Source of the DNA: an uncultured Spirochaetaceae bacterium
GTDB lineage: Bacteria; Spirochaetota; Spirochaetia; DSM-27196; PWMO01
Direction: 5' to 3'
NCBI GenBank assembly: GCA_964654185.1
Contig: CAZZIE010000005.1
Location: forward strand, 4,156 to 68,155
Length of the DNA stretch: 64,000 nt
The notes under the pieces were generated by a model that worked only from the letters and a program-made list of their open reading frames with translations, searched no databases and was not told where the DNA came from. Shown piece by piece: positions 1 through 64,000 of the stretch; within the stretch, counting starts at the first letter, position 1; each line of letters opens with the position of its first letter. The translations under genes and the position numbers were made by a program.

Positions 1-218
1 TGGACCCGCACCACCATCTGGAGATCCAGTGCCACGACTTCGTCCGGCGAGAGGCGACGATCGCGCGCTTCCTGCACCGACTCATCACGGAACACCCGCC
101 CGCGGCGGACCTTGCCCTGCACGTCATCGACTTCTCGCGAGAACCGCGCTGGGTCCTCCCCTGGGCGGAAGGCGGTGTTCGCCGCTTTCTCGAGGAGCGC
201 CGCGGGGCGTTGCGCTGA
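1..218 (+). CDS. 3' end of an unidentified gene entering from upstream (partial)
   Basis: Frame 3 is open from the window edge to TGA at 216-218. It reads ...HLEIQCHDFVRREATIARFLHRLITEHPPAADLALHVIDFSREPRWVLPWAEGGVRRFLEERRGALR with GC-rich third positions. The listed 29..304 ORF in another frame is Arg/Pro-rich noise. No family recognised. Confidence 0.35.
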   Translation, partial: DPHHHLEIQCHDFVRREATIARFLHRLITEHPPAADLALHVIDFSREPRWVLPWAEGGVRRFLEERRGALR

Positions 219-353
219 CGGCACCGCGCATCACGGTCGTACAACGCAGAGCTCTCATGCGTGATCGCTACGTAATGGTGACCACACCGTTACCACCCTG
301 GTAATCAATGTTCTTGCGAGGCCGCCGTACATGCACTATCTTGTGCTAACTCA

Positions 354-2057
354 ATGGCGCGTAAGGGCTCGTCCGCAGACGGACATTTCGAACTGTTCTA
401 CCGGGACGGCTGGGCACATCTGACGGTGTATCCACCCGCCGATGACGGTCAACCGGTGTACCACGACGACATTCGCAACCGCATGCGCGTTCTCGGCGTT
501 CCCCACGTGGATCCCGGACGGATCCGGCAGATCGCCGACGAGGCCACGGGGGAGCCGGTGAAGCTGGTGGAGTGGCCCGACGGCGAACGCCTGGCCTCCC
601 GGGTAATCGTCTCCGTAGCGGAAGACGAGATGGCCGCGACGGTCACGGTTACCGCTCCGAGGAAGGGAGCCGCCCCACCAACCCGCGAGTCCATCCGCGG
701 CGCACTCCAGGAGGCGGGAGTCCTCTTCGGCATTGACGGCGACGCCGTTCACAGCCTCCTGGAGGATCAGCGGTACAACGAGGCCGTGACCGTAGCTCAC
801 GGGCAGCCGGCGGTGCACGCCGAATCGGCGCATATTGAGTACCACTTCAACACCAATCGGGGAAGACCCTACCTGGAGCTCGAGTTCGGACGCATTGATC
901 TGCGAGAGCTCAACTTCATTGAGAACAAGTACGAGGGCGATGTTCTCGCCACGCTGGTCCCCCCGGTGAGCCCGCAGGACGGCCGCACCGTGACCGGTGC
1001 GCCGGTTCCCGCACGGACGGATACCCGGGAGGTGCGCCTGGAGGCCGGCGAGAATACCGTGCTCAGTGACGACGGCACCACCCTCTACGCCGGCATGGAC
1101 GGGAACGCAAAGCTCTCCCGGGGCCGGGTGGTGGTCGAGCCGGTCGTCCACGTCAAGAACGTGAATTACGGGACCGGAAACATCGACTTCGACGGATCCG
1201 TTGTGGTGGAGAAGGACATTGCCGATCGCTTCGTGGTCAAGGCGGGAGGGGACATACAGGTCGGCGGCGGCGTCGGCAGGGCCACACTCATTGCCGGAGG
1301 CAACGTCCTGCTGAAGCGGGGAATCAACGGTGGCGGCGAGGGTCGTATTGAGTGCGGGGGGAACCTCTTCGCGAAGTTCGTGGAGAGCTCCACCGTGCTC
1401 TCGAAGAAGAACGTGCTCCTGGAAGAGGCGATCCTGCACAGTCGCGTTTCGGCGTGGAAGCACTGCCTTCTCAACGGGCGGCGCGCCGAGGTGATCGGGT
1501 CCGCCGTCATTGTCGGGGGGAGCCTCTGGTGCAAGAAGCTCGGAAGCGTTGCTGAGGCGGAGCTCCATGTCGCTGTGGGCATTTCACCTGACTTCGTCCT
1601 GGAGTTCCGCCGCACCCGGGAGCTCCTTGCCGCGCGGGAAGAGCGCCTGTCTACGGTTCAGGAGCAACTCGAACAGCTCGACCGGGCGTTCCAGGAGGGT
1701 CACACCGCCGAGAAGCTGCGCAAGGCGCAGGAGCAACTCGCCGCGGAGGCGACAACGGTGAACCAGGAGGTTCGCGAGCTTCGCCATCTCTTCCACGACA
1801 TGCGCGACCGCATGGAGGCGAGCCGGAAGAGCCTGGTCGTGGTTGAGGACAGCGTTTACAAGGGCGCCGTCATCACCTTCGGCACCGCGGAGTACCGCGC
1901 CCCCGACCGTGGCACCCGCAAGACCATCTTCAAGTTCGACGGCCGGGCCATCCAGGAAGTGGGCTACAATTCCGCCGATGCCCCGAAGATCGATTTCGAA
2001 GAGGAATCCGATCCGGCCGGCACCCCCCGGCCCCCCGGCGAAGAGCCGCCCGCATAG
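354..2057 (+). CDS. FapA / DUF342 family protein (flagellar-assembly-protein-A-like)
   Basis: 567 aa. N-terminus GHFELFYRDGWAHLTVYPP, then a Gly-rich beta-helix-like core (GNIDFDGSVVVEKDI..GGDIQVGGGVGRATLIAGGNVLLKRGINGGGEGRIECGGNLFAKF) and a C-terminal coiled coil. This is the typical DUF342 architecture. Confidence 0.8.
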   Translation: MARKGSSADGHFELFYRDGWAHLTVYPPADDGQPVYHDDIRNRMRVLGVPHVDPGRIRQIADEATGEPVKLVEWPDGERLASRVIVSVAEDEMAATVTVTAPRKGAAPPTRESIRGALQEAGVLFGIDGDAVHSLLEDQRYNEAVTVAHGQPAVHAESAHIEYHFNTNRGRPYLELEFGRIDLRELNFIENKYEGDVLATLVPPVSPQDGRTVTGAPVPARTDTREVRLEAGENTVLSDDGTTLYAGMDGNAKLSRGRVVVEPVVHVKNVNYGTGNIDFDGSVVVEKDIADRFVVKAGGDIQVGGGVGRATLIAGGNVLLKRGINGGGEGRIECGGNLFAKFVESSTVLSKKNVLLEEAILHSRVSAWKHCLLNGRRAEVIGSAVIVGGSLWCKKLGSVAEAELHVAVGISPDFVLEFRRTRELLAAREERLSTVQEQLEQLDRAFQEGHTAEKLRKAQEQLAAEATTVNQEVRELRHLFHDMRDRMEASRKSLVVVEDSVYKGAVITFGTAEYRAPDRGTRKTIFKFDGRAIQEVGYNSADAPKIDFEEESDPAGTPRPPGEEPPA

Positions 2058-2270
2058 TCTCTCCGGCGCCAAATATACATTTTGCTATAAACACACTTGA
2101 CTATATCGATAAGTCAATATAGAGTTGCCCTACAATACATCCAATACAAGTGACACCGTACCGGCGCGTCCGTGCCGCACGATTGTTACCTGCACCCCTT
2201 CGGGGGAGCTGGATCCCGAGCGTCGTGTGCCCGCCGCACTCCCGGTGAGAAGTGTCAAATGGAGAGAGCT

Positions 2271-2891
2271 ATGAAGCGACTATTTGGACTCGCCCTGCTG
2301 GCAGTCCTCCTTATTGTGGCCATCGGCTGTGACAACTCCTCGACCGCAGAGGCGGAAGGGGAAGGTGAAGCACAGGCCCAGGCCGCGGAGATCCCCGAGA
2401 ACGCCATTCCCGTGGAGAACGCCTTCAAGTTCACCCACGTGAACGGGCACAAGGAAGAGAACGAGTTCACCGCCTTCGTCATGTTCGAGTACGAGCAGCT
2501 CGAGACGGTGAAATATCAGGTCGGCTACATTGCCTGCACCTGCCGCAGCCCCGAGGTGAACTACTGGACCGTTGCCTTTGTGGAGATCAACAAGGCCGAC
2601 AACACCATTGAGACCTTCTCCATGGATGAGGACAGCACCGGCAAGTACACCGCCGGCATGTACGGCGACAGTGTGAAGTCCTGGGACGGCACGCCCGTGC
2701 AGCAGCCCTTCTACGACAAGTTCATCCCTGAGAACATCCTTGGCGCGACCGAGGAGCAGATCGACTCCTACGAGGCCATGCACGGCCAGGCGGATGCCTA
2801 CACCGGCGCAACGGTGACCCCGAACAACGCCATGCGCATGCTCCAGGGACTGTTCGACTACCACAACCGCAATTACGGAAGCGACGCGTAA
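2271..2891 (+). CDS. Exported lipoprotein with FMN_bind-like domain and a flavinylation-type motif
   Basis: I start at ATG 2271 (MKRLFGLALLAVLLIVAIGC, lipobox IGC) rather than at the ORF maximum 2172. A C-terminal ..ADAYTGATVTPNNAMRMLQGLF fits the D-x-x-[ST]-G-A-[ST] covalent-FMN site pattern of NqrC/RnfG-type FMN_bind domains. Confidence 0.65.
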   Translation: MKRLFGLALLAVLLIVAIGCDNSSTAEAEGEGEAQAQAAEIPENAIPVENAFKFTHVNGHKEENEFTAFVMFEYEQLETVKYQVGYIACTCRSPEVNYWTVAFVEINKADNTIETFSMDEDSTGKYTAGMYGDSVKSWDGTPVQQPFYDKFIPENILGATEEQIDSYEAMHGQADAYTGATVTPNNAMRMLQGLFDYHNRNYGSDA

Positions 2892-2940
2892 CGTCTGTTG
2901 CGTCGCGACGACTGACAAAACTACACGGGAGGTATCCCCC

Positions 2941-3831
2941 ATGCGACGAATTGCATTACTGCTTGTTGCAGTGCTTCTTGCTGTGCTGGTCATCGGCTGT
3001 TCTTCGACTGCCGAGCAGACCACACTCACCGGTGATGAAGAGATCACCATGGCCACCATCGATGAGTATCTGAATGCCGACGCCCGTTTCGTTGACCTGC
3101 GTGACTTCGCAGACATGTTCAGCGGCGGCTACGTTGCCGGCTTTGAGGTCGTGCCCTTCTTCGAGTACCTCGAGGGCCGCGCCCTTGTGCGGAACAACGG
3201 CTGGGAGTACTCCTCCGCCGATGTGGCAAACGAGGCCGTGCTCGAGAACATCTTTGGACCCAAGGAAGAGCCCGTTGTCCTGATGTGCGGTTCCGGCACC
3301 CGCGCCGGTTACGTGAAGAACGCGCTGAAAGACATTGGCTACACCACCGTCTTCAACGCCGGCGGCATTCGTGACTACGACGGAGAGAACAAGATCCTCG
3401 GTGACGGCGAGTACGCCGGTCTGGAAGCGCTCCCCGAAGCTGTCACCATGGCCAACATTGACCAGTACCTCGGACGCGAAGGCGCCAAATACGTCGACCT
3501 TCGCAACGTCGAGGACAAGTACGTCGGCGGCTACATCGACGGCTTTGAGGTGGTCTCCTTCTTCCAGTATCTCGAAGGCCGCGCCTTCGTCCGCAACAAC
3601 GGCTGGGAGTTCTCGGAAGAGGACATTGAGTCCGCAGCTGTCCTGGAGAACGTCTTCGGCCCGAAGGATCGCGAAGTATTCGTGATGTGCGGCTCCGGAA
3701 CGCGTTCCGGCTACACGAAGGAAGCCCTCGAGGCCATTGGCTACGAAGAGGTCTACAACGTAGGCGGCATTCGGGACTATCAGGGAGACAACAAGGTCCT
3801 TGGCGACTCCAGCTTCTCCCTGCAGCTCTAG
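2941..3831 (+). CDS. Lipoprotein with two tandem rhodanese-like domains
   Basis: Signal and lipobox MRRIALLLVAVLLAVLVIGCSS. Two roughly 119-aa repeats each carry a C-x5-R type active-site loop (MCGSGTRAGY and MCGSGTRSGY) followed by GGIRDY. Confidence 0.8.
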   Translation: MRRIALLLVAVLLAVLVIGCSSTAEQTTLTGDEEITMATIDEYLNADARFVDLRDFADMFSGGYVAGFEVVPFFEYLEGRALVRNNGWEYSSADVANEAVLENIFGPKEEPVVLMCGSGTRAGYVKNALKDIGYTTVFNAGGIRDYDGENKILGDGEYAGLEALPEAVTMANIDQYLGREGAKYVDLRNVEDKYVGGYIDGFEVVSFFQYLEGRAFVRNNGWEFSEEDIESAAVLENVFGPKDREVFVMCGSGTRSGYTKEALEAIGYEEVYNVGGIRDYQGDNKVLGDSSFSLQL

Positions 3832-3923
3832 TGCTGCAGCGTTGATCCGACTTACCCTGGGGTGAGTCACGTCCAGGCCGCGCCGCTCGCAGGGGTTACC
3901 TTTCGGCGACGGCTGGATTCCGA

Positions 3924-3956
3924 GGCCGGTGAGTGTGATCACTCATCGGCCTTTTT
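3924..3956 (+). terminator. Rho-independent terminator after the FMN-binding/rhodanese operon
   Basis: GGCCGGTGAGTG-tgat-CACTCATCGGCC forms a 12-bp stem with one G-U pair, followed by TTTTT at 3952-3956. Confidence 0.7.
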
Positions 3957-3974
3957 CGTGAAGACGGCCGCGCA

Positions 3975-4059
3975 CCGGTGCACGGGCCGGCAGCGGGCCG
4001 GCGCGGGGATTGCCACGCGCGCCGGTCCGGGGGCCGGTGCACGGGCCGGCAGCGGGCCG
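3975..4059. repeat. Perfect 26-bp direct repeat, two copies, 59-bp period
   Basis: CCGGTGCACGGGCCGGCAGCGGGCCG occurs at 3975-4000 and again at 4034-4059, in the non-coding region upstream of the 4130 gene. Confidence 0.85.
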
Positions 4060-4129
4060 CCACGCGGGGCACCGCACCGGTAGCCACGGACTGCCCCAGC
4101 TGATACGTTACACACCACCGGAGAATGAC

Positions 4130-5020
4130 ATGACAAACGAGCACTCACGAAAACCCAGAGGCATGCGACGCGGCGTCCTCCGCCTTGGTGCCCTCGCCGC
4201 CATCCCGGGATTTCTCCTTTCCTGCACCACCATGGAGCGCCGCGCCGGCGCCTACGTCCGGGATGCACGGGAGACGGCATTCACGGAGGAGAGCAGCGGC
4301 GAGGAAGTAATTACCGAGGCGGATCTGAAGGATCTTCCACCGGTCGTACAGCGCTACTTTCGATTCGCCCGGGTTGTCGGGAAGCCGAAGATCCGCAGCT
4401 TCGGGTTTGTCATGGAGGGACGGATTCGGCAGTCCGCGGATGCTGCGTGGATGCCCTTTGTCTCGCGGCAGTACAACGATCTGCGAAATCCGGCGCGCGT
4501 TTACTACATCAACGCAGAGAACAACCCCATGACCGGCATTGACAGCTATCTGGAGGGCAAGGGGCGCATGCACATCAAGCTCTTCAATCTGATCACCGTG
4601 GGTGACTCGACCGGACCGGAGATGGACCGGGCCGCGCTGGTGACCTTTCTGAACGATCTCATGGTTTCCCCGAACGCCTACTTCTCGGTTCCCGTCCAGT
4701 GGCGTCAGATCGACGACTCTCATGCGGAGCTCTCCCTCACCCACGCAGGCATGACGGTCACCGCAACGCTCACCTTCGACGCGGAGGGACGCATTGTGAA
4801 CTGGGAGAGTAACGACCGCTACGCCGAGATCGACGGCGCCTTCCTCCCGGATCGCTGGTCCACACCCATTGAGGAGTACGGGGAGCTCCGGGGCATGCGC
4901 GTCCCGGCCAAAGCGCGGGGCGTCCACAACGTCGACGGCAACCCCTACACCTACGTGGAGCTGAACCGCCTGACCGCGCTGGAGTGGAATCCCGACGCCC
5001 TCCCCGGCGCCGGACGCTAA
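4130..5020 (+). CDS. Hypothetical lipoprotein (possibly DUF6544-like)
   Basis: I start at ATG 4130 (MTNEHSRKPRGMRRGVLRLGALAAIPGFLLSC, lipobox LLSC). The conserved-looking block DLKDLPPVVQRYFRF recalls DUF6544 from memory only. Coding-type codon bias. Confidence 0.55.
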   Translation: MTNEHSRKPRGMRRGVLRLGALAAIPGFLLSCTTMERRAGAYVRDARETAFTEESSGEEVITEADLKDLPPVVQRYFRFARVVGKPKIRSFGFVMEGRIRQSADAAWMPFVSRQYNDLRNPARVYYINAENNPMTGIDSYLEGKGRMHIKLFNLITVGDSTGPEMDRAALVTFLNDLMVSPNAYFSVPVQWRQIDDSHAELSLTHAGMTVTATLTFDAEGRIVNWESNDRYAEIDGAFLPDRWSTPIEEYGELRGMRVPAKARGVHNVDGNPYTYVELNRLTALEWNPDALPGAGR

Positions 5021-5059
5021 GGCGCGCGGATCCGCGCCGCCGCTATACTGAACGTTGAA

Positions 5060-5929
5060 ATGCACACCCCCGAAATACTCACCGATCGCGCGCAGCAAGC
5101 TCTCGATCTTCTCCAGGATTGCGCGGTCTGTCCGCGGAAGTGCCGCGTCGACCGTAGCGCGGATGAGCTCGGCGTCTGCGGGATCGGGCGGGAGGCGCTG
5201 GTGGCGAGCTACGGACCCCACTTCGGCGAGGAGCGGCCCCTCGTCTCCCGGGGCGGCTCGGGTACCATCTTCTTTTCCGGGTGCAACCTGCTCTGCAGCT
5301 TCTGCCAGAACTGCGACATCAGCCACGGCCGGGTCGGCCGCCGCACGGATGCCGAAGGGCTGGCGTGGATCATGCGCTACCTCCAGCGTTCCGGCTGCGA
5401 GAACATCAACCTGGTCACGCCGAGCCACGTCGTCCCGCAGATCCTGGAAGCTCTCGCTCTCGCCGACGACGTGACCCTGCCGATCGTCTACAACACCAAC
5501 AGCTACGACTCCCTGGAAACCCTTCGCCTCCTGGACGGGGTCGTCGACATCTACCTGGCGGACTTCAAGTTCTGGAAGGGCGAAGGCCTCCCTTTTTTGT
5601 CTGGAGTCGATGATTACGGCGCTACCGCCGCAGAGGCCCTTCGCGAGATGCACCGGCAAGTCGGGGATCTGGAGGTACGAGGCGGGCGGGCGGTCCGCGG
5701 CCTCATGGTGCGCCACCTGGTCATGCCCGGCGACGTCTCGGATACGGGGCGGATCATGGAGTTCATCGCCGGCCTTTCGAAAGACACCTACGTGAACGTC
5801 ATGCCGCAGTACACCCCGCACTACCACGCCGTACACGACCCGGTCATCGGCCGACGCATCTCCGAGCGGGAGTTCGTCGCCGCAGTGGACGCCGCGCGGC
5901 AGGCGGGGCTGCGGCGGATCGAGACATGA
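5060..5929 (+). CDS. Radical SAM protein, PflX-like (pyruvate formate-lyase activase-related)
   Basis: CNLLCSFCQN is a CxxxCxxC radical-SAM cluster motif. An additional N-terminal Cys cluster CAVCPRKCRVDR..GVCG is present. Length 289 aa. Confidence 0.8.
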   Translation: MHTPEILTDRAQQALDLLQDCAVCPRKCRVDRSADELGVCGIGREALVASYGPHFGEERPLVSRGGSGTIFFSGCNLLCSFCQNCDISHGRVGRRTDAEGLAWIMRYLQRSGCENINLVTPSHVVPQILEALALADDVTLPIVYNTNSYDSLETLRLLDGVVDIYLADFKFWKGEGLPFLSGVDDYGATAAEALREMHRQVGDLEVRGGRAVRGLMVRHLVMPGDVSDTGRIMEFIAGLSKDTYVNVMPQYTPHYHAVHDPVIGRRISEREFVAAVDAARQAGLRRIET

Positions 5930-6069
5930 GTCGCGGGTCATGCGGGCCGGCGCCTGGAGGGTTCCCGCCGGCGGTACGTGGTGGAGCCGGCGCCGGCGCA
6001 GCCCGCGGGTGGCCCCCTGCGGGCGCCGCGCTGCGGGCGCCCTGGATTCGCTCGTTGAAGGAGGAACTG

Positions 6070-6501
6070 ATGAGTCATGAGTACAACCTGCAACGGTTCG
6101 TAGATGCCCAGGAGCGCGTCGTTGATGCCGTAACGCGGGAGCTCCGGGATGGTGCAAAGCGAAGCCACTGGATGTGGTTCGTCTTTCCCCAGATTAAGGG
6201 ACTCGGGCGAAGCTCCACGGCGCAGCACTACGCCATTGGCTCCCTTGACGAGGCGAAGGCGTACCTGGAGCACCCGGTTCTGGGCAAACGGCTCCGGGAA
6301 TGGACGCAGATCCTCCTGAACCTCGAGGGGCCTTCGGCGGAACAGATCTTCGGCTATCCGGACTATCTCAAGTTCCGCTCGTCAATGACCCTCTTCAGCC
6401 GGGTTCCCGGGGCGCCGGACCTGTTTCAACGGGCTTTGGACAAGTATTACGGCGGGAAGCCTGACGGGGCCACGCTCAGAATCCTGGGTCTTCCGGGGTA
6501 G
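6070..6501 (+). CDS. DUF1810 family protein
   Basis: I start at ATG 6070 (MSHEYNLQRFVDAQ..). HWMWFVFPQIKGLGRSSTAQHYAI and FGYPDYLKFRSSMTLF are the characteristic DUF1810 blocks. Confidence 0.8.
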   Translation: MSHEYNLQRFVDAQERVVDAVTRELRDGAKRSHWMWFVFPQIKGLGRSSTAQHYAIGSLDEAKAYLEHPVLGKRLREWTQILLNLEGPSAEQIFGYPDYLKFRSSMTLFSRVPGAPDLFQRALDKYYGGKPDGATLRILGLPG

Positions 6502-6628
6502 ACCACTGCCGAACGCCCTCTCCCCTGAATCCTTCACAAGAGACGGTACACTACAGGGCCTCGTTTGTTCTTGACGGTCCCGGGCACCTCACCTACCATC
6601 GAGCCAAAAAGGCGGTAGACCTCCGGTC

Positions 6629-8557
6629 ATGCGTACACGAGAGTTTCTCCGCGCTTCGGCGCTCCTTGTCCTGGCAGCAGCTTCGTCGATCGTCCCCGCT
6701 CAGGTTCACGCTCAAGCACGAACCGTCGCACTGGCACCTCTGGCGCCACCCGAGGGCCGCCCGGAGCTGGTGGCAGCGGTTGAACAGGTCAACCGCACCG
6801 CCCTGCTCACCCTGCAGCTCCTCGGCGACTACGATGTATCCCGACTCGACGACCGGGACGCCCTGACCGATCCGGAAGAGGCGCGCCGGCTGGCAGAGGA
6901 GAACGGGTACGACAACGTCATCTTTGGCGAGGCCCGGCTCAACGAGCAGGGTCAGCTGGTCCTTTCCATGCGCGTCTACGACCGCTTTCTGGACGAGGTG
7001 ACCCTGGAGTCGACGCAGGTCGCCCGCCGGCTCCTCGCGGTCTTCGACACCGCGGACATCCTGGTGACGGAGCTGGTATCCGCCTTCAGCGGCAGGGTGA
7101 TTCGCTTTGGCGCCATTGACCTCCGCCTGCAACCGCAGGCCGCCGCCGTTTCGATCTCCCTGGACGGGACGGCCATTGCGAACGTGTCGAAGGCCTTCGA
7201 CCGAGTACTCACGGGAGAGCGGACGGTCCGCGTGAGCCAGGAGCGTATGTTCGGGGAAACCACCATCTTCGAGCGCAGCGTTTTCGTAGAGGCAGACGAG
7301 ACGGCCCGAATCAGCGTCGAGATCCCGGAGCTCACGCGGCGCGAAGCGCAGACCCTCAATGAGCTCTCCCGGACCATTCGGGAGTCCTTGGCCCTTCGAA
7401 GCGCACGTCAGGAGGTCTCGGATGCACTCTCCCGCCTGGGCGAGGTGGTCGCAGATTCCTCCTACTCTCCCGCCATCCTGGAATGGCAGGATCGATACGC
7501 GCAACTTCAGGGCGAGTTCGAGCTCGCTGAACTTGGCAGGGACATTCTCGACTGGCGTGAGGGAGACCCGGACGCCGGGCCCGGCACCGCCGCGGCGCGT
7601 ACCCTGGCGCTTTACCGGAGTGCAAATGCATACCGGGATCCCGCAAGAATTCGGAACGGCGCCGCGACCAACCTTCGCGTCTACATGGAGCTCCTGGCGC
7701 TGCGATCCGCCGGCTATCTATCAGAGCGCGACTTTGCCGCCGCGGAAGAGCAACTCCTTGCAGCTACCGACAGCGAGCTCGGCTTGACGGGTTCGCTACG
7801 TGGGGCGCAGGAGGCGCTTGATGCCGACCTCACCTTCCTGCGGGAGCTCGTCGACGAGCGCGACCGCCTTGCCGATCGGGGGAGCCCCTTCTGGGACGGC
7901 ACCGCCCTGGTCGGCGGCCTGGCCTTCGGGGCGGGTTCGGGTTACCTCTTTGCTACCGATTACGCGACCACCCTCTATCAGGACGCCATGACCACCTACG
8001 AGGAACAGTACGTTCCTGCCACCGAAGCGAGCGAGGCGGAGTCTCTCCACCGGGAGGTGCGCCGGGAGATCGTCCTGGCAAACACCCTGGAAATCGCCAA
8101 GTGGGCGGGCCTGGGCCTCTCTCCGGCGGGGGTCTTCCAGGCCGTTCGCGGATGGTACCGGCGCCGGGTCGCTCCGGACCGCTACGTGTCCGAGCAGCTC
8201 GAAGCGCACTTCGGCCGGGAGATGGACGCCGCACTCTCGCTCTTCGGAGACGACCAGCGCCGGCGCGGCGCGGCGCGGCGTCGCGCCGGTGCCGACCCGC
8301 TGCAACTCGTCGTCACGGGGTTTCCGGCGGACACCCCGGTGGCCGTGGACGGCCGCACGATCGGCGCGACGCCGCTGGTCCGGGAGATCGATCCCACCGG
8401 GGACGGCACGGCCTCGATCGGGGACTCCAGGGCGGGCGGCGACGCCCGGACGGGTGGCGGGGCGGGCGTCCAGGGCCGCGAGCTCACCGTAATCGTCGGC
8501 GAGCAAAACTTCAGAATACCCGCGGAGCCGGGACGCCGCGTCGTGGTGCCGCGCTGA
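6629..8557 (+). CDS. Secreted protein with PEGA-like domains
   Basis: Signal peptide MRTREFLRASALLVLAAASSIVPAQVHA. PEGA-like stretches are ISLDGTAIANV..RTVRVSQE and VVTGFPADTPVAVDGRTIGATPLVREI. A plausible promoter is TTGACG-17 nt-TACCAT at about 6580-6610. Confidence 0.65.
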   Translation: MRTREFLRASALLVLAAASSIVPAQVHAQARTVALAPLAPPEGRPELVAAVEQVNRTALLTLQLLGDYDVSRLDDRDALTDPEEARRLAEENGYDNVIFGEARLNEQGQLVLSMRVYDRFLDEVTLESTQVARRLLAVFDTADILVTELVSAFSGRVIRFGAIDLRLQPQAAAVSISLDGTAIANVSKAFDRVLTGERTVRVSQERMFGETTIFERSVFVEADETARISVEIPELTRREAQTLNELSRTIRESLALRSARQEVSDALSRLGEVVADSSYSPAILEWQDRYAQLQGEFELAELGRDILDWREGDPDAGPGTAAARTLALYRSANAYRDPARIRNGAATNLRVYMELLALRSAGYLSERDFAAAEEQLLAATDSELGLTGSLRGAQEALDADLTFLRELVDERDRLADRGSPFWDGTALVGGLAFGAGSGYLFATDYATTLYQDAMTTYEEQYVPATEASEAESLHREVRREIVLANTLEIAKWAGLGLSPAGVFQAVRGWYRRRVAPDRYVSEQLEAHFGREMDAALSLFGDDQRRRGAARRRAGADPLQLVVTGFPADTPVAVDGRTIGATPLVREIDPTGDGTASIGDSRAGGDARTGGGAGVQGRELTVIVGEQNFRIPAEPGRRVVVPR

Positions 8558-8624
8558 GGCGCGATTGCGTCGTGTCGCGGGTCGCCCGGTGACGCCGGAG
8601 ACCTCTTCCGCTACACTGGAGCGC

Positions 8625-9035
8625 ATGCAACGAGTTCTCTCCTTTTCGACGAGCGCCCACGAGGAGCTCATCGACATCACCGATCGGGTCTCCGGAGTCG
8701 TTGCCGAGAGCGGCGTCACGACCGGTGTGTGCGCCGTGTACTCCCGCGGGGCGACCGCGGGCATTATGATCCAGGAGAACTGGGACGACAGCGTGCAGCA
8801 GGACGTGATCGCGCTGCTCCGAAAGCTCGCCCCGCAGGGGGTGTGGCTCCACGACCGGCAGGACGGCAATGCGGACTCCCACCTCAAGTCCGGCCTGGTC
8901 GGCGCGAGCGAGACGATTCCCATAATCGACGGACAACTCGGCCTCTCCACGTGGCAGAACATCTTCTTCTGCGAGTTCGACGGTCCCCGTCGCACCCGGG
9001 AAGCGGTCGTCACCATTCTGCGGTCCACCGGGTAG
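8625..9035 (+). CDS. YjbQ/UPF0047 family (secondary thiamine-phosphate synthase-like) protein
   Basis: I start at ATG 8625. TAGIMIQENWDDSVQQD, NADSHLKSGLVGASETIPIIDGQLGLSTWQNIFFCEFDGPR are typical UPF0047 blocks. Confidence 0.85.
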   Translation: MQRVLSFSTSAHEELIDITDRVSGVVAESGVTTGVCAVYSRGATAGIMIQENWDDSVQQDVIALLRKLAPQGVWLHDRQDGNADSHLKSGLVGASETIPIIDGQLGLSTWQNIFFCEFDGPRRTREAVVTILRSTG

Positions 9036-9085
9036 GTGTGCGCGTGGGCCTGTATACATCGATCCTCAGTATCTGAAGGGGTGTA

Positions 9086-9727
9086 TTGAGAGCCATGTCC
9101 GGCAAGATGTGTCCGAAGCTGATTCTGGAAGGCACGCGACTCACGTTCAAGACCGAGATCGCCTTTGCCCTGAATGAGCATCCCCGGGTTGTGGGACCGC
9201 GGAAGTATCGGTACCACTCGCCGCTTGTTTCCGCGGAGTGGTGCGCCTTCACCAACTTCGCATGGGGGCGCGGCATGATCAACTTCGAGCCGGAGGAGGA
9301 GGTCCTGGCCCTGGAAGCGTACGAGACGTGGACCCGCCTCTTCGAGCTGCAGCGCTACTACTCCTGGATCCTGGACCGCTGGCACATCTCGACGCTGGCG
9401 CACCAGCTCCGCGTCCGCGGCCGCCGCTACGACTTCAGCGACCTGGAGCGGCGCATGGCCGCCGTCGGCTTCCACCTGGTCCACCTTACCCGCACCGCGG
9501 ACTCCTTCGCCGCTGCCCGGGAAGAGCGCCTCAAGGTCTCCGGCAACCCCTCACAGTACGACGACCTCTCGCTGTTCCTGGAGGAGCAGTCACTCATGGA
9601 AGATCTGATTCAGAGATCGATGCTGCCGGCCGTGCGCATTGACATCTCCGACAACAACGTCGGCCGCGCCGTCGAGGAGATCGCCGACCACCTGCACGAA
9701 ACCGGCGCCATCTGGGCGGACTACTGA
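9086..9727 (+). CDS. Thymidylate-kinase-fold-like protein with degenerate Walker A
   Basis: KLILEGTRLTFKTEIAF sits where Tmk has IVIEGLEGAGKTT. ILDRWHISTLAHQL matches the Tmk DR[YH]xxSxxAYQ block (E. coli VIGDRHDLSTQAYQ). No other family recognised. Confidence 0.55.
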   Translation: MRAMSGKMCPKLILEGTRLTFKTEIAFALNEHPRVVGPRKYRYHSPLVSAEWCAFTNFAWGRGMINFEPEEEVLALEAYETWTRLFELQRYYSWILDRWHISTLAHQLRVRGRRYDFSDLERRMAAVGFHLVHLTRTADSFAAAREERLKVSGNPSQYDDLSLFLEEQSLMEDLIQRSMLPAVRIDISDNNVGRAVEEIADHLHETGAIWADY

Positions 9728-9798
9728 GCGGGATGCCGCAGCCGGGACGCGCAAACGCTCGGCCGAGTGACGCGTGGTCCGGGGCTCCGGACAAAAAG

Positions 9799-9825
9799 AG
9801 AGCGGACCCGGAGATCCGCTCTTTT
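9799..9825. terminator. Bidirectional terminator hairpin between convergent genes
   Basis: AGAGCGGA-cccggaga-TCCGCTCT is a perfect 8-bp stem. It is flanked by AAAAA upstream and TTTT downstream, so it can serve both the 9086 gene and the RRM gene. Confidence 0.6.
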
Positions 9826-9891
9826 CATGGTTGTTTGAAGTTTACGTCGTGCGGTCGAGACCGGGATCCGGTCGTAACCGCCGTACGGACG

Positions 9892-10155
9892 CTACCAGCG
9901 GCGATCGTTCCGCGGCTTCGCCTCGTTCACCTTCAACTGCCGACCGTCGAAATCGTGCCCATTCAGGGCGTTCTCCGCGGCGCGTGCTTCCTCTTCAGTA
10001 GCCATCTCAATGAAGCCGAAGCCCCGAGAGCGACCGGTGTCACGATCGGTGATGACGTTTGCTGAAACTACTTCACCGTATTGGGCGAAGAGGTCGCGGA
10101 GCTCATTCTCCTGCGTCTGGTAGTTGAGGTTGCCGACATAAAGCTTGCTGGCCAT
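9892..10155 (-). CDS. RRM-type RNA-binding protein (87 aa)
   Basis: MASKLYVGNLNYQT (RNP2) and RGFGFIEM (RNP1). I start at ATG 10155, with the SD GAAGGAGAG upstream. Confidence 0.9.
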   Translation of the reverse strand: MASKLYVGNLNYQTQENELRDLFAQYGEVVSANVITDRDTGRSRGFGFIEMATEEEARAAENALNGHDFDGRQLKVNEAKPRNDRRW

Positions 10156-10265
10156 AGAAACTCTCCTTCTGCTCAAGGCAGATACGAAATTTGTTCGGAA
10201 TGCGAAAGGCTTACTCTGACTTGAACCATGAAGGAAAGCAGAAAAGCAGTCACGAAATCCGAAAT
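10156..10265 (-). promoter_or_regulatory. Conserved 5' leader of the RRM gene with an anti-SD block
   Basis: A 34-nt block is shared with the paralog leader (plus strand TGAAGGAAAGCAGAAAAGCAGTCACGAAATCCGA, 10228-10263). In sense it contains CUUUCCUUC (10230-10238), which is complementary to the SD GAAGGAGAG (10161-10169). Confidence 0.45.
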
Positions 10266-10429
10266 CCAAAATACGGTACCCTTGATTTCGCCAAGAGTCA
10301 ACGGATATTCTGCCGTTTTCGCCGAATCGGTCGGCGACCGAAGAATGCTGCGTCAGGGCGCTCTTGGCGGTGTCGCGAACCGGCGCCGGGCGCTTGTCGC
10401 GGCCCGTACACCTCGTCTACTCTGCGCCC

Positions 10430-10912
10430 ATGAGGATCATCCTGGGCATACTTGCAGCACTTCTTACCGGTACCGCCATTGCCATGCAGTCAACTCTCAA
10501 CGGCCGTGTCGGCGCGGTGATAGGTCCAATCCGAACAGGCCTGGCAGTGAACGCTCTCGGCGGCAGCATGGCCCTCCTTGTCATTGCCGTGCTGGTGCTT
10601 CTGGCGCACTGGAACGTCATTCCAGGGCCATTCTCCGCGGCGCGAGAGGCCGGAAAGGTGGGAGCGACCTTCCTGATGCTCCTCGCCGCAGGCCTTCTTG
10701 GAATCGTCATTATCAGCGGCGTCTCATTCGCGGTGCAGGGAGTCGGCGTCACCGCAGGCCTGGCAGCGGTCATCCTGGCACAGCTTGTCGTCGGACTCGT
10801 CATCGACGCGGTCGGCGGCGGAAGCATTGGCGCCATTGCGATCGACTTCCGGCGCATTGCCGGGATCATTGCAATGGCGGTGGGGGTTTATCTGCTGGTG
10901 CCGCGGGGGTGA
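10430..10912 (+). CDS. DUF606 / YdcZ-like DMT-superfamily membrane protein
   Basis: I start at ATG 10430 (MRIILGILAALLTGTAIAMQSTLNGRVG). Five predicted TM helices in about 160 aa. Confidence 0.7.
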   Translation: MRIILGILAALLTGTAIAMQSTLNGRVGAVIGPIRTGLAVNALGGSMALLVIAVLVLLAHWNVIPGPFSAAREAGKVGATFLMLLAAGLLGIVIISGVSFAVQGVGVTAGLAAVILAQLVVGLVIDAVGGGSIGAIAIDFRRIAGIIAMAVGVYLLVPRG

Positions 10913-11070
10913 TGGCTGCCCGGTCCGTGTGTTCGCCACGTGTCACAACTTCCGGGCGGCCATCGCCGTCCCAGTTTCCGCAAGGACTTTGTCCCAACCA
11001 TGCCGACCTCACCAACGGTAGTGTGCCAATAGCAGGGAGGCGCACGCCAGATTTCAATTCCCGGTGATTG

Positions 11071-12249
11071 TTACTTTCGAATGACTTCCCTTGGAGCCGA
11101 GTTCAACCTGGCAGATCCGTCAGCGGTGACTACGAATCCATCTTCAAAGCGAAAGCCTCCCCAAGGCGCGAGAAACAGCGGTATGTCGATGGAGAAGACC
11201 ATGTTTTCTTGTACCAGTTGTGTACTGTACTGTGAGAGTATCGGTGGCTCGAACTCCGCCATCCCTACACTGTGAACACCAGAATACACAAAGTACTCAC
11301 CCAACCCCTTCTGATCCAGGAGACGGCGAGCCGGCAGTTCGACATCGGCGCCAGATACGCCAGGCCGAAGAGCTTTCTCCGCCTCGTGCTGCGCATCCAG
11401 CGCCACTTGTAGTGCGAACTCGATGTCGTCAGACACACTTCCTACAACCACCGGACGACCAATGGCAGGATTGTATCCTCTGAACCTGGGTCCAATTGTG
11501 ACCAGAACTAGCTCGTCGTTCTTGATCTTCCTGTCAGTAGGTCGCACCACAATCGGGTGCGTATGTTCCGACCCACTCGCCACAATTGGATCTATTGCAA
11601 AGCCTTCGGCGCCCCGAGCCCTCATCACTGCTTCCCCGGCAGCGGCGACCTCACGTTCCGACACCCCCACTTTGATGGCGTCTACACACGCTGATAGCGC
11701 TTCGTCCGCGATCGAGTATCCGTGCCGGATGATTTCGATTTCGGTCGAGGACTTGACACTTCTCAGTGAGACCAACATGTTATTGGCATCGAACCAACTG
11801 GCCGATGGAGGCAGGACCCCCTGGAGTTTTGTGAAGGTAGCCCATGGAACGACGTCAAGCCCCACGAATCCGATGGAATTGATCGCACCTCCCATATTGG
11901 CGCTCATCCACTTCAGAATCGACGAAAGCGACTCCATCTTCGTGTACGGATAATCTTCACCCGGTATGGCGAACTCTTCGATGACGCGAATGTCCCAAAT
12001 CGCTGAATGAAGACGGGCGTATTCAGGAGTCTCAGGACCGACTCCGAGAACCGGTTCGCCAACGGCCGGGAGGATCACCATGGCGTCCTCAAAATGGGTC
12101 GGAAAATCACTTAGATACCGTACATTGCCGGGGCCGAAGACCGCCTTGTCGTTCGATAACGCGATCAGTACGTCTGTACCGTTTCCAGCCATGTCTTGCT
12201 GGAGTCGTTTCCAACGTTCTGCGAAATCAGGATTGTCGTACATCAACAC
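11071..12249 (-). CDS. M24 family metallopeptidase (Xaa-Pro peptidase / creatinase / ectoine-hydrolase-like)
   Basis: 392 aa with a creatinase-type N-domain. The pita-bread C-domain includes SVKSSTEIEIIRHGYSIADEAL, PIVASGSEHTHPIV, GYNPAIGRP and FEDGFVVT. Confidence 0.8.
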   Translation of the reverse strand: MLMYDNPDFAERWKRLQQDMAGNGTDVLIALSNDKAVFGPGNVRYLSDFPTHFEDAMVILPAVGEPVLGVGPETPEYARLHSAIWDIRVIEEFAIPGEDYPYTKMESLSSILKWMSANMGGAINSIGFVGLDVVPWATFTKLQGVLPPSASWFDANNMLVSLRSVKSSTEIEIIRHGYSIADEALSACVDAIKVGVSEREVAAAGEAVMRARGAEGFAIDPIVASGSEHTHPIVVRPTDRKIKNDELVLVTIGPRFRGYNPAIGRPVVVGSVSDDIEFALQVALDAQHEAEKALRPGVSGADVELPARRLLDQKGLGEYFVYSGVHSVGMAEFEPPILSQYSTQLVQENMVFSIDIPLFLAPWGGFRFEDGFVVTADGSARLNSAPREVIRK

Positions 12250-12348
12250 AGTCCTCCCTTTCCGATAGCGCCTACGTCAAGGTGTAGGCAGAATCGCGCA
12301 TATTGACACGAACAGTGTGGCTTCCAGGATTCACTACCGAGGCCGACA

Positions 12349-13068
12349 TCACGCAGTGAGTGCGACAGCCCTGATGGGCGAAGCCGAGCCTCGCCGTATG
12401 TTCAGGGGCAAAGCCATGAACAGGCACTCATCAGGCAGTTGATCCAAGTTTGTCAGGTTTTCCATGATGAGTATCTTGCGCGCTAAAAAAGTGTCATGGG
12501 CCGGAATTTCGGTACTTCCATCACAATCAAGGCCTATGCAATCCGTACCGACGGCACGAACACCTTTCTCTGCCAGGTAGAGTGCGGCTTGCCGATCGAG
12601 CCCAGGCCAGTCCTGTGCAAACTCGAATCTGCGCTCGGAAGTAGTCCATCTGTGGTGCCAGCCGAAATTGCAGATGACAATGTCGCCATCGTCTATAACA
12701 ACATGTTCGTCTTCCCATCGGAGTACAGCATCCCTAGTAAGCAACCTATCCTTGTCGTAGCCAGGCAGATGCAGCACCTTGGCAGGCCCAAAGAGCGCAG
12801 AAATTGGAACGGAGTCCATCCAAACATCATCACGATTGCCCACGCCTTCCCGAAGGTAGTGAGCCGGCGCGTCCACATGGGTGCCGTTATGCTCATGCAT
12901 GAGTATCTGGAACATCACTGCTGGATCGTTAGGCTTCTCCCACTTCATGTGGTAGAAGCTTGAGTGAGTCGGAAACACAGGAATGTCCTCCTGTAGCTGA
13001 TGCGACAGATCAACCCACTTCAGAGCAGAGACTTCTTTCGCCAACTCGCGCAGATCCTTCACATCCAT
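12349..13068 (-). CDS. Cyclase family protein (kynurenine-formamidase-like)
   Basis: HNGTHVDAPAH matches the HxGTHxDxPxH motif of the putative cyclase family. I start at ATG 13068 (MDVKDLREL). Confidence 0.8.
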   Translation of the reverse strand: MDVKDLRELAKEVSALKWVDLSHQLQEDIPVFPTHSSFYHMKWEKPNDPAVMFQILMHEHNGTHVDAPAHYLREGVGNRDDVWMDSVPISALFGPAKVLHLPGYDKDRLLTRDAVLRWEDEHVVIDDGDIVICNFGWHHRWTTSERRFEFAQDWPGLDRQAALYLAEKGVRAVGTDCIGLDCDGSTEIPAHDTFLARKILIMENLTNLDQLPDECLFMALPLNIRRGSASPIRAVALTA

Positions 13069-13081
13069 TGGCTCTCCTCCA

Positions 13082-14035
13082 CTAATCCGACGTCTGCAGG
13101 AATGCGTTGCCACCGGCCACCAGGATCATCACACCACCTTGAATGGCGAGGCGGCCGCCTACCTCTATGCCTCCGATTTGAACGCCACTGGTTATGAACA
13201 CCAGGATCGCTGCGCCGAGAACTGCTCCGAAAACCGTGCCACTCCCACCCTGCAGACTTGCACCGCTCAAGAAGGCGATGGTTACGATGGTCCAACCAAG
13301 TGTCTGACCGGCGTCAGGACGGATGGTCATCACCCGGGATGTGAGAACAATTCCCGCGATAGCAGCGAGAACGCCAAGCAAGGCGTAAACGGTGATCTTC
13401 AGCGCTCGCACGTTCATACCGGTCATCCGAGCGACGCGCTCGCTCTTCCCCATCATCCGGAACTTCCTTCCAAGTCCAGATCGATTCATTAGGACGAGAA
13501 GGAACGCCAGAATGATGAGGAGAAAAATCAGTTGCAGGGGGAACGCTCCCAGCTCAGTCTGACCAATTACGGCGTAATTTGCTGGGAGCTCTGTTATCGG
13601 TGTGCCGTTTGTTAGGGCAAGCGCTATGCCATAGAAGATGAACTGTGTAGAAATGGTGATTATCAGCGGGGGGAATGGAGTAAAAGCTGCAAGAACTCCA
13701 TTGATCATCCCTGCGGACATTCCGACGATAAGTGCGATCACTATGCAGAGCCACAGACTTACACCACTCTCAGCCAGGAGGCCCAACACCACCGCTGACA
13801 GACCAAGTATGGAACCAAGTGAAAGGTCCAAGAGACCGGCGATAAGCCCTATCGTGATCGCAAGTCCAAGCAGGCCGATCTCAACGATTTTCTGGCTAAG
13901 AAGGGTGAAGTTGAACGGCGATAGGAACATAGGGACCAAAGCCCCCATTATTGCCGTAATGACCGCCAGAATTGCCAGGAGCAACCAGTTTCTCCGCAGC
14001 TTGCCTTCGGCCATGAATAGCTTCGAAAAACCCAT
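13082..14035 (-). CDS. Sugar ABC transporter permease (CUT2 / ribose-type)
   Basis: 317 aa, polytopic. Typical BPD_transp_2-like sequence (IDLSLGSILGLSAVV.., GGSGTVFGAVLGA). Confidence 0.85.
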   Translation of the reverse strand: MGFSKLFMAEGKLRRNWLLLAILAVITAIMGALVPMFLSPFNFTLLSQKIVEIGLLGLAITIGLIAGLLDLSLGSILGLSAVVLGLLAESGVSLWLCIVIALIVGMSAGMINGVLAAFTPFPPLIITISTQFIFYGIALALTNGTPITELPANYAVIGQTELGAFPLQLIFLLIILAFLLVLMNRSGLGRKFRMMGKSERVARMTGMNVRALKITVYALLGVLAAIAGIVLTSRVMTIRPDAGQTLGWTIVTIAFLSGASLQGGSGTVFGAVLGAAILVFITSGVQIGGIEVGGRLAIQGGVMILVAGGNAFLQTSD

Positions 14036-14036
14036 A

Positions 14037-15017
14037 CTATGACACCTGGATGTGAGATCGACGAAGCGCCATATCGCGTGTCAGCGAAGCGAGGATCAAC
14101 ATTCCCAGCACCGCCTGGTACCACTGAGGAGGCACGTTCACTGCGACCAAACCAATGCTCATCACGCCTATCAGAAGCGCCCCTATGACAGGCTGAATTA
14201 CCGTTCCCCGGCCACCAAACGGATCGACACCGCCGACGATGCATGCGGCGACAGTGGAGAGCACATAGTCGTAACCGATATCGGTCTGTACGTATCCGTA
14301 CTGACCGGCGAGTACGAGTGCAGCAATCCCTACAAGCACCCCACTAATGACAAAGGTCCATATCTTTATGACGTGGATGTTGAGGCCCTTTAGGATAGCC
14401 GCTCTCGGATTGTCTCCAATGGCATACACGCGCAAGCCAAACCGAGTCTTGGAAATCACGTACCACGCAACTAGCGCCACCAGAATCAGCGTAATCAATG
14501 GTACAGGGATTCCGACGATCCGGGACTGTCCAACGGCGACGAGCCAGCGTGGCAAGTCAGAGAACCACTGACCGCCAGCCACAATCAACGTGAAACCCCG
14601 GAATAGGAACATGGTACCGATTGTGGCAATGATGGAAGGTAGTCGTCCGAGGGACACGAGCAGCCCGTTCACTGTGCCCAACACAATGCCGATTGCCACC
14701 ACCAATGCGAACGAAGCCCAAATGCCGTTAATCAGCCCGTCCGTTGCGAGTGAGGCCAGAATGGTTGCCTGGAGCGCAAGCATTGACCCGACCGACAAGT
14801 CATAGTCTCCACCAATGATCACAACCCCTGCTCCGATCGATCCAATGGCAATGACTGTCGATGCTCGGATAATGTTCAGTATGCTTGGAATCTTGAAAAG
14901 GTTCGGGTTGATCAGTCCGAAGATAACCCACAGAAGAAGCGTCACCGCGAGTGCCTGTAACTCGCTCCTGTTCGCGATCCTTCGTACCAGTTGGCGGCGG
15001 GAGATCGCCTGCGTCAT
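14037..15017 (-). CDS. Sugar ABC transporter permease (CUT2 / ribose-type)
   Basis: 326 aa, polytopic (GDYDLSVGSMLAL.., GGRGTVIQPVIGALL). It abuts the neighbouring permease and overlaps the ATPase gene. Confidence 0.85.
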   Translation of the reverse strand: MTQAISRRQLVRRIANRSELQALAVTLLLWVIFGLINPNLFKIPSILNIIRASTVIAIGSIGAGVVIIGGDYDLSVGSMLALQATILASLATDGLINGIWASFALVVAIGIVLGTVNGLLVSLGRLPSIIATIGTMFLFRGFTLIVAGGQWFSDLPRWLVAVGQSRIVGIPVPLITLILVALVAWYVISKTRFGLRVYAIGDNPRAAILKGLNIHVIKIWTFVISGVLVGIAALVLAGQYGYVQTDIGYDYVLSTVAACIVGGVDPFGGRGTVIQPVIGALLIGVMSIGLVAVNVPPQWYQAVLGMLILASLTRDMALRRSHIQVS

Positions 15018-16513
15018 TGTGAGGCCCCCATAGATGCCATTAGCACTGACTGGATAGTTGCTTCCGAATGGTCAAACTCACGTACGATTCTCCCTTCGTG
15101 CATGACGATGATCCGGTCGCAGGTCGCGACCAACTCCTCGGTATCAGAGGAAATCATCAGAATTCCCTTGCCCTCTCGAGCGAGTTGATCAAGCATCTGG
15201 TGAATTTCTGCTTTGGTCTTAACATCAATGCCCTGGGTGGGCTCGTCCAAGAGCAGAACTTCGGGCTGAGTGTTGAGCCATTTGCCCAGGAGGACCTTCT
15301 GCTGATTTCCGCCGCTAAGGTTTGCGACATGTGTTTCTATTGAAGGAGCCTTGATGCTCAGTCGCTCAAGATTCGTGCTGGCGATCCTTTGCTCCTCGCG
15401 GAGTCTGAGCAAGCCGTTTCCCCCGAGTTCTCGAAGAATCGCCAAAGTTGCGTTATGCCGTAGGGGCGCGCTAAGGACAAGGCCGTCCTCTTGTCGATTC
15501 TCGGGCAGGTACGCAATTCCCGCACGAATGGCAGCATCCGGGCTGCCCTTCTTGATCCGCGCACGTCGGACTTCGACACTACCTTCATCGTAATCGCGAA
15601 CTCCGAAAACCGTCTGTGCCAGTTCGGACCGCCCTGCGCCCAACAAGCCTGCAAGACCAACGATCTCGCCTTCGTGGATTGAGAAGCTGGCGTCGGCGAA
15701 AGCAGGTCGACCGGATACGCCTCTTATGCGCAGCAGCTCGGCCCCGCGCCGGTTATACGTTCGCGCTGGGTAGAGGTCTCCCACCTTCTCGCCAACGATT
15801 TGCTCGACTATCTCCTCCTTAGATGTCTTCTCCATTAGCTTCGAGGCGACAAGTCGCCCATCTCGAAGCACCGACACGACGTCGGCCAGGCCCATGATTT
15901 CTTCAATCCGATGACTTATGTAGATTACGATCGCACCTTCGTCCCGGAGCTCACGTATGGCTGTGAGCAGCCTCTCGCTCTCCTCTCGCTCGAGCGCTGC
16001 AGTCGGTTCATCAAAAATGAAGACATGAGAATCACGCGAAAGCGCGTCGACAACTTGGACTAAGACCTTCTCCATGACTGAGATCTGACCCATCTCCCGC
16101 TGCAAGAGGCTGCGATTCAGGTCGAATCGGTCTAGGAGTTGATAGACCCGCTCGTAAAGGTCTTCCCACTTCACGCGCCCAAGCGAACGTACGCCTTCCC
16201 TCCCCATGAACACGTTCTCCCCAACCGAGAGGCTCGGGAAGTACTCTATGTGCTGGAAGACATGCGATATCGCCAAGTCCCGCTGCCTATGCCTGGAAGC
16301 TGAGTAGTCGGCTCCATCCAGTACTATGCGTCCTTGGTCGGGCTTCACTACCCCTGAGATCACTTTTACCAACGTGCTCTTACCCGCACCGTTCTTGCCC
16401 ACAAGAGCATGGATCTGCCGCGCGTTGATGTCGAGATCGACAGCGTCAAGAGCGAGAACCCCATCATAGCTCTTGGTGATCTGATGAAGCGAAAGAGTCG
16501 AATCCACAACCAA
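15014..16513 (-). CDS. Sugar ABC transporter ATP-binding protein (duplicated ABC domains)
   Basis: 499 aa. Walker A GKNGAGKST, signature LSGGNQQKV, and a second nucleotide-binding domain typical of RbsA/MglA-type ATPases. Confidence 0.9.
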   Translation of the reverse strand: MVVDSTLSLHQITKSYDGVLALDAVDLDINARQIHALVGKNGAGKSTLVKVISGVVKPDQGRIVLDGADYSASRHRQRDLAISHVFQHIEYFPSLSVGENVFMGREGVRSLGRVKWEDLYERVYQLLDRFDLNRSLLQREMGQISVMEKVLVQVVDALSRDSHVFIFDEPTAALEREESERLLTAIRELRDEGAIVIYISHRIEEIMGLADVVSVLRDGRLVASKLMEKTSKEEIVEQIVGEKVGDLYPARTYNRRGAELLRIRGVSGRPAFADASFSIHEGEIVGLAGLLGAGRSELAQTVFGVRDYDEGSVEVRRARIKKGSPDAAIRAGIAYLPENRQEDGLVLSAPLRHNATLAILRELGGNGLLRLREEQRIASTNLERLSIKAPSIETHVANLSGGNQQKVLLGKWLNTQPEVLLLDEPTQGIDVKTKAEIHQMLDQLAREGKGILMISSDTEELVATCDRIIVMHEGRIVREFDHSEATIQSVLMASMGASQ

Positions 16514-16600
16514 GCCTCTTCTACCTCAGGTTCCGTAGCGGTAGACAATTGACTACATACGGTTTGTCGTCAGGATACAAGCGGCGTCCCAATCGACGCG

Positions 16601-16647
16601 GCAGGACACAAGTGGACGGTCAGTCGGGTATCCACTTGTTGTCCTGC
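16601..16647 (-). promoter_or_regulatory. Long intercistronic hairpin between the binding-protein and ATPase genes
   Basis: GCAGGACACAAGTGGA...TCCACTTGTTGTCCTGC forms a stem of about 16 bp with one bulged T. It lies in the 164-nt gap after the binding-protein stop. Confidence 0.5.
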
Positions 16648-16677
16648 ACCCACCGATCTGAGTCAGCGAAGCGTCAC

Positions 16678-17712
16678 CTAGAAGTTGTAGTTCTCGACGT
16701 TGTCCTTGTCGAATACGAGTGGCGGTCCAAGGAGCACCCATTCCTGATCGGGCATGTACTTCGGGTAGCCCTCTTCGAGGGCCTCAAATTGCTGAATCCC
16801 CGGCACTTCAGCTGAAAGAGAACCACCCTCGACAAGCTGTTTGCCGACCCAGACAGAAAGGTAGCCAAGGGCCTTCACGTCCCAAAGGACACCGTGTTGA
16901 ACGGCCGACTCGCCTTCTGTCAGGTACTTGCGCATGTTGTTTGGTGTGGTTATCGCAACACCTTTGATGTCCGATGTAACACCAGCCTGTTCTGCGGCGG
17001 CAGCGATGCCCGGACCGGCTGCAGAATGCATACCGACGTATCCTGAGATCTCAGGGCGGGTGTTCATCATCGTGGTGACGGTGTCAACAACCTTATCGAA
17101 TGTAACGCCAGGTGCTTCGATTCCGGTTAGAGTCATCGTGTCACTGTATTCCGCTTCGTACCGCTCTTCTACATAGCCCATCCATTCATTGAGCTGGTTT
17201 GAAGCAAGATCACCTGTAATTATCGCGAACTGCCCTTCTTCGTTCATCTCCTCAGCAAGTACATCCATGACGGTGTAGCCCAACTCGTCGGGGGCAACCT
17301 GCTGGACCATTACTTCACGTTCAGAATTGGGCGCATCCGAATCCCAGGTGAAGACCTGCATGCCGGCTTCAAGGGCTTTGGCTATCGCCGATTCGATAAC
17401 ATTTGCGTCCATGACGGAAATCCCAATGGCATCCACTCCCCGCAAAATGAGATTGTTCACCACGTCGACTTGTTGGCTCGCGTCCGGTTCGCTGGGGCCA
17501 ATATAGTCGACGGTCACACCGAGTTCTTCCGCCGCCATCATGGCCCCCTCTTCGGCCACCGTGAAGTAAGGGATCCCTTCCCACTTTGGGACAATGGCAA
17601 TTGTGATCTCGTCACTTTCCTCAGCCTCACTACTTCCAGCCGCGTACGCCGTAAAGGCGATGGCGAGCATCATCGCTGCAACGATAAGGCTTCGAACATA
17701 CCAGCGATTCAT
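16678..17712 (-). CDS. Periplasmic sugar-binding protein (CUT2, Peripla_BP_4-like)
   Basis: I start at ATG 17712 (MNRWYVRSLIVAAMMLAIAFTAYAAGSSEA), preceded by GGAGG. The body is binding-protein-like. Confidence 0.85.
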   Translation of the reverse strand: MNRWYVRSLIVAAMMLAIAFTAYAAGSSEAEESDEITIAIVPKWEGIPYFTVAEEGAMMAAEELGVTVDYIGPSEPDASQQVDVVNNLILRGVDAIGISVMDANVIESAIAKALEAGMQVFTWDSDAPNSEREVMVQQVAPDELGYTVMDVLAEEMNEEGQFAIITGDLASNQLNEWMGYVEERYEAEYSDTMTLTGIEAPGVTFDKVVDTVTTMMNTRPEISGYVGMHSAAGPGIAAAAEQAGVTSDIKGVAITTPNNMRKYLTEGESAVQHGVLWDVKALGYLSVWVGKQLVEGGSLSAEVPGIQQFEALEEGYPKYMPDQEWVLLGPPLVFDKDNVENYNF

Positions 17713-17864
17713 AACAGAACCTCCTTGTTTTGCCCGGGTTGACCTTGCAACCCACCCGAGAGTCAAGACGAAATGCCCTGCCCAGGCTCCTCTTGGGAAT
17801 GCCCGAACAAGGAGTATTCTGAAACCACTTCTGAGAGACTGCAATGGACGATTCGTGACAGTGC

Positions 17865-18764
17865 ATGTACAATTCGCTCAGTCACATCATGCAAGCATAT
17901 CTTGGGTACGTAACCGCAACGAGAGCCGCCAAGCAGTTTGGAATCTATCCCCTGAATATTGGGAACGCTCGAACTCCACCGCGATCAGGCTATCCACCGT
18001 TCGCGAACCTACATCCGGTACGCTATAGACCGGTGATGTCCAGCGGACGCCAGCTAGATGAGTGGCAACTGATATACGTCAGCAACGGTCAGGGGGTATT
18101 CCAGACTAAGCATGAGTCACGCCCCGTGGCACCTGGCTCTGTAATGGTTGTTCAGCCCGGCATCTGGCATAGGTATTACCCCAAGAAGGCCACTGGTTGG
18201 GATGAGTATTGGGCCGGTTTCGACGGCAGGCTCACCAGAGAAGGCAGTATCAAGACGAACCTTGAACGGCTCGCACCCGTGACATTCACGGGGCTTCATT
18301 CTGACATCATAGAGCTTTATCAGCGCTTAAAGGAATTGGCGATCGCACACCCGCCCGGATACGACGTGGAAATGGGGGCTACCGTCGTGCTGCTCATCTC
18401 GCGTCTCATGAATCATTCGCTCATGCCGCGAAAGCCCTCGCATGTCATGGAGAGCATCGAAAGAGCCAAGTTGCTGCTTCAGGAATCGATCGAAGACACT
18501 GTATCCATGACATCAATTGCTTCTCAAATCGGGATGAGTGACTCCACGTTCCGGCGGGTTTTCAAGCAGGCACTTGGAGTGGCACCCTATCAGTACTTTC
18601 TTCAGATCAAAATTGACGCAGCCAAACAGCTGCTGGCTTCTCAATCCGTAACACTGTCGGAGTTGGCCGAGCAATTCGCGTTTTCAGATGTGTACCACTT
18701 CTCCAGAACATTCAAAAGGATAGTAGGCACCTCTCCCACACAATGGACACAGACTCGGCGATAA
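17865..18764 (+). CDS. AraC family transcriptional regulator (cupin sensor plus 2 HTH)
   Basis: C-terminal IASQIGMSDSTFRRVFKQALGVAPYQYFLQIKI..LSELAEQFAFSDVYHFSRTFKRIVGTSPTQW. N-terminal cupin PGSVMVVQPGIWHRYYP. It is divergent from the CUT2 operon. An alternative start is at 17889. Confidence 0.85.
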   Translation: MYNSLSHIMQAYLGYVTATRAAKQFGIYPLNIGNARTPPRSGYPPFANLHPVRYRPVMSSGRQLDEWQLIYVSNGQGVFQTKHESRPVAPGSVMVVQPGIWHRYYPKKATGWDEYWAGFDGRLTREGSIKTNLERLAPVTFTGLHSDIIELYQRLKELAIAHPPGYDVEMGATVVLLISRLMNHSLMPRKPSHVMESIERAKLLLQESIEDTVSMTSIASQIGMSDSTFRRVFKQALGVAPYQYFLQIKIDAAKQLLASQSVTLSELAEQFAFSDVYHFSRTFKRIVGTSPTQWTQTRR

Positions 18765-18823
18765 CGAAGTCGCGAAAAAGCAGCAGGGTTGCCGGATCCG
18801 TCCGGCTGAACCTATCAATCCGA

Positions 18824-19576
18824 TCAACTGGCTGCGGTCCAGCGGAACAACTGACTCCAGAAGCGCGCGTAGTGCTTCCAATTAACGAACTCTGGTGATC
18901 CCCAGTGAGGCGCGCAATCGGACGCCCATGCGAACGTACGCCCTTTTCCATGGCGTCCCAGAACCAGTATCGGATCTTCGCCATTTTCGAGGACTATGGT
19001 GCCGGATTCTTTCGCAACGAGACGGTTGTACCCAAGAAGTGCCGGCCACTCGCCCTCGATTGCGGACAACACCTCGTGATTGGCTTTTGCGACGCTCGGA
19101 CTGAAACCTTCGGGAAGTTCGACTCGGTCATCAGCTCCGTCAATCAGGACTGGCAGCACACCTGCGATTGCCGTATTCCTGTAGTGTGCTCTTCCATCAT
19201 ACCCCGCGAAAGACATGTACCCACCGATCATACCGAAGCCCCCGCCCGCTGTGACGAAGTCTGCAACGGCCTTCAACGGATTGGGACGGATCAGTGACTT
19301 CTCGAGAGTGTCAGGATGCAGTAGCAGAGTATCCGCACCAATGTCACTGAAAACTATCAGGGTATACTTGCGCAAATCAGCCTCGGTGTTGGGGAACTCA
19401 CGAATTGCTCGGTGTCCCGGCATGTAATCGATGTCCACGTCACTGGCCAGAGCTTCGAGCAAAGGAGTCGCGCCCTCTTCGTAGCCTCCCGTATTGTATG
19501 CGTTGAAGCCTTTCACATGGATACCGTAGCTAAACCATGATTCTCCGACGAAGAGAACCTTCTTACTCTTACTCAT
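18824..19576 (-). CDS. GATase1-like domain protein (DUF1355-type putative glutamine amidotransferase)
   Basis: I start at ATG 19576 (MSKSKKVLFVGESWFSYGIHVKGF), with GAGGTG upstream. The blocks YMPGHRAIREFP, IVFSDIGADTLLL, GGGFGMIGGYMSFAGYDGRAHY and DDRVELPEGF match my memory of this family. Confidence 0.65.
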   Translation of the reverse strand: MSKSKKVLFVGESWFSYGIHVKGFNAYNTGGYEEGATPLLEALASDVDIDYMPGHRAIREFPNTEADLRKYTLIVFSDIGADTLLLHPDTLEKSLIRPNPLKAVADFVTAGGGFGMIGGYMSFAGYDGRAHYRNTAIAGVLPVLIDGADDRVELPEGFSPSVAKANHEVLSAIEGEWPALLGYNRLVAKESGTIVLENGEDPILVLGRHGKGRTFAWASDCAPHWGSPEFVNWKHYARFWSQLFRWTAAS

Positions 19577-19660
19577 CAGTACACCTCGCTTTTCTTGAGT
19601 CTGCAACCGGTTTTGCTATCGTGCCGCTACCACGGATCAGGGCACCTGACCACCATTCCT

Positions 19661-20713
19661 CTACCGCACCCACTCGAAGTGTGCCTTCTCATACGGCTCC
19701 ATGTTGGGCCGGCGCCCGGTCTTCGTCACCACGTCGTAACCCATTTCGTTTGCGACATACAAACACAGCAGCTGAGACGCGACGCCACCAGTAAATGGGG
19801 TCAGAGCCTCAGGTGCCTTTGGTAGCTCAACGTGGTAGGTTCCCTTCAAGCCTGTCTTTTCATCGCTGAAAACGATCGACTGTGCACCGATGTGCTGTAG
19901 TCCCGCGATAATCTCTGCCGCAAGGCCGGCAGCGCAACCGGGCGCAATGATTACCACCGGATCTCCGGATTCGACCATGAGGTGGGCGCCGTGCGCAAAC
20001 TCCTCCAGTTCCGAGTGGTGTGACAGGATCCCTCCCGCCTCCCACATCTTGGCGGCAGCGTACTGCGCCGTAGCATGACTGGGCCCCGAGCCCAAGAAGA
20101 AGAATTGACGGGAGTCCGCCACACTCGCTGCGACTCGCCCTATTGCCGCAGTAGTTCCCTGGATGACACCTGCCACGATTTCGGACGTCTCGTTGATTTC
20201 CGTATGCGCAGTACCGGAGACCCACTCTACAAAAAGAGCAATCGCCAGCAGCGTGGTCGAATAGTCCAGACTGTGCGGGGTCTTTCTGGACTCCGCCCTC
20301 TCCGGAATGACGATCGAACCGTCAGCTTGCCGTGCAATGGTGCTGTCCGCATTGGCCGTGAGAGAAATGACCGTTGCGCCGGCCTCCTTTGCTCTTCGGA
20401 GAGCCCTTATTCCGTGCTTCGCCTCGCCCGAGGTTGATATTGCCACTGCAAGGTCGCTATCAACGAACGGCCAATAGGTCTGGGCCTCATAAGTGGGTAC
20501 CACATGGTATCCTATGCGAGGACCAAGCTTTGTGCGAGCCATGAAGGCCATGGCAAGCGGAGCAAAGAAGGAATCTCCGGACCCAAACACGACTACCCTC
20601 TCGGCGCGTAGTCGCGTCAGATCGAGCTTGGCGAACTGGTCTCGAAGCTGGGGCAAGCATCTCTCCAAGGCGTCAGCCTGTTGTTGGATCTCGTTCTGCA
20701 TAATCTCGTTCAT
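19661..20713 (-). CDS. Double-SIS domain sugar-phosphate isomerase/deaminase-deglycase-like protein (AgaS/FrlB/GlmS-isomerase family)
   Basis: 350 aa. VVVFGSGDSFFAPL and AISTSGEAKH form the first SIS domain. FFFLGSGPSHATAQYAAAKMWE..SELEEFAHGAHL forms the second. Confidence 0.8.
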   Translation of the reverse strand: MNEIMQNEIQQQADALERCLPQLRDQFAKLDLTRLRAERVVVFGSGDSFFAPLAMAFMARTKLGPRIGYHVVPTYEAQTYWPFVDSDLAVAISTSGEAKHGIRALRRAKEAGATVISLTANADSTIARQADGSIVIPERAESRKTPHSLDYSTTLLAIALFVEWVSGTAHTEINETSEIVAGVIQGTTAAIGRVAASVADSRQFFFLGSGPSHATAQYAAAKMWEAGGILSHHSELEEFAHGAHLMVESGDPVVIIAPGCAAGLAAEIIAGLQHIGAQSIVFSDEKTGLKGTYHVELPKAPEALTPFTGGVASQLLCLYVANEMGYDVVTKTGRRPNMEPYEKAHFEWVR

Positions 20714-20773
20714 GGATACTCACGTCTCACTTTCACCTGTCGCCTGCGTCACGCGGGGGATCGAGGATCCAGA

Positions 20774-21763
20774 TCACTGTCGTGCGACGCTCCGCTGCAA
20801 CGTACCAAGAAACTCCAAGGCTTTAGAGCGTATATGCGCCGGCAGCAGAATCCCGCTTGGTGTAACATATCCGCTGATCAACTCTGGAGGGACCCGATCC
20901 AACTCCGGAGCGACCATGCTGACTTCTCCTGTGGCCTTCAGATCTTCTTCGGGGTCAAGTATCGGGGTGAAATCATCTTCCTTTAGCGCTCTCTGTTTGC
21001 CCTCAATGGATTCAGGATCGATCTTGATAAGTTCAGTTGCGACATAGTAAGGAATTCCGAGCTGTCGCGCCGCAATCGCGATCGGATGACTCCCTACCGT
21101 GTTCCAAGCACTGCCGTCTATGAATATCGTCTCAGCTCCTATGAGCACGGCATCACAGCGTGGTAAGAACCGTCGATACGCTATGTCCATGATATAGGTT
21201 ACAGAGTGTCCCATGGCCAGACTCTCTTTGGCGATAGGAAACCCGCCTCGGAGTGCCCTGCTCTCCGGGGTCACCACCTCCAGCAACTTGTTGCGGTGAG
21301 ACAACTCCTTGAGAATTGCCATCATTGAGCTACTATAGTCGAAGGCCAGTATGGCGTTCGCACCCTCAAGAAGGTTGGCTCCATACGCAGCAATTAGGTC
21401 CCGGTTACGAATCGACATCTTCTGGTATTCGTCTTTCCGCTCCAACAAAAAGGTTCTGAGTTCCACAGAAGACGCCGGATCTTCATCTTCGAAACCACGG
21501 AGAACGTGCTGGATGGCGTTCCGTATTGCCGGAGTGTTTTTGCCGCGTGTTGCTGCCAAGTAATCCGCCGTCTCCATAATGAGGCGCTTTGTTTCATCGG
21601 AAGAGGAGCGTGCGGACTCCTCCGCAATGGAGACCAACAGCTCATTGATCTGACGGATGTTTCTGCTCGCACCTAGGCTGGTACCTCCAATGATGTCGTG
21701 CAGCAGTTCCATCGAGCGCCTCGGAAGTCGCGGAGCAGTTTGCATTGATGTCTCACCCTTCAT
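20774..21763 (-). CDS. eIF-2B alpha/beta/delta-like family protein (e2b2 / ribose-1,5-bisphosphate-isomerase-like)
   Basis: IGGTSLGASRNIRQ.., AILAFDYSSSMMAILKEL, VVTPESRALRGG and VLIGAETIFIDGSAWNTVGSHPIAIAA fit the IF-2B fold pattern. An alternative start is ATG 21745, which has AAGGGTGAG upstream. Confidence 0.75.
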   Translation of the reverse strand: MKGETSMQTAPRLPRRSMELLHDIIGGTSLGASRNIRQINELLVSIAEESARSSSDETKRLIMETADYLAATRGKNTPAIRNAIQHVLRGFEDEDPASSVELRTFLLERKDEYQKMSIRNRDLIAAYGANLLEGANAILAFDYSSSMMAILKELSHRNKLLEVVTPESRALRGGFPIAKESLAMGHSVTYIMDIAYRRFLPRCDAVLIGAETIFIDGSAWNTVGSHPIAIAARQLGIPYYVATELIKIDPESIEGKQRALKEDDFTPILDPEEDLKATGEVSMVAPELDRVPPELISGYVTPSGILLPAHIRSKALEFLGTLQRSVARQ

Positions 21764-22745
21764 CTACTACATCTCCTTTCCAATTTGCGGTGACATTCGC
21801 TGTCTCCGGACCCGCGGTCGTAGGTACGGAGGCCAGCATATCGGCGTTCTCTGACATCAGCGAGCGAACGTCACCCAAGGTAGGAACACCGCCGTGGCCT
21901 CCTAGCGACGATGCGTTCAGTGCACCAACCGCATTGCCCATTATTGCCGCTTCTCTCACGCTCCGGTCACGAATGAACTCGTGAACAAACCCGGCAGCGA
22001 AGGCATCGCCGCAGCCGGTCGTGTCTACAACACCCACTTCGAAGCCTCGCACATGTCCCACCCACTCAGATGAAGCAACAAAACATCCCTCCCCACCAGC
22101 GGTGACACACACCGTACCGCCTACGAGCCGCAAGAGACTTGTCGCTGATTCACCGATACCAGCTAAGCCTGTAAGCCTCGTTGCAGTGGTACGGTTCAGA
22201 AACACAAGATCAATTGATTCCAGAAGTGGCTCGAGTAGGTCTCTCTGTTCAACGTGGCCGGGCTCCAGGTCGACAGATAGTGTTGCGCCATTTTGTCTGG
22301 CGAGCCCTACGACGGCTTCCAGGGTATCAAGGCGACTGCCCGTCGTGTGAACGTGGTCAACATCCGCGAACGCTGCAGATACCAGACTATCCGGGTCAAT
22401 GAAGATACAGTCGGTCGCAGCAATTGTGAGTGCCTTCTCGCCCGAAGGATCAACCATCACAATGCAGAAGTACGTACTGCCGTTCTCCCTCACCATCATG
22501 TGGGACACGTCCACACCGGAACTGCTGAGGTCTTCAAGAGTTAGCTTTCCATAGGAATCATCGCCGACCACACCATGGAGCCCGACTGTGTCACCAAGTC
22601 GCGCTGCCGCGACTGCGAAGTTCGCAACCATTCCCCCGGCAAAGTGATGAAAAGACTTTGCCGCAGTTTTTTCGTCGGGTCCGGGGAAATGCTCCACGCT
22701 TAGATAGATGTCGATATCTGCATCACCGACTCCGAGTATCTTCAC
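21753..22745 (-). CDS. PfkB family carbohydrate kinase
   Basis: MKILGVGDADIDIY.., GGMVANFAVAAARLG, and the C-terminal DTTGCGDAFAAGF anion-hole/catalytic motif. Confidence 0.85.
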   Translation of the reverse strand: MKILGVGDADIDIYLSVEHFPGPDEKTAAKSFHHFAGGMVANFAVAAARLGDTVGLHGVVGDDSYGKLTLEDLSSSGVDVSHMMVRENGSTYFCIVMVDPSGEKALTIAATDCIFIDPDSLVSAAFADVDHVHTTGSRLDTLEAVVGLARQNGATLSVDLEPGHVEQRDLLEPLLESIDLVFLNRTTATRLTGLAGIGESATSLLRLVGGTVCVTAGGEGCFVASSEWVGHVRGFEVGVVDTTGCGDAFAAGFVHEFIRDRSVREAAIMGNAVGALNASSLGGHGGVPTLGDVRSLMSENADMLASVPTTAGPETANVTANWKGDVVDEG

Positions 22746-22758
22746 CAGACGTCCCCCA

Positions 22759-23274
22759 TTACCTCTGAAGCTCTATCACACAATCGTCTTTGAACGGGAT
22801 CCATGGATCATTGCTCCGCCCCGGCTCGGGACCGTGAGGTTCGCCCACGAAATAGTACAGGACCTCCCGGTCTTCCACAGGGAGGGCGGCCCAATGCCAC
22901 GTGCCGGGCGCCATCAGAATCGCTTCGCCGGGTTCAATTACAAAAGCTCGCACCGTAGTGGCATCGGGTTGTTCGCTATGATCAGAAAGATCACCCGGCA
23001 ACGCAACGGTTTGAATGACCGCACCGGTTATCGGGATGAGCAACTCCGCTTTCGGCTCACGCTCCATCTTGTCAATGGGGTCGAAACATGGGGCTGTTGT
23101 CACCATTCCTACTGCGGGCTTCATGCTTCCCATATGGGTGAGCCAAGCCCAGCAGTTCCAGTTGTTTCCTGTCTTGTTTGCAGCTTCCAATGGCAGGCGT
23201 ATATAGGAACCATACGGCTCCACCCAGTGATCCGAAATGCGTTGCGGGATAACGTTGATGGACCGGTGCATCAA
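22759..23274 (-). CDS. Ureidoglycolate-lyase-like cupin-fold protein
   Basis: By-eye alignment to E. coli AllA: PYGSYI vs AYGDVI, MEREPKAELLIPITG vs LERHPLGTQAFIPMKG, and VRAFVIEPGEAILMAPGTWH vs [20 protein letters not shown]. Confidence 0.55.
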   Translation of the reverse strand: MMHRSINVIPQRISDHWVEPYGSYIRLPLEAANKTGNNWNCWAWLTHMGSMKPAVGMVTTAPCFDPIDKMEREPKAELLIPITGAVIQTVALPGDLSDHSEQPDATTVRAFVIEPGEAILMAPGTWHWAALPVEDREVLYYFVGEPHGPEPGRSNDPWIPFKDDCVIELQR

Positions 23275-23280
23275 GCTCTC

Positions 23281-23622
23281 CTATATGACCCATGAATCTG
23301 CGGCGGGAACCGGCTCGTACCGGCGCCCTACCATGTTCTCTTCTTGGAAGTACTGATAGTGGCGGATCTCCTCGAGGGAGTTAGTGAACTGCACGATTGC
23401 GTCCACGCTCGGAAACTCCCAGCACTCGAAACGTGACCATGAAGACTGTCCGCGGACCTTGTAAGTACCAAGCAGACGCGCTCCTCGTGCCTGCACGTCC
23501 CTAAATAGCGCCTCGCGTTGCGACAAATATGTGTGCCGGTCTTCCTCCGACAGATAATACCAATCATCGGTCGGCTTCCATCTCTTGAACCAGCCAACCG
23601 TGTTCTGCTCTGTGCTCGACAC
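23281..23622 (-). CDS. Small darcynin-like / dimeric alpha-beta-barrel-like protein (113 aa)
   Basis: GTG start at 23622 directly abuts the upstream stop, with GGGAGG 8 nt upstream. The pattern W..LSEEDR...(L)LGTY....SWSRFECWEFPS....F...L.....YF is repeated twice in the neighbouring gene. Confidence 0.6.
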   Translation of the reverse strand: MSSTEQNTVGWFKRWKPTDDWYYLSEEDRHTYLSQREALFRDVQARGARLLGTYKVRGQSSWSRFECWEFPSVDAIVQFTNSLEEIRHYQYFQEENMVGRRYEPVPAADSWVI

Positions 23623-24354
23623 CTAGTAACCTCCCTTCTCTCGCTCTGGGTCAGGCTGCAAACGCTCCGCGAACCGGAAGCTATGCTCCAACTGTCCGGC
23701 GACGAACCTCCAATTGCAGAGCGTGAACTCTGGTGAATCTTCGAACCGGGCAGCGGCATCTTCGAGATGACACCACTCAGGCAGTCGAAAGAAGGCGAAG
23801 TGCGCCCATGAACAGGACCACCGCGAGTAATAAGTACCCAGACATTCGCCACCAACTCCACGTACACATTCCGCAAGCTTCGCCAAAGCCTCACTAGAAA
23901 CAGGTCCAGAGGAAGCGTTTCTGTACACCGTCTGTCGAGGTTGGCAGAAGACAATCGTCGCGATTCTCATGCGGTTGTCGGGGCTCCCGGATCGTATGCT
24001 ATCCCAATTCACAGACTCCGGTTGTATGGCAGCTTGAACGCCGATGTAGTGGTCAGAGTCGGCAAACTTGAAGTCCCCGGCCGCCTCCAGTTGCCCGATG
24101 ACCGAGTCGTGAATCTCGAGGCTGGGTGTCCGCCAGAACGTGAAATACTGGAGTCCAGTGCTCCAGCGGGCGCCGTAGAGACCGAACATGCGACATCCTT
24201 GTGCTTGCGCGAACCGAAACGCGGCCTTGATTCGAGCACTAGTGTCGATTTCCTCATGGTGACCCGCATGATACTCGGACCGCTTGTTGGTCCAGTGCGC
24301 GAAGAAACCAAGCTCGGTCGCGAACTGCGCTTGTACATCCGGTTGACTGCTCAC
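23623..24354 (-). CDS. Protein with two tandem darcynin-like domains (243 aa)
   Basis: Domain 1 has CRMFGLYGARWSTGLQYFTFWRTPS and domain 2 has GECLGTYYSRWSCSWAHFAFFRLPE. Both parallel ARLLGTYKVRGQSSWSRFECWEFPS in the 113-aa neighbour. There is a 4-nt overlap with the upstream permease gene. Confidence 0.6.
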   Translation of the reverse strand: MSSQPDVQAQFATELGFFAHWTNKRSEYHAGHHEEIDTSARIKAAFRFAQAQGCRMFGLYGARWSTGLQYFTFWRTPSLEIHDSVIGQLEAAGDFKFADSDHYIGVQAAIQPESVNWDSIRSGSPDNRMRIATIVFCQPRQTVYRNASSGPVSSEALAKLAECVRGVGGECLGTYYSRWSCSWAHFAFFRLPEWCHLEDAAARFEDSPEFTLCNWRFVAGQLEHSFRFAERLQPDPEREKGGY

Positions 24355-25220
24355 TTGATTCCCCCCGAAAAGAGACCGGATTCAACGCGACGCTCTAGCA
24401 GGATGGCGCCGATCACACTTGGAATGATGCTAAGGATCGCTAGTACCGACATGCGCCACCATTGAACCCCGGTATTGGTGACCTGAGAAACCATAAGGAT
24501 TGGAACGGTCCCAGACTCCTGGAACGACAGAATAAGCGGAAACAAGAAACCGTTCCATGTGAAGATGAACGCCAAGATGAATGTGGCGACCAAACCAGGC
24601 GCAGCAAGGGGCAACGAAATCCTTACGAATATCGCAAGTCGTGATGCGCCGTCGACCAGGGCACTTTCCTCAATTTCTTGAGGAATCCGGGCAAAGAAAT
24701 CCTTTAGCAACCAAACGGCCAAAGGAATGTTGATCGCCAGAAAGGCGAGCGTCAGTCCGAGACGAGTATCGACCAAGCCTACAAATTGATACATCACGAG
24801 GAACGCAAACACGACCACAACAGGAGGCATCATCCTGTTAGAGACGAACCAGAAGGCAATTTCCTTGTTCCGCCAGGAACCGAACTTGTAACGGAATCGT
24901 GCGAGCCCGTGAGCTGCCAGAGCGCCGATGATGACCGCTGCGGTCGCACTTCCCACTCCCACAACGAGCCCGTTTACGAAGTGTCGAACCACCCAGGCCC
25001 TCGTATCCGGAGTGCCCAAAAGCGACTTCCACGCATGCAAACTAGGCTCAAAGTCAACCCACGGAACGTATGTTACGTCCTGCGTAATCGCGACGGGAAG
25101 CTTGAATGAGGTGATGACGGTCCAATAGAGCGGGAAGTAGACAATGAAAACCCAGATTATCAACACACTGTACACTGCGAACTTGCGTAGACGGGCTTTC
25201 GTCTTGTGCGGATCTATCAT
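24351..25220 (-). CDS. Carbohydrate ABC transporter permease (CUT1, MalG-like)
   Basis: 289 aa with six TM helices. The EAA-type loop is IPQEIEESALVDGASRLAIFVRISLPLAAPG. Confidence 0.85.
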   Translation of the reverse strand: MIDPHKTKARLRKFAVYSVLIIWVFIVYFPLYWTVITSFKLPVAITQDVTYVPWVDFEPSLHAWKSLLGTPDTRAWVVRHFVNGLVVGVGSATAAVIIGALAAHGLARFRYKFGSWRNKEIAFWFVSNRMMPPVVVVFAFLVMYQFVGLVDTRLGLTLAFLAINIPLAVWLLKDFFARIPQEIEESALVDGASRLAIFVRISLPLAAPGLVATFILAFIFTWNGFLFPLILSFQESGTVPILMVSQVTNTGVQWWRMSVLAILSIIPSVIGAILLERRVESGLFSGGIK

Positions 25221-25232
25221 TGCAGAACCTCA

Positions 25233-26162
25233 CTACATATCAGGCGTCAACCGGCGAGCGATCGACAAGAAGATGAGCGAAAACAAGATCGTAGTTATGA
25301 GCAACGAGAACGCGATCGTCGACGCGTAGGAAAGGTCGCCACCCTTCAGCCCAACATCGTAGGCGAATAGTGTGACGACCTCCGTGGAATTCCCGGGCCC
25401 ACCACCCGTTACCACTCTCACTACGTCTATGACTTTGAATGCTTCAAGGGCGCGAATCACAATCGCCGACGCACTTATCGGCATGAGTAGGGGAAATGTT
25501 ATGTGTCTGAACAGGTGCCAGCTCCGGGCCCCATCTACTCTCGCGGCTTCGTAAAGCTCGTTCGGAATGGACTGGAGTGCCGCAAGAAGAATCAGAATGA
25601 ACAGCGGCGTCCACTGCCACGTGTCCACCAGGATGATGATGAGCATGGATAGCCCCGGGCTCAGCGTCCATCGCATGACCGGAAGCCCCAGGTTGAAGAG
25701 AACGTCGTTTATCGGGCCAAAGGACTCGCTGAAGATCATCTTTCCGATCACGTAACTGACGGCCACGGGGCTTACCATCATCGGCAGAAGCAGGCTGATC
25801 CGAAAAAAGCGCCTGAACTTGATGTCTTGATTCAGCAGTAGAGCGAGCCCGAAACCCAATGAGTACTGTAGCGCTACTCCACCACAGACGAAGACAACAG
25901 TGTTTCGAAGTACTGTATGGAAGTTCGAGTCTTCGAAAAGCCGTTGCCAGTTCTGAAACCCGGTGAAGTTGAACTGAAGGCCACCTCCGAGACGAAAATC
26001 AGTGAATGTCATTAAGAGCGAGAACACTAATGGGAAGATCAGAAGCACGATCACTGCGATAGTCGGCGGAAGAATGAAAGCCCGCTTGGCAACTCTATCC
26101 ATGTCGAGTGATCGCCGTGCTAACGAACGTCCTGCGGGCGCTCCCGTGCGAACTGTACTCAT
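25233..26162 (-). CDS. Carbohydrate ABC transporter permease (CUT1, MalF-like)
   Basis: 309 aa. The EAA loop is IPNELYEAARVDGARSWHLFRHITFPLLMP. Confidence 0.85.
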   Translation of the reverse strand: MSTVRTGAPAGRSLARRSLDMDRVAKRAFILPPTIAVIVLLIFPLVFSLLMTFTDFRLGGGLQFNFTGFQNWQRLFEDSNFHTVLRNTVVFVCGGVALQYSLGFGLALLLNQDIKFRRFFRISLLLPMMVSPVAVSYVIGKMIFSESFGPINDVLFNLGLPVMRWTLSPGLSMLIIILVDTWQWTPLFILILLAALQSIPNELYEAARVDGARSWHLFRHITFPLLMPISASAIVIRALEAFKVIDVVRVVTGGGPGNSTEVVTLFAYDVGLKGGDLSYASTIAFSLLITTILFSLIFLSIARRLTPDM

Positions 26163-26199
26163 ACGTTGTTTCCCCCTTGGCGAGACCCCGAAGGAAGCC

Positions 26200-26218
26200 G
26201 GCCTGCCAACGGCAGGCC
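26200..26218 (-). promoter_or_regulatory. Intercistronic stem-loop after the CUT1 binding-protein gene
   Basis: GGCCTGCC-aac-GGCAGGCC is a perfect 8-bp stem in the 77-nt gap between the binding-protein stop and the permease start. Confidence 0.45.
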
Positions 26219-26239
26219 AGCGTGGGCATTGACCTCAAA

Positions 26240-27793
26240 CTACATACCCAAGGAGTCTCGGTAGATCCGCAACTGGTCTTCGCGTCCTATCCGGTCAGTG
26301 ATCCTGTCCCACTCTTCGGCGGCCTCGGCAAGGGCCTCTTCAGCCGTAGCCTGGCCTGAAAGTGCCTTGGAAACAGCCAACTCGAGTGCGTCCTGATACT
26401 GGACATAACCGGGGATTCTGAGCTGGAACACCGCGTTCGGATGCTCTTGTGAAGCTGCGATGGCGTTTAGGTATTCTTCCGCATCATCAATCTCGAAACC
26501 GATCGCGTCCCATGCCTCGTAGTCGTTCACCGTTGAATATCGGGCGGGATTCACTCCCGATCCGCTTGTCAATGCCGCCCATTGCATGATTGGCGGAGAA
26601 GCATAGTACGCTGCGAGGTCGATAGCTGCTTCCTTCGCCCGCGCGTTCGCTGCAACCATGTTTCCCCATCCGCCGAAGGCGGCATACGGGGCGTGGTTCA
26701 CCTCCGGCATGGACTCCCAGCGCCCTTCATTACTGTTCCAGACTTCAGTCGAACCCGGTGTGATGTCGAAGCCCACCTTGCCTTGAACAATCGACATCTC
26801 CGGATCAACGGAAATGGGGCCTATATCCGACCACTGAACGTCCAGTGCAACCAGACCGCCCGCGAACGCTTGAGCATTCTCGATAAATCCGAAGTTGGGC
26901 ATATCCGGTGGCGAGTACGGGAGTACAGCTATGAGACTCTCCAGAGCCCGAACGAATCCGGGATTGGCCACACGCGCATCCATCGTGTCCGGATCGAACA
27001 GCAGCGCGGGATCATCCGGCATCTTGGCAAAGGGTGCGGCGCGGGAAATGAAGCCGTGGAACCCTTGATTCTTGCGCATTATCAATTCAACAGAACCATA
27101 ATGGCGCTCGCCGTCACCCCAGTCGCCCGTGAAGAACTCAGCCACATCGTTATACTGTTCCCACGTTCTTGGTACAGACAATTCGTAGCCAAACTCTTCT
27201 TCGAAGGCAGCCTGCATGTCTGGGTCTGCCAAGAGATCCTTTCGGTAGAACATCATGTGGTTATCGCCGTCCCAGGGATACGCGAACGTTTCACCCGCCC
27301 ACTCCGTTTGCCTTTGGTAGAGAGGTATGATGTCGTCCCAACTGAGGCGGGCCTTGACTTCATCGGGGACTCGTTCGATGTAACCTCCACCCATGAGGTC
27401 GCCGGCAAGATAGGATGGCAGATTGAGGACATCGCCGATGAAGACACCCGTAGTAAGTGCCGTCAGCACCTTGTCTTGAAGTTCACCGAAAGGAATCATA
27501 TTGAGTTCAACTCTGCCCCCGGTAGCGGCCTCCCAACCGGCGGCTGCCTCCTTCAAGAATTCGCCCTGGTATCCCGTGATGGTTGTGACAGTCACAGTCA
27601 CACCGTCAAAGCGCTCTCCACTTGTAGCTTCGCGGGCTGCATCCAAGTCGACGAAGTCTGGAATATGGTCCAAACTCGGCGCCTCCGTTTGCGCACCCGC
27701 AGCCTGTCCTTCCTGCTCTCCACCACCAAATGCCGCCGTAGCCACAAGACCAGCGAGCAGCAACACCAGCACAATATTGAACTTACCTTTCAT
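26240..27793 (-). CDS. Extracellular solute-binding protein, family 1 (CUT1), unusually long (517 aa)
   Basis: Signal MKGKFNIVLVLLLAGLVATAAFGGGEQEG. The body is SBP_bac_1-like. A GGAGGAG SD lies upstream of ATG 27793. Confidence 0.85.
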   Translation of the reverse strand: MKGKFNIVLVLLLAGLVATAAFGGGEQEGQAAGAQTEAPSLDHIPDFVDLDAAREATSGERFDGVTVTVTTITGYQGEFLKEAAAGWEAATGGRVELNMIPFGELQDKVLTALTTGVFIGDVLNLPSYLAGDLMGGGYIERVPDEVKARLSWDDIIPLYQRQTEWAGETFAYPWDGDNHMMFYRKDLLADPDMQAAFEEEFGYELSVPRTWEQYNDVAEFFTGDWGDGERHYGSVELIMRKNQGFHGFISRAAPFAKMPDDPALLFDPDTMDARVANPGFVRALESLIAVLPYSPPDMPNFGFIENAQAFAGGLVALDVQWSDIGPISVDPEMSIVQGKVGFDITPGSTEVWNSNEGRWESMPEVNHAPYAAFGGWGNMVAANARAKEAAIDLAAYYASPPIMQWAALTSGSGVNPARYSTVNDYEAWDAIGFEIDDAEEYLNAIAASQEHPNAVFQLRIPGYVQYQDALELAVSKALSGQATAEEALAEAAEEWDRITDRIGREDQLRIYRDSLGM

Positions 27794-27878
27794 GGTTCTC
27801 CTCCTTCTGAAAGGGTCTTGGTAGATTCGACCGGACTCGTGCTACATGGGCCCTCCTTTTGCCGCCCACAGCGCGCCG

Positions 27879-29195
27879 CTAGACTGGACGACACCAGTCG
27901 AGGATAGTCCTGGCGTACATTCGTGCCGCGTCGATGACATCGTCGATGGCAATCCGCTCCGAAGCCGCGTGCACCCCGTATGACGAACGGCCTGGGCCCC
28001 ATGTCAGGACGACGACGTCGTTGTCCACCACAATGTAGTTGGCATCGCTCGTGAAGCTCGTGCAGCGCAGCACCGGTTCCGCTTCTCTCACGGAACGCCA
28101 CGCTGATACTGCAGCAAGAGATGCCGGCGCCGAGGGTGAGGAGTTTACCGGGGGCTTTGCGTCGAGGATGTGAGGGAGGGTCAAGCGTGGCGGATGGTCC
28201 CGAAGCCAGTAGTCGGACGCGGCAACGGAATCTATTGCGGAAGTGAACTCCGCGCGCACCTGGTCTACACTCAGCGAAGGATTGAACAGCACACTGCCTA
28301 CCAACCAGCAATGATCGGCCAGGGCGGAGAACGTGGTTCCGCCACCAATCTGGGAAACGTTGATATTCATGTTGCCTGGTTGCATTAGTGGATGGCGCTG
28401 CCAGATACCCCACTCTCGTTCCAGTTCAAGCAGGGCGCCTTGAACTTTCCACATCTTGTCGATTGCGTTCACGCCGGAAACCGGTTCTTCGATTGGCTGG
28501 GGATGCACATTAAGATGTCGATTCGCCAGACTGGTGGAACGTCCTGAGATCTCTACGCGGAAATAGAACTCGCCGACACTCGCGGGACAGATGTCCAGGT
28601 CGGTCGGTTCTGCTACGATGACGAGTTTCGCCGTGGGGACCGCTTCAAGAGCCACATCGATGCCGATTCCGTGTTCGCCACTTTCTTCTCCTGCAACAAC
28701 GGTCGCGACCTGGGGGCCAGATGTCTCGCCGGCCACTTCGGCCACGGCGCGCAAAGCCCACAGAAATGCCGTATTCCCCCCTTTCATATCGACGGCTCCG
28801 CGTCCGGTTACGTAGTCGTCGACGATGTCCCCTCCCCAGGGTGATCCCCACGTCCAGTCGTTTCGCTGAGCCGCCGTTACAGGAACCACATCGCTGTGTC
28901 CGTTGAATAGAATTCCGGGACCAGTGGCACTGCCATGCCGAACGGCACAGACATTCGGCCTGCCTTGGGACAAAGCAGGCAACCTTACCTCATCGAAGAC
29001 ACGCCAATCCCGAAGTTCCCCGGCGAGCCATTCCTGGCAAGATTCCAACTCGCTATCCTGTGCGTCCTCGACAAGCGAGAGATTGACCGATTTGTGCTGC
29101 ACGTAGGAGCTCAGAAAGCTAGAGATCTCAGCCCGGTGGTGCTTCAACCAGCCATCAATCTGGTCCGTGATCTGTGACGGAGTGCCCTTCTCCAA
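27879..29195 (-). CDS. M20 family metallopeptidase/deacylase (ArgE/DapE/ACY1-like)
   Basis: LFNGHSDVVPV and RGAVDMKGGNTAF are the His/Asp metal-ligand blocks. VVAGEESGEHG is the EE block of M20. Confidence 0.8.
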   Translation of the reverse strand: MEKGTPSQITDQIDGWLKHHRAEISSFLSSYVQHKSVNLSLVEDAQDSELESCQEWLAGELRDWRVFDEVRLPALSQGRPNVCAVRHGSATGPGILFNGHSDVVPVTAAQRNDWTWGSPWGGDIVDDYVTGRGAVDMKGGNTAFLWALRAVAEVAGETSGPQVATVVAGEESGEHGIGIDVALEAVPTAKLVIVAEPTDLDICPASVGEFYFRVEISGRSTSLANRHLNVHPQPIEEPVSGVNAIDKMWKVQGALLELEREWGIWQRHPLMQPGNMNINVSQIGGGTTFSALADHCWLVGSVLFNPSLSVDQVRAEFTSAIDSVAASDYWLRDHPPRLTLPHILDAKPPVNSSPSAPASLAAVSAWRSVREAEPVLRCTSFTSDANYIVVDNDVVVLTWGPGRSSYGVHAASERIAIDDVIDAARMYARTILDWCRPV

Positions 29196-29225
29196 TTGCA
29201 GCCTCCAAGACCGGGGGTAGGACGG

Positions 29226-29981
29226 TTAGAATGCGCGGTCCATGTGAACGTAGTAGCTGTACTTATCTGCGCGGTATAGCATTCTGCAGTACTCAATGGG
29301 CTCCTGCCGAATCGACCACGTGGTCCGTTCGATCAGGAGGAGCGGACTACCTTCCGGGACCCCCAGCAGACGTGATTCCTCGCTGTCAGCCGCCGTAGCC
29401 TCTAGCGTCTCATCAGCTTCCGCAACAATAAGGTTGAAACGTGTCTCTAGTAGCTCGTACAAAGAGCCGGTATCTTCCAGTTCGGACACGCTGATACTCT
29501 GGTGCTCCGGCAATACCAAGTGCGTTGTATGTATACCCATCGGATTGTTGTCGGCTGTCCTCACCCTATCGATTCGCAGGACGAGCGGAGCATCGGGCGG
29601 CAACTGAAATGCTTCGGCCATCCGCGTCGGAGCTTCAACGCGCAGTATTTCGAGGATCCTTTGGCCTGCCTTGAAGCCGCGCTGCCGCATATCAGCTGTG
29701 AAGCTCGTAAGCTTACTCAAGCTATGATTCAACTTGGGGGGAGCAACGTAAGTGCCCTTTCCGTGCTCTCTGTACAGCACCCCCTTGCGTGTAAGGACCT
29801 GAATCGCCTGACGAACCGTCGACCGGCTCACGTTGTACTTTTCCTCGAGTTCCCGCTCACCCGGAATCGCATCGTGCGGGGCAAAGAAGCCCGCCTGGAT
29901 CTGCTGTTCAATGATGGAAGACAGCTGGTGGTATTTGGGGCTCGAACTGAACGGTGCGATTCTATTGGGACCCGCTGTCAC
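29226..29981 (-). CDS. GntR family transcriptional regulator, HutC/UTRA subfamily
   Basis: IPGERELEEKYNVSRSTVRQAIQVLTRKGVLYREHGKGTYV is a winged HTH, followed by a UTRA-like C-domain. The ORF maximum reaches ATG 30014 but has no SD. GTG 29981 follows AGAGGAGG by 10 nt, so I prefer it. Confidence 0.8.
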   Translation of the reverse strand: MTAGPNRIAPFSSSPKYHQLSSIIEQQIQAGFFAPHDAIPGERELEEKYNVSRSTVRQAIQVLTRKGVLYREHGKGTYVAPPKLNHSLSKLTSFTADMRQRGFKAGQRILEILRVEAPTRMAEAFQLPPDAPLVLRIDRVRTADNNPMGIHTTHLVLPEHQSISVSELEDTGSLYELLETRFNLIVAEADETLEATAADSEESRLLGVPEGSPLLLIERTTWSIRQEPIEYCRMLYRADKYSYYVHMDRAF

Positions 29982-30019
29982 TATGTCCACACCTCCTCTT
30001 GGCGCGCAAACCATGAATT

Positions 30020-30035
30020 ACTGGTTCGAACCAGT
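30020..30035. promoter_or_regulatory. Perfect 16-bp palindrome, candidate HutC/DasR/NagR-type operator
   Basis: ACTGGTTCGAACCAGT equals its own reverse complement. It lies in the gntR-rbsK divergent region, immediately upstream of the GntR gene. Confidence 0.6.
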
Positions 30036-30366
30036 GGACCACCTGACAACCTTAGGACCGAATATCCATATTGTCAACGATAACCTTCTGCTTCCTTTTC
30101 GAAAATGAGTGAAACGCGGATATCGTGGTGGCTCCGGTGGTCGGACTCTGTTGGTAGCACGAAACCGCGGACTCCATCCTGCGGTGCTGAGCTACGATTG
30201 CAAACTGACACTCTAAGGTGGAAGATGAGTGAACGCCCGGTTTGAAGCGACACGAGCCCTTCATTAGAGCTGATACCCAGCAAGGATAAGGCTTGAGACG
30301 GCTCTACGAGCTCAACCAACTCGCCCACGCCGACATGAGAATCGATTATTCGAAGGGAGTAATGGA

Positions 30367-31296
30367 GTGAATAGGCCACGAGTTACAGTAGTTGGTAGCA
30401 ACATGGTTGACCTGATAACTTATGTAAATCGAATGCCCAAGAGCGGGGAGACTTTGGAGGCTCCGGATTTCAGACTTGGATTCGGAGGCAAAGGCGCCAA
30501 TCAAGCTGTTGCAGCCGCCATTCTTGGTGCAGATGTAGCCATGATAACAAAGATCGGAGACGACCTATTCGGCTCCCACACCAAAGAGAACTTCGTTAAG
30601 TTCGGTATCGACACCAGCCATGTCGAAGTAGAAAAAGGCACGACCAGCGGCGTGGCACCCATCTTCGTCGAACCAGACTCAAGCAACAGGATTCTGATAA
30701 TCAAGGGCGCGAACAATCACCTTCGGCCAGAAGACGTCGAACGCGCCAAAAACATGATCATGGCCTCAGACCTAGTGCTGCTGCAACTCGAAACCAGTCT
30801 GGAGACCGTCTATTACACGATCGAACTCTGCCGAAAGAGCCGGGTCCGTCTTGTCCTCAACCCCGCTCCGGCGGCGCATGACCTCCAGCTCGCACGAATC
30901 CGCGATGTGGATTTTCTCATTCCGAATGAAAATGAACTTGAGGAACTAACACACGAAACAGTTGAGACGCTGGATAAGGTCGAAAGCGCTGCCAGGCAGC
31001 TCACCAATGCCGGCATTGCGAATGTCATAGTGACCATCGGGACCCGAGGAGCACTCTGCGTGGGCCACCACAACCGATTTCACGAACCGGGAGTCACCGT
31101 CGACAGCAAAGACACTACCGGCGCCGGGGACGCCTTCATTGGGTGTTTTGCCGTTGAGTATCTGAAATCCAAGTCTATCCAGCTGGCAGTGCGACGAGCC
31201 AACCTTTACGCAGCGCTGTCGACAACCAGACCCGGCACGCAGACTTCGTTCGCTTCTCGTGACGAAGCCGACGAGCACTTCACTTCAGTCTTGTAG
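30367..31296 (+). CDS. rbsK: Ribokinase
   Basis: VVGSNMVDLITYVNRMPKSGETL..GFGGKGANQAVAAA, NENELEELT and DTTGAGDAFIGCF. GTG start at 30367 with GAAGGGAG upstream. Confidence 0.8.
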   Translation: MNRPRVTVVGSNMVDLITYVNRMPKSGETLEAPDFRLGFGGKGANQAVAAAILGADVAMITKIGDDLFGSHTKENFVKFGIDTSHVEVEKGTTSGVAPIFVEPDSSNRILIIKGANNHLRPEDVERAKNMIMASDLVLLQLETSLETVYYTIELCRKSRVRLVLNPAPAAHDLQLARIRDVDFLIPNENELEELTHETVETLDKVESAARQLTNAGIANVIVTIGTRGALCVGHHNRFHEPGVTVDSKDTTGAGDAFIGCFAVEYLKSKSIQLAVRRANLYAALSTTRPGTQTSFASRDEADEHFTSVL

Positions 31297-31628
31297 AGCG
31301 GGCCCACGGCGACCAACTAGACGTTGCATCCAGCACAGAAAAGATGCCGATCGGTTGGAGGGTCTTAGACGCGGCAACGCGCTACGCACCGTGAGCTTCC
31401 AATCCGCCGTAACACACGCCCCGATGGGCGCTGGAGCGCGGAACGGCTGGTGGCTTGCAAACAGATCTCGCCAAGCATTTCCCGGGAATCCGGGAGCTGC
31501 CCGACGCCGAAGTGCAGGAGTGCCTGGAACCTGGCAAAGTATGTAACCCGGGCGAGGCTCCAGCACCCACCCCACACCATACCTGACCGCACCGCTTCGT
31601 TGTTTTTCCCGCACGGCGGGAATAATAT

Positions 31629-32948
31629 GTGCAGCATATGAACATCACGAATGCCTCACGCCTAACACTGGGGGTGGCGGTGTCCGTCGTGCTGCTTCTG
31701 GCGGCGTGCGCCACCCCGTACCAATGGACGAGCTACCCTGCGGATGAGACCCTCGACAGCCTCACAGTGGAGCAGTGGAAGAGTGACATTGCCTACCTCC
31801 GGAGCGAGCTTCCGAAGCGGAATCCGCACTTCGACGAGGATCCCGAGATGGCGCAGCGCTTCGACGAGAGTCTTGCCGCGCTTCAGGATCGGGTCGATGT
31901 GAACAGCACTCCCGGCGAGGTCATCACCGGCATGGCCCGGGCGATCGCCCTGGTCGGTGAGGGGCATACCAGCATCAACGCCGGCCCGACGAGTTACTTT
32001 CCGGTGATTACCGGGTGGTTTGCCGACGGCTTCTACGTTGCCGGGACGGATCGGGAGTACGAGGAGATACTTGGTGCGCGCATTCTCGGCATTCGCGGGG
32101 CGGACGGGACGGACATTCCCCTGGCGGAGCTGGAAGCGCTCCTGAACAGCGTCATTACCGCGGACCACGAAAACGGGCTCCGTCCGGCGCAGGGCGATGT
32201 GCTGATCAACCCCTACCTGATGCGGGGTCTGGGTCTTGCAGATGGAGCCGAGCTGACCTACATCCTGGAGATCGACGGCGCCGAGACGGCCTACACCGTA
32301 GAGGAGTGCGCCGGCACCGATCTCGACATTGTCCGGGCTAAGGACAGTGCGCCAGAGCAGACCCTGGCGAGCTCATCCTCCGAGCCGAACTGGTACACCA
32401 GAACCGGTGAGAACGACAAGGTGATCTACGTCAGCTACGACAGCTGCGAGATGGAGGCGGCGGGTCTCTTCCAGACGATCCTGAACGAGATCAAGCGCAC
32501 CGAGGTGGACCGGGTCGTCGTGGATCTCCGCGCCAACTCCGGCGGCCTGTCCATCCCGGGCACCTGGTTCGCCTCCCAGCTCGGCGGCATTTCGAAGGTG
32601 AACCGCGACGGCGGGCTCTTTGTGCTGATTGGGCCGCGGACCTTCTCCAGCGGCATGATGATGGCGGTTGACCTCATGGACAAGACCGAGGCGGTCTTCG
32701 CGGGAGAGCCTCTTGCCGAGAACGTTAACGCCTGGGGTGAGGTGAAGCGCTTTCCCCTCCCCAACTCCGGCCTCATGATCGGCCACTCCACCCGCTTCAT
32801 CCGGTACGGCCGCTGGAAGGACCTCAGGCTGGATGAGGATGGAAACATCGTCCCGGACGAAGGCTTCGAGATTCGTCCCACCTTCGCGGACTACGAGAAC
32901 AGCCGCGACCCGGTTCTGGAGGCGGTGCTTGCGTATGAGCCTTCCTGA
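31629..32948 (+). CDS. Peptidase S41-like lipoprotein
   Basis: Lipobox VVLLLAAC. VVVDLRANSGGLSIPG and LIGPRTFSSGMMMAVDL resemble the S41 (tail-specific/tricorn-core-like) fold. I could not confirm the catalytic dyad by eye. Confidence 0.65.
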   Translation: MQHMNITNASRLTLGVAVSVVLLLAACATPYQWTSYPADETLDSLTVEQWKSDIAYLRSELPKRNPHFDEDPEMAQRFDESLAALQDRVDVNSTPGEVITGMARAIALVGEGHTSINAGPTSYFPVITGWFADGFYVAGTDREYEEILGARILGIRGADGTDIPLAELEALLNSVITADHENGLRPAQGDVLINPYLMRGLGLADGAELTYILEIDGAETAYTVEECAGTDLDIVRAKDSAPEQTLASSSSEPNWYTRTGENDKVIYVSYDSCEMEAAGLFQTILNEIKRTEVDRVVVDLRANSGGLSIPGTWFASQLGGISKVNRDGGLFVLIGPRTFSSGMMMAVDLMDKTEAVFAGEPLAENVNAWGEVKRFPLPNSGLMIGHSTRFIRYGRWKDLRLDEDGNIVPDEGFEIRPTFADYENSRDPVLEAVLAYEPS

Positions 32949-33516
32949 GAACCGCACCATTCGGACGGGCGCCGCCGTCCTGTGCGCCGCGGCGCTGCTG
33001 CTCTCCGCCGTTGCGCCGTCGACCCACGCTGAGCAGCCGGCAACCGATCGCGCGGTGCGCCTTGGCGTCGAAGTCGGCAGCAAGCCCTTTCTGGCCGCCG
33101 CGGGGAGTGTGGCGGCGGTAGCGGAAGCTCCCCTCACCTCCCGGCTCCACGGCGCGGCGGCTCTGGACGTCTGGACGCTCTCGGCGGCCGGCGCGACCGC
33201 GAGTGGCTCCACGCGCCGACTAACCGAAGCGGTCGTCGGAATCCGCCTCGAAGCCGCCGCCCCGCGCGCCTTCACCGGTGTCGGTCTGGGCATCCACGCC
33301 GTCACCGCGGCCTGGACCGGCGGGACCTTCCGCTCCGGCTCGTCCTTCGGTGCGGGCTTTCTGTCGGCGGAGCTCTTTCACCCGATCACCCTCCTGGAGA
33401 GGGCCACAAGGCTCACGATCCTTCCGGGACTCTCGGCGTACTTCTCCCTCGGTCCCGGAGGCATCTCCCGGGTTCCTGATATCCTGCCGGCCCTCCGGCT
33501 GCGGACGGTCTGGTAA
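32935..33516 (+). CDS. Hypothetical secreted Ala/Gly-rich protein
   Basis: I start at ATG 32935 (MSLPENRTIRTGAAVLCAAALLLSAVAPSTHA), overlapping the S41 stop by 14 nt. Alternating-pattern C-terminus ending in ..LRLRTVW. No family recognised. Confidence 0.45.
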   Translation: MSLPENRTIRTGAAVLCAAALLLSAVAPSTHAEQPATDRAVRLGVEVGSKPFLAAAGSVAAVAEAPLTSRLHGAAALDVWTLSAAGATASGSTRRLTEAVVGIRLEAAAPRAFTGVGLGIHAVTAAWTGGTFRSGSSFGAGFLSAELFHPITLLERATRLTILPGLSAYFSLGPGGISRVPDILPALRLRTVW

Positions 33517-33540
33517 GCGGGCCGAAGAGTGGCGGCCCGC
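33517..33540. terminator. GC hairpin between convergent genes (possible terminator, no U-tract)
   Basis: GCGGGCC-gaagagtggc-GGCCCGC forms a 7-bp stem. Confidence 0.3.
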
Positions 33541-33547
33541 GCCGCAG

Positions 33548-34990
33548 CTAGGTCAACACCGTCGCTTCGAGGTGCTCGGCGTACTCCTGCAGGCTCTTGA
33601 GAATGACCTTGTCCCGGGCGGCGGTGTCGACCCGGGAGAGGAGGTTTCCGACCTTGCGCTTGAAGCCGGCAATGTCCCAGGCGCCGTCGGCCTCCGGAGT
33701 CAGGATGCGCGACGCGCAGAAGCTCTTCCACCGCTCCTGCTCCTCCGGGGTGAGCGCCTCGGGATGGTTCCGGGCAATGTAGCGCCAGAGCATCTCCGAG
33801 GCGCGGTGGTCGTAGAGGCGCGGGGCGTTGTGCTTCAGCTCTTCCGGCGGCATGGACCTGATCTGCTCGAACTCCTCGCGATCCTCGTCCGGAAAGAAGT
33901 CGCCCGAATATATCTGCAGGTCCGGGTCGCTGAAGTTCCGGGTCGGCCGGTTCCCGTAGACCTTGCGGATGCGCTGCAGCAGGTCGGATCGATCGCGGAG
34001 CATCTCGGCGTGCCGTAAACATCGTCCTAGATCGATGCCCAAGGACTCCGCTCTCGCTTCATCAATGGTCGCCAGCGGGGCAACGGCGGGAGCGCGATTG
34101 ATCCGGATTCCGGTAAGCGGAATGCGCTCGTTCTCACCGAGCTCCCGGGCGGGGGTGAAGACGCGGCGGGCGATCTCCTCCGGCGCAGCGTCGAGCCAGT
34201 CGGTCGGGTCGCGGCGCAGATCGTAGACAATGATCTCGTTGGGGTTGTCGGGACTCGCGCTGAGGGGCACGACGACGGTGGTGAAGCCCGTCTCGGAGGC
34301 GTACATGGCGGAGGTGTGGAGGACCGGCTTCATCTCTCCCAGATTCAGGCGGCGGCGCACCTCGTCCTTGCGGCGCAGACCGTAGTAGTACCGGAAGAGC
34401 TTCGGATTCACCCGGTGCGCCAGCCGCGCCAGCCCAATGGTCGCACGGACATCCGCCAGGGCGTCGTGGGCGTTGTCCAGGGTAACGCCGTTGGCATTGG
34501 CCAGGGTATCCAATCGGAAGGAGGGAATGCCCTTCTCGTTCCGCACCCACTCCATGCCTTCCGGGCGCAGGTCGTGGCACATGCGCAGCAGGTCAATGAT
34601 GTCCCACCGGGAGTTGTTGTTCGTGTACTCCCGGCGATAGGGATCGTAGAAGTTGCGGTAGAAGAGCGCCCGGATGAACTCGTCATCGAAGGCAATGCTG
34701 TTGTACCCCGCCGTGCAGGTCGCCGGAACCATCATCTCCTCGTGGATGAGGGCGGCGAACTCCCGCTCGGTCACACCCTTCTCCTGCACCTCCGCCGGGG
34801 TGATCCCGGTAATCAGGCAGGACTCCGGGTCGGGTACATAGTCGGGAGTCAGGCGGCAATAGGCGACAATGGGCTCGCCGATCTCTTCAAAGTCGCCGTT
34901 CGTGCGGATGGCGCCGAACTGCGCAATCCGGTCCCACTGGGGGTGGCGTCCGAACGTCTCCAGGTCGTACCACAACAGGCTTGCAGGCAT
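33548..34990 (-). CDS. sbcB: Exodeoxyribonuclease I
   Basis: LWYDLETFG.., GYNSIAFDDEFIR and AHDALADVRATIGLA form the DEDDh exonuclease motifs. The SbcB-type C-terminal domains follow. Length 480 aa. Confidence 0.9.
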   Translation of the reverse strand: MPASLLWYDLETFGRHPQWDRIAQFGAIRTNGDFEEIGEPIVAYCRLTPDYVPDPESCLITGITPAEVQEKGVTEREFAALIHEEMMVPATCTAGYNSIAFDDEFIRALFYRNFYDPYRREYTNNNSRWDIIDLLRMCHDLRPEGMEWVRNEKGIPSFRLDTLANANGVTLDNAHDALADVRATIGLARLAHRVNPKLFRYYYGLRRKDEVRRRLNLGEMKPVLHTSAMYASETGFTTVVVPLSASPDNPNEIIVYDLRRDPTDWLDAAPEEIARRVFTPARELGENERIPLTGIRINRAPAVAPLATIDEARAESLGIDLGRCLRHAEMLRDRSDLLQRIRKVYGNRPTRNFSDPDLQIYSGDFFPDEDREEFEQIRSMPPEELKHNAPRLYDHRASEMLWRYIARNHPEALTPEEQERWKSFCASRILTPEADGAWDIAGFKRKVGNLLSRVDTAARDKVILKSLQEYAEHLEATVLT

Positions 34991-35043
34991 GCCTGACTCT
35001 ACCAGAGGGTGTGAGGCCGCTCAAGCGCGGCGCGCCGACCGAC

Positions 35044-35958
35044 CTATCTGAGTTCCACCTCGTAACCGCGCTCTTCCATCATGGTTATGAGGCTTCGGTC
35101 TCCGATCAAGTGCCCGACCCCGACGGCCAGGAAGATTGTGCCCTCTTCGTCGTCCATGAGGGATTCGAGAGACTCAGCCCAGCGGCGATTGCGATCGACG
35201 AAGACCGTGCCGAAAAACTCGGGGTTTTCTTCGCGGGACTCCAGGAGAATCTCCTCCAGGGTTGCGAAGTCCCGACTGAGCCAGGCGTCGCGGAGGTCTC
35301 GAAAGAGATCCTTGATCTCGCCCTGCTCTGCCAATGCGTCCCGCAACATGTACAGCGCGTCGTCGCGGTTGAGCTCGTCGAAGAGCTCGAGCTGAGTTTC
35401 GAAGTCCTCGAGCTCCCGGACGTCCATGGCGCGCTCCTGCGCTTCCTGCAGCAGCGTCACATCGACGCCGTACCGCGGCAGGAAGCCGGCCTGTTGGGCA
35501 AGGACCGTGGTGACGGTGAGCCCGGCATACCACGGCTCCCATCGGTTAATGGCGGAGCGAGGCACGCCCATGGGCTCGAGGAGTGAAGTCAGTTGCGACA
35601 TAGTGTCATCGGAAATCGCGGAGGAGAGCTTCTCGGACTGCGGGAGCACCGCGAGCTCACGGACGAGCTGCTGTTGGGTCTGCCTGGACACCTTGTTCTG
35701 ATTCAACTCGACAACCAAGGTGTCGGCGCCTTCGAAAGCCTCCCTTACCGGTCCTTTGAACCAGTTCACTCCCTCAGTCATGAGGTGGATAGTTCCCAGC
35801 AGGTACACCCTAGTGTCGGCGTCTTCGGTATGCCAGAGCGGCGGTACCTGGTCGGAATGAGCGGACGCCCCTTCCTGAGCCGCCGCCGGAGTCAAGAACG
35901 CCGCGGCAAGAACGAGCAGCAGCACGACCCTTGTCATACGTGTCAATTGCATTCGCAT
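35044..35958 (-). CDS. TraB/GumN family protein
   Basis: Signal peptide, then YLLGTIHLM.., ..FLAVGVGHLIGDRSLITMMEERGYEV. Confidence 0.8.
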   Translation of the reverse strand: MRMQLTRMTRVVLLLVLAAAFLTPAAAQEGASAHSDQVPPLWHTEDADTRVYLLGTIHLMTEGVNWFKGPVREAFEGADTLVVELNQNKVSRQTQQQLVRELAVLPQSEKLSSAISDDTMSQLTSLLEPMGVPRSAINRWEPWYAGLTVTTVLAQQAGFLPRYGVDVTLLQEAQERAMDVRELEDFETQLELFDELNRDDALYMLRDALAEQGEIKDLFRDLRDAWLSRDFATLEEILLESREENPEFFGTVFVDRNRRWAESLESLMDDEEGTIFLAVGVGHLIGDRSLITMMEERGYEVELR

Positions 35959-36088
35959 TGGTCGAGGCTACGAGTGAGCGCCTCGCCCCGTCAAATCACG
36001 ACTGCATCTCGATCCGCGAATCTCCCGCCCCGACCATGATCTGCGCACCGGGCCTTCGAAGACGGCGATCCCGAGCATACTGCACCAC

Positions 36089-36117
36089 AAAAAAAGCGGG
36101 CCCCGGAGGGCCCGCTT
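36089..36117 (-). terminator. Rho-independent terminator of the second RRM gene
   Basis: The plus strand reads AAAAAAA-GCGGGCCC-cgga-GGGCCCGC. On the minus strand this is an 8-bp GC stem with a tetraloop, followed by U7. Confidence 0.7.
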
Positions 36118-36200
36118 GGGTTGCTGTGTCGGGCGGCAACATGCCACCGACTCTTGTTGCGCCGGTACTCGGCTCTCGCCGCTCTACCGGCACAGTCGGA

Positions 36201-36467
36201 CTACCAGCGGCGGTCCTTGTTCTGAGGCTTCGCCTCGTTGACCTTGAGCTGGCGACCGTCGAAGTCCTGGCCGTCGAGGGCGCGGACTGCCGCCTGGGCC
36301 TCTTCCTCGGTACCCATCTCAATGAAGCCGAAGCCGCGGGAGCGGCCGGTGTCACGATCGGTGATCACGTTGGAAGAAACGACTTCGCCGTGCTGGGCAA
36401 AGAGGTCGCGGAGCTCATGCTCCTGCGTCTGGTAGTTGAGGTTGCCGACATACAGTTTGTTGGCCAT
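36201..36467 (-). CDS. RRM-type RNA-binding protein (88 aa), paralog of 9892..10155
   Basis: MANKLYVGNLNYQT and RGFGFIEM. By my count about 76 of 87 aligned residues are identical to the first copy. Confidence 0.9.
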   Translation of the reverse strand: MANKLYVGNLNYQTQEHELRDLFAQHGEVVSSNVITDRDTGRSRGFGFIEMGTEEEAQAAVRALDGQDFDGRQLKVNEAKPQNKDRRW

Positions 36468-36585
36468 AAATAAACTCTCCTTCTGCGCTGGGCAGACAAT
36501 TAGTGTAACTCCCGAATGCCGAGTTGCTTTGTCTGTCTTTGAACCGGTGAAGGAAAGCAGAGAAAGGCAGTCACGAAATCCGATA
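36468..36585 (-). promoter_or_regulatory. Conserved 5' leader of the second RRM gene with an anti-SD block
   Basis: The plus strand TGAAGGAAAGCAGAGAAAGGCAGTCACGAAATCCGA lies at about 36548-36583. The anti-SD is at 36549-36557 and the SD at 36475-36483, with the same complementarity as copy 1. Confidence 0.45.
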
Positions 36586-36727
36586 AGTTGGATGAAGAAT
36601 ACGAAAGTTTCGCAGAAACGTCAATCACCAGAGGATCGACAAGTGAGAGGCGCCATGCCAACGCTTCGGGGTAGCAGAAATCCTGGACCTGTCGGCGGAA
36701 CCTGCTCTACTATAGCTGCACCGATCC

Positions 36728-37741
36728 ATGGGATTCTCTGCTACCAGGCGGCGCAACATCGGCATTGCAGCGACTCTTTGTACACTTCTGCTTCTTGTGA
36801 CACTCGGCAGTTGCGTACCCTACGACATGCCCTCGTTCAACAACCCCGTCGATCCGCTGGGCGCACAGTGGCCCAACTCAAGCAACACTGTTGAATGGAT
36901 AGAAGTCGCAGAGAGCGTTCCAGTGTTTCCTCGTGCGAACTTCTCGGCAACCGTCTTCGACGACGCCTTGTGGATTGCCTGCGGCAACTCGGAAAGCGGG
37001 GCCCTCGCAGATATCTGGACTTCGCCGGACGGCGAAGACTGGACACGTGCTTCGCAAACCGGTCCCATTCCTGCGAGCTGGGATCCGGCATTCGGGGCCT
37101 TCGACGGATATCTGTACCTGGCGTCGGCCTACACCGGCGCGGGTGTCTGGCGCTCAACTGATGGTGCTGCCTGGTCGGAAGTCACAACCGCTCCCTTCGA
37201 TGCAATAGACGAGTTCATCGTATTGAATGAATCATTGTACGCGCTACGCTACTTCGGCGGTGAGCTATGGAGTTCCTCCGACGGCACGACCTGGAACCTG
37301 GAAGAGGCCGGCAGCGCCATGACCGACAAATCAACGGAGTCGGCTGCGGTTGCGCATGCCGGTGCATTGTGGGTGATCGGAGGAGAGGGCCCGGGGGTCT
37401 GGCGCTGGGAACCCGGGACAACCGCAGGCTGGGAGCTCGTCGAGAGCAGCCCCGACTTCGGGGAACGCCATTGGCCTGCCGCCGCGTCGTATCGCGAACG
37501 CCTCTGGCTCCTTGGAGGCTGGGGCGGTGGCTTCTTCGAGATGAATGCTCAAAACGATGCGTGGATATCCGTTGATGGCTCGTCCTGGCAGGAAACCATC
37601 AGCAGGAACACCTTTCCCACGAGAGAACGCTTCGAGGCCGTGATCTTTCTGGACCGGCTCTACGTGCTCGGCGGTGCGAGAGACCGCACGATTGATATGC
37701 GGACCGACGTGTGGTACGCGGAGCTAGCTGCGATCGAGTGA
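36728..37741 (+). CDS. Beta-propeller lipoprotein with Asp-box (BNR) / Kelch-like repeats
   Basis: Lipobox LVTLGSC. Four S-x-D-x-G-x-x-W motifs (SPDGEDW, STDGAAW, SSDGTTW, SVDGSSW) interleave with LW/LY..GG blade motifs. Confidence 0.7.
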   Translation: MGFSATRRRNIGIAATLCTLLLLVTLGSCVPYDMPSFNNPVDPLGAQWPNSSNTVEWIEVAESVPVFPRANFSATVFDDALWIACGNSESGALADIWTSPDGEDWTRASQTGPIPASWDPAFGAFDGYLYLASAYTGAGVWRSTDGAAWSEVTTAPFDAIDEFIVLNESLYALRYFGGELWSSSDGTTWNLEEAGSAMTDKSTESAAVAHAGALWVIGGEGPGVWRWEPGTTAGWELVESSPDFGERHWPAAASYRERLWLLGGWGGGFFEMNAQNDAWISVDGSSWQETISRNTFPTRERFEAVIFLDRLYVLGGARDRTIDMRTDVWYAELAAIE

Positions 37742-38029
37742 CGCCTCAGCGCGACGCCTGCCCCTACCACCCGGGGCCAGGCCGAATGCGCACAACAAGA
37801 CGCACTGTGCGAGCCTGCGCGCTGAACGGCGCGCCACGCCACCCGCCGGCCCCTGCGGCCGAGGACCGACCGCAAATCCTGTATTGCCCTTCATAGCGCG
37901 CTCCTCATGCCCGGAGGTCTCCCCGCGCGAAAGGCAAGGTGCATGAGCTGCGATGGTGTGCGTCGTTTTGGATTTCGCGCGTCAGTTGATTGTACCAGCC
38001 GCGGCGCAAACCCTCAAAAAGTTTTCCGC

Positions 38030-40162
38030 CTAACAGGAGGCGCTGCGGATGCGGAAGGTGGTTCCCCCGTCGGTCTCGACCGTCACAGATGCGTTGATCT
38101 GGCCGGCAAGGGCGTGTATCAGCTGAAGGCCCAGGCTCCGTTGAGCCGCTGCATGGTGGTCCGACCCGAGGCCGACACCGTTGTCCGAGACGGAGAGCTC
38201 GAAACACTCTCCCGATCGGCCTGCGAAGTCGACGCGGAGAACGCCCGCTGCTCCGTTCGGAAAGGCGTGACGGATTGCGTTGGAAATGAGCTCGTTCAGG
38301 ATGATCCCGCAGGGCACGGCGGTCTCAATGTCCAGAGTCACCGCTTCAACGTTCGTCTCGAGGGCAACACTTTCCTCTCGGCCGTACGCCGACAGGAGCT
38401 CCCGGGAAATTCCCTCTATGTACGCCTTCATGTCGACGGCGGAGAGGTTATCTCCCTTGTAGAGCTCTTCATGAACCCGCGCCATGGAGTAGATGCGGTC
38501 CCGGCTCTTCCGAAACGCGTTCCGTGCGTCTTCAGCGGACTTCACGTGTTCCGCCTGGAGGGAGAGCAGACTCGCCGCAACGTTCAGGTTGTTCTTCACG
38601 CGGTGGTGGATCTCCTTGAGCATGCTTTCCCGCTCGATGGCGATCCGACGGATGGTCTCCTCCCGTTCCCGACGCTCGGTAATGTCCGTGTGGGTTCCGA
38701 TCATGCGCACAGGCTCGCCGTCGGCTCCCCGGTCGACTACCTTACCCCGCGCAAGTACCCAGATGTAGCTTCCGTCACCGGTGAGGAAGCGGTACTCACT
38801 CGTGAACATGGCGACCTCACCCCGCAGCGCCTTTTCCACCTCAGGACGCACCTGGGGAGCATCCTCCGGATGGATACGACCGAGCCAGTTCTCACCGGTC
38901 ACACCGATCTCATCCCGGCTGAGACCGACCATGTCCAGAAACCCCCGGGAGAAGAAGAGGGTGTCGTCTGGGAGTTGCCAGTCCCATACGCCGTGGCCGG
39001 CCCCTTCGAGTGCAAACTGCCACCGCTCCTGACTTGCGCGCAGCTCATCCTCGCGACTCCGTACCGCTTCCGCCATTCCGCGAAAGGCCTTCGCCAGCTC
39101 CCGGAGCTCCCGGAACCCGGCACCCGGGACGCTGCCCGGCAGAATCTCCCGGCTCCCCGCCGCGAGTGAATTGGCCCCGGCAGTGAACTCGCGAAGCGGC
39201 GCAACGATCGAACGGCGGGCAGCGCGGTTGAGAAGGTAGGTGCCCAGTAGCAGCAGAAAGAGAACCGCCCCGATCGTCACGAGAGCGCGCCCCGCAAGGG
39301 GAAGCAGGATCTCGGCCACATCCAGGCCCAGGATGACCAGCCAGCCGCTCGTCGCCTCTCGTGTTCCGCTCAGGAGCACGCGTCTGCCGTTCACGCGCTC
39401 TATTCGCGTCTTCGACGACCGGTCCTGCATGGCCCCTATGATCTCGAGATGGCCCACATTCTGTTGCTCCTGAACGACGGTGGAATCCGGATGGGCCAGG
39501 ACGTTGCCGTAGTGATCCGTGATGACCGCGATGCCCGTTCGGCGTCCCTCCTGGATAGTGCCGGCGTACTCCTGCATGGCATCCAGATCCAGCTCAGCCA
39601 GAAGGATCTCGTTCGGTGACACCCGACGGGCGAGTCCGATCACGATGTGCCCGGCAACGGGGCTGTAGTAGGGCACCGTGAGAGCACGCACACCGTGCGT
39701 TGGCGTCCAGAGGAGAAGCCCGGAGAAGTCGGTCTGCGCAACCGCTTCCGGGGCGCTTGTCAGGACACGCCTCGATCCATCCAACAGCAACACGCGATGA
39801 AACGCCTTGGAGGTGCGCAGCAGCATCCGGAGCTCAGCGACCGGGTGCGCTGCTCCCGGCGGCGTGGTAGCGCTTCCGGAGCCGCCACCACCCGGCCCGT
39901 ACGGTCTGCCCTCCCCGGCGATGTGTGCCGCGGTGAGGTCCAAGAGGCGCTCCGCCGAGTCGAGAAACATCCGCACGTACTGTGCGGCTGCCTCGGCGTC
40001 CCGGCGCTGACGCGCCCGGGCATCCTGAACAGCGAGTATGCCCCACGCCGCGGCGCCCAGGAGGGCCAGCACGACGCCGGGCAGGAGCAGACGAAGGACG
40101 AGCGTGCGAAAGAATACGCGCCCCAGGGGCTGTATCCGGGTGCTTCTATCCATCCTCCTCAC
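38030..40162 (-). CDS. Sensor histidine kinase: TM - Cache-like - TM - HAMP - PAS - HisKA_2 - HATPase
   Basis: IHHRVKNNLNVAASLLSLQ is a HisKA_2 H-box. LNELISNAIRHAF is the N-box. The PAS region is WQFALEGAGHGVWDW..IHPED. A periplasmic loop of about 250 aa lies between two TM segments. GTG start overlaps the upstream stop (GTGA). Confidence 0.85.
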   Translation of the reverse strand: MRRMDRSTRIQPLGRVFFRTLVLRLLLPGVVLALLGAAAWGILAVQDARARQRRDAEAAAQYVRMFLDSAERLLDLTAAHIAGEGRPYGPGGGGSGSATTPPGAAHPVAELRMLLRTSKAFHRVLLLDGSRRVLTSAPEAVAQTDFSGLLLWTPTHGVRALTVPYYSPVAGHIVIGLARRVSPNEILLAELDLDAMQEYAGTIQEGRRTGIAVITDHYGNVLAHPDSTVVQEQQNVGHLEIIGAMQDRSSKTRIERVNGRRVLLSGTREATSGWLVILGLDVAEILLPLAGRALVTIGAVLFLLLLGTYLLNRAARRSIVAPLREFTAGANSLAAGSREILPGSVPGAGFRELRELAKAFRGMAEAVRSREDELRASQERWQFALEGAGHGVWDWQLPDDTLFFSRGFLDMVGLSRDEIGVTGENWLGRIHPEDAPQVRPEVEKALRGEVAMFTSEYRFLTGDGSYIWVLARGKVVDRGADGEPVRMIGTHTDITERREREETIRRIAIERESMLKEIHHRVKNNLNVAASLLSLQAEHVKSAEDARNAFRKSRDRIYSMARVHEELYKGDNLSAVDMKAYIEGISRELLSAYGREESVALETNVEAVTLDIETAVPCGIILNELISNAIRHAFPNGAAGVLRVDFAGRSGECFELSVSDNGVGLGSDHHAAAQRSLGLQLIHALAGQINASVTVETDGGTTFRIRSASC

Positions 40163-41418
40163 CAGTCCTCTCCCGTCCCGGATGTCGTCTCCCGGCGCAA
40201 CGGCCGGAACTTGCCGCCTTCCATGACGAAGAGCCGCGCCGGCGCAACGGTGTCGCCGAACTCGTTGATCGTCAGGGGGCCGTGGAGGCTCGGAAAATCC
40301 TCGATCTGCGTGAGCGCCTCGGCCAATTGTTCTTTCCGTCCGTTGGTGCGCTTCAGGGCTGTTGCAAGGACCCGTACCGCGTCGTAGGACTGCGCCGCCG
40401 CGAATGAAGGCTCGCGGCCAAAGCGGTACCGGTAGCGCACGGCGAAGTCGCTGTACGCCTTCGTCTCGGTGGTCCCGCGAATCGATCGTGCGGTGATGAT
40501 CCCTTCGACCGCTGTTCCGCCGTAGGAGGTAAGCGCCTCCGTGGCGGCCCAGCCGCTGGTCACTATAGTGGCCGGCGCATCCCCGGCCTGAAGGGCCTGA
40601 GCGATCCGCGCCGTATCACGGGCCGAGGCGATGACAAGGATGGTCTCCGGCTCGCCCTCCAGGACGGCACGCAACTCCTCGCGAACGTCTCCCTCACCAA
40701 CGCCGGAGAACTCGACCTCATGGAGCATCTCTCCGCCGGACTCAGTGAAGGCCGCGCAGAAGGCGTCGTTGAAGGGGTCGCCGTACGTGGAGTTCTCGGA
40801 GTCCCGTATGCTCGCCGCAGTGGCGAACCCGCCATCCGTCGCCGCCCAGCTACCGAGCAGCGCAGCGGCCACGTCGGTGGTACCCTGGATCCGGAACAAA
40901 GGGTCATCACGGTCCGACAGCGTCGGCGTGGATGCAGTCGGGCTCAACAGAACCAGATCGTGTTCGCGGGCAACAGCGACGGCCTGCGCGCTCGCACTCG
41001 AGGTCATGTGACCGATAATGGCAACTACGCCCGCTTCGGCGAGCTCGGTGTCTACCGCGACAACACGCTGATCGCTGTTCTTGTCGTCACGAATCAGAAG
41101 CTCGATTCGTCCACCTTCGACACCGCCCGACTCGTTGATCTCCTCGACGGCGAGCATGGCTCCGTTCCGCCCCTGAACGCCGAGATCTGAATAGACGCCG
41201 GTCAGGGGGCCCACGAATCCCACCTTGATCTCGCGACCCGCGCACGCGACAAGCGTGACCCAGGCACCCGCGGCAAGAAGAAGGATCGCCGGAAGCCGGC
41301 GGCGGCGTTCGTTCCGGTGGACGGAACGACCGGGGTGCCGGTGGACGGCGCAGCGTACGTCCCGGCGCCCTGTCCGGAGTCCACCAGTACTCATCATCCT
41401 AAAAGCTCTAAAAGGCAT
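40159..41418 (-). CDS. Periplasmic binding protein, Peripla_BP_6 (LivK/amide-binding-like) lipoprotein
   Basis: RRRRLPAILLLAAGAWVTLVAC, then IKVGFVGPLTGVYSDLGVQGRNGAMLAVEEINESGGVEGGRIELLIRDD. The exact start is uncertain (M1, M8 or M9). Confidence 0.75.
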   Translation of the reverse strand: MPFRAFRMMSTGGLRTGRRDVRCAVHRHPGRSVHRNERRRRLPAILLLAAGAWVTLVACAGREIKVGFVGPLTGVYSDLGVQGRNGAMLAVEEINESGGVEGGRIELLIRDDKNSDQRVVAVDTELAEAGVVAIIGHMTSSASAQAVAVAREHDLVLLSPTASTPTLSDRDDPLFRIQGTTDVAAALLGSWAATDGGFATAASIRDSENSTYGDPFNDAFCAAFTESGGEMLHEVEFSGVGEGDVREELRAVLEGEPETILVIASARDTARIAQALQAGDAPATIVTSGWAATEALTSYGGTAVEGIITARSIRGTTETKAYSDFAVRYRYRFGREPSFAAAQSYDAVRVLATALKRTNGRKEQLAEALTQIEDFPSLHGPLTINEFGDTVAPARLFVMEGGKFRPLRRETTSGTGEDW

Positions 41419-41524
41419 TCTTGCGCTATTATAACTGTTTCAGGTGAGGATATCTACGGGTAGTGCCAGGCGGGATGAGTAATTCTTCTCAGCGCACGGC
41501 GCAGGTCTCGCTTCTGAAGTCGGT

Positions 41525-42739
41525 TCAATCTTCTGAGCTGCGGTTGACCACAACCGACCGGCGCGACGTTGTTGACAGGAGGTCCTCGTACCGGGAGTAC
41601 ACTTCAGCAACGACGTCACGCCAGTGAAGGTAGATGTCCCTGAGCGCCCCCTGCCCGACACGGCTCGTCAGATCGTGATCCAGCACTGCGCCCTGCAACG
41701 CCGCCGCGAGGGATTCCACGCTGTTCTCCACCAGAAACCCGCTCTCCCGGTCGGTCACCCCTTCCGCGGCGGAAGCGCCGCGGATGAGCACCGTCGGGAC
41801 CTCGAACGCCGCGGCCTCCCGCATGACAAGGGGCGCATTGTCATACAGAGATGGAAACAGGAGGAGGGTCGCCGCGGCGTACAGCTCCTTCAGTCGCTCC
41901 CGCTCGAGAACGAGACCGAGAAACACCGTCTCCTCTGCAATGCCGACGCTCCGACACAGACGCTTCATGGCGCGCTCGGCGTAGCCGGTCCCGGCAAAGA
42001 CCATTCGAAACTGCGCACCACGCTTCTTCATGAAGCCGAGAGTTCGAATGATGAGCTCGACGTTCTTCTCCCACCGGTGCTGCCCGACGAAGAGATACAT
42101 TGGAACATCCCGTGACTGGCCATTCACGAGGGCCCGTCCGCGTTCGGCAAGCTTCGCTTTCTCCTCGACGGTCGGTGCCTCCAGGTCCGTTCCATTCGGT
42201 ATGACCTCAATGGCGCCCTTGTACCCGTACTGCTTCAGCGTCTGTGCGGTCGCACGATTCGGCGCCCAGACCTGCGTAGCCTTCTGGTAGAAGTTCACGA
42301 CGTATCGGATACCGACGTCGGCCAGAGTCGGGGATCCGGTAACCTTCAGGAAGTCGTCTCGATACTTCGAGTGAAAGGTCGCTACGAGCGGAATGCCGCG
42401 TCGTTTCGAAGCACCCTGCGCGAGCCGCCCGGACACAAACGGGCAGTGCGCGTGGACAACGTCGAAGTGTCGCGTCTGGAGTTGCCGCATGAACTCCGGG
42501 TCGATCCACGGCAGCCCCGCGCGGAAGGGTTTCATCTGCGGAAGCTCGACCGCGCGGAAACGAAGCACTTCGTAGTCGGTAGTGTCCGTATATCCGGGAG
42601 CCTCCGGCGCGACGACGATTGCCGTGCCGTGCTTCCGGTGAATCCAGTGTGCGTAGTTCTCCATGCACACGCCGACACCGTCCATGATCGGACGGTAGCT
42701 GTCGTTAAACTGACCAACACTCAGACCCACCGGCAACAT
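41525..42739 (-). CDS. Glycosyltransferase family 4 (GT-B)
   Basis: I start at ATG 42739 (MLPVGLSVGQFNDSYRPIMDGV). FDVVHAHCPFVSG, ..FVGQHRWEKNV.., LLFPSLYDNAPLVMREAAAFEVPTV form the EX7E-type region. Confidence 0.8.
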   Translation of the reverse strand: MLPVGLSVGQFNDSYRPIMDGVGVCMENYAHWIHRKHGTAIVVAPEAPGYTDTTDYEVLRFRAVELPQMKPFRAGLPWIDPEFMRQLQTRHFDVVHAHCPFVSGRLAQGASKRRGIPLVATFHSKYRDDFLKVTGSPTLADVGIRYVVNFYQKATQVWAPNRATAQTLKQYGYKGAIEVIPNGTDLEAPTVEEKAKLAERGRALVNGQSRDVPMYLFVGQHRWEKNVELIIRTLGFMKKRGAQFRMVFAGTGYAERAMKRLCRSVGIAEETVFLGLVLERERLKELYAAATLLLFPSLYDNAPLVMREAAAFEVPTVLIRGASAAEGVTDRESGFLVENSVESLAAALQGAVLDHDLTSRVGQGALRDIYLHWRDVVAEVYSRYEDLLSTTSRRSVVVNRSSED

Positions 42740-42870
42740 CCTTTCAGTGACGGTCCACCCTACCACGATGCCGCTTGGAGTGATACCGCGTGCGTTGCAG
42801 CAGAGTGGAGGGACATCGCCCCGCGACGTGGTCATGGCAGAGCGTGTCCGACGTGATATACACTGTCGCC

Positions 42871-44478
42871 ATGTCATACATCAACACTGCTCGTCGCTCC
42901 CGCCGGGGCGGCATGGTCTTGAGCATGTTTGCTGCTCTGCTCGCTTCATTGGTCTTTCTTACAGGGTGCGCCTCGACACCCAGGAGCTTCGAGAATCCCA
43001 CCGAGCCCGAGGTGCGCGTCCTCGTGGCGGAGCTGAGGCAGGAGACCAACTCATTCTCACCGGTTCCAACCACCATGGAGGACTTTGCGGCAAGCGGTAT
43101 CCACCGCGGAACCGCTCTCATGGACTTCGCCCGGGAGGGCGACGGGACTCTGTCCGGCTTCACCGCAGCCATTGCCGATCACGGTGAGGGCCGCATTGAA
43201 ATTGTGCCGACCCTTTCGGCCCGCGCAGTATCAGGTGGTCCCATTCAGCGCGGGACTTATGATCAGTTCAAGAATGAGATCCTCCAGATTGCCCGCGCAG
43301 AGGCGGATAGCGTTGACGGCGTCTATCTCTCCCTCCACGGCGCCATGGGCGTCGACGGCGTACGTGATCCCGAAGGGGATCTCCTCGTCGCCCTGCGGGA
43401 TGTCCTGGGATCGGAGATCCCGATCGGGGTCTCCTTCGATCTCCACGCCAATCTCACGCAGCGACGGGCCGACAACGCGACCTATATTGTCGGGTACCAG
43501 ACCAACCCTCACCGGGACTTCTTCGAAACGGGGTATACCAGCGGGGAGATCATGGCCAAGACCGTGCTGGGACAGGTGAAGCCGGTCATGGTGGTGCGGA
43601 AGATGCGCCTCCTCAAAGGCGGTGGCATCAACATCGATTTCCTGGCTCCCATGCGATCGATCTTCCGGAAGATGGACCGCATGGAGCGTGATCCCGAAGT
43701 CCTGAGCGTCTCCAATTTCATGGTCCACATCTGGCTGGACGATCCCGAGCTCGGCTGGAGCACCGTCGCCGTGACCGACGGCAATCAGGAGCGCGCGGCG
43801 GAACTCGCGGACGAGATTGCAGGCCTTGATTGGGAGGTGCGTGATGTGCCGCATCCCCCCGCTCTTTCTGCGGAAGAGGGCGTCCGGGCGGTTCGCCGCG
43901 CCGGCCTTGCCCGCGCCTTCGGAACGACCGTGATCTGCGACGTGGCCGACGCCGTCGGCGCGGGAGCCCCGGGTGAGAACGCCTGGATCCTGAAGGCCTT
44001 CCTGGAGAACGACCCGGAGCTGACCACCTACATTCCGTTGCGGGACGCCCCCGCTGCACGGCAGGCCTGGGCGGCTGACATCGGGGAGACCGTGACGGTG
44101 TCGCTAGGACAAACCCTCGAGACTACGTACAACACCCGGGTCGCCTACACCGGTGAGGTGATTCACAAGACGGAGACCGACAGCGACGGCAAGACCGTGG
44201 TGGTGAAGCACCAGGGTATTCACCTGATCCTCACGGAGCGACCGACCACCGCGCGGGAGCCGGAGTTCTTCACGGACCTGGGACTTCCGCCCCGCAAGGC
44301 CGACGCCGTGGTGGTGAAAAATCTCTTTCCCTTCCGCTTTACCTACATGGCGGTGAACCGCAAGACCATCAACGTCATGACTCCCGGCACGACGAGCATT
44401 GACGTATTCGGGCTCGAGTACGACGAGGTGCCGCGGCCGATCTATCCTCTGGACCCGATCGACGACTGGCAACCCTGA
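42871..44478 (+). CDS. M81 family metallopeptidase (MlrC-like) with lipoprotein signal
   Basis: I start at ATG 42871 (MSYINTARRSRRGGMVLSMFAALLASLVFLTGC). ELRQETNSFSP, GVYLSLHGAMGV, FDLHANLT and VGYQTNPHRD are the MlrC N-domain blocks. Confidence 0.8.
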   Translation: MSYINTARRSRRGGMVLSMFAALLASLVFLTGCASTPRSFENPTEPEVRVLVAELRQETNSFSPVPTTMEDFAASGIHRGTALMDFAREGDGTLSGFTAAIADHGEGRIEIVPTLSARAVSGGPIQRGTYDQFKNEILQIARAEADSVDGVYLSLHGAMGVDGVRDPEGDLLVALRDVLGSEIPIGVSFDLHANLTQRRADNATYIVGYQTNPHRDFFETGYTSGEIMAKTVLGQVKPVMVVRKMRLLKGGGINIDFLAPMRSIFRKMDRMERDPEVLSVSNFMVHIWLDDPELGWSTVAVTDGNQERAAELADEIAGLDWEVRDVPHPPALSAEEGVRAVRRAGLARAFGTTVICDVADAVGAGAPGENAWILKAFLENDPELTTYIPLRDAPAARQAWAADIGETVTVSLGQTLETTYNTRVAYTGEVIHKTETDSDGKTVVVKHQGIHLILTERPTTAREPEFFTDLGLPPRKADAVVVKNLFPFRFTYMAVNRKTINVMTPGTTSIDVFGLEYDEVPRPIYPLDPIDDWQP

Positions 44479-44481
44479 CGG

Positions 44482-44499
44482 GCCGGCTGAGCAGCCGGC
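44482..44499. terminator. Short GC hairpin between convergent genes
   Basis: GCCGGCT-gagc-AGCCGGC forms a 7-bp stem with no U-tract. Confidence 0.3.
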
Positions 44500-46226
44500 T
44501 ACCCGGTCAGAGGAAACACCGAGACGAGCATCCAGCCGAAGAAGGGCGCTGCGCCGAGAGCGTACGCCCAAGGGTCGTCCAGAATGGCGGCGGCCACGGA
44601 CAGGATCAGAAAGACCACCGGCAGCACCGGCAGAACCAGGACGACAATGAAGAGCCCGGAGACCGTTACCCCGGCGAGGCCGAGAGCGCCGACGATCGCA
44701 GCTGTCTGAGCAAGATAGATCGCGGCGCGGCCCGCCCGGGTTCTCCCGGCCTGGCACACCCCGGCGGCGAGCAGCCACGGGAGACAGAGGAGCGCAAGAA
44801 TGGGCCACCTCGCCAGGCGATACGGAATGAGAAGCCACTGCAGAGCGACTTCCTGAGTCATTACGCCGACGGCGACCCAGAGAAAGGCGAAGAGCCCAAG
44901 ACCGAGGAGTAGACTGCGACCGGTCGGGAGACGCAGACGCGTTCCCCCGGCGAGCCAGATGGCTCCAAGGTTCCCGAACCAGAGAGCTACCGCGCCGCCC
45001 ACGAGCATGCCCCCGAGACGTGTGATGGGCAGAAATGTGGCAAGCAGAGCCAGGATCCCCGTCGCGGCAAAGGGCCCTGCAACCATCCAGGCCCACCACA
45101 GTCGTCGCCGGCGGGGGTGAACCTGCTTGTCCGGGTCGGCAACGCCCCGCGCGTCATCAACGCCCCCCGCATCGTCAGCACTTTCGGTCTTTCCGTCCCC
45201 GTCTGACCGCAATGCCGCTGGCCGTCCGCGGCGGATGAGTGGAGCCGCAGCCAGAGCAAGTAGCATCCAGCCAATGACGTGAAGGCCGTAGAAGAGTCCC
45301 CGCCGGTCGCGGTAGGGATCCATCCCGGCCCCGTACTCAATGGCCGCGGTTGACCAGTCCGGACCTGCCTCCCCCGCCGGGCCCGCCCCGGAGCGCCCGA
45401 CCCCGGAACGGCCAACCGCGGAGCGCCCAAAGGTTGCCTCCAGCCAGCGCAGCAGTGTGTGCTGGCTGCGCCTGTCGAAGAGGATCGTAATGTGCTCGCG
45501 TCGCGGTACCTCCAGAAGCGCCCGGGCGGTACCGTCCGCGAAATCCTGCGCACTGCTGCGGGCGCCTCCCGCGCGATCGAGCAGATCCCGCCCGTTCTCC
45601 AGGAAGCGTGGTTCCCAGGTCCCGGCCTGGAGAAGAAGGTTCCGTGGCAGAGTCTCCGTCACGGCCGCACTGGTGGGCGAAATGGCTACGACGGCGTCGA
45701 ATGTCTCGGGAAGCCGAATCCCTGCCGCCATGGCGGCGCCGCTTCCCATGGAGTGGCCGACGATTGCCAGGCGGTCCGGGTCGACCTCCTGCTGTCGCGT
45801 CAGGTACGCCAGCGCGGCGTCAACATCGTCCTGGAGGACATTCCTGGAGTCGTCCAGTGCCCCCGCGTTGGTGCCGTGGCCGTCGAAGTCCCAGAGCACG
45901 ACGCCGTACCCCGCGTACGCCAGAGTGTAGGCGTACCCGAGCATGATCTTCCGGGTGGAACCGAAGCCGTGAGCGATCAGCACGCCGGGCAGGTCACCTG
46001 CGGAGGCCGCGTCCGGATGCACGACGTAGGTCACGGGCAATCCGTCCGTCTCGCCCATTCGGTTGCGCCGGATCGTCAGATCCCTGGCCGGTTCCGTGAT
46101 CTGCCACCAGGCCAGAACGATGAGTACAAGTCCGGCCGCGGCGGCACCCAAGTGAGTGGTCCTGTAGAGACGCGTCATCTCTCTCATAGTTGCTACATAG
46201 GTACCGTGCCCGGCGTGGAGGCGCAA
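44499..46226 (-). CDS. Alpha/beta hydrolase fused to a polytopic membrane domain
   Basis: The N-terminal half has VLIAHGFGS and the nucleophile elbow VGHSMGSG. The C-terminal half of about 270 aa is hydrophobic with roughly 8 predicted helices. An alternative start is at 46187. Confidence 0.7.
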   Translation of the reverse strand: MRLHAGHGTYVATMREMTRLYRTTHLGAAAAGLVLIVLAWWQITEPARDLTIRRNRMGETDGLPVTYVVHPDAASAGDLPGVLIAHGFGSTRKIMLGYAYTLAYAGYGVVLWDFDGHGTNAGALDDSRNVLQDDVDAALAYLTRQQEVDPDRLAIVGHSMGSGAAMAAGIRLPETFDAVVAISPTSAAVTETLPRNLLLQAGTWEPRFLENGRDLLDRAGGARSSAQDFADGTARALLEVPRREHITILFDRRSQHTLLRWLEATFGRSAVGRSGVGRSGAGPAGEAGPDWSTAAIEYGAGMDPYRDRRGLFYGLHVIGWMLLALAAAPLIRRGRPAALRSDGDGKTESADDAGGVDDARGVADPDKQVHPRRRRLWWAWMVAGPFAATGILALLATFLPITRLGGMLVGGAVALWFGNLGAIWLAGGTRLRLPTGRSLLLGLGLFAFLWVAVGVMTQEVALQWLLIPYRLARWPILALLCLPWLLAAGVCQAGRTRAGRAAIYLAQTAAIVGALGLAGVTVSGLFIVVLVLPVLPVVFLILSVAAAILDDPWAYALGAAPFFGWMLVSVFPLTG

Positions 46227-46320
46227 GGGCTATCCCAGCAACCGGGGATTGGCCATCGGAGGCTTTCCGAATGAAACGCCAACGGGATCACAGCTCATCT
46301 CGCCGACGAGGATCCTTTCG

Positions 46321-46599
46321 ATGGATCCGTTACCTGCTCTCGGCACTGCCCTCGCTACCGGAAGCAATGAAGACACCGGCGAGCCGGCGGGAACCGAGGC
46401 GAACGACTTCGTTCGCGGCAACCGCCACGTCTACCTGGCGGAGGGTGTCGGAATCGTGCGGGTCGAGTACACGCACAAGAGCGGGGCAATTGCGCGGATC
46501 GAGCTGGAATCGTACTCAGTGGAACCCTCCATTTGTGCGATTCCGAAACCTCTGATAGAATCTCCATTCTCCGCGAAGGGAGGGTGTGCTTCTGATTGA
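46321..46599 (+). CDS. Possible small hypothetical protein upstream of oadG (doubtful)
   Basis: The ORF 46249..46599 has a protein-like C-half (DFVRGNRHVYLAEGVGIVRVEYTHKSGAIARIELESYSV) with GC3 bias. It has no recognisable family or SD, and it overlaps the oadG start. Confidence 0.25.
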   Translation: MDPLPALGTALATGSNEDTGEPAGTEANDFVRGNRHVYLAEGVGIVRVEYTHKSGAIARIELESYSVEPSICAIPKPLIESPFSAKGGCASD

Positions 46600-46915
46600 T
46601 GGACTAACAATCACCGTCGTCGGCATGCTGGCGGTGTTTGCCTTCCTGGGCGTCCTGGTCCTCTCCATGGCGCTGCTGAAATGGGTCGTCGACCGGCTGC
46701 CGGGACCTGCGGAGTCTGCCGCGGCAGGCGCGGCGGGTAAGACGGGCTCGGCTCGACCCGAAGCGCCGCGGCACGACACCGGTGGCCGCTTTGGCGGCCG
46801 TCGGCAAGGCAGCGGCGGTCGAATGGGCGCGCGGCGAGGGAAGGCGGCGGAGCGCGCTGCCGTCGCCGCCGCCGTTGCGGCATACCACGCACACAGGAAA
46901 GACACGGCATCATGA
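46586..46915 (+). CDS. oadG: Oxaloacetate decarboxylase gamma subunit-like (OadG family)
   Basis: N-terminal TM LIDGLTITVVGMLAVFAFLGVLVLSMALL followed by an Ala/Gly/Arg-rich tail. GTG start after GGGAGGG. ATGA overlap with oadA. Confidence 0.7.
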   Translation: MLLIDGLTITVVGMLAVFAFLGVLVLSMALLKWVVDRLPGPAESAAAGAAGKTGSARPEAPRHDTGGRFGGRRQGSGGRMGARRGKAAERAAVAAAVAAYHAHRKDTAS

Positions 46916-48843
46916 AGCGATACGTGGATACCATGGTCACGGCGTTCCGTGACGGCTTTCAGTCCTTCTTCGGCGCGCGGGTGCTGACGCCGGACTTCCT
47001 CCCCGCCTTCGAGGCCGCAGTTGATGCGGGGATTCGTCACCTGGAAGTGGGCGGCGGCGCGCGCTTTCAGTCCCTCTACTTCTACTGCAACGAAGACGCC
47101 TTCGCCATGATGGACACCCTGCGCTGGAAGGCGGGGCCCCAGACGGAGCTTCAGACCCTGGCGCGGGGAACGAACGTGGTAGGTCTCGACTCACAACCGC
47201 GGGACATCATTGACCTCCACGCCAAACTCTTCGCCAAACACGGCATCTCGAAGATCCGCAACTTCGACGCCCTGAACGATGTGAACAATCTCATCCACTC
47301 GGGCCGTGCGATCGCCGAAGCGGGTCTCCGCCATGAGGTCACCGTCACGCTCATGGGCCTGCCACCGGGACTCACCGGAGCGCACACCCCGGACTTCTAC
47401 ATTCAGGTGCTCCGGAACATCCTGGATGCGGACATTCCCTACGAGGCGGTCTGCTTCAAGGACGCATCCGGCACAACGCCCCCTGCAATCGTCCATGAGA
47501 CGATTCAGCGCGCCCGGCAACTCCTTGGCAACGAGGCGCGGATATCCTTCCACAGCCACGAGAGCGCGGGCATTTCCATTCAGCAGTACGTGAGCGCCCT
47601 CCAGGCCGGAGCGGACCAGGTGGATTGCTCCCTGGCACCGGTATCCGGCGGCACCGCCCAGCCGGATATCCTGACCCTCTATCAGGCGCTGCACGGCACC
47701 GACATAGAGCTTGATATCGATGTTCACAAGATCCGCGAGGTCGAGCAGATCCTCCACGAGTGCCTGGAGGACTACTTCCTGCCCCCGGAGGCGCTCTCAG
47801 TGCAGCCGAGTGTCTTCTTCTCACCGATGCCGGGCGGCGCTCTCACCGCAAACACCCAGATGATGCGGGACCACGGCATCCTGGACCGCTACCAGAAGGT
47901 TGCCGACGCCATGACCGAGGTCATTGCCAAGGGCGGTTTCGGAACCTCGGTTACACCGGTGAGCCAGTTCTACTTCCAGCAGGCCTTCAACAACGTCATG
48001 TTCGGGCCCTGGGAGCGCTTTGCCGACGGCTACGGCAAGATGGTCCTTGGCTACTTCGGCCGGACGCCGGTGCCGCCGGACCCCGAAGTCGTCCGCCTGG
48101 CGCGGGAGCAGTTGGCCCTGGAACCGACCGAGCGACCGCCCATCAACATCAACGATGAAGACCCCGAAAAGGGTGTCGCTGCGGCACGACGCATGCTCGA
48201 GACTGAAAGCCTGGAGCTTACCGAGGAGAACATCTTCATTGCCGCAACCTGCAAAGACAAGGGCATTGCCTTCCTCAAGGGCGATGCGCGCGTTCAGGTA
48301 CGCAAGAAGGAGAAGGTCGAACCCGGCTGTGCCGAGGAGGAAGCGACGGGCTACACTGTCCGGATCGGCGGGAAGGAGCACAACGCCGTGGTCGAAGGGG
48401 ACCGGGTGATCGTTGACGGCGTCGCCTACGAGGTGTCCGTGGCGCAGGCCGCCCCGGGGGCGGCAGGTTCCCGCTCCATCCCCGCCGGCGCGGCGGTAAC
48501 CCCGGAAGCGGGTTCAGCCACCCCGGGGGTCGCCGGATCCAGCACCGGGACCGCCCCGCCGGCCCCCGGGTCCGCCGCGGCCGGCACGACCAGTGCCGGC
48601 TCCACTGCGACCGGCTCCGCAGCGCCCTCCGTGATCAAGGCGCCTTTTTCCGCCCTGCTCCTCCGCATTGAGGCGCCGCCGGGAACCTGCGTAAACAAGG
48701 GAGACACCGTCGTCGTGCTGGAGAGCATGAAGATGGAAACGGAGCTCGCCTCGCCGATCGACGGGACGGTGCAGACTCTCAACTACAGCCAGGGCGATCA
48801 GATCGAGAGCGGCAGCGTCGTGGCGACGGTCGCACCGCTTTGA
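46912..48843 (+). CDS. oadA: Oxaloacetate decarboxylase alpha subunit (carboxyltransferase plus biotinyl domain)
   Basis: The HMGL-like carboxyltransferase N-domain has FRDGFQSFFG.., HSHESAGIS. A long Ala/Gly/Pro/Ser linker follows. The biotinyl site is VVLESMKMETEL. Confidence 0.85.
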   Translation: MKRYVDTMVTAFRDGFQSFFGARVLTPDFLPAFEAAVDAGIRHLEVGGGARFQSLYFYCNEDAFAMMDTLRWKAGPQTELQTLARGTNVVGLDSQPRDIIDLHAKLFAKHGISKIRNFDALNDVNNLIHSGRAIAEAGLRHEVTVTLMGLPPGLTGAHTPDFYIQVLRNILDADIPYEAVCFKDASGTTPPAIVHETIQRARQLLGNEARISFHSHESAGISIQQYVSALQAGADQVDCSLAPVSGGTAQPDILTLYQALHGTDIELDIDVHKIREVEQILHECLEDYFLPPEALSVQPSVFFSPMPGGALTANTQMMRDHGILDRYQKVADAMTEVIAKGGFGTSVTPVSQFYFQQAFNNVMFGPWERFADGYGKMVLGYFGRTPVPPDPEVVRLAREQLALEPTERPPININDEDPEKGVAAARRMLETESLELTEENIFIAATCKDKGIAFLKGDARVQVRKKEKVEPGCAEEEATGYTVRIGGKEHNAVVEGDRVIVDGVAYEVSVAQAAPGAAGSRSIPAGAAVTPEAGSATPGVAGSSTGTAPPAPGSAAAGTTSAGSTATGSAAPSVIKAPFSALLLRIEAPPGTCVNKGDTVVVLESMKMETELASPIDGTVQTLNYSQGDQIESGSVVATVAPL

Positions 48844-48852
48844 GGGCGCGAA

Positions 48853-49988
48853 ATGAGCATTGACACCGCTCTGGTCGAGCTCTGGAACACCACCGGCGCC
48901 GCCGGCTTCTCGGTGCGGCAGATCATCATGATTGTGGTGGGGTTTGTGCTCATTCATCTCGCGATCGCCAGGCGTTTCGAGCCGTTGCTGCTGGTCCCTA
49001 TCGGCTTTGGCGGCATCCTGGCGAACATCCCCTTCATTGGCATTGCAGAGGCGGGGGGATTCATCGGGCAGATCTACGACTTCGGGATCTCCCGCTGTTC
49101 ATCTTCATGGGTGTAGGCGCCCTCACCGACTTCGGGCCACTCCTCGCGAACCGCCGGACGGCGCTCCTCGGCGCGGCGGCGCAGTTCGGGATCTTTGCGA
49201 CCCTTCTGGGAGCGCTCGGCCTGGCGCGGCTGGAAGGGATCGACTTTGTCCTGGCGGATGCCGCGGCGATCGGGATAATCGGCGGCGCAGACGGACCGAC
49301 GGCGATCTTCCTGGCAGGCCGGCTCTCCCCGACCTACCTGGGATCCATTGCCGTGGCGGCGTACTCCTACATGGCGCTGGTTCCCATCATCCAGCCGCCC
49401 ATTGTACGCGCCCTCACCACCCCTGCGGAGCGCCGCATCCGCATGGAGCAGCTCCGCGACGTGTCCCGCCGAGAGCGCATTCTCTTTCCCATTGTGGTGG
49501 TGACCATCTGCGCGATCCTGCTGCCCTCGGCGACGCCGCTCATCGGCGCACTCATGTTCGGGAACCTCATTCGGGAGTGCGGTGTCACCGATCGCCTGGC
49601 GAAGGCCGCCCAGAACGAGCTCATGAACATTGTCACCATTATGCTGGGCCTGGCGGTGGGCTCCCGTCTCTCCGGCAACACCTTTCTCACTCTGGAGACC
49701 GTGGGCATTCTCACCCTCGGACTGATCGCCTTCTCAATCGGCACCGCCTCGGGGGTTCTCATTGCGAAGCTCATGAACCGTCTGAGCCCGCAGAAGATCA
49801 ACCCCATCATAGGTGCCGCCGGTGTCTCCGCGGTGCCCATGGCCGCCCGTGTCTCGGCGCGGCTCGGTCTCGAGTCCGATCCGGAGAACCACCTGCTGAT
49901 GCACGCCATGGGTCCGAATGTCGCGGGGGTGATCGGCTCGGCGGTTGCAGCGGGAATTCTCCTGGCACTGGTGCCGCTCTTCGGATAG
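48853..49988 (+). pseudogene. oadB: Na+-translocating decarboxylase beta subunit, interrupted by a single frameshift
   Basis: The N-part (48853..49116) reads ..[26 protein letters not shown]. The C-part in the -1 frame reads [64 protein letters not shown]. The junction is at the C-run 49091-49093. Confidence 0.8.
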
Positions 49989-50146
49989 TACTCACAAGCC
50001 TGTTGATGCCCATCCGCGCAAGTCATTACCCAGCCGCGGATTGATGTCTCGATGTGGCCGAGGGCTTTGCCTGACGGCTGCCGGTCGCCCCAGGTCCTTG
50101 TGACTTGGTACCTTGCAGGAATTGCATCAACAAGCTTGTGGGTAGG

Positions 50147-51412
50147 TTATTTGGGCTGACCGTCGAAAAGCGCCTTGAACCGCTCCACCAACTCCGGGTC
50201 CAGGACGCTCCCGGCCATCTCCGACAGGATCCGGCACGCATCCTTGTGACTGTACTTGAGTGGCTTCCCCTGGGCCGGGCGGTAGCCGCGCTCGGTGGTT
50301 AGAGCGCTATAGACATCGGCCACTGCTACAATTCTTGCCCCAATGGGAATGTCCTCCCCTGCCAGTCCGTCGGGATAACCGCCGCCGTCCCAGTGCTCGT
50401 GCTCATGCCGAACAATCGGGACGACGCGCCGGTAGACGTCGAGGTTCTGCAGTATCTCGGCGCCGATGATGGTGTGGGTCTTCATGACCTCGAACTCGTC
50501 CGGATCCAGGGCGCCCGGCTTTTTCAGGATAGCGTCGGGGATGGCGATCTTCCCGATGTCGTGAATCGCCGCGCCGGACCGGACGGCGTCGACATCCTCG
50601 TCGGAGAGATTCATGGAAATTGCCAGCCGCTCGGTCAGCTCTTCGACGTCGTCGGAATGAGTGCCGGTGTACTCGTCCCGCTCAGCAAGGAGCTCGGTAA
50701 TGCGCTTGAAGGCGAGGTGGGAGTCCCGGCGCAGCTTGAGGAAGTTGCGCGTAGCGTAGTGGACCAGGGCCAGTGGGACCAGAGCCAGGATCAGCAGTCC
50801 CCGCGAGTCCTGATAGAGCGTCGCCATGAGGATGGCCAGGACGCCCATGGTTATGAACTGGAGATGGACGTTCCGAATCCCCGCACGGAGCACACGGAAG
50901 AAGTCCGCCTCACCGTTGAGAGCAATGATCGCCGCAACCAGGGAGCTGTTCACGACGACGTAGCCAATGAAGGCGATTATCATGGCGAAATAGGAGTGCT
51001 CTACCCCGGGGAGAAGGCGCTCGGCGTAGGTGAAGGCCGCGGCCGCCGCCGTCACGGTGACCACGAGCTGACTCGTGTTGAACAGGACCGGAGCCATGAA
51101 ACGCCACACCCCGTCGCCAAGCTTGTCCCATCGCAGAATAATCTCCGCAGGTAGTGTCGAGCACAGGACGACCCAGACTCCAACAGGCATGCCGCCAATG
51201 AAGACGGCGGCCATGGCCACCGCGACATGCGTGGAGAGGGCCCAGTCCGAAACGATCTCCAACTCGTATACCTGCGCCAGGAGAGAAGCAATTGCGAGGA
51301 GAATCAGGGCAAAGAAGTACTCGACAGGGTCCAAATCCATGGACGCCACGACCACGAAGTACAGGGCGGCAAGACACACCAGGAGTACATACAATCGCGC
51401 CTTGAGGGTCAT
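50147..51412 (-). CDS. HD-GYP domain protein with polytopic N-terminal membrane domain (c-di-GMP phosphodiesterase-like)
   Basis: AAIHDIGKIAIP, HEHEHWDGGGYPDGL and ADVYSALTTERGYRPA. About 7 N-terminal TM helices. Confidence 0.85.
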   Translation of the reverse strand: MTLKARLYVLLVCLAALYFVVVASMDLDPVEYFFALILLAIASLLAQVYELEIVSDWALSTHVAVAMAAVFIGGMPVGVWVVLCSTLPAEIILRWDKLGDGVWRFMAPVLFNTSQLVVTVTAAAAAFTYAERLLPGVEHSYFAMIIAFIGYVVVNSSLVAAIIALNGEADFFRVLRAGIRNVHLQFITMGVLAILMATLYQDSRGLLILALVPLALVHYATRNFLKLRRDSHLAFKRITELLAERDEYTGTHSDDVEELTERLAISMNLSDEDVDAVRSGAAIHDIGKIAIPDAILKKPGALDPDEFEVMKTHTIIGAEILQNLDVYRRVVPIVRHEHEHWDGGGYPDGLAGEDIPIGARIVAVADVYSALTTERGYRPAQGKPLKYSHKDACRILSEMAGSVLDPELVERFKALFDGQPK

Positions 51413-51568
51413 CGCCTGACGGTATCACGTAATGCGCAAGGGGGAGAAGAACGAAGTCTGCGTAGAACGGCTCAGGCCCTGGAGAGAAGAGGAGGACGAG
51501 CGGAGCCCGAGCCGGGAAGCTTGGAGCTAGGTAGGGGGTGAATCTGGGGACAGGCGCAACGGGCTCAC

Positions 51569-51610
51569 AAAAAAAACGGCGAGCCCTTCCCCCGTGGGGA
51601 GAACCCGCCG
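51569..51610 (-). terminator. Rho-independent terminator downstream of the small ORF
   Basis: The plus strand reads A8-CGGCGAG..CCCC-cgt-GGGG..CCCGCCG. On the minus strand this is an extended GC hairpin followed by U8. Confidence 0.6.
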
Positions 51611-51668
51611 TCTTGACTCGTTCACGCTCCCGGAAGCCGCAGAGCCTGCCCGGAAGTGTGGATGGCAA

Positions 51669-51827
51669 TCAACCTTTGCCGCCACCCGTCCATTTGAAAC
51701 TGGAAGTGAGAGCGATGATTGCGATCGCCACCACAGCAATGACCATGAGCGTCCGGTTGTTGGTCACCTTGATCCACACCTTGTTCACACGATCGACGGC
51801 CTTCTCACTGTAACCCTGCCACTTCAT
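51669..51827 (-). CDS. Unlisted small membrane protein (52 aa)
   Basis: Hand translation gives MKWQGYSEKAVDRVNKVWIKVTNNRTLMVIAVVAIAIIALTSSFKWTGGGKG. It has one TM helix, genome-like GC3-rich codons, a GGGGG SD-like run 7 nt upstream, an AT-rich promoter region at 51840-51900, and a terminator downstream. It is below the 60-aa cutoff of the ORF track. Confidence 0.45.
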   Translation of the reverse strand: MKWQGYSEKAVDRVNKVWIKVTNNRTLMVIAVVAIAIIALTSSFKWTGGGKG

Positions 51828-52207
51828 ACTACGCCCCCTACAATAATAAAGTATATAGTATTAATAAATTGTCTCTTTATTTTAGGCTATACCGAGGTAG
51901 CGGACTTGTCAACACTTTTTTTGCAAGAATATGCGCGAAATTCGCAAGTCGCCGTTCCGCGAGTACGGTTCTGTGGGGCATCATCTTAAGCATTGTGCGA
52001 CATGACCGGACATGCAAGGAGGAATCGGGCGGTTCCTTTCTCGTGACGGGCGCGTGAAGACGGACCAGGGCCGGGCAGGGACTTTCGCGTCTCTCAAGCC
52101 GGGAAGCTCTGACCTCCGGCGGAGGCCGTCTTAGCCACGTCCAACCGGTTTTTGCAATACCCCGCCCTCTGCACGAAACTGTTCTCATTACATCTGCGGA
52201 GGGTCAC

Positions 52208-53155
52208 ATGACCAAAGCAATGAGGTTTGGCGCAATTGCCGGCCTGACACTCTTTGTTGGGGCCTGTGCTGTCTTTTTCGGTGGCGAGACGAACGGAGCC
52301 GCCACCGACGAAGACCCGGTCTCGATAACCTGGGGCATCTTGGATGTGGGGTCCGGCATTGAGTTCGACGCCAGCATCCCGGGCGTTGAGAGCTATCTGT
52401 CCACCACGACCGGCTACGATGTGACCATCCGGACCTACGACGCCTACGGCGACATCAAGGATGCCATGGCGGGAAGCGATCCTATCCTCGACATGGCCAC
52501 CCTGCCCACCTTCACCTATCTCGTTGCAGAGGAAGAGAGCGGCGTAGAGTTGGTTCTCGCGGCCGTGCGGTTCGGCGCTACAACCTACCGATCGCAATTC
52601 GTGACCCGAACCGGCTCGGGGATTACGGAGATCGCCGACCTGGCCGGGTCAAACTTCATGCGGCCGGACCCGCTTTCGACCAGCGGGTGGATCATTCCGG
52701 AAATCACCATGCGTGCGGAGGGCATTGATATAACCGGCCTTACCGTCGTGGACGGTGCCGGGCACGACAGCGTCATCCGCGGCGTCTATGACGGACAATA
52801 CGACGACGGATCCGGCGACCCGCCGGTCACGGTCGACGCCGGGGCAACCTTCGTGGATGCCCGCAGCACGGTGGAAGATAACCCGGACTATTCAGAGGTC
52901 TATACAACCGTCGCCGTGATTGGCACCAGCATCGACATTCCCAACGACTGCATTGCGGTCCACCCGTCTCTGGATAGCGCGGTACGTGAGGGCGTGGTGG
53001 AGGCGATTGTCGACGGCTTCGCCGGGGACGCTGCGAGCGCGTTCGAGACCATGACCGGCTGGTCCGCCGTCCAGCAAGAGGATCCGTCGTTCTACAACGA
53101 CTTCACCCAGCTGCTCCAGGACGCCGGGGTCGATCCCGCCGACTACGTGGAGTAA
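52208..53155 (+). CDS. PhnD-like (phosphonate/phosphite ABC-type) substrate-binding lipoprotein, orphan
   Basis: Lipobox LFVGAC. TFTYLVAEEESGVELVLAAVRFGATTYRSQFVTRTGSGITEIADLAGSNFMRPDPLSTSGWIIP resembles the Phosphonate-bd family. No permease or ATPase is adjacent. Confidence 0.65.
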   Translation: MTKAMRFGAIAGLTLFVGACAVFFGGETNGAATDEDPVSITWGILDVGSGIEFDASIPGVESYLSTTTGYDVTIRTYDAYGDIKDAMAGSDPILDMATLPTFTYLVAEEESGVELVLAAVRFGATTYRSQFVTRTGSGITEIADLAGSNFMRPDPLSTSGWIIPEITMRAEGIDITGLTVVDGAGHDSVIRGVYDGQYDDGSGDPPVTVDAGATFVDARSTVEDNPDYSEVYTTVAVIGTSIDIPNDCIAVHPSLDSAVREGVVEAIVDGFAGDAASAFETMTGWSAVQQEDPSFYNDFTQLLQDAGVDPADYVE

Positions 53156-53202
53156 CCGCGGTGCCGCGCCCGCCGCAGCGTGGCGCCCCTTTTCTCCGCG
53201 CG

Positions 53203-54039
53203 CTAGAGCTCCACGAATCCGGGGTCGAAGTTGTCCGGTTCCGGAAAGGTGCGTTCGGCGCGGTTCAGCTTGCGGATCGCGTGCATTTCCTCATCCGTGA
53301 GCTCGAAGTCGAAGACCTGAAGGTTCTCGGTGATGCGCGCCGGCGTCACGGACTTCGGCAGCGCAATGATGCCGCGCTGCACCATCCAGCGAAGGGACAC
53401 CTGGGTCGGGGATTTGCCGTGAGCATCGCCTATAGATATTAAGGTCTCATTCTCCAGAACATCCTGGATCTTGTCGCTCTTGAAGGGGGCGTACGCCTCC
53501 ATGGCAATGCCCTTGGATTCGAGGTAGTCCTGAAGGCGCGTGTTCTGCAGGTGCACATGGCACTCCACCTGATTGACTGCCGGGACGACGCGCGCGGTTT
53601 GCAGAAGGGCGTCGAGGTGGTGAATGTGGAAGTTGGAGATCCCCAGGGTCCGCACCTTGCCGGCATCCGCCGCCTCTTCCATGGCCGCATACACCGCAGC
53701 GTTGCGCTCGTAGGTCCAGGGCCAGTGCATGAGGACGAGGTCGATGTAGTCGGTCCCGAGATTGTCCAGCGAGGCGTCGATCATCCGGGTCGTCGCTTCC
53801 TTTGTGTGGGCGCTGTTCCAGATCTTCGTGGTGACGAAGACCTCTTCCCGGGGGACGGAGCTGTCGGCAAGGGCTCGGCCCACTTCCTCCTCGTTCTTGT
53901 AGGCAACGGCCGTATCAATGTGGCGGTACCCCGCCTCCAGGGCGTGCAGCACCGCGCGATACACATCCTCTCCCCGCGCCCGGAAGGTGCCGAGGCCCAC
54001 CATGGGTATCGAATACCCGCTGTTCAACGTGCGTTCCAT
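53203..54039 (-). CDS. Aldo/keto reductase (2,5-diketo-D-gluconate reductase-like)
   Basis: MVGLGTF.., GYRHIDTAVAYKNEEEVG, FVTTKIWN, LVLMHWP and ISNFHIHHL. Confidence 0.85.
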   Translation of the reverse strand: MERTLNSGYSIPMVGLGTFRARGEDVYRAVLHALEAGYRHIDTAVAYKNEEEVGRALADSSVPREEVFVTTKIWNSAHTKEATTRMIDASLDNLGTDYIDLVLMHWPWTYERNAAVYAAMEEAADAGKVRTLGISNFHIHHLDALLQTARVVPAVNQVECHVHLQNTRLQDYLESKGIAMEAYAPFKSDKIQDVLENETLISIGDAHGKSPTQVSLRWMVQRGIIALPKSVTPARITENLQVFDFELTDEEMHAIRKLNRAERTFPEPDNFDPGFVEL

Positions 54040-54153
54040 GCGTTCTCCTTTTCGTCGTATCGGGCAAAGGTACCAACGCGGCAGCGCAGGGGGAAATGGG
54101 GGTTGTGGGGGCGGCGGCGAGAGGGGTCGGCGGGCCGGTGGGAATGCGCGCGG

Positions 54154-55260
54154 TTATTCGGAGAGGCCGTGTGCGAGGAGGCGGCCGAGGTCGCGGACGG
54201 CTCCGGCAACGTCGGTCACGCGCTTCTGGAAGAGCACTTCGATGCCGAGGTAGTGGGAGATGCCCATGAGGAAGTTGGCGACGACCGCCCGCTGGTGGGG
54301 TGGTACATCGCAGAGACTCGAAACGTACCCGTGTTCGAAGGCGTCATAATACTCGCGCACCGACTGCGGCACGACGAACTCCGCCTCCCGGACGATTTCG
54401 TAGTACTCGGGGTGGCCCGCGAAGTAGTGGAGGAAGTTCCACATGCCGTGGACCTCCTGGTGCCAGCGGGATTGAGTGCGAATCTGGTGTGTTCGAAGGA
54501 AGTGTCGGGTGCGCCGACCGATGTCACGGACCAACTCGGCGAGGAAGGAGTCCTTTCCGGAGAAGTGGTTGTAGAATGTGCCGACCGAATACCCCGCGGC
54601 CCGGGCAATGTCGACTACCTGTACCGCGTAGAAGCCGCGTTCACCGATCAACCCGACGGCCTTGTGGAGAAGACGGTCGTGCGGGGAGTCACCCTCGAGG
54701 GCGTCGGGTTCCGGAAGCGTCGTGAGGCCGATGACCTCGTCGGTCGCCTGGAAGATGCCGTTGAACAGCAACTCCGCCAGGAGGTCCTCGTCCGGCTCGA
54801 GGTCGCTCAGCAGCGAGCGTGTAGCGACAAATCGCAGGCCCGAGAGCAGATAGAGGTACTCTACCTCGGTGATGGTCCGACCGTAGATGCGTTCGGCCGT
54901 CGCCACGTAGAGGGCACGAATGCGCTCCTCGAACTGCGGAAAGCGGTATTGCCCCTCGCGGAACATCTTGACCTCACCGGCGTAGCGACGAGCGGCACCG
55001 GCTACGACCCGCACGAAGCTGCGAAGACGCTCCTTGACGGTATCTCCGGTCACACCGACAAGATCACGTTCGAGCTTCCCCAGGAAGGTTTCGAGGAGAA
55101 CGAAGAAGAGCTCTCTCTTGCCCGGGAAGTATCGATAGAAGGCGCCGTTCGACATGCCTGCCCGGCGACAGATCTCCGCAACCGAGACCGCGTCGTACCA
55201 CTCCTCGGAAAAGAGCTGCAGTCCCGCGGACCTCAGTCTCGGCAGGGTATCGCGCGCCAT
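54154..55260 (-). CDS. TetR family regulator with two tandem TetR modules
   Basis: I start at ATG 55260 (MARDTLPRLRSAG). HTH 1 is VSVAEICRRAGMSNGAFYRYFPGKRELF. HTH 2 is VQVVDIARAAGYSVGTFYNHFSGKDSFL. Confidence 0.8.
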   Translation of the reverse strand: MARDTLPRLRSAGLQLFSEEWYDAVSVAEICRRAGMSNGAFYRYFPGKRELFFVLLETFLGKLERDLVGVTGDTVKERLRSFVRVVAGAARRYAGEVKMFREGQYRFPQFEERIRALYVATAERIYGRTITEVEYLYLLSGLRFVATRSLLSDLEPDEDLLAELLFNGIFQATDEVIGLTTLPEPDALEGDSPHDRLLHKAVGLIGERGFYAVQVVDIARAAGYSVGTFYNHFSGKDSFLAELVRDIGRRTRHFLRTHQIRTQSRWHQEVHGMWNFLHYFAGHPEYYEIVREAEFVVPQSVREYYDAFEHGYVSSLCDVPPHQRAVVANFLMGISHYLGIEVLFQKRVTDVAGAVRDLGRLLAHGLSE

Positions 55261-55343
55261 CAGCGGGCCTCCAGAGGTTCGAGGGCGAATGCCCAGGGAA
55301 TGCCCCTCCCAATCGGGAGGGGCAGACATGGTGCAGAAAGGAC

Positions 55344-56567
55344 CTAGTTCAGGATGTCGTTGATCGGCTCGAGGGGCTGCTCAACGACCCAGTTGGGTCC
55401 GTCCGCGTAGGTCGCCCGGAGCAGCGACATGGCCTGCGTACCAACGCGGCGGCCGTCGGAGAAGTCGACCGATCCGCCGAGCGGAATGTTCACCGGCTCC
55501 TCTTCCATGGCGGCAACGTAGTTCTCCCAGGTGAGAGGATCCTCGCCGACCCGCTCGAGGCCCTGGACGAAGATCGCTGCGGCAATCCAGCCCGCCTGAG
55601 CGTAGGGATTGCCTGCCAGGGCCGGATCGATCTTGGAGACCTGGTCGGCAAACTCGATGAGGCCCTCAGTCTGGTTGCCCGCTTCGTCGACCACCTGCAG
55701 CCATGCACTGGCGTGCACGTCGAAGGAGTTGAGGGCTTCCTGTACACCTTCAACGAAGGTCGGAGCTGCGTTGACGTAGCTGGTGATGGCCGGCGCGGAG
55801 TTGCCCGCGGCCGCCAGCGCCTTGATGGCGACTTCTGCCGGAACCTGGTTGGCTGCAACCAGGACCACGTCCACATCCTCACTGATCATGGTCTGCGCGG
55901 CGGAGCTCATGTCGTTGGAGTCAGGGGGGACCTGGACCGCAACGACTTCGACACCGACCATCTCGGCTCGACGCTCAATGCCCGCAAGGAGACCTTTGCC
56001 GTCATCAGCGTTGGGGTAGATCACCCCGACCTTCTCGGCACCGAAGTCCCCAACGGCGCGAGCTACCATGACCTCGCCCTCGGCGTCGTAAATCGGCTGC
56101 ACCGGGAAGGATGCCCGGGCGCCGTCCTCGGCGTTCAGGTCAAAAAGAGCGCGGAGGCCGGTCGCGTAGTAGACCCGGGGAATACCAACAGTATTGAGGT
56201 ATTCCATTGTCGCGGCGACGGTCGGCGTGCCGAAGTGGCCCACGAAGGCGAAGATCTGGTCGTCTTCGACCAGACGCTGCGCGTAGGTCAGTCCCTGTGC
56301 GCCGTCGAACTCGTCGTCATAATGCACCCACTCGATGGTCCGGCCCGCTACACCACCGGCCTCGTTGACCATGTTGAAGTAGGCCTCAATGCCCTGGTTG
56401 AAGGGCACGCCCACTGCAGCAAGGCCACCGCTGGTTGCGGCACTGTTCCCGACGAGAACGCTATCTTCCGTCACGCCCTGCGCGGCGGCGCCCTCCTGCT
56501 CTCCCCCGGCCCATGCGGCGAAGACGGTCACGGCGATCATCAGAAATACGATCGCGATTCTTTTCAT
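55344..56567 (-). CDS. livK: Branched-chain amino acid ABC transporter substrate-binding protein
   Basis: I start at ATG 56567 after AGGAGGGAG. Signal MKRIAIVFLMIAVTVFAAWA. The body is Peripla_BP_6-like (VLVGNSAATSGGLAAVGVPFNQG..). Confidence 0.85.
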   Translation of the reverse strand: MKRIAIVFLMIAVTVFAAWAGGEQEGAAAQGVTEDSVLVGNSAATSGGLAAVGVPFNQGIEAYFNMVNEAGGVAGRTIEWVHYDDEFDGAQGLTYAQRLVEDDQIFAFVGHFGTPTVAATMEYLNTVGIPRVYYATGLRALFDLNAEDGARASFPVQPIYDAEGEVMVARAVGDFGAEKVGVIYPNADDGKGLLAGIERRAEMVGVEVVAVQVPPDSNDMSSAAQTMISEDVDVVLVAANQVPAEVAIKALAAAGNSAPAITSYVNAAPTFVEGVQEALNSFDVHASAWLQVVDEAGNQTEGLIEFADQVSKIDPALAGNPYAQAGWIAAAIFVQGLERVGEDPLTWENYVAAMEEEPVNIPLGGSVDFSDGRRVGTQAMSLLRATYADGPNWVVEQPLEPINDILN

Positions 56568-56675
56568 CTCTCCCTCCTTGGAAGTGTTCAATTCCAGGTC
56601 GAGCGCCCGGCCCGATTCCGGTCCGGCACCTTTCCGGCCCGGCCCGATCCTGGAGTGATTACGTATTTGGTGAGC

Positions 56676-57398
56676 TCACGTGTTCTCGCGGCCCAGGTAG
56701 GCCGCGACGAGCTCCGGGTCGTTCTGCAACTCCGCCGCAGGCCCCTCTTTCACGACGTTGCCCACCTGGAGCACGTACGCGTAGTCCGAAATCTTCAGCG
56801 TCTGCAAGGCGTTCTGCTCGACGATCAGGATGGTAGTCCCCTCGTTCCGGAACTCCTCGATAATCTTGAAGATGTTTCGGACGATCATCGGTGCAAGGCC
56901 GAGAGAAGGCTCGTCGAGGACGAGAAGTCTGGGCGACGCCATGAGCGCCCGGCCGATCGCGAGCATCTGCTGCTCACCACCGGAAAGGGTCTGGGCAACC
57001 TGGTCTTTCCGCTCCTCGAGAACCGGAAAGTAGCCGAAGACCCGGCGCAGATTCTCATCGCGCTCGGCCTTGTCCTTCACGGTGAAGGCGCCGATCTGCA
57101 GATTCTCCTGCGTCGTGAGCTCACCGAAGATCTGACGCCCCTCCGGAGCCTGGACAATCCCCATCTTGGTGATCTTCTCCGCGCTGAAGCCGGTTATGTC
57201 CTCACCGTCGAAGCGCACCTCTCCCGTTACCGCCGGGACCAGACCGGAGATCTTCTTGAGAAGCGTTGATTTTCCACCGCCGTTCGAGCCGAGCACCGCG
57301 ACAATGCCCCCCTGGGGCACCGAGATCGTTACCGACCGCAGCGCTTCAATGGCGCCGTAAGAGACGCTCAGATTTCGTACATCGAGAAGCGCGTTCAT
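56676..57398 (-). CDS. livF: Branched-chain amino acid ABC transporter ATP-binding protein LivF
   Basis: GSNGGGKSTLL, LSGGEQQMLAIGRAL and LLVLDEPSLGLAP. Confidence 0.9.
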   Translation of the reverse strand: MNALLDVRNLSVSYGAIEALRSVTISVPQGGIVAVLGSNGGGKSTLLKKISGLVPAVTGEVRFDGEDITGFSAEKITKMGIVQAPEGRQIFGELTTQENLQIGAFTVKDKAERDENLRRVFGYFPVLEERKDQVAQTLSGGEQQMLAIGRALMASPRLLVLDEPSLGLAPMIVRNIFKIIEEFRNEGTTILIVEQNALQTLKISDYAYVLQVGNVVKEGPAAELQNDPELVAAYLGRENT

Positions 57399-58189
57399 TC
57401 CTCGTCGTCCTTTCCGAGATAGGCTTCCTGCACGAGCGGATTCGCTTGAATGCGCGTAGGCGCATCCATCGCGAGGAACCTGCCGAAGTTGATCGCACAG
57501 ACGCGGTCGCAGATGTTCATGACAAGGCCCATGTCGTGCTCGATCAGAAGAATGGAAGTATTGAACTGGTCCCTGATCCGATAGATCAGTGCATCGAGCT
57601 CGTCCGTCTCCTGATCGTTCAAGCCTGCCGCCGGCTCGTCCAGAATGATCAGCCGCGGCTCGGTCATGAGGGTGCGGGCGATCTCGATCTTCTTGAGGAT
57701 GCCGTAGGGCTGACCTGCCGCGTAGTAGTCCTTGAGGTGACCAATGCCCAGAAAGTCCAGGATGCCCGCGGCCTTCTCTCGCATCTCCCGCTCCTCGCGC
57801 CGCGCCTTCGGCGTCTTCAGCAGGTGCGAGATGATGCCCGTCTGGAAGTGGGTGTGGCTTCCAACCATGACGTTGTCCAGGATGGAGAGGTCCCGCACGA
57901 GCTCCAGGTTCTGGAAGGTTCGGGCAATACCCCGCTGTACCACCTCGGTCACCCCCAGTGAGCGAAGGTCAATGGGGCCGCCGTCGACGTGAAGTCGAAT
58001 CGAACCGGTGTACTCCTTGTAGAACTGAGTCACGCAGTTGAACACAGTAGTCTTGCCGGCGCCGTTGGGCCCAATGAGTCCCACGATCTCCCCCTCGTAG
58101 ACGGTGAAGGTGAGATCGTCTACCGCCTTCAGGCCGCCGAAGGCCATTGATACGCCGTCGAGCTCGAGGATGGGTCGTCGTTCGGTCAC
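57395..58189 (-). CDS. livG: Branched-chain amino acid ABC transporter ATP-binding protein LivG
   Basis: GTG start 58189 overlaps the livM stop (GTGA), with GGGAGG upstream. GPNGAGKTTVFN, and the C-terminal LivG-type extension ..NPLVQEAYLG. Confidence 0.9.
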   Translation of the reverse strand: MTERRPILELDGVSMAFGGLKAVDDLTFTVYEGEIVGLIGPNGAGKTTVFNCVTQFYKEYTGSIRLHVDGGPIDLRSLGVTEVVQRGIARTFQNLELVRDLSILDNVMVGSHTHFQTGIISHLLKTPKARREEREMREKAAGILDFLGIGHLKDYYAAGQPYGILKKIEIARTLMTEPRLIILDEPAAGLNDQETDELDALIYRIRDQFNTSILLIEHDMGLVMNICDRVCAINFGRFLAMDAPTRIQANPLVQEAYLGKDDEE

Positions 58190-59262
58190 TTCGATTTCCT
58201 CCCGCCGGCGGGCCGGTCCTCGGCCTTGCGGCCTCCAGTCATTCGATTCTTCGAACCAACAAAGAGCCGCTTCAGATCCTGCCCGACAAAGATGAAACCC
58301 CGCGGATAGAAGAGAATCACGAGTATGATGAGCCCGCCCGAGAACACGTATGAGATATCCCCCAGAAGGTCCTTGAGGAGCAGGTTCGGGAGGCCATAGA
58401 TGATGATGGCACCCAGGAACGTACCAATGATGGACTTGAACCCGCCCACGACCACCATGGCAATGATGAGGAGGCTGATGTTCAGCGTCCACGCCCGGGT
58501 CGGTGCGTTCTGGAAGTAGAGAGCGTAGAGAATACCGCCTGCCGTCGCGTACAGGGTCGCAGTGACAAAGGCGGTGAGCCGATACTTCAGCAGGCTGATT
58601 CCCATGGCCTGCGCGGCATGCTCACTCCGGCTCATGGCCATGAGTGCCCGACCGGTCCGGCTCTTCACGAGGTTGTGCATGAGGACCATCATGACGAACA
58701 TCACCACAATGACGATCCCGTAGAGGATGCTTCGCTGGTCCTGAAGGATCTGGTTCAGCTCAATGAGCCCGAACAGCCGCACCGAACCAATTGAAATGAA
58801 CTCACCACCGAAGACCGGCACGGAGGTGTAGATCTGCCGGAGGATCTCCCCGATGAAGAGCGTGGCAATGGCGAGGTAGATACTCTCCACCTTCAGGGAA
58901 AAGAGCCCGATTACCGCGCCGAGTGAGCCGGAAATGAGCAGGGTGAGGATCGCGGCGACTTCGAAGGGCAGTCCCATCTGAAGAAAGACCCCGACACCAA
59001 GCGCTCCCGCGCCAATGAACCCGGCGGTCCCAAGGGAGATCAGCCCGCTGAACCCCAGGAGGATGTTCATACCCAGGGCTACCACCGTGTAGATCGCCGT
59101 ATAGGCAAAGACGCTCATGGTTGAGAAGCGCATGAGTCCCAGATGCGGCAGTACGGCAAAGATGAGCAGAATGGCTCCCAGCAGCGTGAACTGAAGGATC
59201 GGCTTGTTCTGGAGCGCCCGGCCGAGCCCGAGGCCCTGTTTTGCATTCATGGTTCCGCTCAT
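58186..59262 (-). CDS. livM: Branched-chain amino acid ABC transporter permease LivM
   Basis: 358 aa, polytopic (GLISLGTAGFIGAGA.., ..RTGRALMAMSRSEHAAQAMGI). Confidence 0.85.
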   Translation of the reverse strand: MSGTMNAKQGLGLGRALQNKPILQFTLLGAILLIFAVLPHLGLMRFSTMSVFAYTAIYTVVALGMNILLGFSGLISLGTAGFIGAGALGVGVFLQMGLPFEVAAILTLLISGSLGAVIGLFSLKVESIYLAIATLFIGEILRQIYTSVPVFGGEFISIGSVRLFGLIELNQILQDQRSILYGIVIVVMFVMMVLMHNLVKSRTGRALMAMSRSEHAAQAMGISLLKYRLTAFVTATLYATAGGILYALYFQNAPTRAWTLNISLLIIAMVVVGGFKSIIGTFLGAIIIYGLPNLLLKDLLGDISYVFSGGLIILVILFYPRGFIFVGQDLKRLFVGSKNRMTGGRKAEDRPAGGRKSK

Positions 59263-59268
59263 ATCGAC

Positions 59269-60156
59269 CTATACCTTCTTCACCAGCTTCTTCCCGAACA
59301 GGCCGTAGGGCTTGAAGTACAGGAAGACGAGAATGAGCGAGTAGACAATGACATTGCCCCAGATATCCGAGATATAGAAAGCTGTGAAGTTCCGGGCAAA
59401 GGCAATGATGAAAGCGCCGACAACCGGACCGAGGAACGTCGAGAAGCCCCCGAGGACACCGGCGAAGAAGGCGCTCACCTGCACGTCAAGGAGCATGTTG
59501 GGGTTCACGCTCGCCTGCGGTGCCACGATCAGCGCCGCCAGAGTACCCATCATGGCCGCGGCCGCCCAGGAGATCATGGTCACGGTTCGAGTGGGAACGC
59601 CCATCAACTTGGCCGTGGTCTCGTTCGCCGCGGTCACCCGGATCGCGAGCCCCCAGCGCGTGTTCTGAATGAACCAGAAGAGAAAGCCCATGAGACCAAG
59701 GCTGATGACGATGACAAAGACCGTGTTGTAGCGCAACGTCGCGCCGGCGATATCGACACTGGCCCCCGGAATGAAGCTCGGCAGTCGGTACGGGTCCACC
59801 CCGAAAAGGAGGGGGATCAACCCGGTGATCACCATGATCAACCCGAGGGTGATGATCTGCTTGGAGATGGGGCTCACCCTGGATGCCGGCCGGATGATGA
59901 AGGTATCGATCAGAACACCCGTGACAAAAGCCGTGATCAGCGACGCAAGCGCGACGAGCCAGATGCTCCATCCCCAGCTGAGGAGGAGAATGCCTGCCAC
60001 ATAGGCGTTCAGCGTGCCGATGGACCCCTGCGCGAAGTTCGTAGTCCGGCTTGTCTTCCAGATCAGCGCAATGCCGAGCGCCGCCAGGGCGTAGGTGCTT
60101 CCGGTCTGCAGACTGTTGAATAGGATTCGGAGGATTTCCGCCATTACATCTCCCAC
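59269..60156 (-). CDS. livH: Branched-chain amino acid ABC transporter permease LivH
   Basis: 295 aa (LFNSLQTGSTYALAALGIALIWKTSRTTNFAQGS.., ..RWGLAIRVTAANETTAKLMGV). An alternative start is at 60144. Confidence 0.85.
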   Translation of the reverse strand: MGDVMAEILRILFNSLQTGSTYALAALGIALIWKTSRTTNFAQGSIGTLNAYVAGILLLSWGWSIWLVALASLITAFVTGVLIDTFIIRPASRVSPISKQIITLGLIMVITGLIPLLFGVDPYRLPSFIPGASVDIAGATLRYNTVFVIVISLGLMGFLFWFIQNTRWGLAIRVTAANETTAKLMGVPTRTVTMISWAAAAMMGTLAALIVAPQASVNPNMLLDVQVSAFFAGVLGGFSTFLGPVVGAFIIAFARNFTAFYISDIWGNVIVYSLILVFLYFKPYGLFGKKLVKKV

Positions 60157-60299
60157 GATTCGTGAAAACTGAATCAGTCCTCACGTTGTCGCGATTTTTG
60201 CATTGCGCGACACATCTGTCAAGAGAAAAGTGAGAGATGATTCACTTTTTGCAGCAGCCGCCGCTATCCCTTGGGCACAAAAGTGTGTAGCTTCCCCCC

Positions 60300-62132
60300 A
60301 TGCACAAAGACGCATCCAACGACTCGCTTCGCAATATCGCAATCATTGCTCATGTCGATCACGGCAAGACGACCCTGGTGGATTCCCTCTTTCGACAGTC
60401 CGGTGTGTTTCGGGAGGGACAGGAGGTTGCCGAGCGCCTCATGGACAATCTGGACCTGGAGAAGGAGCGCGGCATCACCATTGCGGCCAAGAACAGTGCC
60501 ATCATGTGGAAGGCCGTGAAGATCAACATCCTCGATACTCCCGGCCACGCCGACTTCGGCGGCGAGGTGGAGCGCGCCCTATCCATGGTGGACGGCGTGT
60601 TGCTGTTGGTGGACGCCTCCGAGGGGCCCCTGCCGCAGACGCGCTTCGTTCTGGACAAGGCGCTGCGCCTCTCGTTGCACGTGGTGGTTGTCATCAATAA
60701 GATCGACCGGCCGGATGCCAGGCCGCAGGAGGTGCTCGACGAGATCTACGACCTCCTGATCGACCTCGAAGCGGATGAGGAACAGCTCGACTGCCCGGTG
60801 CTCTACGCCGACGGCAGAGCCGGCGTCGCCACCCGGGACCTGCAGACCAAACCGGAAAACCTCCACGTCCTCATGGATGCGATTCTCGAGGAGGTCCCGC
60901 CGCCCGCCTACGCCTCCGGCGAGCCCTTTCAGATGCTGGTCTCCGACCTCTCCTACTCCGACTTCCTGGGCCGCCTTGCGGTTGGGAAAGTCATGCACGG
61001 ATCCGTGCGGAGCCGGGAGCAGCTCGTCTGCCTGGGAGAGGGAGGCCGGGTGACGCCCCTGAACGTCACGCAGCTCCAGGCGTACCGCGGCCCCGCCGTG
61101 GCGGAGGTCGACCGCGCCGAGCCCGGAGACATTGTCGTCCTCGCGGGCGTCGAAGAGGTGCACATTGGTGACACCATCTGCGCCCGGGAGGCGCCCAAAG
61201 CGCTTCCGCGGATCACCGTGGAGGAGCCCACGGTTTCCATGCGCTTCGCGCCGAACACATCGCCCCTGGCGGGAAAAGAGGGCTCGATCGTCCAATCGAG
61301 CCGCATCCACGAGCGCCTGGTCAAGGAGACGCTGCAGAACGTCTCGATCCAGGTGATCGAGGCGGAGGACAAGGGCGGCTTCACTGTCAAAGGGCGCGGC
61401 GAGTTCCAGATGGTGATCCTCATGGAGACCATGCGGCGAGAGGGCTTCGAACTCACCGTCGGGCGGCCCCGGGTCATCATGAAAGAGATCGATGGCTCCC
61501 GCCACGAGCCGATCGAGCACCTCTTTCTGGAGTGCGATGAGCGCTTTGCCGGCGTGGTCACCGAAAAGCTCTCGCAACGCAAAGGGCGCATGTTGAGCTA
61601 CGAGGCGCACAAAGGGCACCGCGTCCGGCTTGAGTTCACCGTCCCTTCCCGGGGCCTCCTCGGCTACCGGGACGAGTTTCTCACCGACACGCGGGGGACC
61701 GGCATCATCAACTCAAGCCTTCAGGGCTACGAGCCCTACCGTGGCGACTTCCCGAGCCGCATTACCGGCTCCCTTGTCGCAGACCGCTCCGGCGAGGCGG
61801 TCCCCTACGCCCTCTACAACCTCGAGCCCCGGGGCTACCTCTTCATTGAGCCCGGCGACAAAGTCTATGAAGGAATGATAATCGGTGAGCACAACCGAGA
61901 CGGCGACCTGAACGTGAACCCGACGAAGACCAAGAAGCTCTCCAACATGCGCGCCGCCGGCAAGGATGAGAACGTGGTCCTGACCCCCATCCTCCCTATG
62001 ACCCTCGAGCGCGCCATTCAATTCATCCAGGACGATGAAGCCGTCGAAGTGACCCCACGCTCCATTCGCCTCCGCAAGCTGTGGCTGACCGCACAGGACC
62101 GCAAGGGGGAGCAGAAGAAGATGGCGGGGTGA
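60300..62132 (+). CDS. typA: Translational GTPase TypA/BipA
   Basis: IRNIAIIAHVDHGKTTLVD, DTPGHADFGGEVER, NKIDR and the BipA-specific C-terminal domain. Length 610 aa. Confidence 0.95.
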   Translation: MHKDASNDSLRNIAIIAHVDHGKTTLVDSLFRQSGVFREGQEVAERLMDNLDLEKERGITIAAKNSAIMWKAVKINILDTPGHADFGGEVERALSMVDGVLLLVDASEGPLPQTRFVLDKALRLSLHVVVVINKIDRPDARPQEVLDEIYDLLIDLEADEEQLDCPVLYADGRAGVATRDLQTKPENLHVLMDAILEEVPPPAYASGEPFQMLVSDLSYSDFLGRLAVGKVMHGSVRSREQLVCLGEGGRVTPLNVTQLQAYRGPAVAEVDRAEPGDIVVLAGVEEVHIGDTICAREAPKALPRITVEEPTVSMRFAPNTSPLAGKEGSIVQSSRIHERLVKETLQNVSIQVIEAEDKGGFTVKGRGEFQMVILMETMRREGFELTVGRPRVIMKEIDGSRHEPIEHLFLECDERFAGVVTEKLSQRKGRMLSYEAHKGHRVRLEFTVPSRGLLGYRDEFLTDTRGTGIINSSLQGYEPYRGDFPSRITGSLVADRSGEAVPYALYNLEPRGYLFIEPGDKVYEGMIIGEHNRDGDLNVNPTKTKKLSNMRAAGKDENVVLTPILPMTLERAIQFIQDDEAVEVTPRSIRLRKLWLTAQDRKGEQKKMAG

Positions 62133-62185
62133 GCGGGTGCACGAACCACCTTGACGGCCCCGCAGCGCCGACATATGATGCACAT

Positions 62186-62446
62186 ATGCGCACAACGATA
62201 ACCATTGATGATGCAGTGATGCACGAAATCAAGCGTCGGGCGGATGAAACGGATAGATCGGTGTCCGGTGTAGTCAACGACATCCTCAAGGCCCATCTTG
62301 CCGGCCGGACCGACGAGGGGCCACCTTTCCGACAACAGACCCATGCGCTTGGTGCACGTGCCGGTATCAACTTCCACAAGTCCCTGGATTTCGCCGCTGA
62401 GATGGAAACCGACTACACCATCGACAAGCTCGAGCTCGGAAAATGA
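62186..62446 (+). CDS. vapB: VapB-like antitoxin (RHH-type)
   Basis: I start at ATG 62186 (MRTTITIDDAVMHEIKRRADETDRSVSGVVNDILKAHL). ATGA overlap with the PIN gene. Confidence 0.7.
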   Translation: MRTTITIDDAVMHEIKRRADETDRSVSGVVNDILKAHLAGRTDEGPPFRQQTHALGARAGINFHKSLDFAAEMETDYTIDKLELGK

Positions 62447-62871
62447 TCGTTCCCGATCTGAACCTGCTGATCTACGCGGTAAACGAGGAAGGAACACATC
62501 ACGAGCGCTGTAAGGAGTGGTGGGAGTCGGTCATGAACGGTGTCGAGGAGGTCGCCCTCCCGTGGGTGGTGACCCTCGGTTTTCTCCGTCTCACGACCTC
62601 TCCGCGGGTGTTTTCCTCACCGCTCTCTCCCAATGCCGCCTGGGAGCTGGTGGATGCCTGGCTCGACCGCCCGCTCTGCCGCGCCCTCGGCCCCGGCACA
62701 CGCCACCGTGAGATCCTTACGACGCTCACTATTGAACACGGCACCGGCGGCAATCTCACAACGGATGCGCACCTCGCGGCGCTCTGCATTGAGCACGGCG
62801 GCGTGCTCTACACCGCGGACGCCGACTTCGGGCGCTTCCCGGCACTGAGGTGGAAGAATCCGCTGCGCTGA
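62443..62871 (+). CDS. vapC: Type II toxin VapC (PIN domain ribonuclease)
   Basis: MIVPDLNLLIYA carries the first acidic residue. ..TTDAHLAALCIEHGGVLYTADADFGRFP carries the distal acidic residues. Confidence 0.85.
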   Translation: MIVPDLNLLIYAVNEEGTHHERCKEWWESVMNGVEEVALPWVVTLGFLRLTTSPRVFSSPLSPNAAWELVDAWLDRPLCRALGPGTRHREILTTLTIEHGTGGNLTTDAHLAALCIEHGGVLYTADADFGRFPALRWKNPLR

Positions 62872-62886
62872 AGCCGCGCCCGTTCT

Positions 62887-64000
62887 CTACTGCCGCTCGA
62901 ACACCCGGTAGCCCCACGCCTCGAGATTGAGGTCGATGCTGCCGTCCAGCCGATCTGCTTCACGCCGAAACACTTCACGGTAGGAGCCCTCGATTGCGGC
63001 GTCGGTGAGGCGCACGGATCGCTCCTCTCCCGACAGGTTTGCCACCACGAGCACCTGCTCGTCGCCGCGCTCCCGGAGAAAGGCGAGTACGTGGCGCGGC
63101 TGATCGTGATCGAGGACTCGGAGCGCTCCCCCTGCCCGGCCGTGCCACAGCGCCGGGTTGCGGTCCTTCAAGGCGGCCAGGGTCGTGTAGAAGTCCGCAA
63201 AGGCGTAGTCTCCCCAGTCGATTGAGTCGCGCTCGAAGAAGGCGAGGCGCCGGTCCAGCGCCGCCTCCTGGCCGCTGTAGATGAGCGGCATGCCGGGAAG
63301 TGTGAAGGTCAGCGCCGCAAAGGCCTTTGCCCCGTCGCCGAGGCGTTCGAAGACGTGGCCGTTCCAGGAGTTCTCATCGTGATTGCTGGTGAAGTTCATG
63401 ATGATGTCCCGCTCCCGGTACCGGCGGTCCACCCGTTCGAAGTACGTGGCAATTGAGGAAGCCGGCCTGCTGCCGGCGGCAATATCGTTCATGAGGTGGT
63501 GGAGCTCCCAACCGTAGGTCATGTCGAAGCCGGCAAGGTGCAAGGACGGAGACTCCGCCTCGGCCAGCATGAACAGCGGCTTGATCTCGCGAAGCTCGGC
63601 GATGGTGCGCACCCAGAAGTCCGCCGGCACGCCGTGGGCGACATCGGCGCGGTACCCATCGACCCCAATCTCTTCCACCCAGAAGCGCATGGCATCCGTC
63701 ATGGCGCGGCGCAACTCCGGGTTGTCGTAGTCGAAGGCGGCAACATCGGTCCAATCGGTGCCGGGAGGGTGCACGATCTCGCCTGCGGCGTCCTGGGTGT
63801 ACCAGTCGGGGTGCGCCTCGACCCAGGGGTGATCCCAGGCGCTGTGGTTGGCGACCCAGTCCAGGATGACCCGCATGCCGCGGTCGTGCGCCGCCGCCAG
63901 AAAGGCTTGCAAGTCCTCCATGGTCCCGAGCTCCGGATTCACCGCCCGATAGTCCGCCACCGAGTAGGGACTCCCCAGGACTCCCTTGCGCCGCTCTTCG
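62887..64000 (-). CDS. GH13 alpha-amylase family glycoside hydrolase (N-terminus beyond the window)
   Basis: VILDWVANHS (region I), GVDGYRADVAHGV (region II), FMLAEAE (region III), FTSNHDENS (region IV). The frame stays open to position 64000 (..GSPYSVADYRAV). Confidence 0.85.
   Translation of the reverse strand, partial: EERRKGVLGSPYSVADYRAVNPELGTMEDLQAFLAAAHDRGMRVILDWVANHSAWDHPWVEAHPDWYTQDAAGEIVHPPGTDWTDVAAFDYDNPELRRAMTDAMRFWVEEIGVDGYRADVAHGVPADFWVRTIAELREIKPLFMLAEAESPSLHLAGFDMTYGWELHHLMNDIAAGSRPASSIATYFERVDRRYRERDIIMNFTSNHDENSWNGHVFERLGDGAKAFAALTFTLPGMPLIYSGQEAALDRRLAFFERDSIDWGDYAFADFYTTLAALKDRNPALWHGRAGGALRVLDHDQPRHVLAFLRERGDEQVLVVANLSGEERSVRLTDAAIEGSYREVFRREADRLDGSIDLNLEAWGYRVFERQ

Follow-up and report, generated by a model that had tools for sequence, protein, structure and literature searches.

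Beside cytochromes and thioredoxin-like proteins, the covalent attachment of flavin by ApbE counts as a third general route for electrons outside the cytoplasm. The motif that receives the flavin, D-x-x-[ST]-G-A-[ST], is defined in PMC8238504 and PMC4348036, and its role in NqrC is described in PMC4348036. FMN_bind proteins flavinylated by ApbE include NqrC, RnfG and PplA-type lipoproteins (PMC8238504, PMC11334425). Neither of these two flavinylation surveys uses the word rhodanese in its main text, and the systems described there involve no sulfurtransferase, though supplementary tables of the surveys may list such clusters. Thiol chemistry is represented by DsbD-type flavinylation clusters, which contain DsbD, a thioredoxin-like protein, DUF3570 and the CXC protein DUF4266 (PMC8238504). 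A flavin and a rhodanese are combined in Npsr (CoADR-RHD), reported from Shewanella loihica, Bacillus anthracis and Archaeoglobus fulgidus, where the rhodanese cysteine is described as the first sulfur acceptor and another cysteine adjoins the FAD (PMC7969121). Rhodanese-linked reduction of thiosulfate or S0 has been described in a halophilic spirochaete (PMC3035371) and in Halanaerobium (PMC5497025).

Here we analysed a 64,000-nucleotide stretch of DNA from an uncultured Spirochaetaceae bacterium (the window), in which a first-pass annotation had singled out two neighbouring genes for exported proteins. Gene 1 encodes a protein of a divergent FMN_bind family, here called FMNx, and gene 2 a tandem rhodanese. 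This conserved and sometimes fused pair looks, from its sequences, like an undescribed extracytoplasmic sulfur redox route in anaerobes.

Organisation of the two-gene locus

Both genes lie on the forward strand. Gene 1 (2271..2891; ATG at 2271, TAA at 2891) encodes a lipoprotein of 206 residues, and its homologues begin at the same methionine, which favours the start at 2271 over an upstream GTG at 2172. Gene 2 (2941..3831; ATG at 2941, TAG at 3831) encodes a 296-residue lipoprotein with two rhodanese domains and follows after a spacer of 49 nt (2892-2940). Downstream lies an intrinsic terminator (3924..3956, forward strand) with a 12-bp stem (GGCCGGTGAGTG / CACTCATCGGCC), the loop TGAT and a run of TTTTT. 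The 66-nt fold has an energy of -32.8 kcal/mol (z = -5.2) and 0 of 200 shuffles were equally stable. Open reading frames and fold energy thus confirmed the close spacing and strong terminator from which the first-pass annotation had read an operon. This terminator was absent from the output of a consensus terminator scan.

Upstream of gene 1, an AT-rich island holds a promoter-like site, TTGACT-17-TAGAGT (2097..2125, forward strand), which agrees at 9 of 12 positions and is the sole sigma-70-like match in 1900-4300. It is suggestive only, as shuffled sequences average 0.6 such sites. An Rfam search of the same interval gave 0 matches at E <= 1, indicating that it holds no FMN or other riboswitch. 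The two genes may well form a self-contained operon, to which, taken jointly with the rest of the explanation developed below, we give about an even chance.

Lipoprotein signals had been claimed for both products and were found on reading by eye, ending in ...VAIGC20 in gene 1 and ...VIGC20 in gene 2. In gene 1 the signal peptide and lipobox span 2271..2330 of the forward strand (MKRLFGLALLAVLLIVAIGC, Cys20). Most of 35 aligned FMNx homologues have a cysteine at this position; in a few the signal peptide is of the ordinary kind. Both proteins would be lipid-anchored in the spirochaete periplasm. An iron-sulfur cluster on the cysteines and histidines of FMNx was considered and is unlikely, since a Sec/lipoprotein signal without a twin-arginine motif makes a cofactor inserted in the cytoplasm improbable.

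FMNx as a probable divergent FMN-binding protein

The first protein had been predicted to end in an FMN_bind-like domain with an ApbE-type motif, DAYTGAT, and to carry a CTC cysteine pair. Against the FMNx of the window (P0001) the Pfam FMN_bind model (PF04205) scored only 18.6 bits (E 0.0029), below its cut-off of 22, but it matched 35 of 35 family members at E <= 0.1, the best at 1.7e-5. Two fused relatives exceeded the cut-off (P0124, 25.0 bits; P0123, 22.3 bits). When the family was compared with canonical FMN_bind proteins, hhalign gave 87.9% over 77 columns, and a second comparison gave 95.6% (E 1.3e-8) over 30 columns only. In the 77-column alignment, T181 of FMNx falls on the threonine of the GAT motif in this genome's NqrC homologue, TAGMYG is aligned with its flavin-pocket motif TPGLGG, and GATVT with GATRT. 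The NqrC motif aligned to GATVT holds the flavinylated threonine and a second threonine that bonds to N3 (PMC4348036). A PDB sequence search with the family profile found only the RnfG motif region, at E about 1, and the ESM Atlas, in which P0001 was absent, returned for the homologue P0040 only unnamed or 'FMN-binding' clusters (best score 0.93), which are leads rather than evidence. The family is rare, with 95 representatives among 1.84 billion proteins.

The predicted motifs were all present, and DxxTGAT, CTCR and two histidines are invariant in the close FMNx family. The flavinylation motif occupies residues D175-A-Y-T-G-A-T181 (2793..2813, forward strand), with T181 as predicted acceptor. 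The stretch G179-A180-T181-V-T-P-N-N is unchanged in 35/35 close homologues, and the acceptor position is serine or threonine in all 23 sequences of a divergent alignment. The cysteine pair, at residues 89-91, proved to be part of an invariant CxCR motif, C89-T90-C91-R92 (2535..2546, forward strand), whose cysteines are the only ones of the mature protein. CTCR is kept in 35/35 close homologues and in 75 of 78 metagenome copies, with CGCR in one more. H56, C89, C91, R92 and H198 are invariant in a diverse alignment of 27 sequences (A7). Some FMNx copies have a canonical FMN_bind domain fused at their N-terminal side, and in one fusion protein the signal peptide is followed by two additional DAVSGAT motifs.

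FMNx thus shares several traits with the known ApbE-flavinylated proteins NqrC, RnfG and the PplA type (PMC8238504, PMC11334425): it is exported by a Sec-type signal, it has the C-terminal D-x-x-[ST]-G-A-[ST] with a helix behind it, its genome encodes an ApbE, which other branches have within the cluster itself, and its match to FMN_bind is weak but consistent. Unlike them, it has the invariant CxCR and two invariant histidines, its N-terminal two thirds are strongly diverged from known FMN_bind proteins, and its obligate partner is a rhodanese rather than a membrane electron-transfer protein or a reductase. The sequence comparisons support FMNx as a divergent FMN-binding domain, the match being weak for the single protein and consistent across the family, and FMNx probably carries a covalent flavin.

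Gene 2 encodes a tandem rhodanese

Pfam Rhodanese (PF00581) matched the gene 2 protein in two stretches (8.8e-15, 55.4 bits, cut-off 22.2). The two domains and intact CGSGTR[AS]G loops proposed at first sight were borne out: the loop of domain 1 is C116-G-S-G-T-R-A-G (3286..3309, forward strand), in which C116 is the only cysteine of that domain, and the loop of domain 2, read from the sequence, is C250-G-S-G-T-R-S-G (3688..3711, forward strand). The closest named matches are PspE-type thiosulfate sulfurtransferases. Scores nevertheless fall below the equivalog cut-offs for both PspE (NCBIfam NF007627, 51.7 vs 102 bits) and GlpE (NF001195, 19.4 vs 102 bits); judged by these models, the protein is a rhodanese and not a PspE or GlpE orthologue. 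Rhodaneses have a catalytic loop of six residues and Cdc25 and Acr2 one of seven. The six-residue loop CGSGTR in both domains therefore rules out a rhodanese of the arsenate-reductase or phosphatase type.

The two domains are 61% identical to each other (77/126 positions) and the two-domain form is common to 24 of 26 paired loci. A recent internal duplication is excluded by this distribution together with an identity of only 61% between the halves.

Like the periplasmic or single-domain rhodaneses PspE and GlpE of E. coli, gene 2 has a rhodanese fold with one catalytic cysteine in a six-residue loop. It differs from these proteins and from RdlA in having two active-type domains in tandem, in its lipid anchor, and in always being accompanied by a flavoprotein partner. 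RdlA is a rhodanese-like protein of thiosulfate-reducing fermenters (Halanaerobium, Spirochaeta smaragdinae), and its comparison with gene 2 is one of descriptions and not of sequences.

The pair is conserved and sometimes fused

The rhodanese adjoins FMNx in 26/27 genome loci and in 40/43 well-flanked metagenome loci, counts that overstate independence because many loci are near-duplicates or kin. This type of rhodanese was present in four of 401 genomes sampled from the phylum, each time next to FMNx. Carriers of the pair include the cultivable Marispirochaeta aestuarii. Fusions of FMNx and rhodanese, in both orders, were found in at least six proteins: L033 and P0122, P0123, P0124, P0146 and P0149, the last five being half of the ten long forms scanned for fusion. 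FMNx and ApbE without a rhodanese were seen in only three of the 43 well-flanked loci (L068, L070 and L078), the first two of which appear to be duplicates of each other. No conserved third gene was found in the spirochaete loci, the best candidate being a tandem-FMN_bind lipoprotein at 5 of 27.

The first-pass annotation had presented the pair as one it did not know as a described module. The neighbourhood survey and the fusions showed the two genes to be co-conserved, and a search of a literature collection found no description of an FMNx-rhodanese pairing, though the supplementary tables of PMC8238504 may list such clusters.

ApbE and other partners

This genome has a single ApbE, encoded on another contig (314.7 bits), whose frame starts with a lipoprotein-type signal (...LLFGSC). 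It had been noted that no ApbE lies near the pair; the genome search agreed, and located this one exported-type copy elsewhere. ApbE is also present in seven of nine other pair-bearing genomes tested, with no match in G402 (1.2 Mb) or G407, for both of which completeness is not given. In divergent branches the linkage is closer: 20/43 well-flanked metagenome loci have ApbE no more than 1.5 kb from FMNx, and at one locus (L045) ApbE and FMNx share an operon.

Other neighbours recur in the same 43 loci. A CxxC (thioredoxin-like) lipoprotein is present in 16 of them, a membrane protein fused to a CxxC domain in 13, and a lipoprotein of the canonical FMN_bind kind in 11. The membrane protein of branch C combines an exported CxxC domain with two membrane cysteines that are invariant. 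Neither Pfam nor NCBIfam matched it, and its glutaredoxin matches were only weak (E 0.017). Against this genome's CcdA, hhalign gave a probability of 0.7%, which leaves homology to DsbD/CcdA unsupported.

The FMNx loci resemble the DsbD-type clusters (PMC8238504) in joining flavinylation and thiol-disulfide chemistry outside the cytoplasm and in a conserved CXC, and some FMNx branches adjoin CxxC proteins. They differ in that a single small FMN_bind-like protein, FMNx, unites CxC with the flavinylation motif, and in that the constant partner is a rhodanese. Neither gene product had a Pfam match to DUF3570 or DUF4266 at E <= 1.

The window's locus lacks a gene for an electron donor. At 93.7% completeness, this genome also gave no match over the cut-off for an AsrC-type sulfite reductase, which argues against full respiration of thiosulfate.

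Proposed mechanism

We propose that the pair forms a flavin-dithiol-persulfide relay outside the cytoplasm, with the reduction of sulfane sulfur as its probable function, a reading we hold with roughly balanced confidence. It builds on gene structure, domain families, motif invariance, co-conservation, fusions and ApbE linkage, from which we infer flavinylation, the closeness of CxC and flavin, the substrate and the direction of electrons. The genome's single exported ApbE would most likely attach FMN covalently to Thr181 of FMNx. Cys89-x-Cys91-Arg92 would sit just ahead of the loop that matches the isoalloxazine clamp of NqrC; the loop after CTCR lies outside the region aligned by hhalign with the NqrC homologue, and its placement comes from gap-free extrapolation beyond that region. 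With CxCR just before the flavin-clamping loop, a flavin and a redox-active dithiol/disulfide would stand side by side. Gene 2 would be the dedicated rhodanese of FMNx, with one catalytic cysteine per domain. Polysulfide, organic persulfides or thiosulfate would supply it with sulfane sulfur, to be bound as a cysteine persulfide. The flavin would receive its electrons from a donor in the periplasm or membrane that is encoded outside this locus; small FMN_bind lipoproteins, Rnf or Nqr, and a CcdA/TlpA-like thiol pathway are candidates in this genome. The electrons would then pass from the flavin to the CxC pair and on to the rhodanese persulfide, yielding sulfide. The module would thus act as a sulfane-sulfur reductase, serving a fermenter as an external electron sink or as a detoxifier.

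Npsr offers the nearest mechanistic parallel by analogy. As in Npsr, the FMNx pair would bring together a flavin, a nearby redox cysteine and a rhodanese, fused or tightly linked, with sulfide as the proposed product from persulfides or polysulfides. Npsr is however described as cytoplasmic, NADH- and FAD-dependent, with a pyridine-nucleotide disulfide oxidoreductase fold and bound CoA (PMC7969121), whilst the FMNx pair is exported, neither protein has a Pyr_redox match and the FMN would be held through a phosphoester. The resemblance appears to be one of mechanism only, between unrelated parts. This genome has, in addition, a separate CoADR-like gene with two rhodanese domains.

More tentatively, the pair may represent an unrecognised type of sulfur reductase that uses no molybdenum, haem or iron-sulfur cluster. 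In this possible but rather doubtful extension, a flavinylated CxC protein and a persulfide-carrying rhodanese outside the cytoplasm would relieve fermenters such as spirochaetes, Izimaplasma-like bacteria and some clostridia of surplus electrons, with polysulfide, elemental sulfur or thiosulfate as the acceptor. A link between FMNx and rhodanese would bring sulfane-sulfur chemistry into direct contact with the flavin and thiol routes, and would define a new class of ApbE substrate that couples flavin and dithiol chemistry within one small domain. It could also explain how rhodanese-positive fermenters without Psr/Phs-type enzymes produce sulfide. Should the pair reduce polysulfide or sulfur derived from thiosulfate, it would be a simple candidate for electron delivery in rhodanese-dependent sulfide production, a process of fermenters in sulfidic, saline and subsurface habitats that bears on sulfur cycling and souring. 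The module should be easy to reconstitute, as it comprises just two small proteins and ApbE.

Alternative explanations

An oxidative direction is unlikely, yet a flavin, a cysteine pair and a rhodanese would suit it equally well. The CxC/flavin site would oxidise sulfide or thiols in the manner of sulfide:quinone oxidoreductase (SQR) and pass the persulfide to the rhodanese, for instance for making thiosulfate or polysulfide. The flavin would hand the electrons on to an acceptor such as oxygen, a quinone-linked protein or another flavoprotein, and the module would detoxify sulfide in sulfidic habitats. SQR works together with a rhodanese, carriers come from soda-lake, hypersaline and marine sediment samples according to their record titles, and the window's locus encodes no partner to supply reductant. 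Against this, no oxygen- or quinone-reactive partner is conserved beside the pair. The CxxC lipoproteins and CxxC membrane protein of other branches resemble reductant delivery, though DsbD homology of the membrane protein is unsupported (0.7%), and the surveys describe ApbE-flavinylated exported proteins mostly as outward electron carriers (PMC8238504).

A role in thiol-disulfide maintenance or folding is improbable. FMNx would keep the single-cysteine rhodanese or other exported cysteines reduced after sulfenylation, or would act as a disulfide-forming flavin sulfhydryl oxidase with the rhodanese cysteine as carrier. A CxC beside a flavin recalls the flavin sulfhydryl oxidases, and E. coli PspE is said to enter disulfide chemistry. 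In line with such a role, the thioredoxin-like partners noted above occur near the pair, and the DsbD-type flavinylation clusters include a CXC protein (PMC8238504). Generic folding or repair however needs no dedicated rhodanese, whilst here the two proteins are fused in both orders and the rhodanese type was always with its partner in the genome sample (4/4). Both rhodanese loops also retain the CxxGxR form of sulfurtransferases.

It is more improbable still that FMNx is unflavinylated, an FMN_bind-derived scaffold holding a metal or sulfur species through Cys89, Cys91, His56 and His198 and exchanging it with the rhodanese: the Pfam score of P0001 under the cut-off, the five residues invariant across 27 sequences, which would fit a metal site, the replacement of the alanine of SGAT in many relatives (GSS, NSS, SSS) and the two of nine other carriers with no ApbE match would favour it, but the last Ser/Thr of the motif is kept throughout the divergent alignment, the deviant-GSS branches are those with ApbE next door (33/78 metagenome loci vs 0/27 genome loci), and the additional DAVSGAT motifs of one fusion protein and the canonical FMN_bind domains fused to FMNx or encoded beside it likewise speak for a flavinylated protein. 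Among the 27 FMNx copies counted at genome loci, 26 have the canonical TGAT or SGAT motif.

The FMNx and rhodanese genes form a compact operon for two predicted lipoproteins

Gene 1 (FMNx, protein P0001) runs from ATG 2271 to TAA 2891 on the forward strand and encodes 206 aa. The tandem-rhodanese gene 2 (protein P0002, 296 aa) follows on the same strand after 49 nt, from ATG 2941 to TAG 3831, and a purine-rich ribosome-binding stretch was read in the sequence 5' of both start codons. A longer gene 1 frame from GTG 2172 was rejected because the homologues begin at the Met of 2271. Read by eye, the hydrophobic signal of each product ends in a lipobox Cys (VAIGC20 in gene 1, VIGC20 in gene 2). 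Downstream of the pair lies a hairpin (3924-3956) with a 12-bp GC-rich stem, a TGAT loop and TTTTT. The 66-nt stretch at this hairpin folded at -32.8 kcal/mol (z = -5.2), a stability not reached by any of 200 shuffles. A simple terminator scanner did not include the hairpin among its sites; the same scan found one promoter-like site (2097-2125). Rfam gave no family matches over 1900-4300. When the ORFs, signals, loops and hairpin were re-read, the coordinates and motifs of the first-pass annotation, which had described a two-lipoprotein operon, all proved correct.

A GC-rich sequence some 26 nt long is present twice in the interval that separates the terminator from the following gene (3973-4060). 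The downstream neighbours encode a DUF6544/DUF6920 lipoprotein (4130-5020) and a small radical-SAM protein (5060-5929), neither of which is conserved beside the pair in other genomes.

FMNx resembles a divergent FMN-binding domain

Against Pfam FMN_bind, P0001 scored 18.6 bits (E 0.0029), under the 22-bit cut-off, and NCBIfam returned only a faint RnfG match. All 35 aligned FMNx homologues matched FMN_bind at E <= 0.1 (best 1.7e-5), some exceeding the cut-off. Profiles were also compared with the NqrC and RnfG homologues and two small FMN_bind lipoproteins of the same genome, among other targets. Set against canonical FMN_bind proteins, the FMNx profile reached 87.9% probability in a 77-column comparison; when both alignments were broadened the value was 95.6% (E 1.3e-8), but over the last 30 columns only. 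Among PDB sequences, the FMNx profile found the RnfG motif region alone, at E ~1. The FMN_bind-like C-terminal domain proposed earlier is supported by the relatives and the profile comparisons, whilst P0001 itself falls short of the Pfam cut-off. On these alignments gene 1 appears to encode a divergent form of the FMN-binding domain that bears a CxCR motif in addition.

The NqrC crystal structure report (PMC4348036) describes a flavinylated Thr, a Thr bonding flavin N3, an ETPGLG loop clamping the ring and a Leu/Trp loop squeezing the isoalloxazine ring. In the 77-column alignment T181 matched the GAT-motif Thr, with T183 two residues on, and TAGMYG fell on TPGLGG, making T181, T183 and TAGMYG the counterparts of the first three elements. 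By extrapolation, if this alignment were extended gap-free, S93-T100 would correspond to the Leu/Trp loop; the CxCR motif sits a few residues ahead of this stretch.

Residues that never vary in the close family are H56, C89-T90-C91-R92, M170-H171-G172, D175 and G179-A-T-V-T-P-N-N186. In a 27-sequence alignment that includes relatives as distant as 27% identity, H56, Y82, Q83, C89, C91, R92, G132, D175, V182 and H198 are still invariant. Mature FMNx has no cysteines other than C89 and C91. Among 27 FMNx copies (the genome loci and the window, minus the split gene of L034), the motif reads TGAT in 24, SGAT in two and TGSS in one; metagenome copies mostly carry GSS.

Gene 2 encodes two rhodanese domains with intact loops

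P0002 matched Pfam Rhodanese in two stretches (8.8e-15). The nearest named models and solved chains were PspE-type thiosulfate sulfurtransferases and a two-domain rhodanese-like protein, all far under equivalog cut-offs. The halves are 61% identical (77/126 positions), each with a single Cys, C116 or C250, within a C-G-S-G-T-R loop, bearing out the assignment of two domains with intact loops.

FMNx is rare and almost always adjoins a rhodanese gene

Searched in full with the family HMM, 1.84 billion representative proteins yielded 95 FMNx family members at E <= 0.001, of which 73 passed a threshold of 1e-10 and 21 one of 1e-30. The family is rare. Scanning one genome per species gave 27 FMNx loci, mostly from spirochaete MAGs (Alkalispirochaeta, Salinispira, Oceanispirochaeta, Sphaerochaetaceae and Treponema), with one from Lachnospirales and one from Izimaplasma. 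By tblastn, a rhodanese gene directly adjoined FMNx in 26 of these; the sole unpaired locus (L018) belongs to a genome with two FMNx copies, the other of which (L019) has its rhodanese partner. Gene order is reversed in one locus (L035). Two rhodanese domains were present in 24 of the 26 partners and one in L033 and L034. A recent internal duplication within the rhodanese gene (3043-3828) was ruled out, as the two-domain form extends to Izimaplasma and the halves have diverged at the protein level.

FMNx occurred in seven of 401 genomes sampled evenly from the phylum. The window's type of rhodanese (E <= 1e-15) occurred in four of the 401, all of which carry FMNx with the genes adjacent. Of the remaining three FMNx carriers, two were inspected, and both had a more divergent rhodanese directly downstream.

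FMNx and rhodanese are also found fused in one protein. L033 joins FMNx to one rhodanese domain in a 405-aa frame, and a Pfam scan found fusions in five of ten long family members: FMNx followed by one rhodanese domain in P0123 (419 aa) and P0146 (458 aa), by two in P0122 (551 aa) and P0149 (680 aa), and rhodanese followed by FMNx in P0124 (336 aa). Fusion in both orders argues for direct physical cooperation. In P0123, two additional DAVSGAT motifs lie straight after the signal peptide (residues 24-38).

No other gene was common to more than eight of the 27 genome loci, and none had ApbE, the flavin transferase, within 6 kb. The best real candidate for a third gene was present in five of the 27, immediately upstream of the pair (L012:4932-5729, L017:5002-5829, L019:4929-5702, L021:4491-5303 and L025:4937-5737). 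Its product, a lipoprotein some 265 aa long, has two D-x-[IV]-[ST]-G-A-[ST] motifs and appears to be a tandem FMN_bind protein.

Some metagenome loci also carry ApbE or probable redox partners

Metagenomes were scanned with a divergent FMNx sub-alignment, giving 80 loci, and their ORFs were clustered and named from Pfam scans of cluster representatives. FMNx was recovered in 78, and 43 of those had flanks of 1.2 kb or more on either side. The counts are not independent, since near-identical or closely related loci are numerous and the pattern used for the scan was biased towards one motif variant. A rhodanese gene adjoined FMNx in 40 of the 43 (all but L068, L070 and L078), which, with the genome loci, answers the question of co-occurrence in favour of the pair. 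Also near FMNx were ApbE (within 1.5 kb; 20/43), a CxxC lipoprotein (16/43), a membrane protein with an exported CxxC domain and two invariant membrane cysteines (13/43), a canonical FMN_bind lipoprotein (11/43), an Hpre_diP_synt_I-type membrane protein (10/43) and RnfD (8/43).

Four layouts recur. Layout A, that of the window, is FMNx then tandem rhodanese, alone. Layout B comprises rhodanese, FMNx and ApbE beside an Rnf/hydrogenase cluster. Layout C has an FMN_bind lipoprotein, rhodanese, FMNx, a CxxC lipoprotein and a CxxC membrane protein. In layout D, confirmed by Pfam in L045, a cysteine-less rhodanese and ApbE diverge from a canonical-FMN_bind::FMNx fusion followed by rhodanese. ApbE lay beside FMNx in 33 of all 78 loci, and the deviant flavinylation motif may come with a dedicated transferase; GSS was also found in layout C loci without ApbE.

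Several partner proteins are unusual. In layout B the rhodanese cysteine is shifted within the loop (ADGCIR against CxxGxR; L054:5091-5912, L061:5081-5905 and other layout B loci), and the protein has an extra unannotated C-terminal domain of about 120 aa. The layout D rhodanese-like gene co-transcribed with ApbE lacks the catalytic cysteine (loop ISTAGVE; L045:2734-3435 (-), L099-L127); the rhodanese adjoining FMNx retains it (CQ[GS]G[GA]R). The layout C membrane proteins (about 400 aa; L035:3597-4850, L087:7106-8314 and 13 further loci, alignment A5) have a signal peptide and an exported CxxC domain, which gave weak glutaredoxin-like matches (E 0.017); the membrane part holds an invariant NPC motif and an ExxC motif. 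They matched nothing in Pfam or NCBIfam.

The source genome encodes flavinylation machinery

The source assembly (368 contigs, 93.7% complete) contains a single ApbE match, at 314.7 bits and, as the first-pass annotation had anticipated, away from the pair on another contig; its frame opens with a lipoprotein-type signal. ApbE was present in seven of nine other pair-bearing genomes examined; the two in which no match was found were G402 (1.2 Mb) and G407, both of unreported completeness. The source genome also encodes two small FMN_bind lipoproteins, a CcdA and TlpA-like pair, an Nqr-like operon (NqrB-C-D-E order, L002/C128) and an Rnf operon (RnfD-G-E-A, L003/C53), the last two each with a flavinylation-motif subunit. 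No AsrC-type sulfite reductase was found in this 93.7% complete assembly.

A predicted relay from flavin to rhodanese persulfide

The FMN_bind-derived CxC protein and rhodanese very probably constitute a real, conserved, exported two-protein functional unit. Its constant core is the flavinylation-motif domain with its CxC pair plus the rhodanese; the accessory genes encode either the flavin-installing enzyme or proteins (flavin domains, CxxC proteins) that resemble carriers of reducing equivalents. Of the possible readings, a predicted relay is the best supported: electrons would pass from the flavin through the CxC pair to the rhodanese persulfide, and sulfide would be freed from sulfane sulfur. 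For the full mechanism, flavinylation and sulfane-sulfur reduction included, we consider the chances even. The direction is the main uncertainty, as the same parts would suit sulfide oxidation if run oxidatively. The CxxC membrane protein of layout C, possibly a DsbD-like thiol electron transporter of a kind not yet described, suggests delivery of reductant, though comparisons with DsbD/CcdA gave no support for kinship.

For the reductive relay, the nearest mechanistic precedent is the NADH-dependent persulfide reductase Npsr/CoADR-RHD, in which a surface rhodanese Cys takes the sulfur and a Cys beside FAD reduces it (PMC7969121). This is analogy and not membership: a Pfam scan found the Npsr/CoADR-RHD fold in neither P0001 nor P0002. 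Rhodanese-linked thiosulfate or sulfur reduction is reported for a halophilic spirochaete and Halanaerobium (PMC3035371, PMC5497025). The DsbD-type flavinylation system described in PMC8238504 has its CXC motif on a protein of its own and uses another substrate family.

The word "rhodanese" is absent from the main texts of the flavinylation survey and its follow-up (PMC8238504, PMC11334425), whose supplementary tables may list such neighbourhoods. Full-text literature searches gave nothing relevant joining rhodanese with flavinylation, ApbE, or FMN-binding and lipoprotein, in agreement with the earlier view that the pairing is not known as a described module. The pair would be an ApbE-type exported flavoprotein system, a known kind, with an added dithiol and a dedicated rhodanese partner that appears new. 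The original observation is confirmed and its interpretation, probable periplasmic sulfur redox chemistry, supported.

The unpaired FMNx copy of L018 lies tail-to-tail with a gene for a CoADR/Npsr-type pyridine-nucleotide disulfide oxidoreductase that ends in a rhodanese domain (L018:6724-8844 (-)), and the source genome has a CoADR-like gene on contig C179 (L044:1-1650) with two rhodanese domains, the first without a cysteine. Both agree, anecdotally, with the sulfane-sulfur theme.
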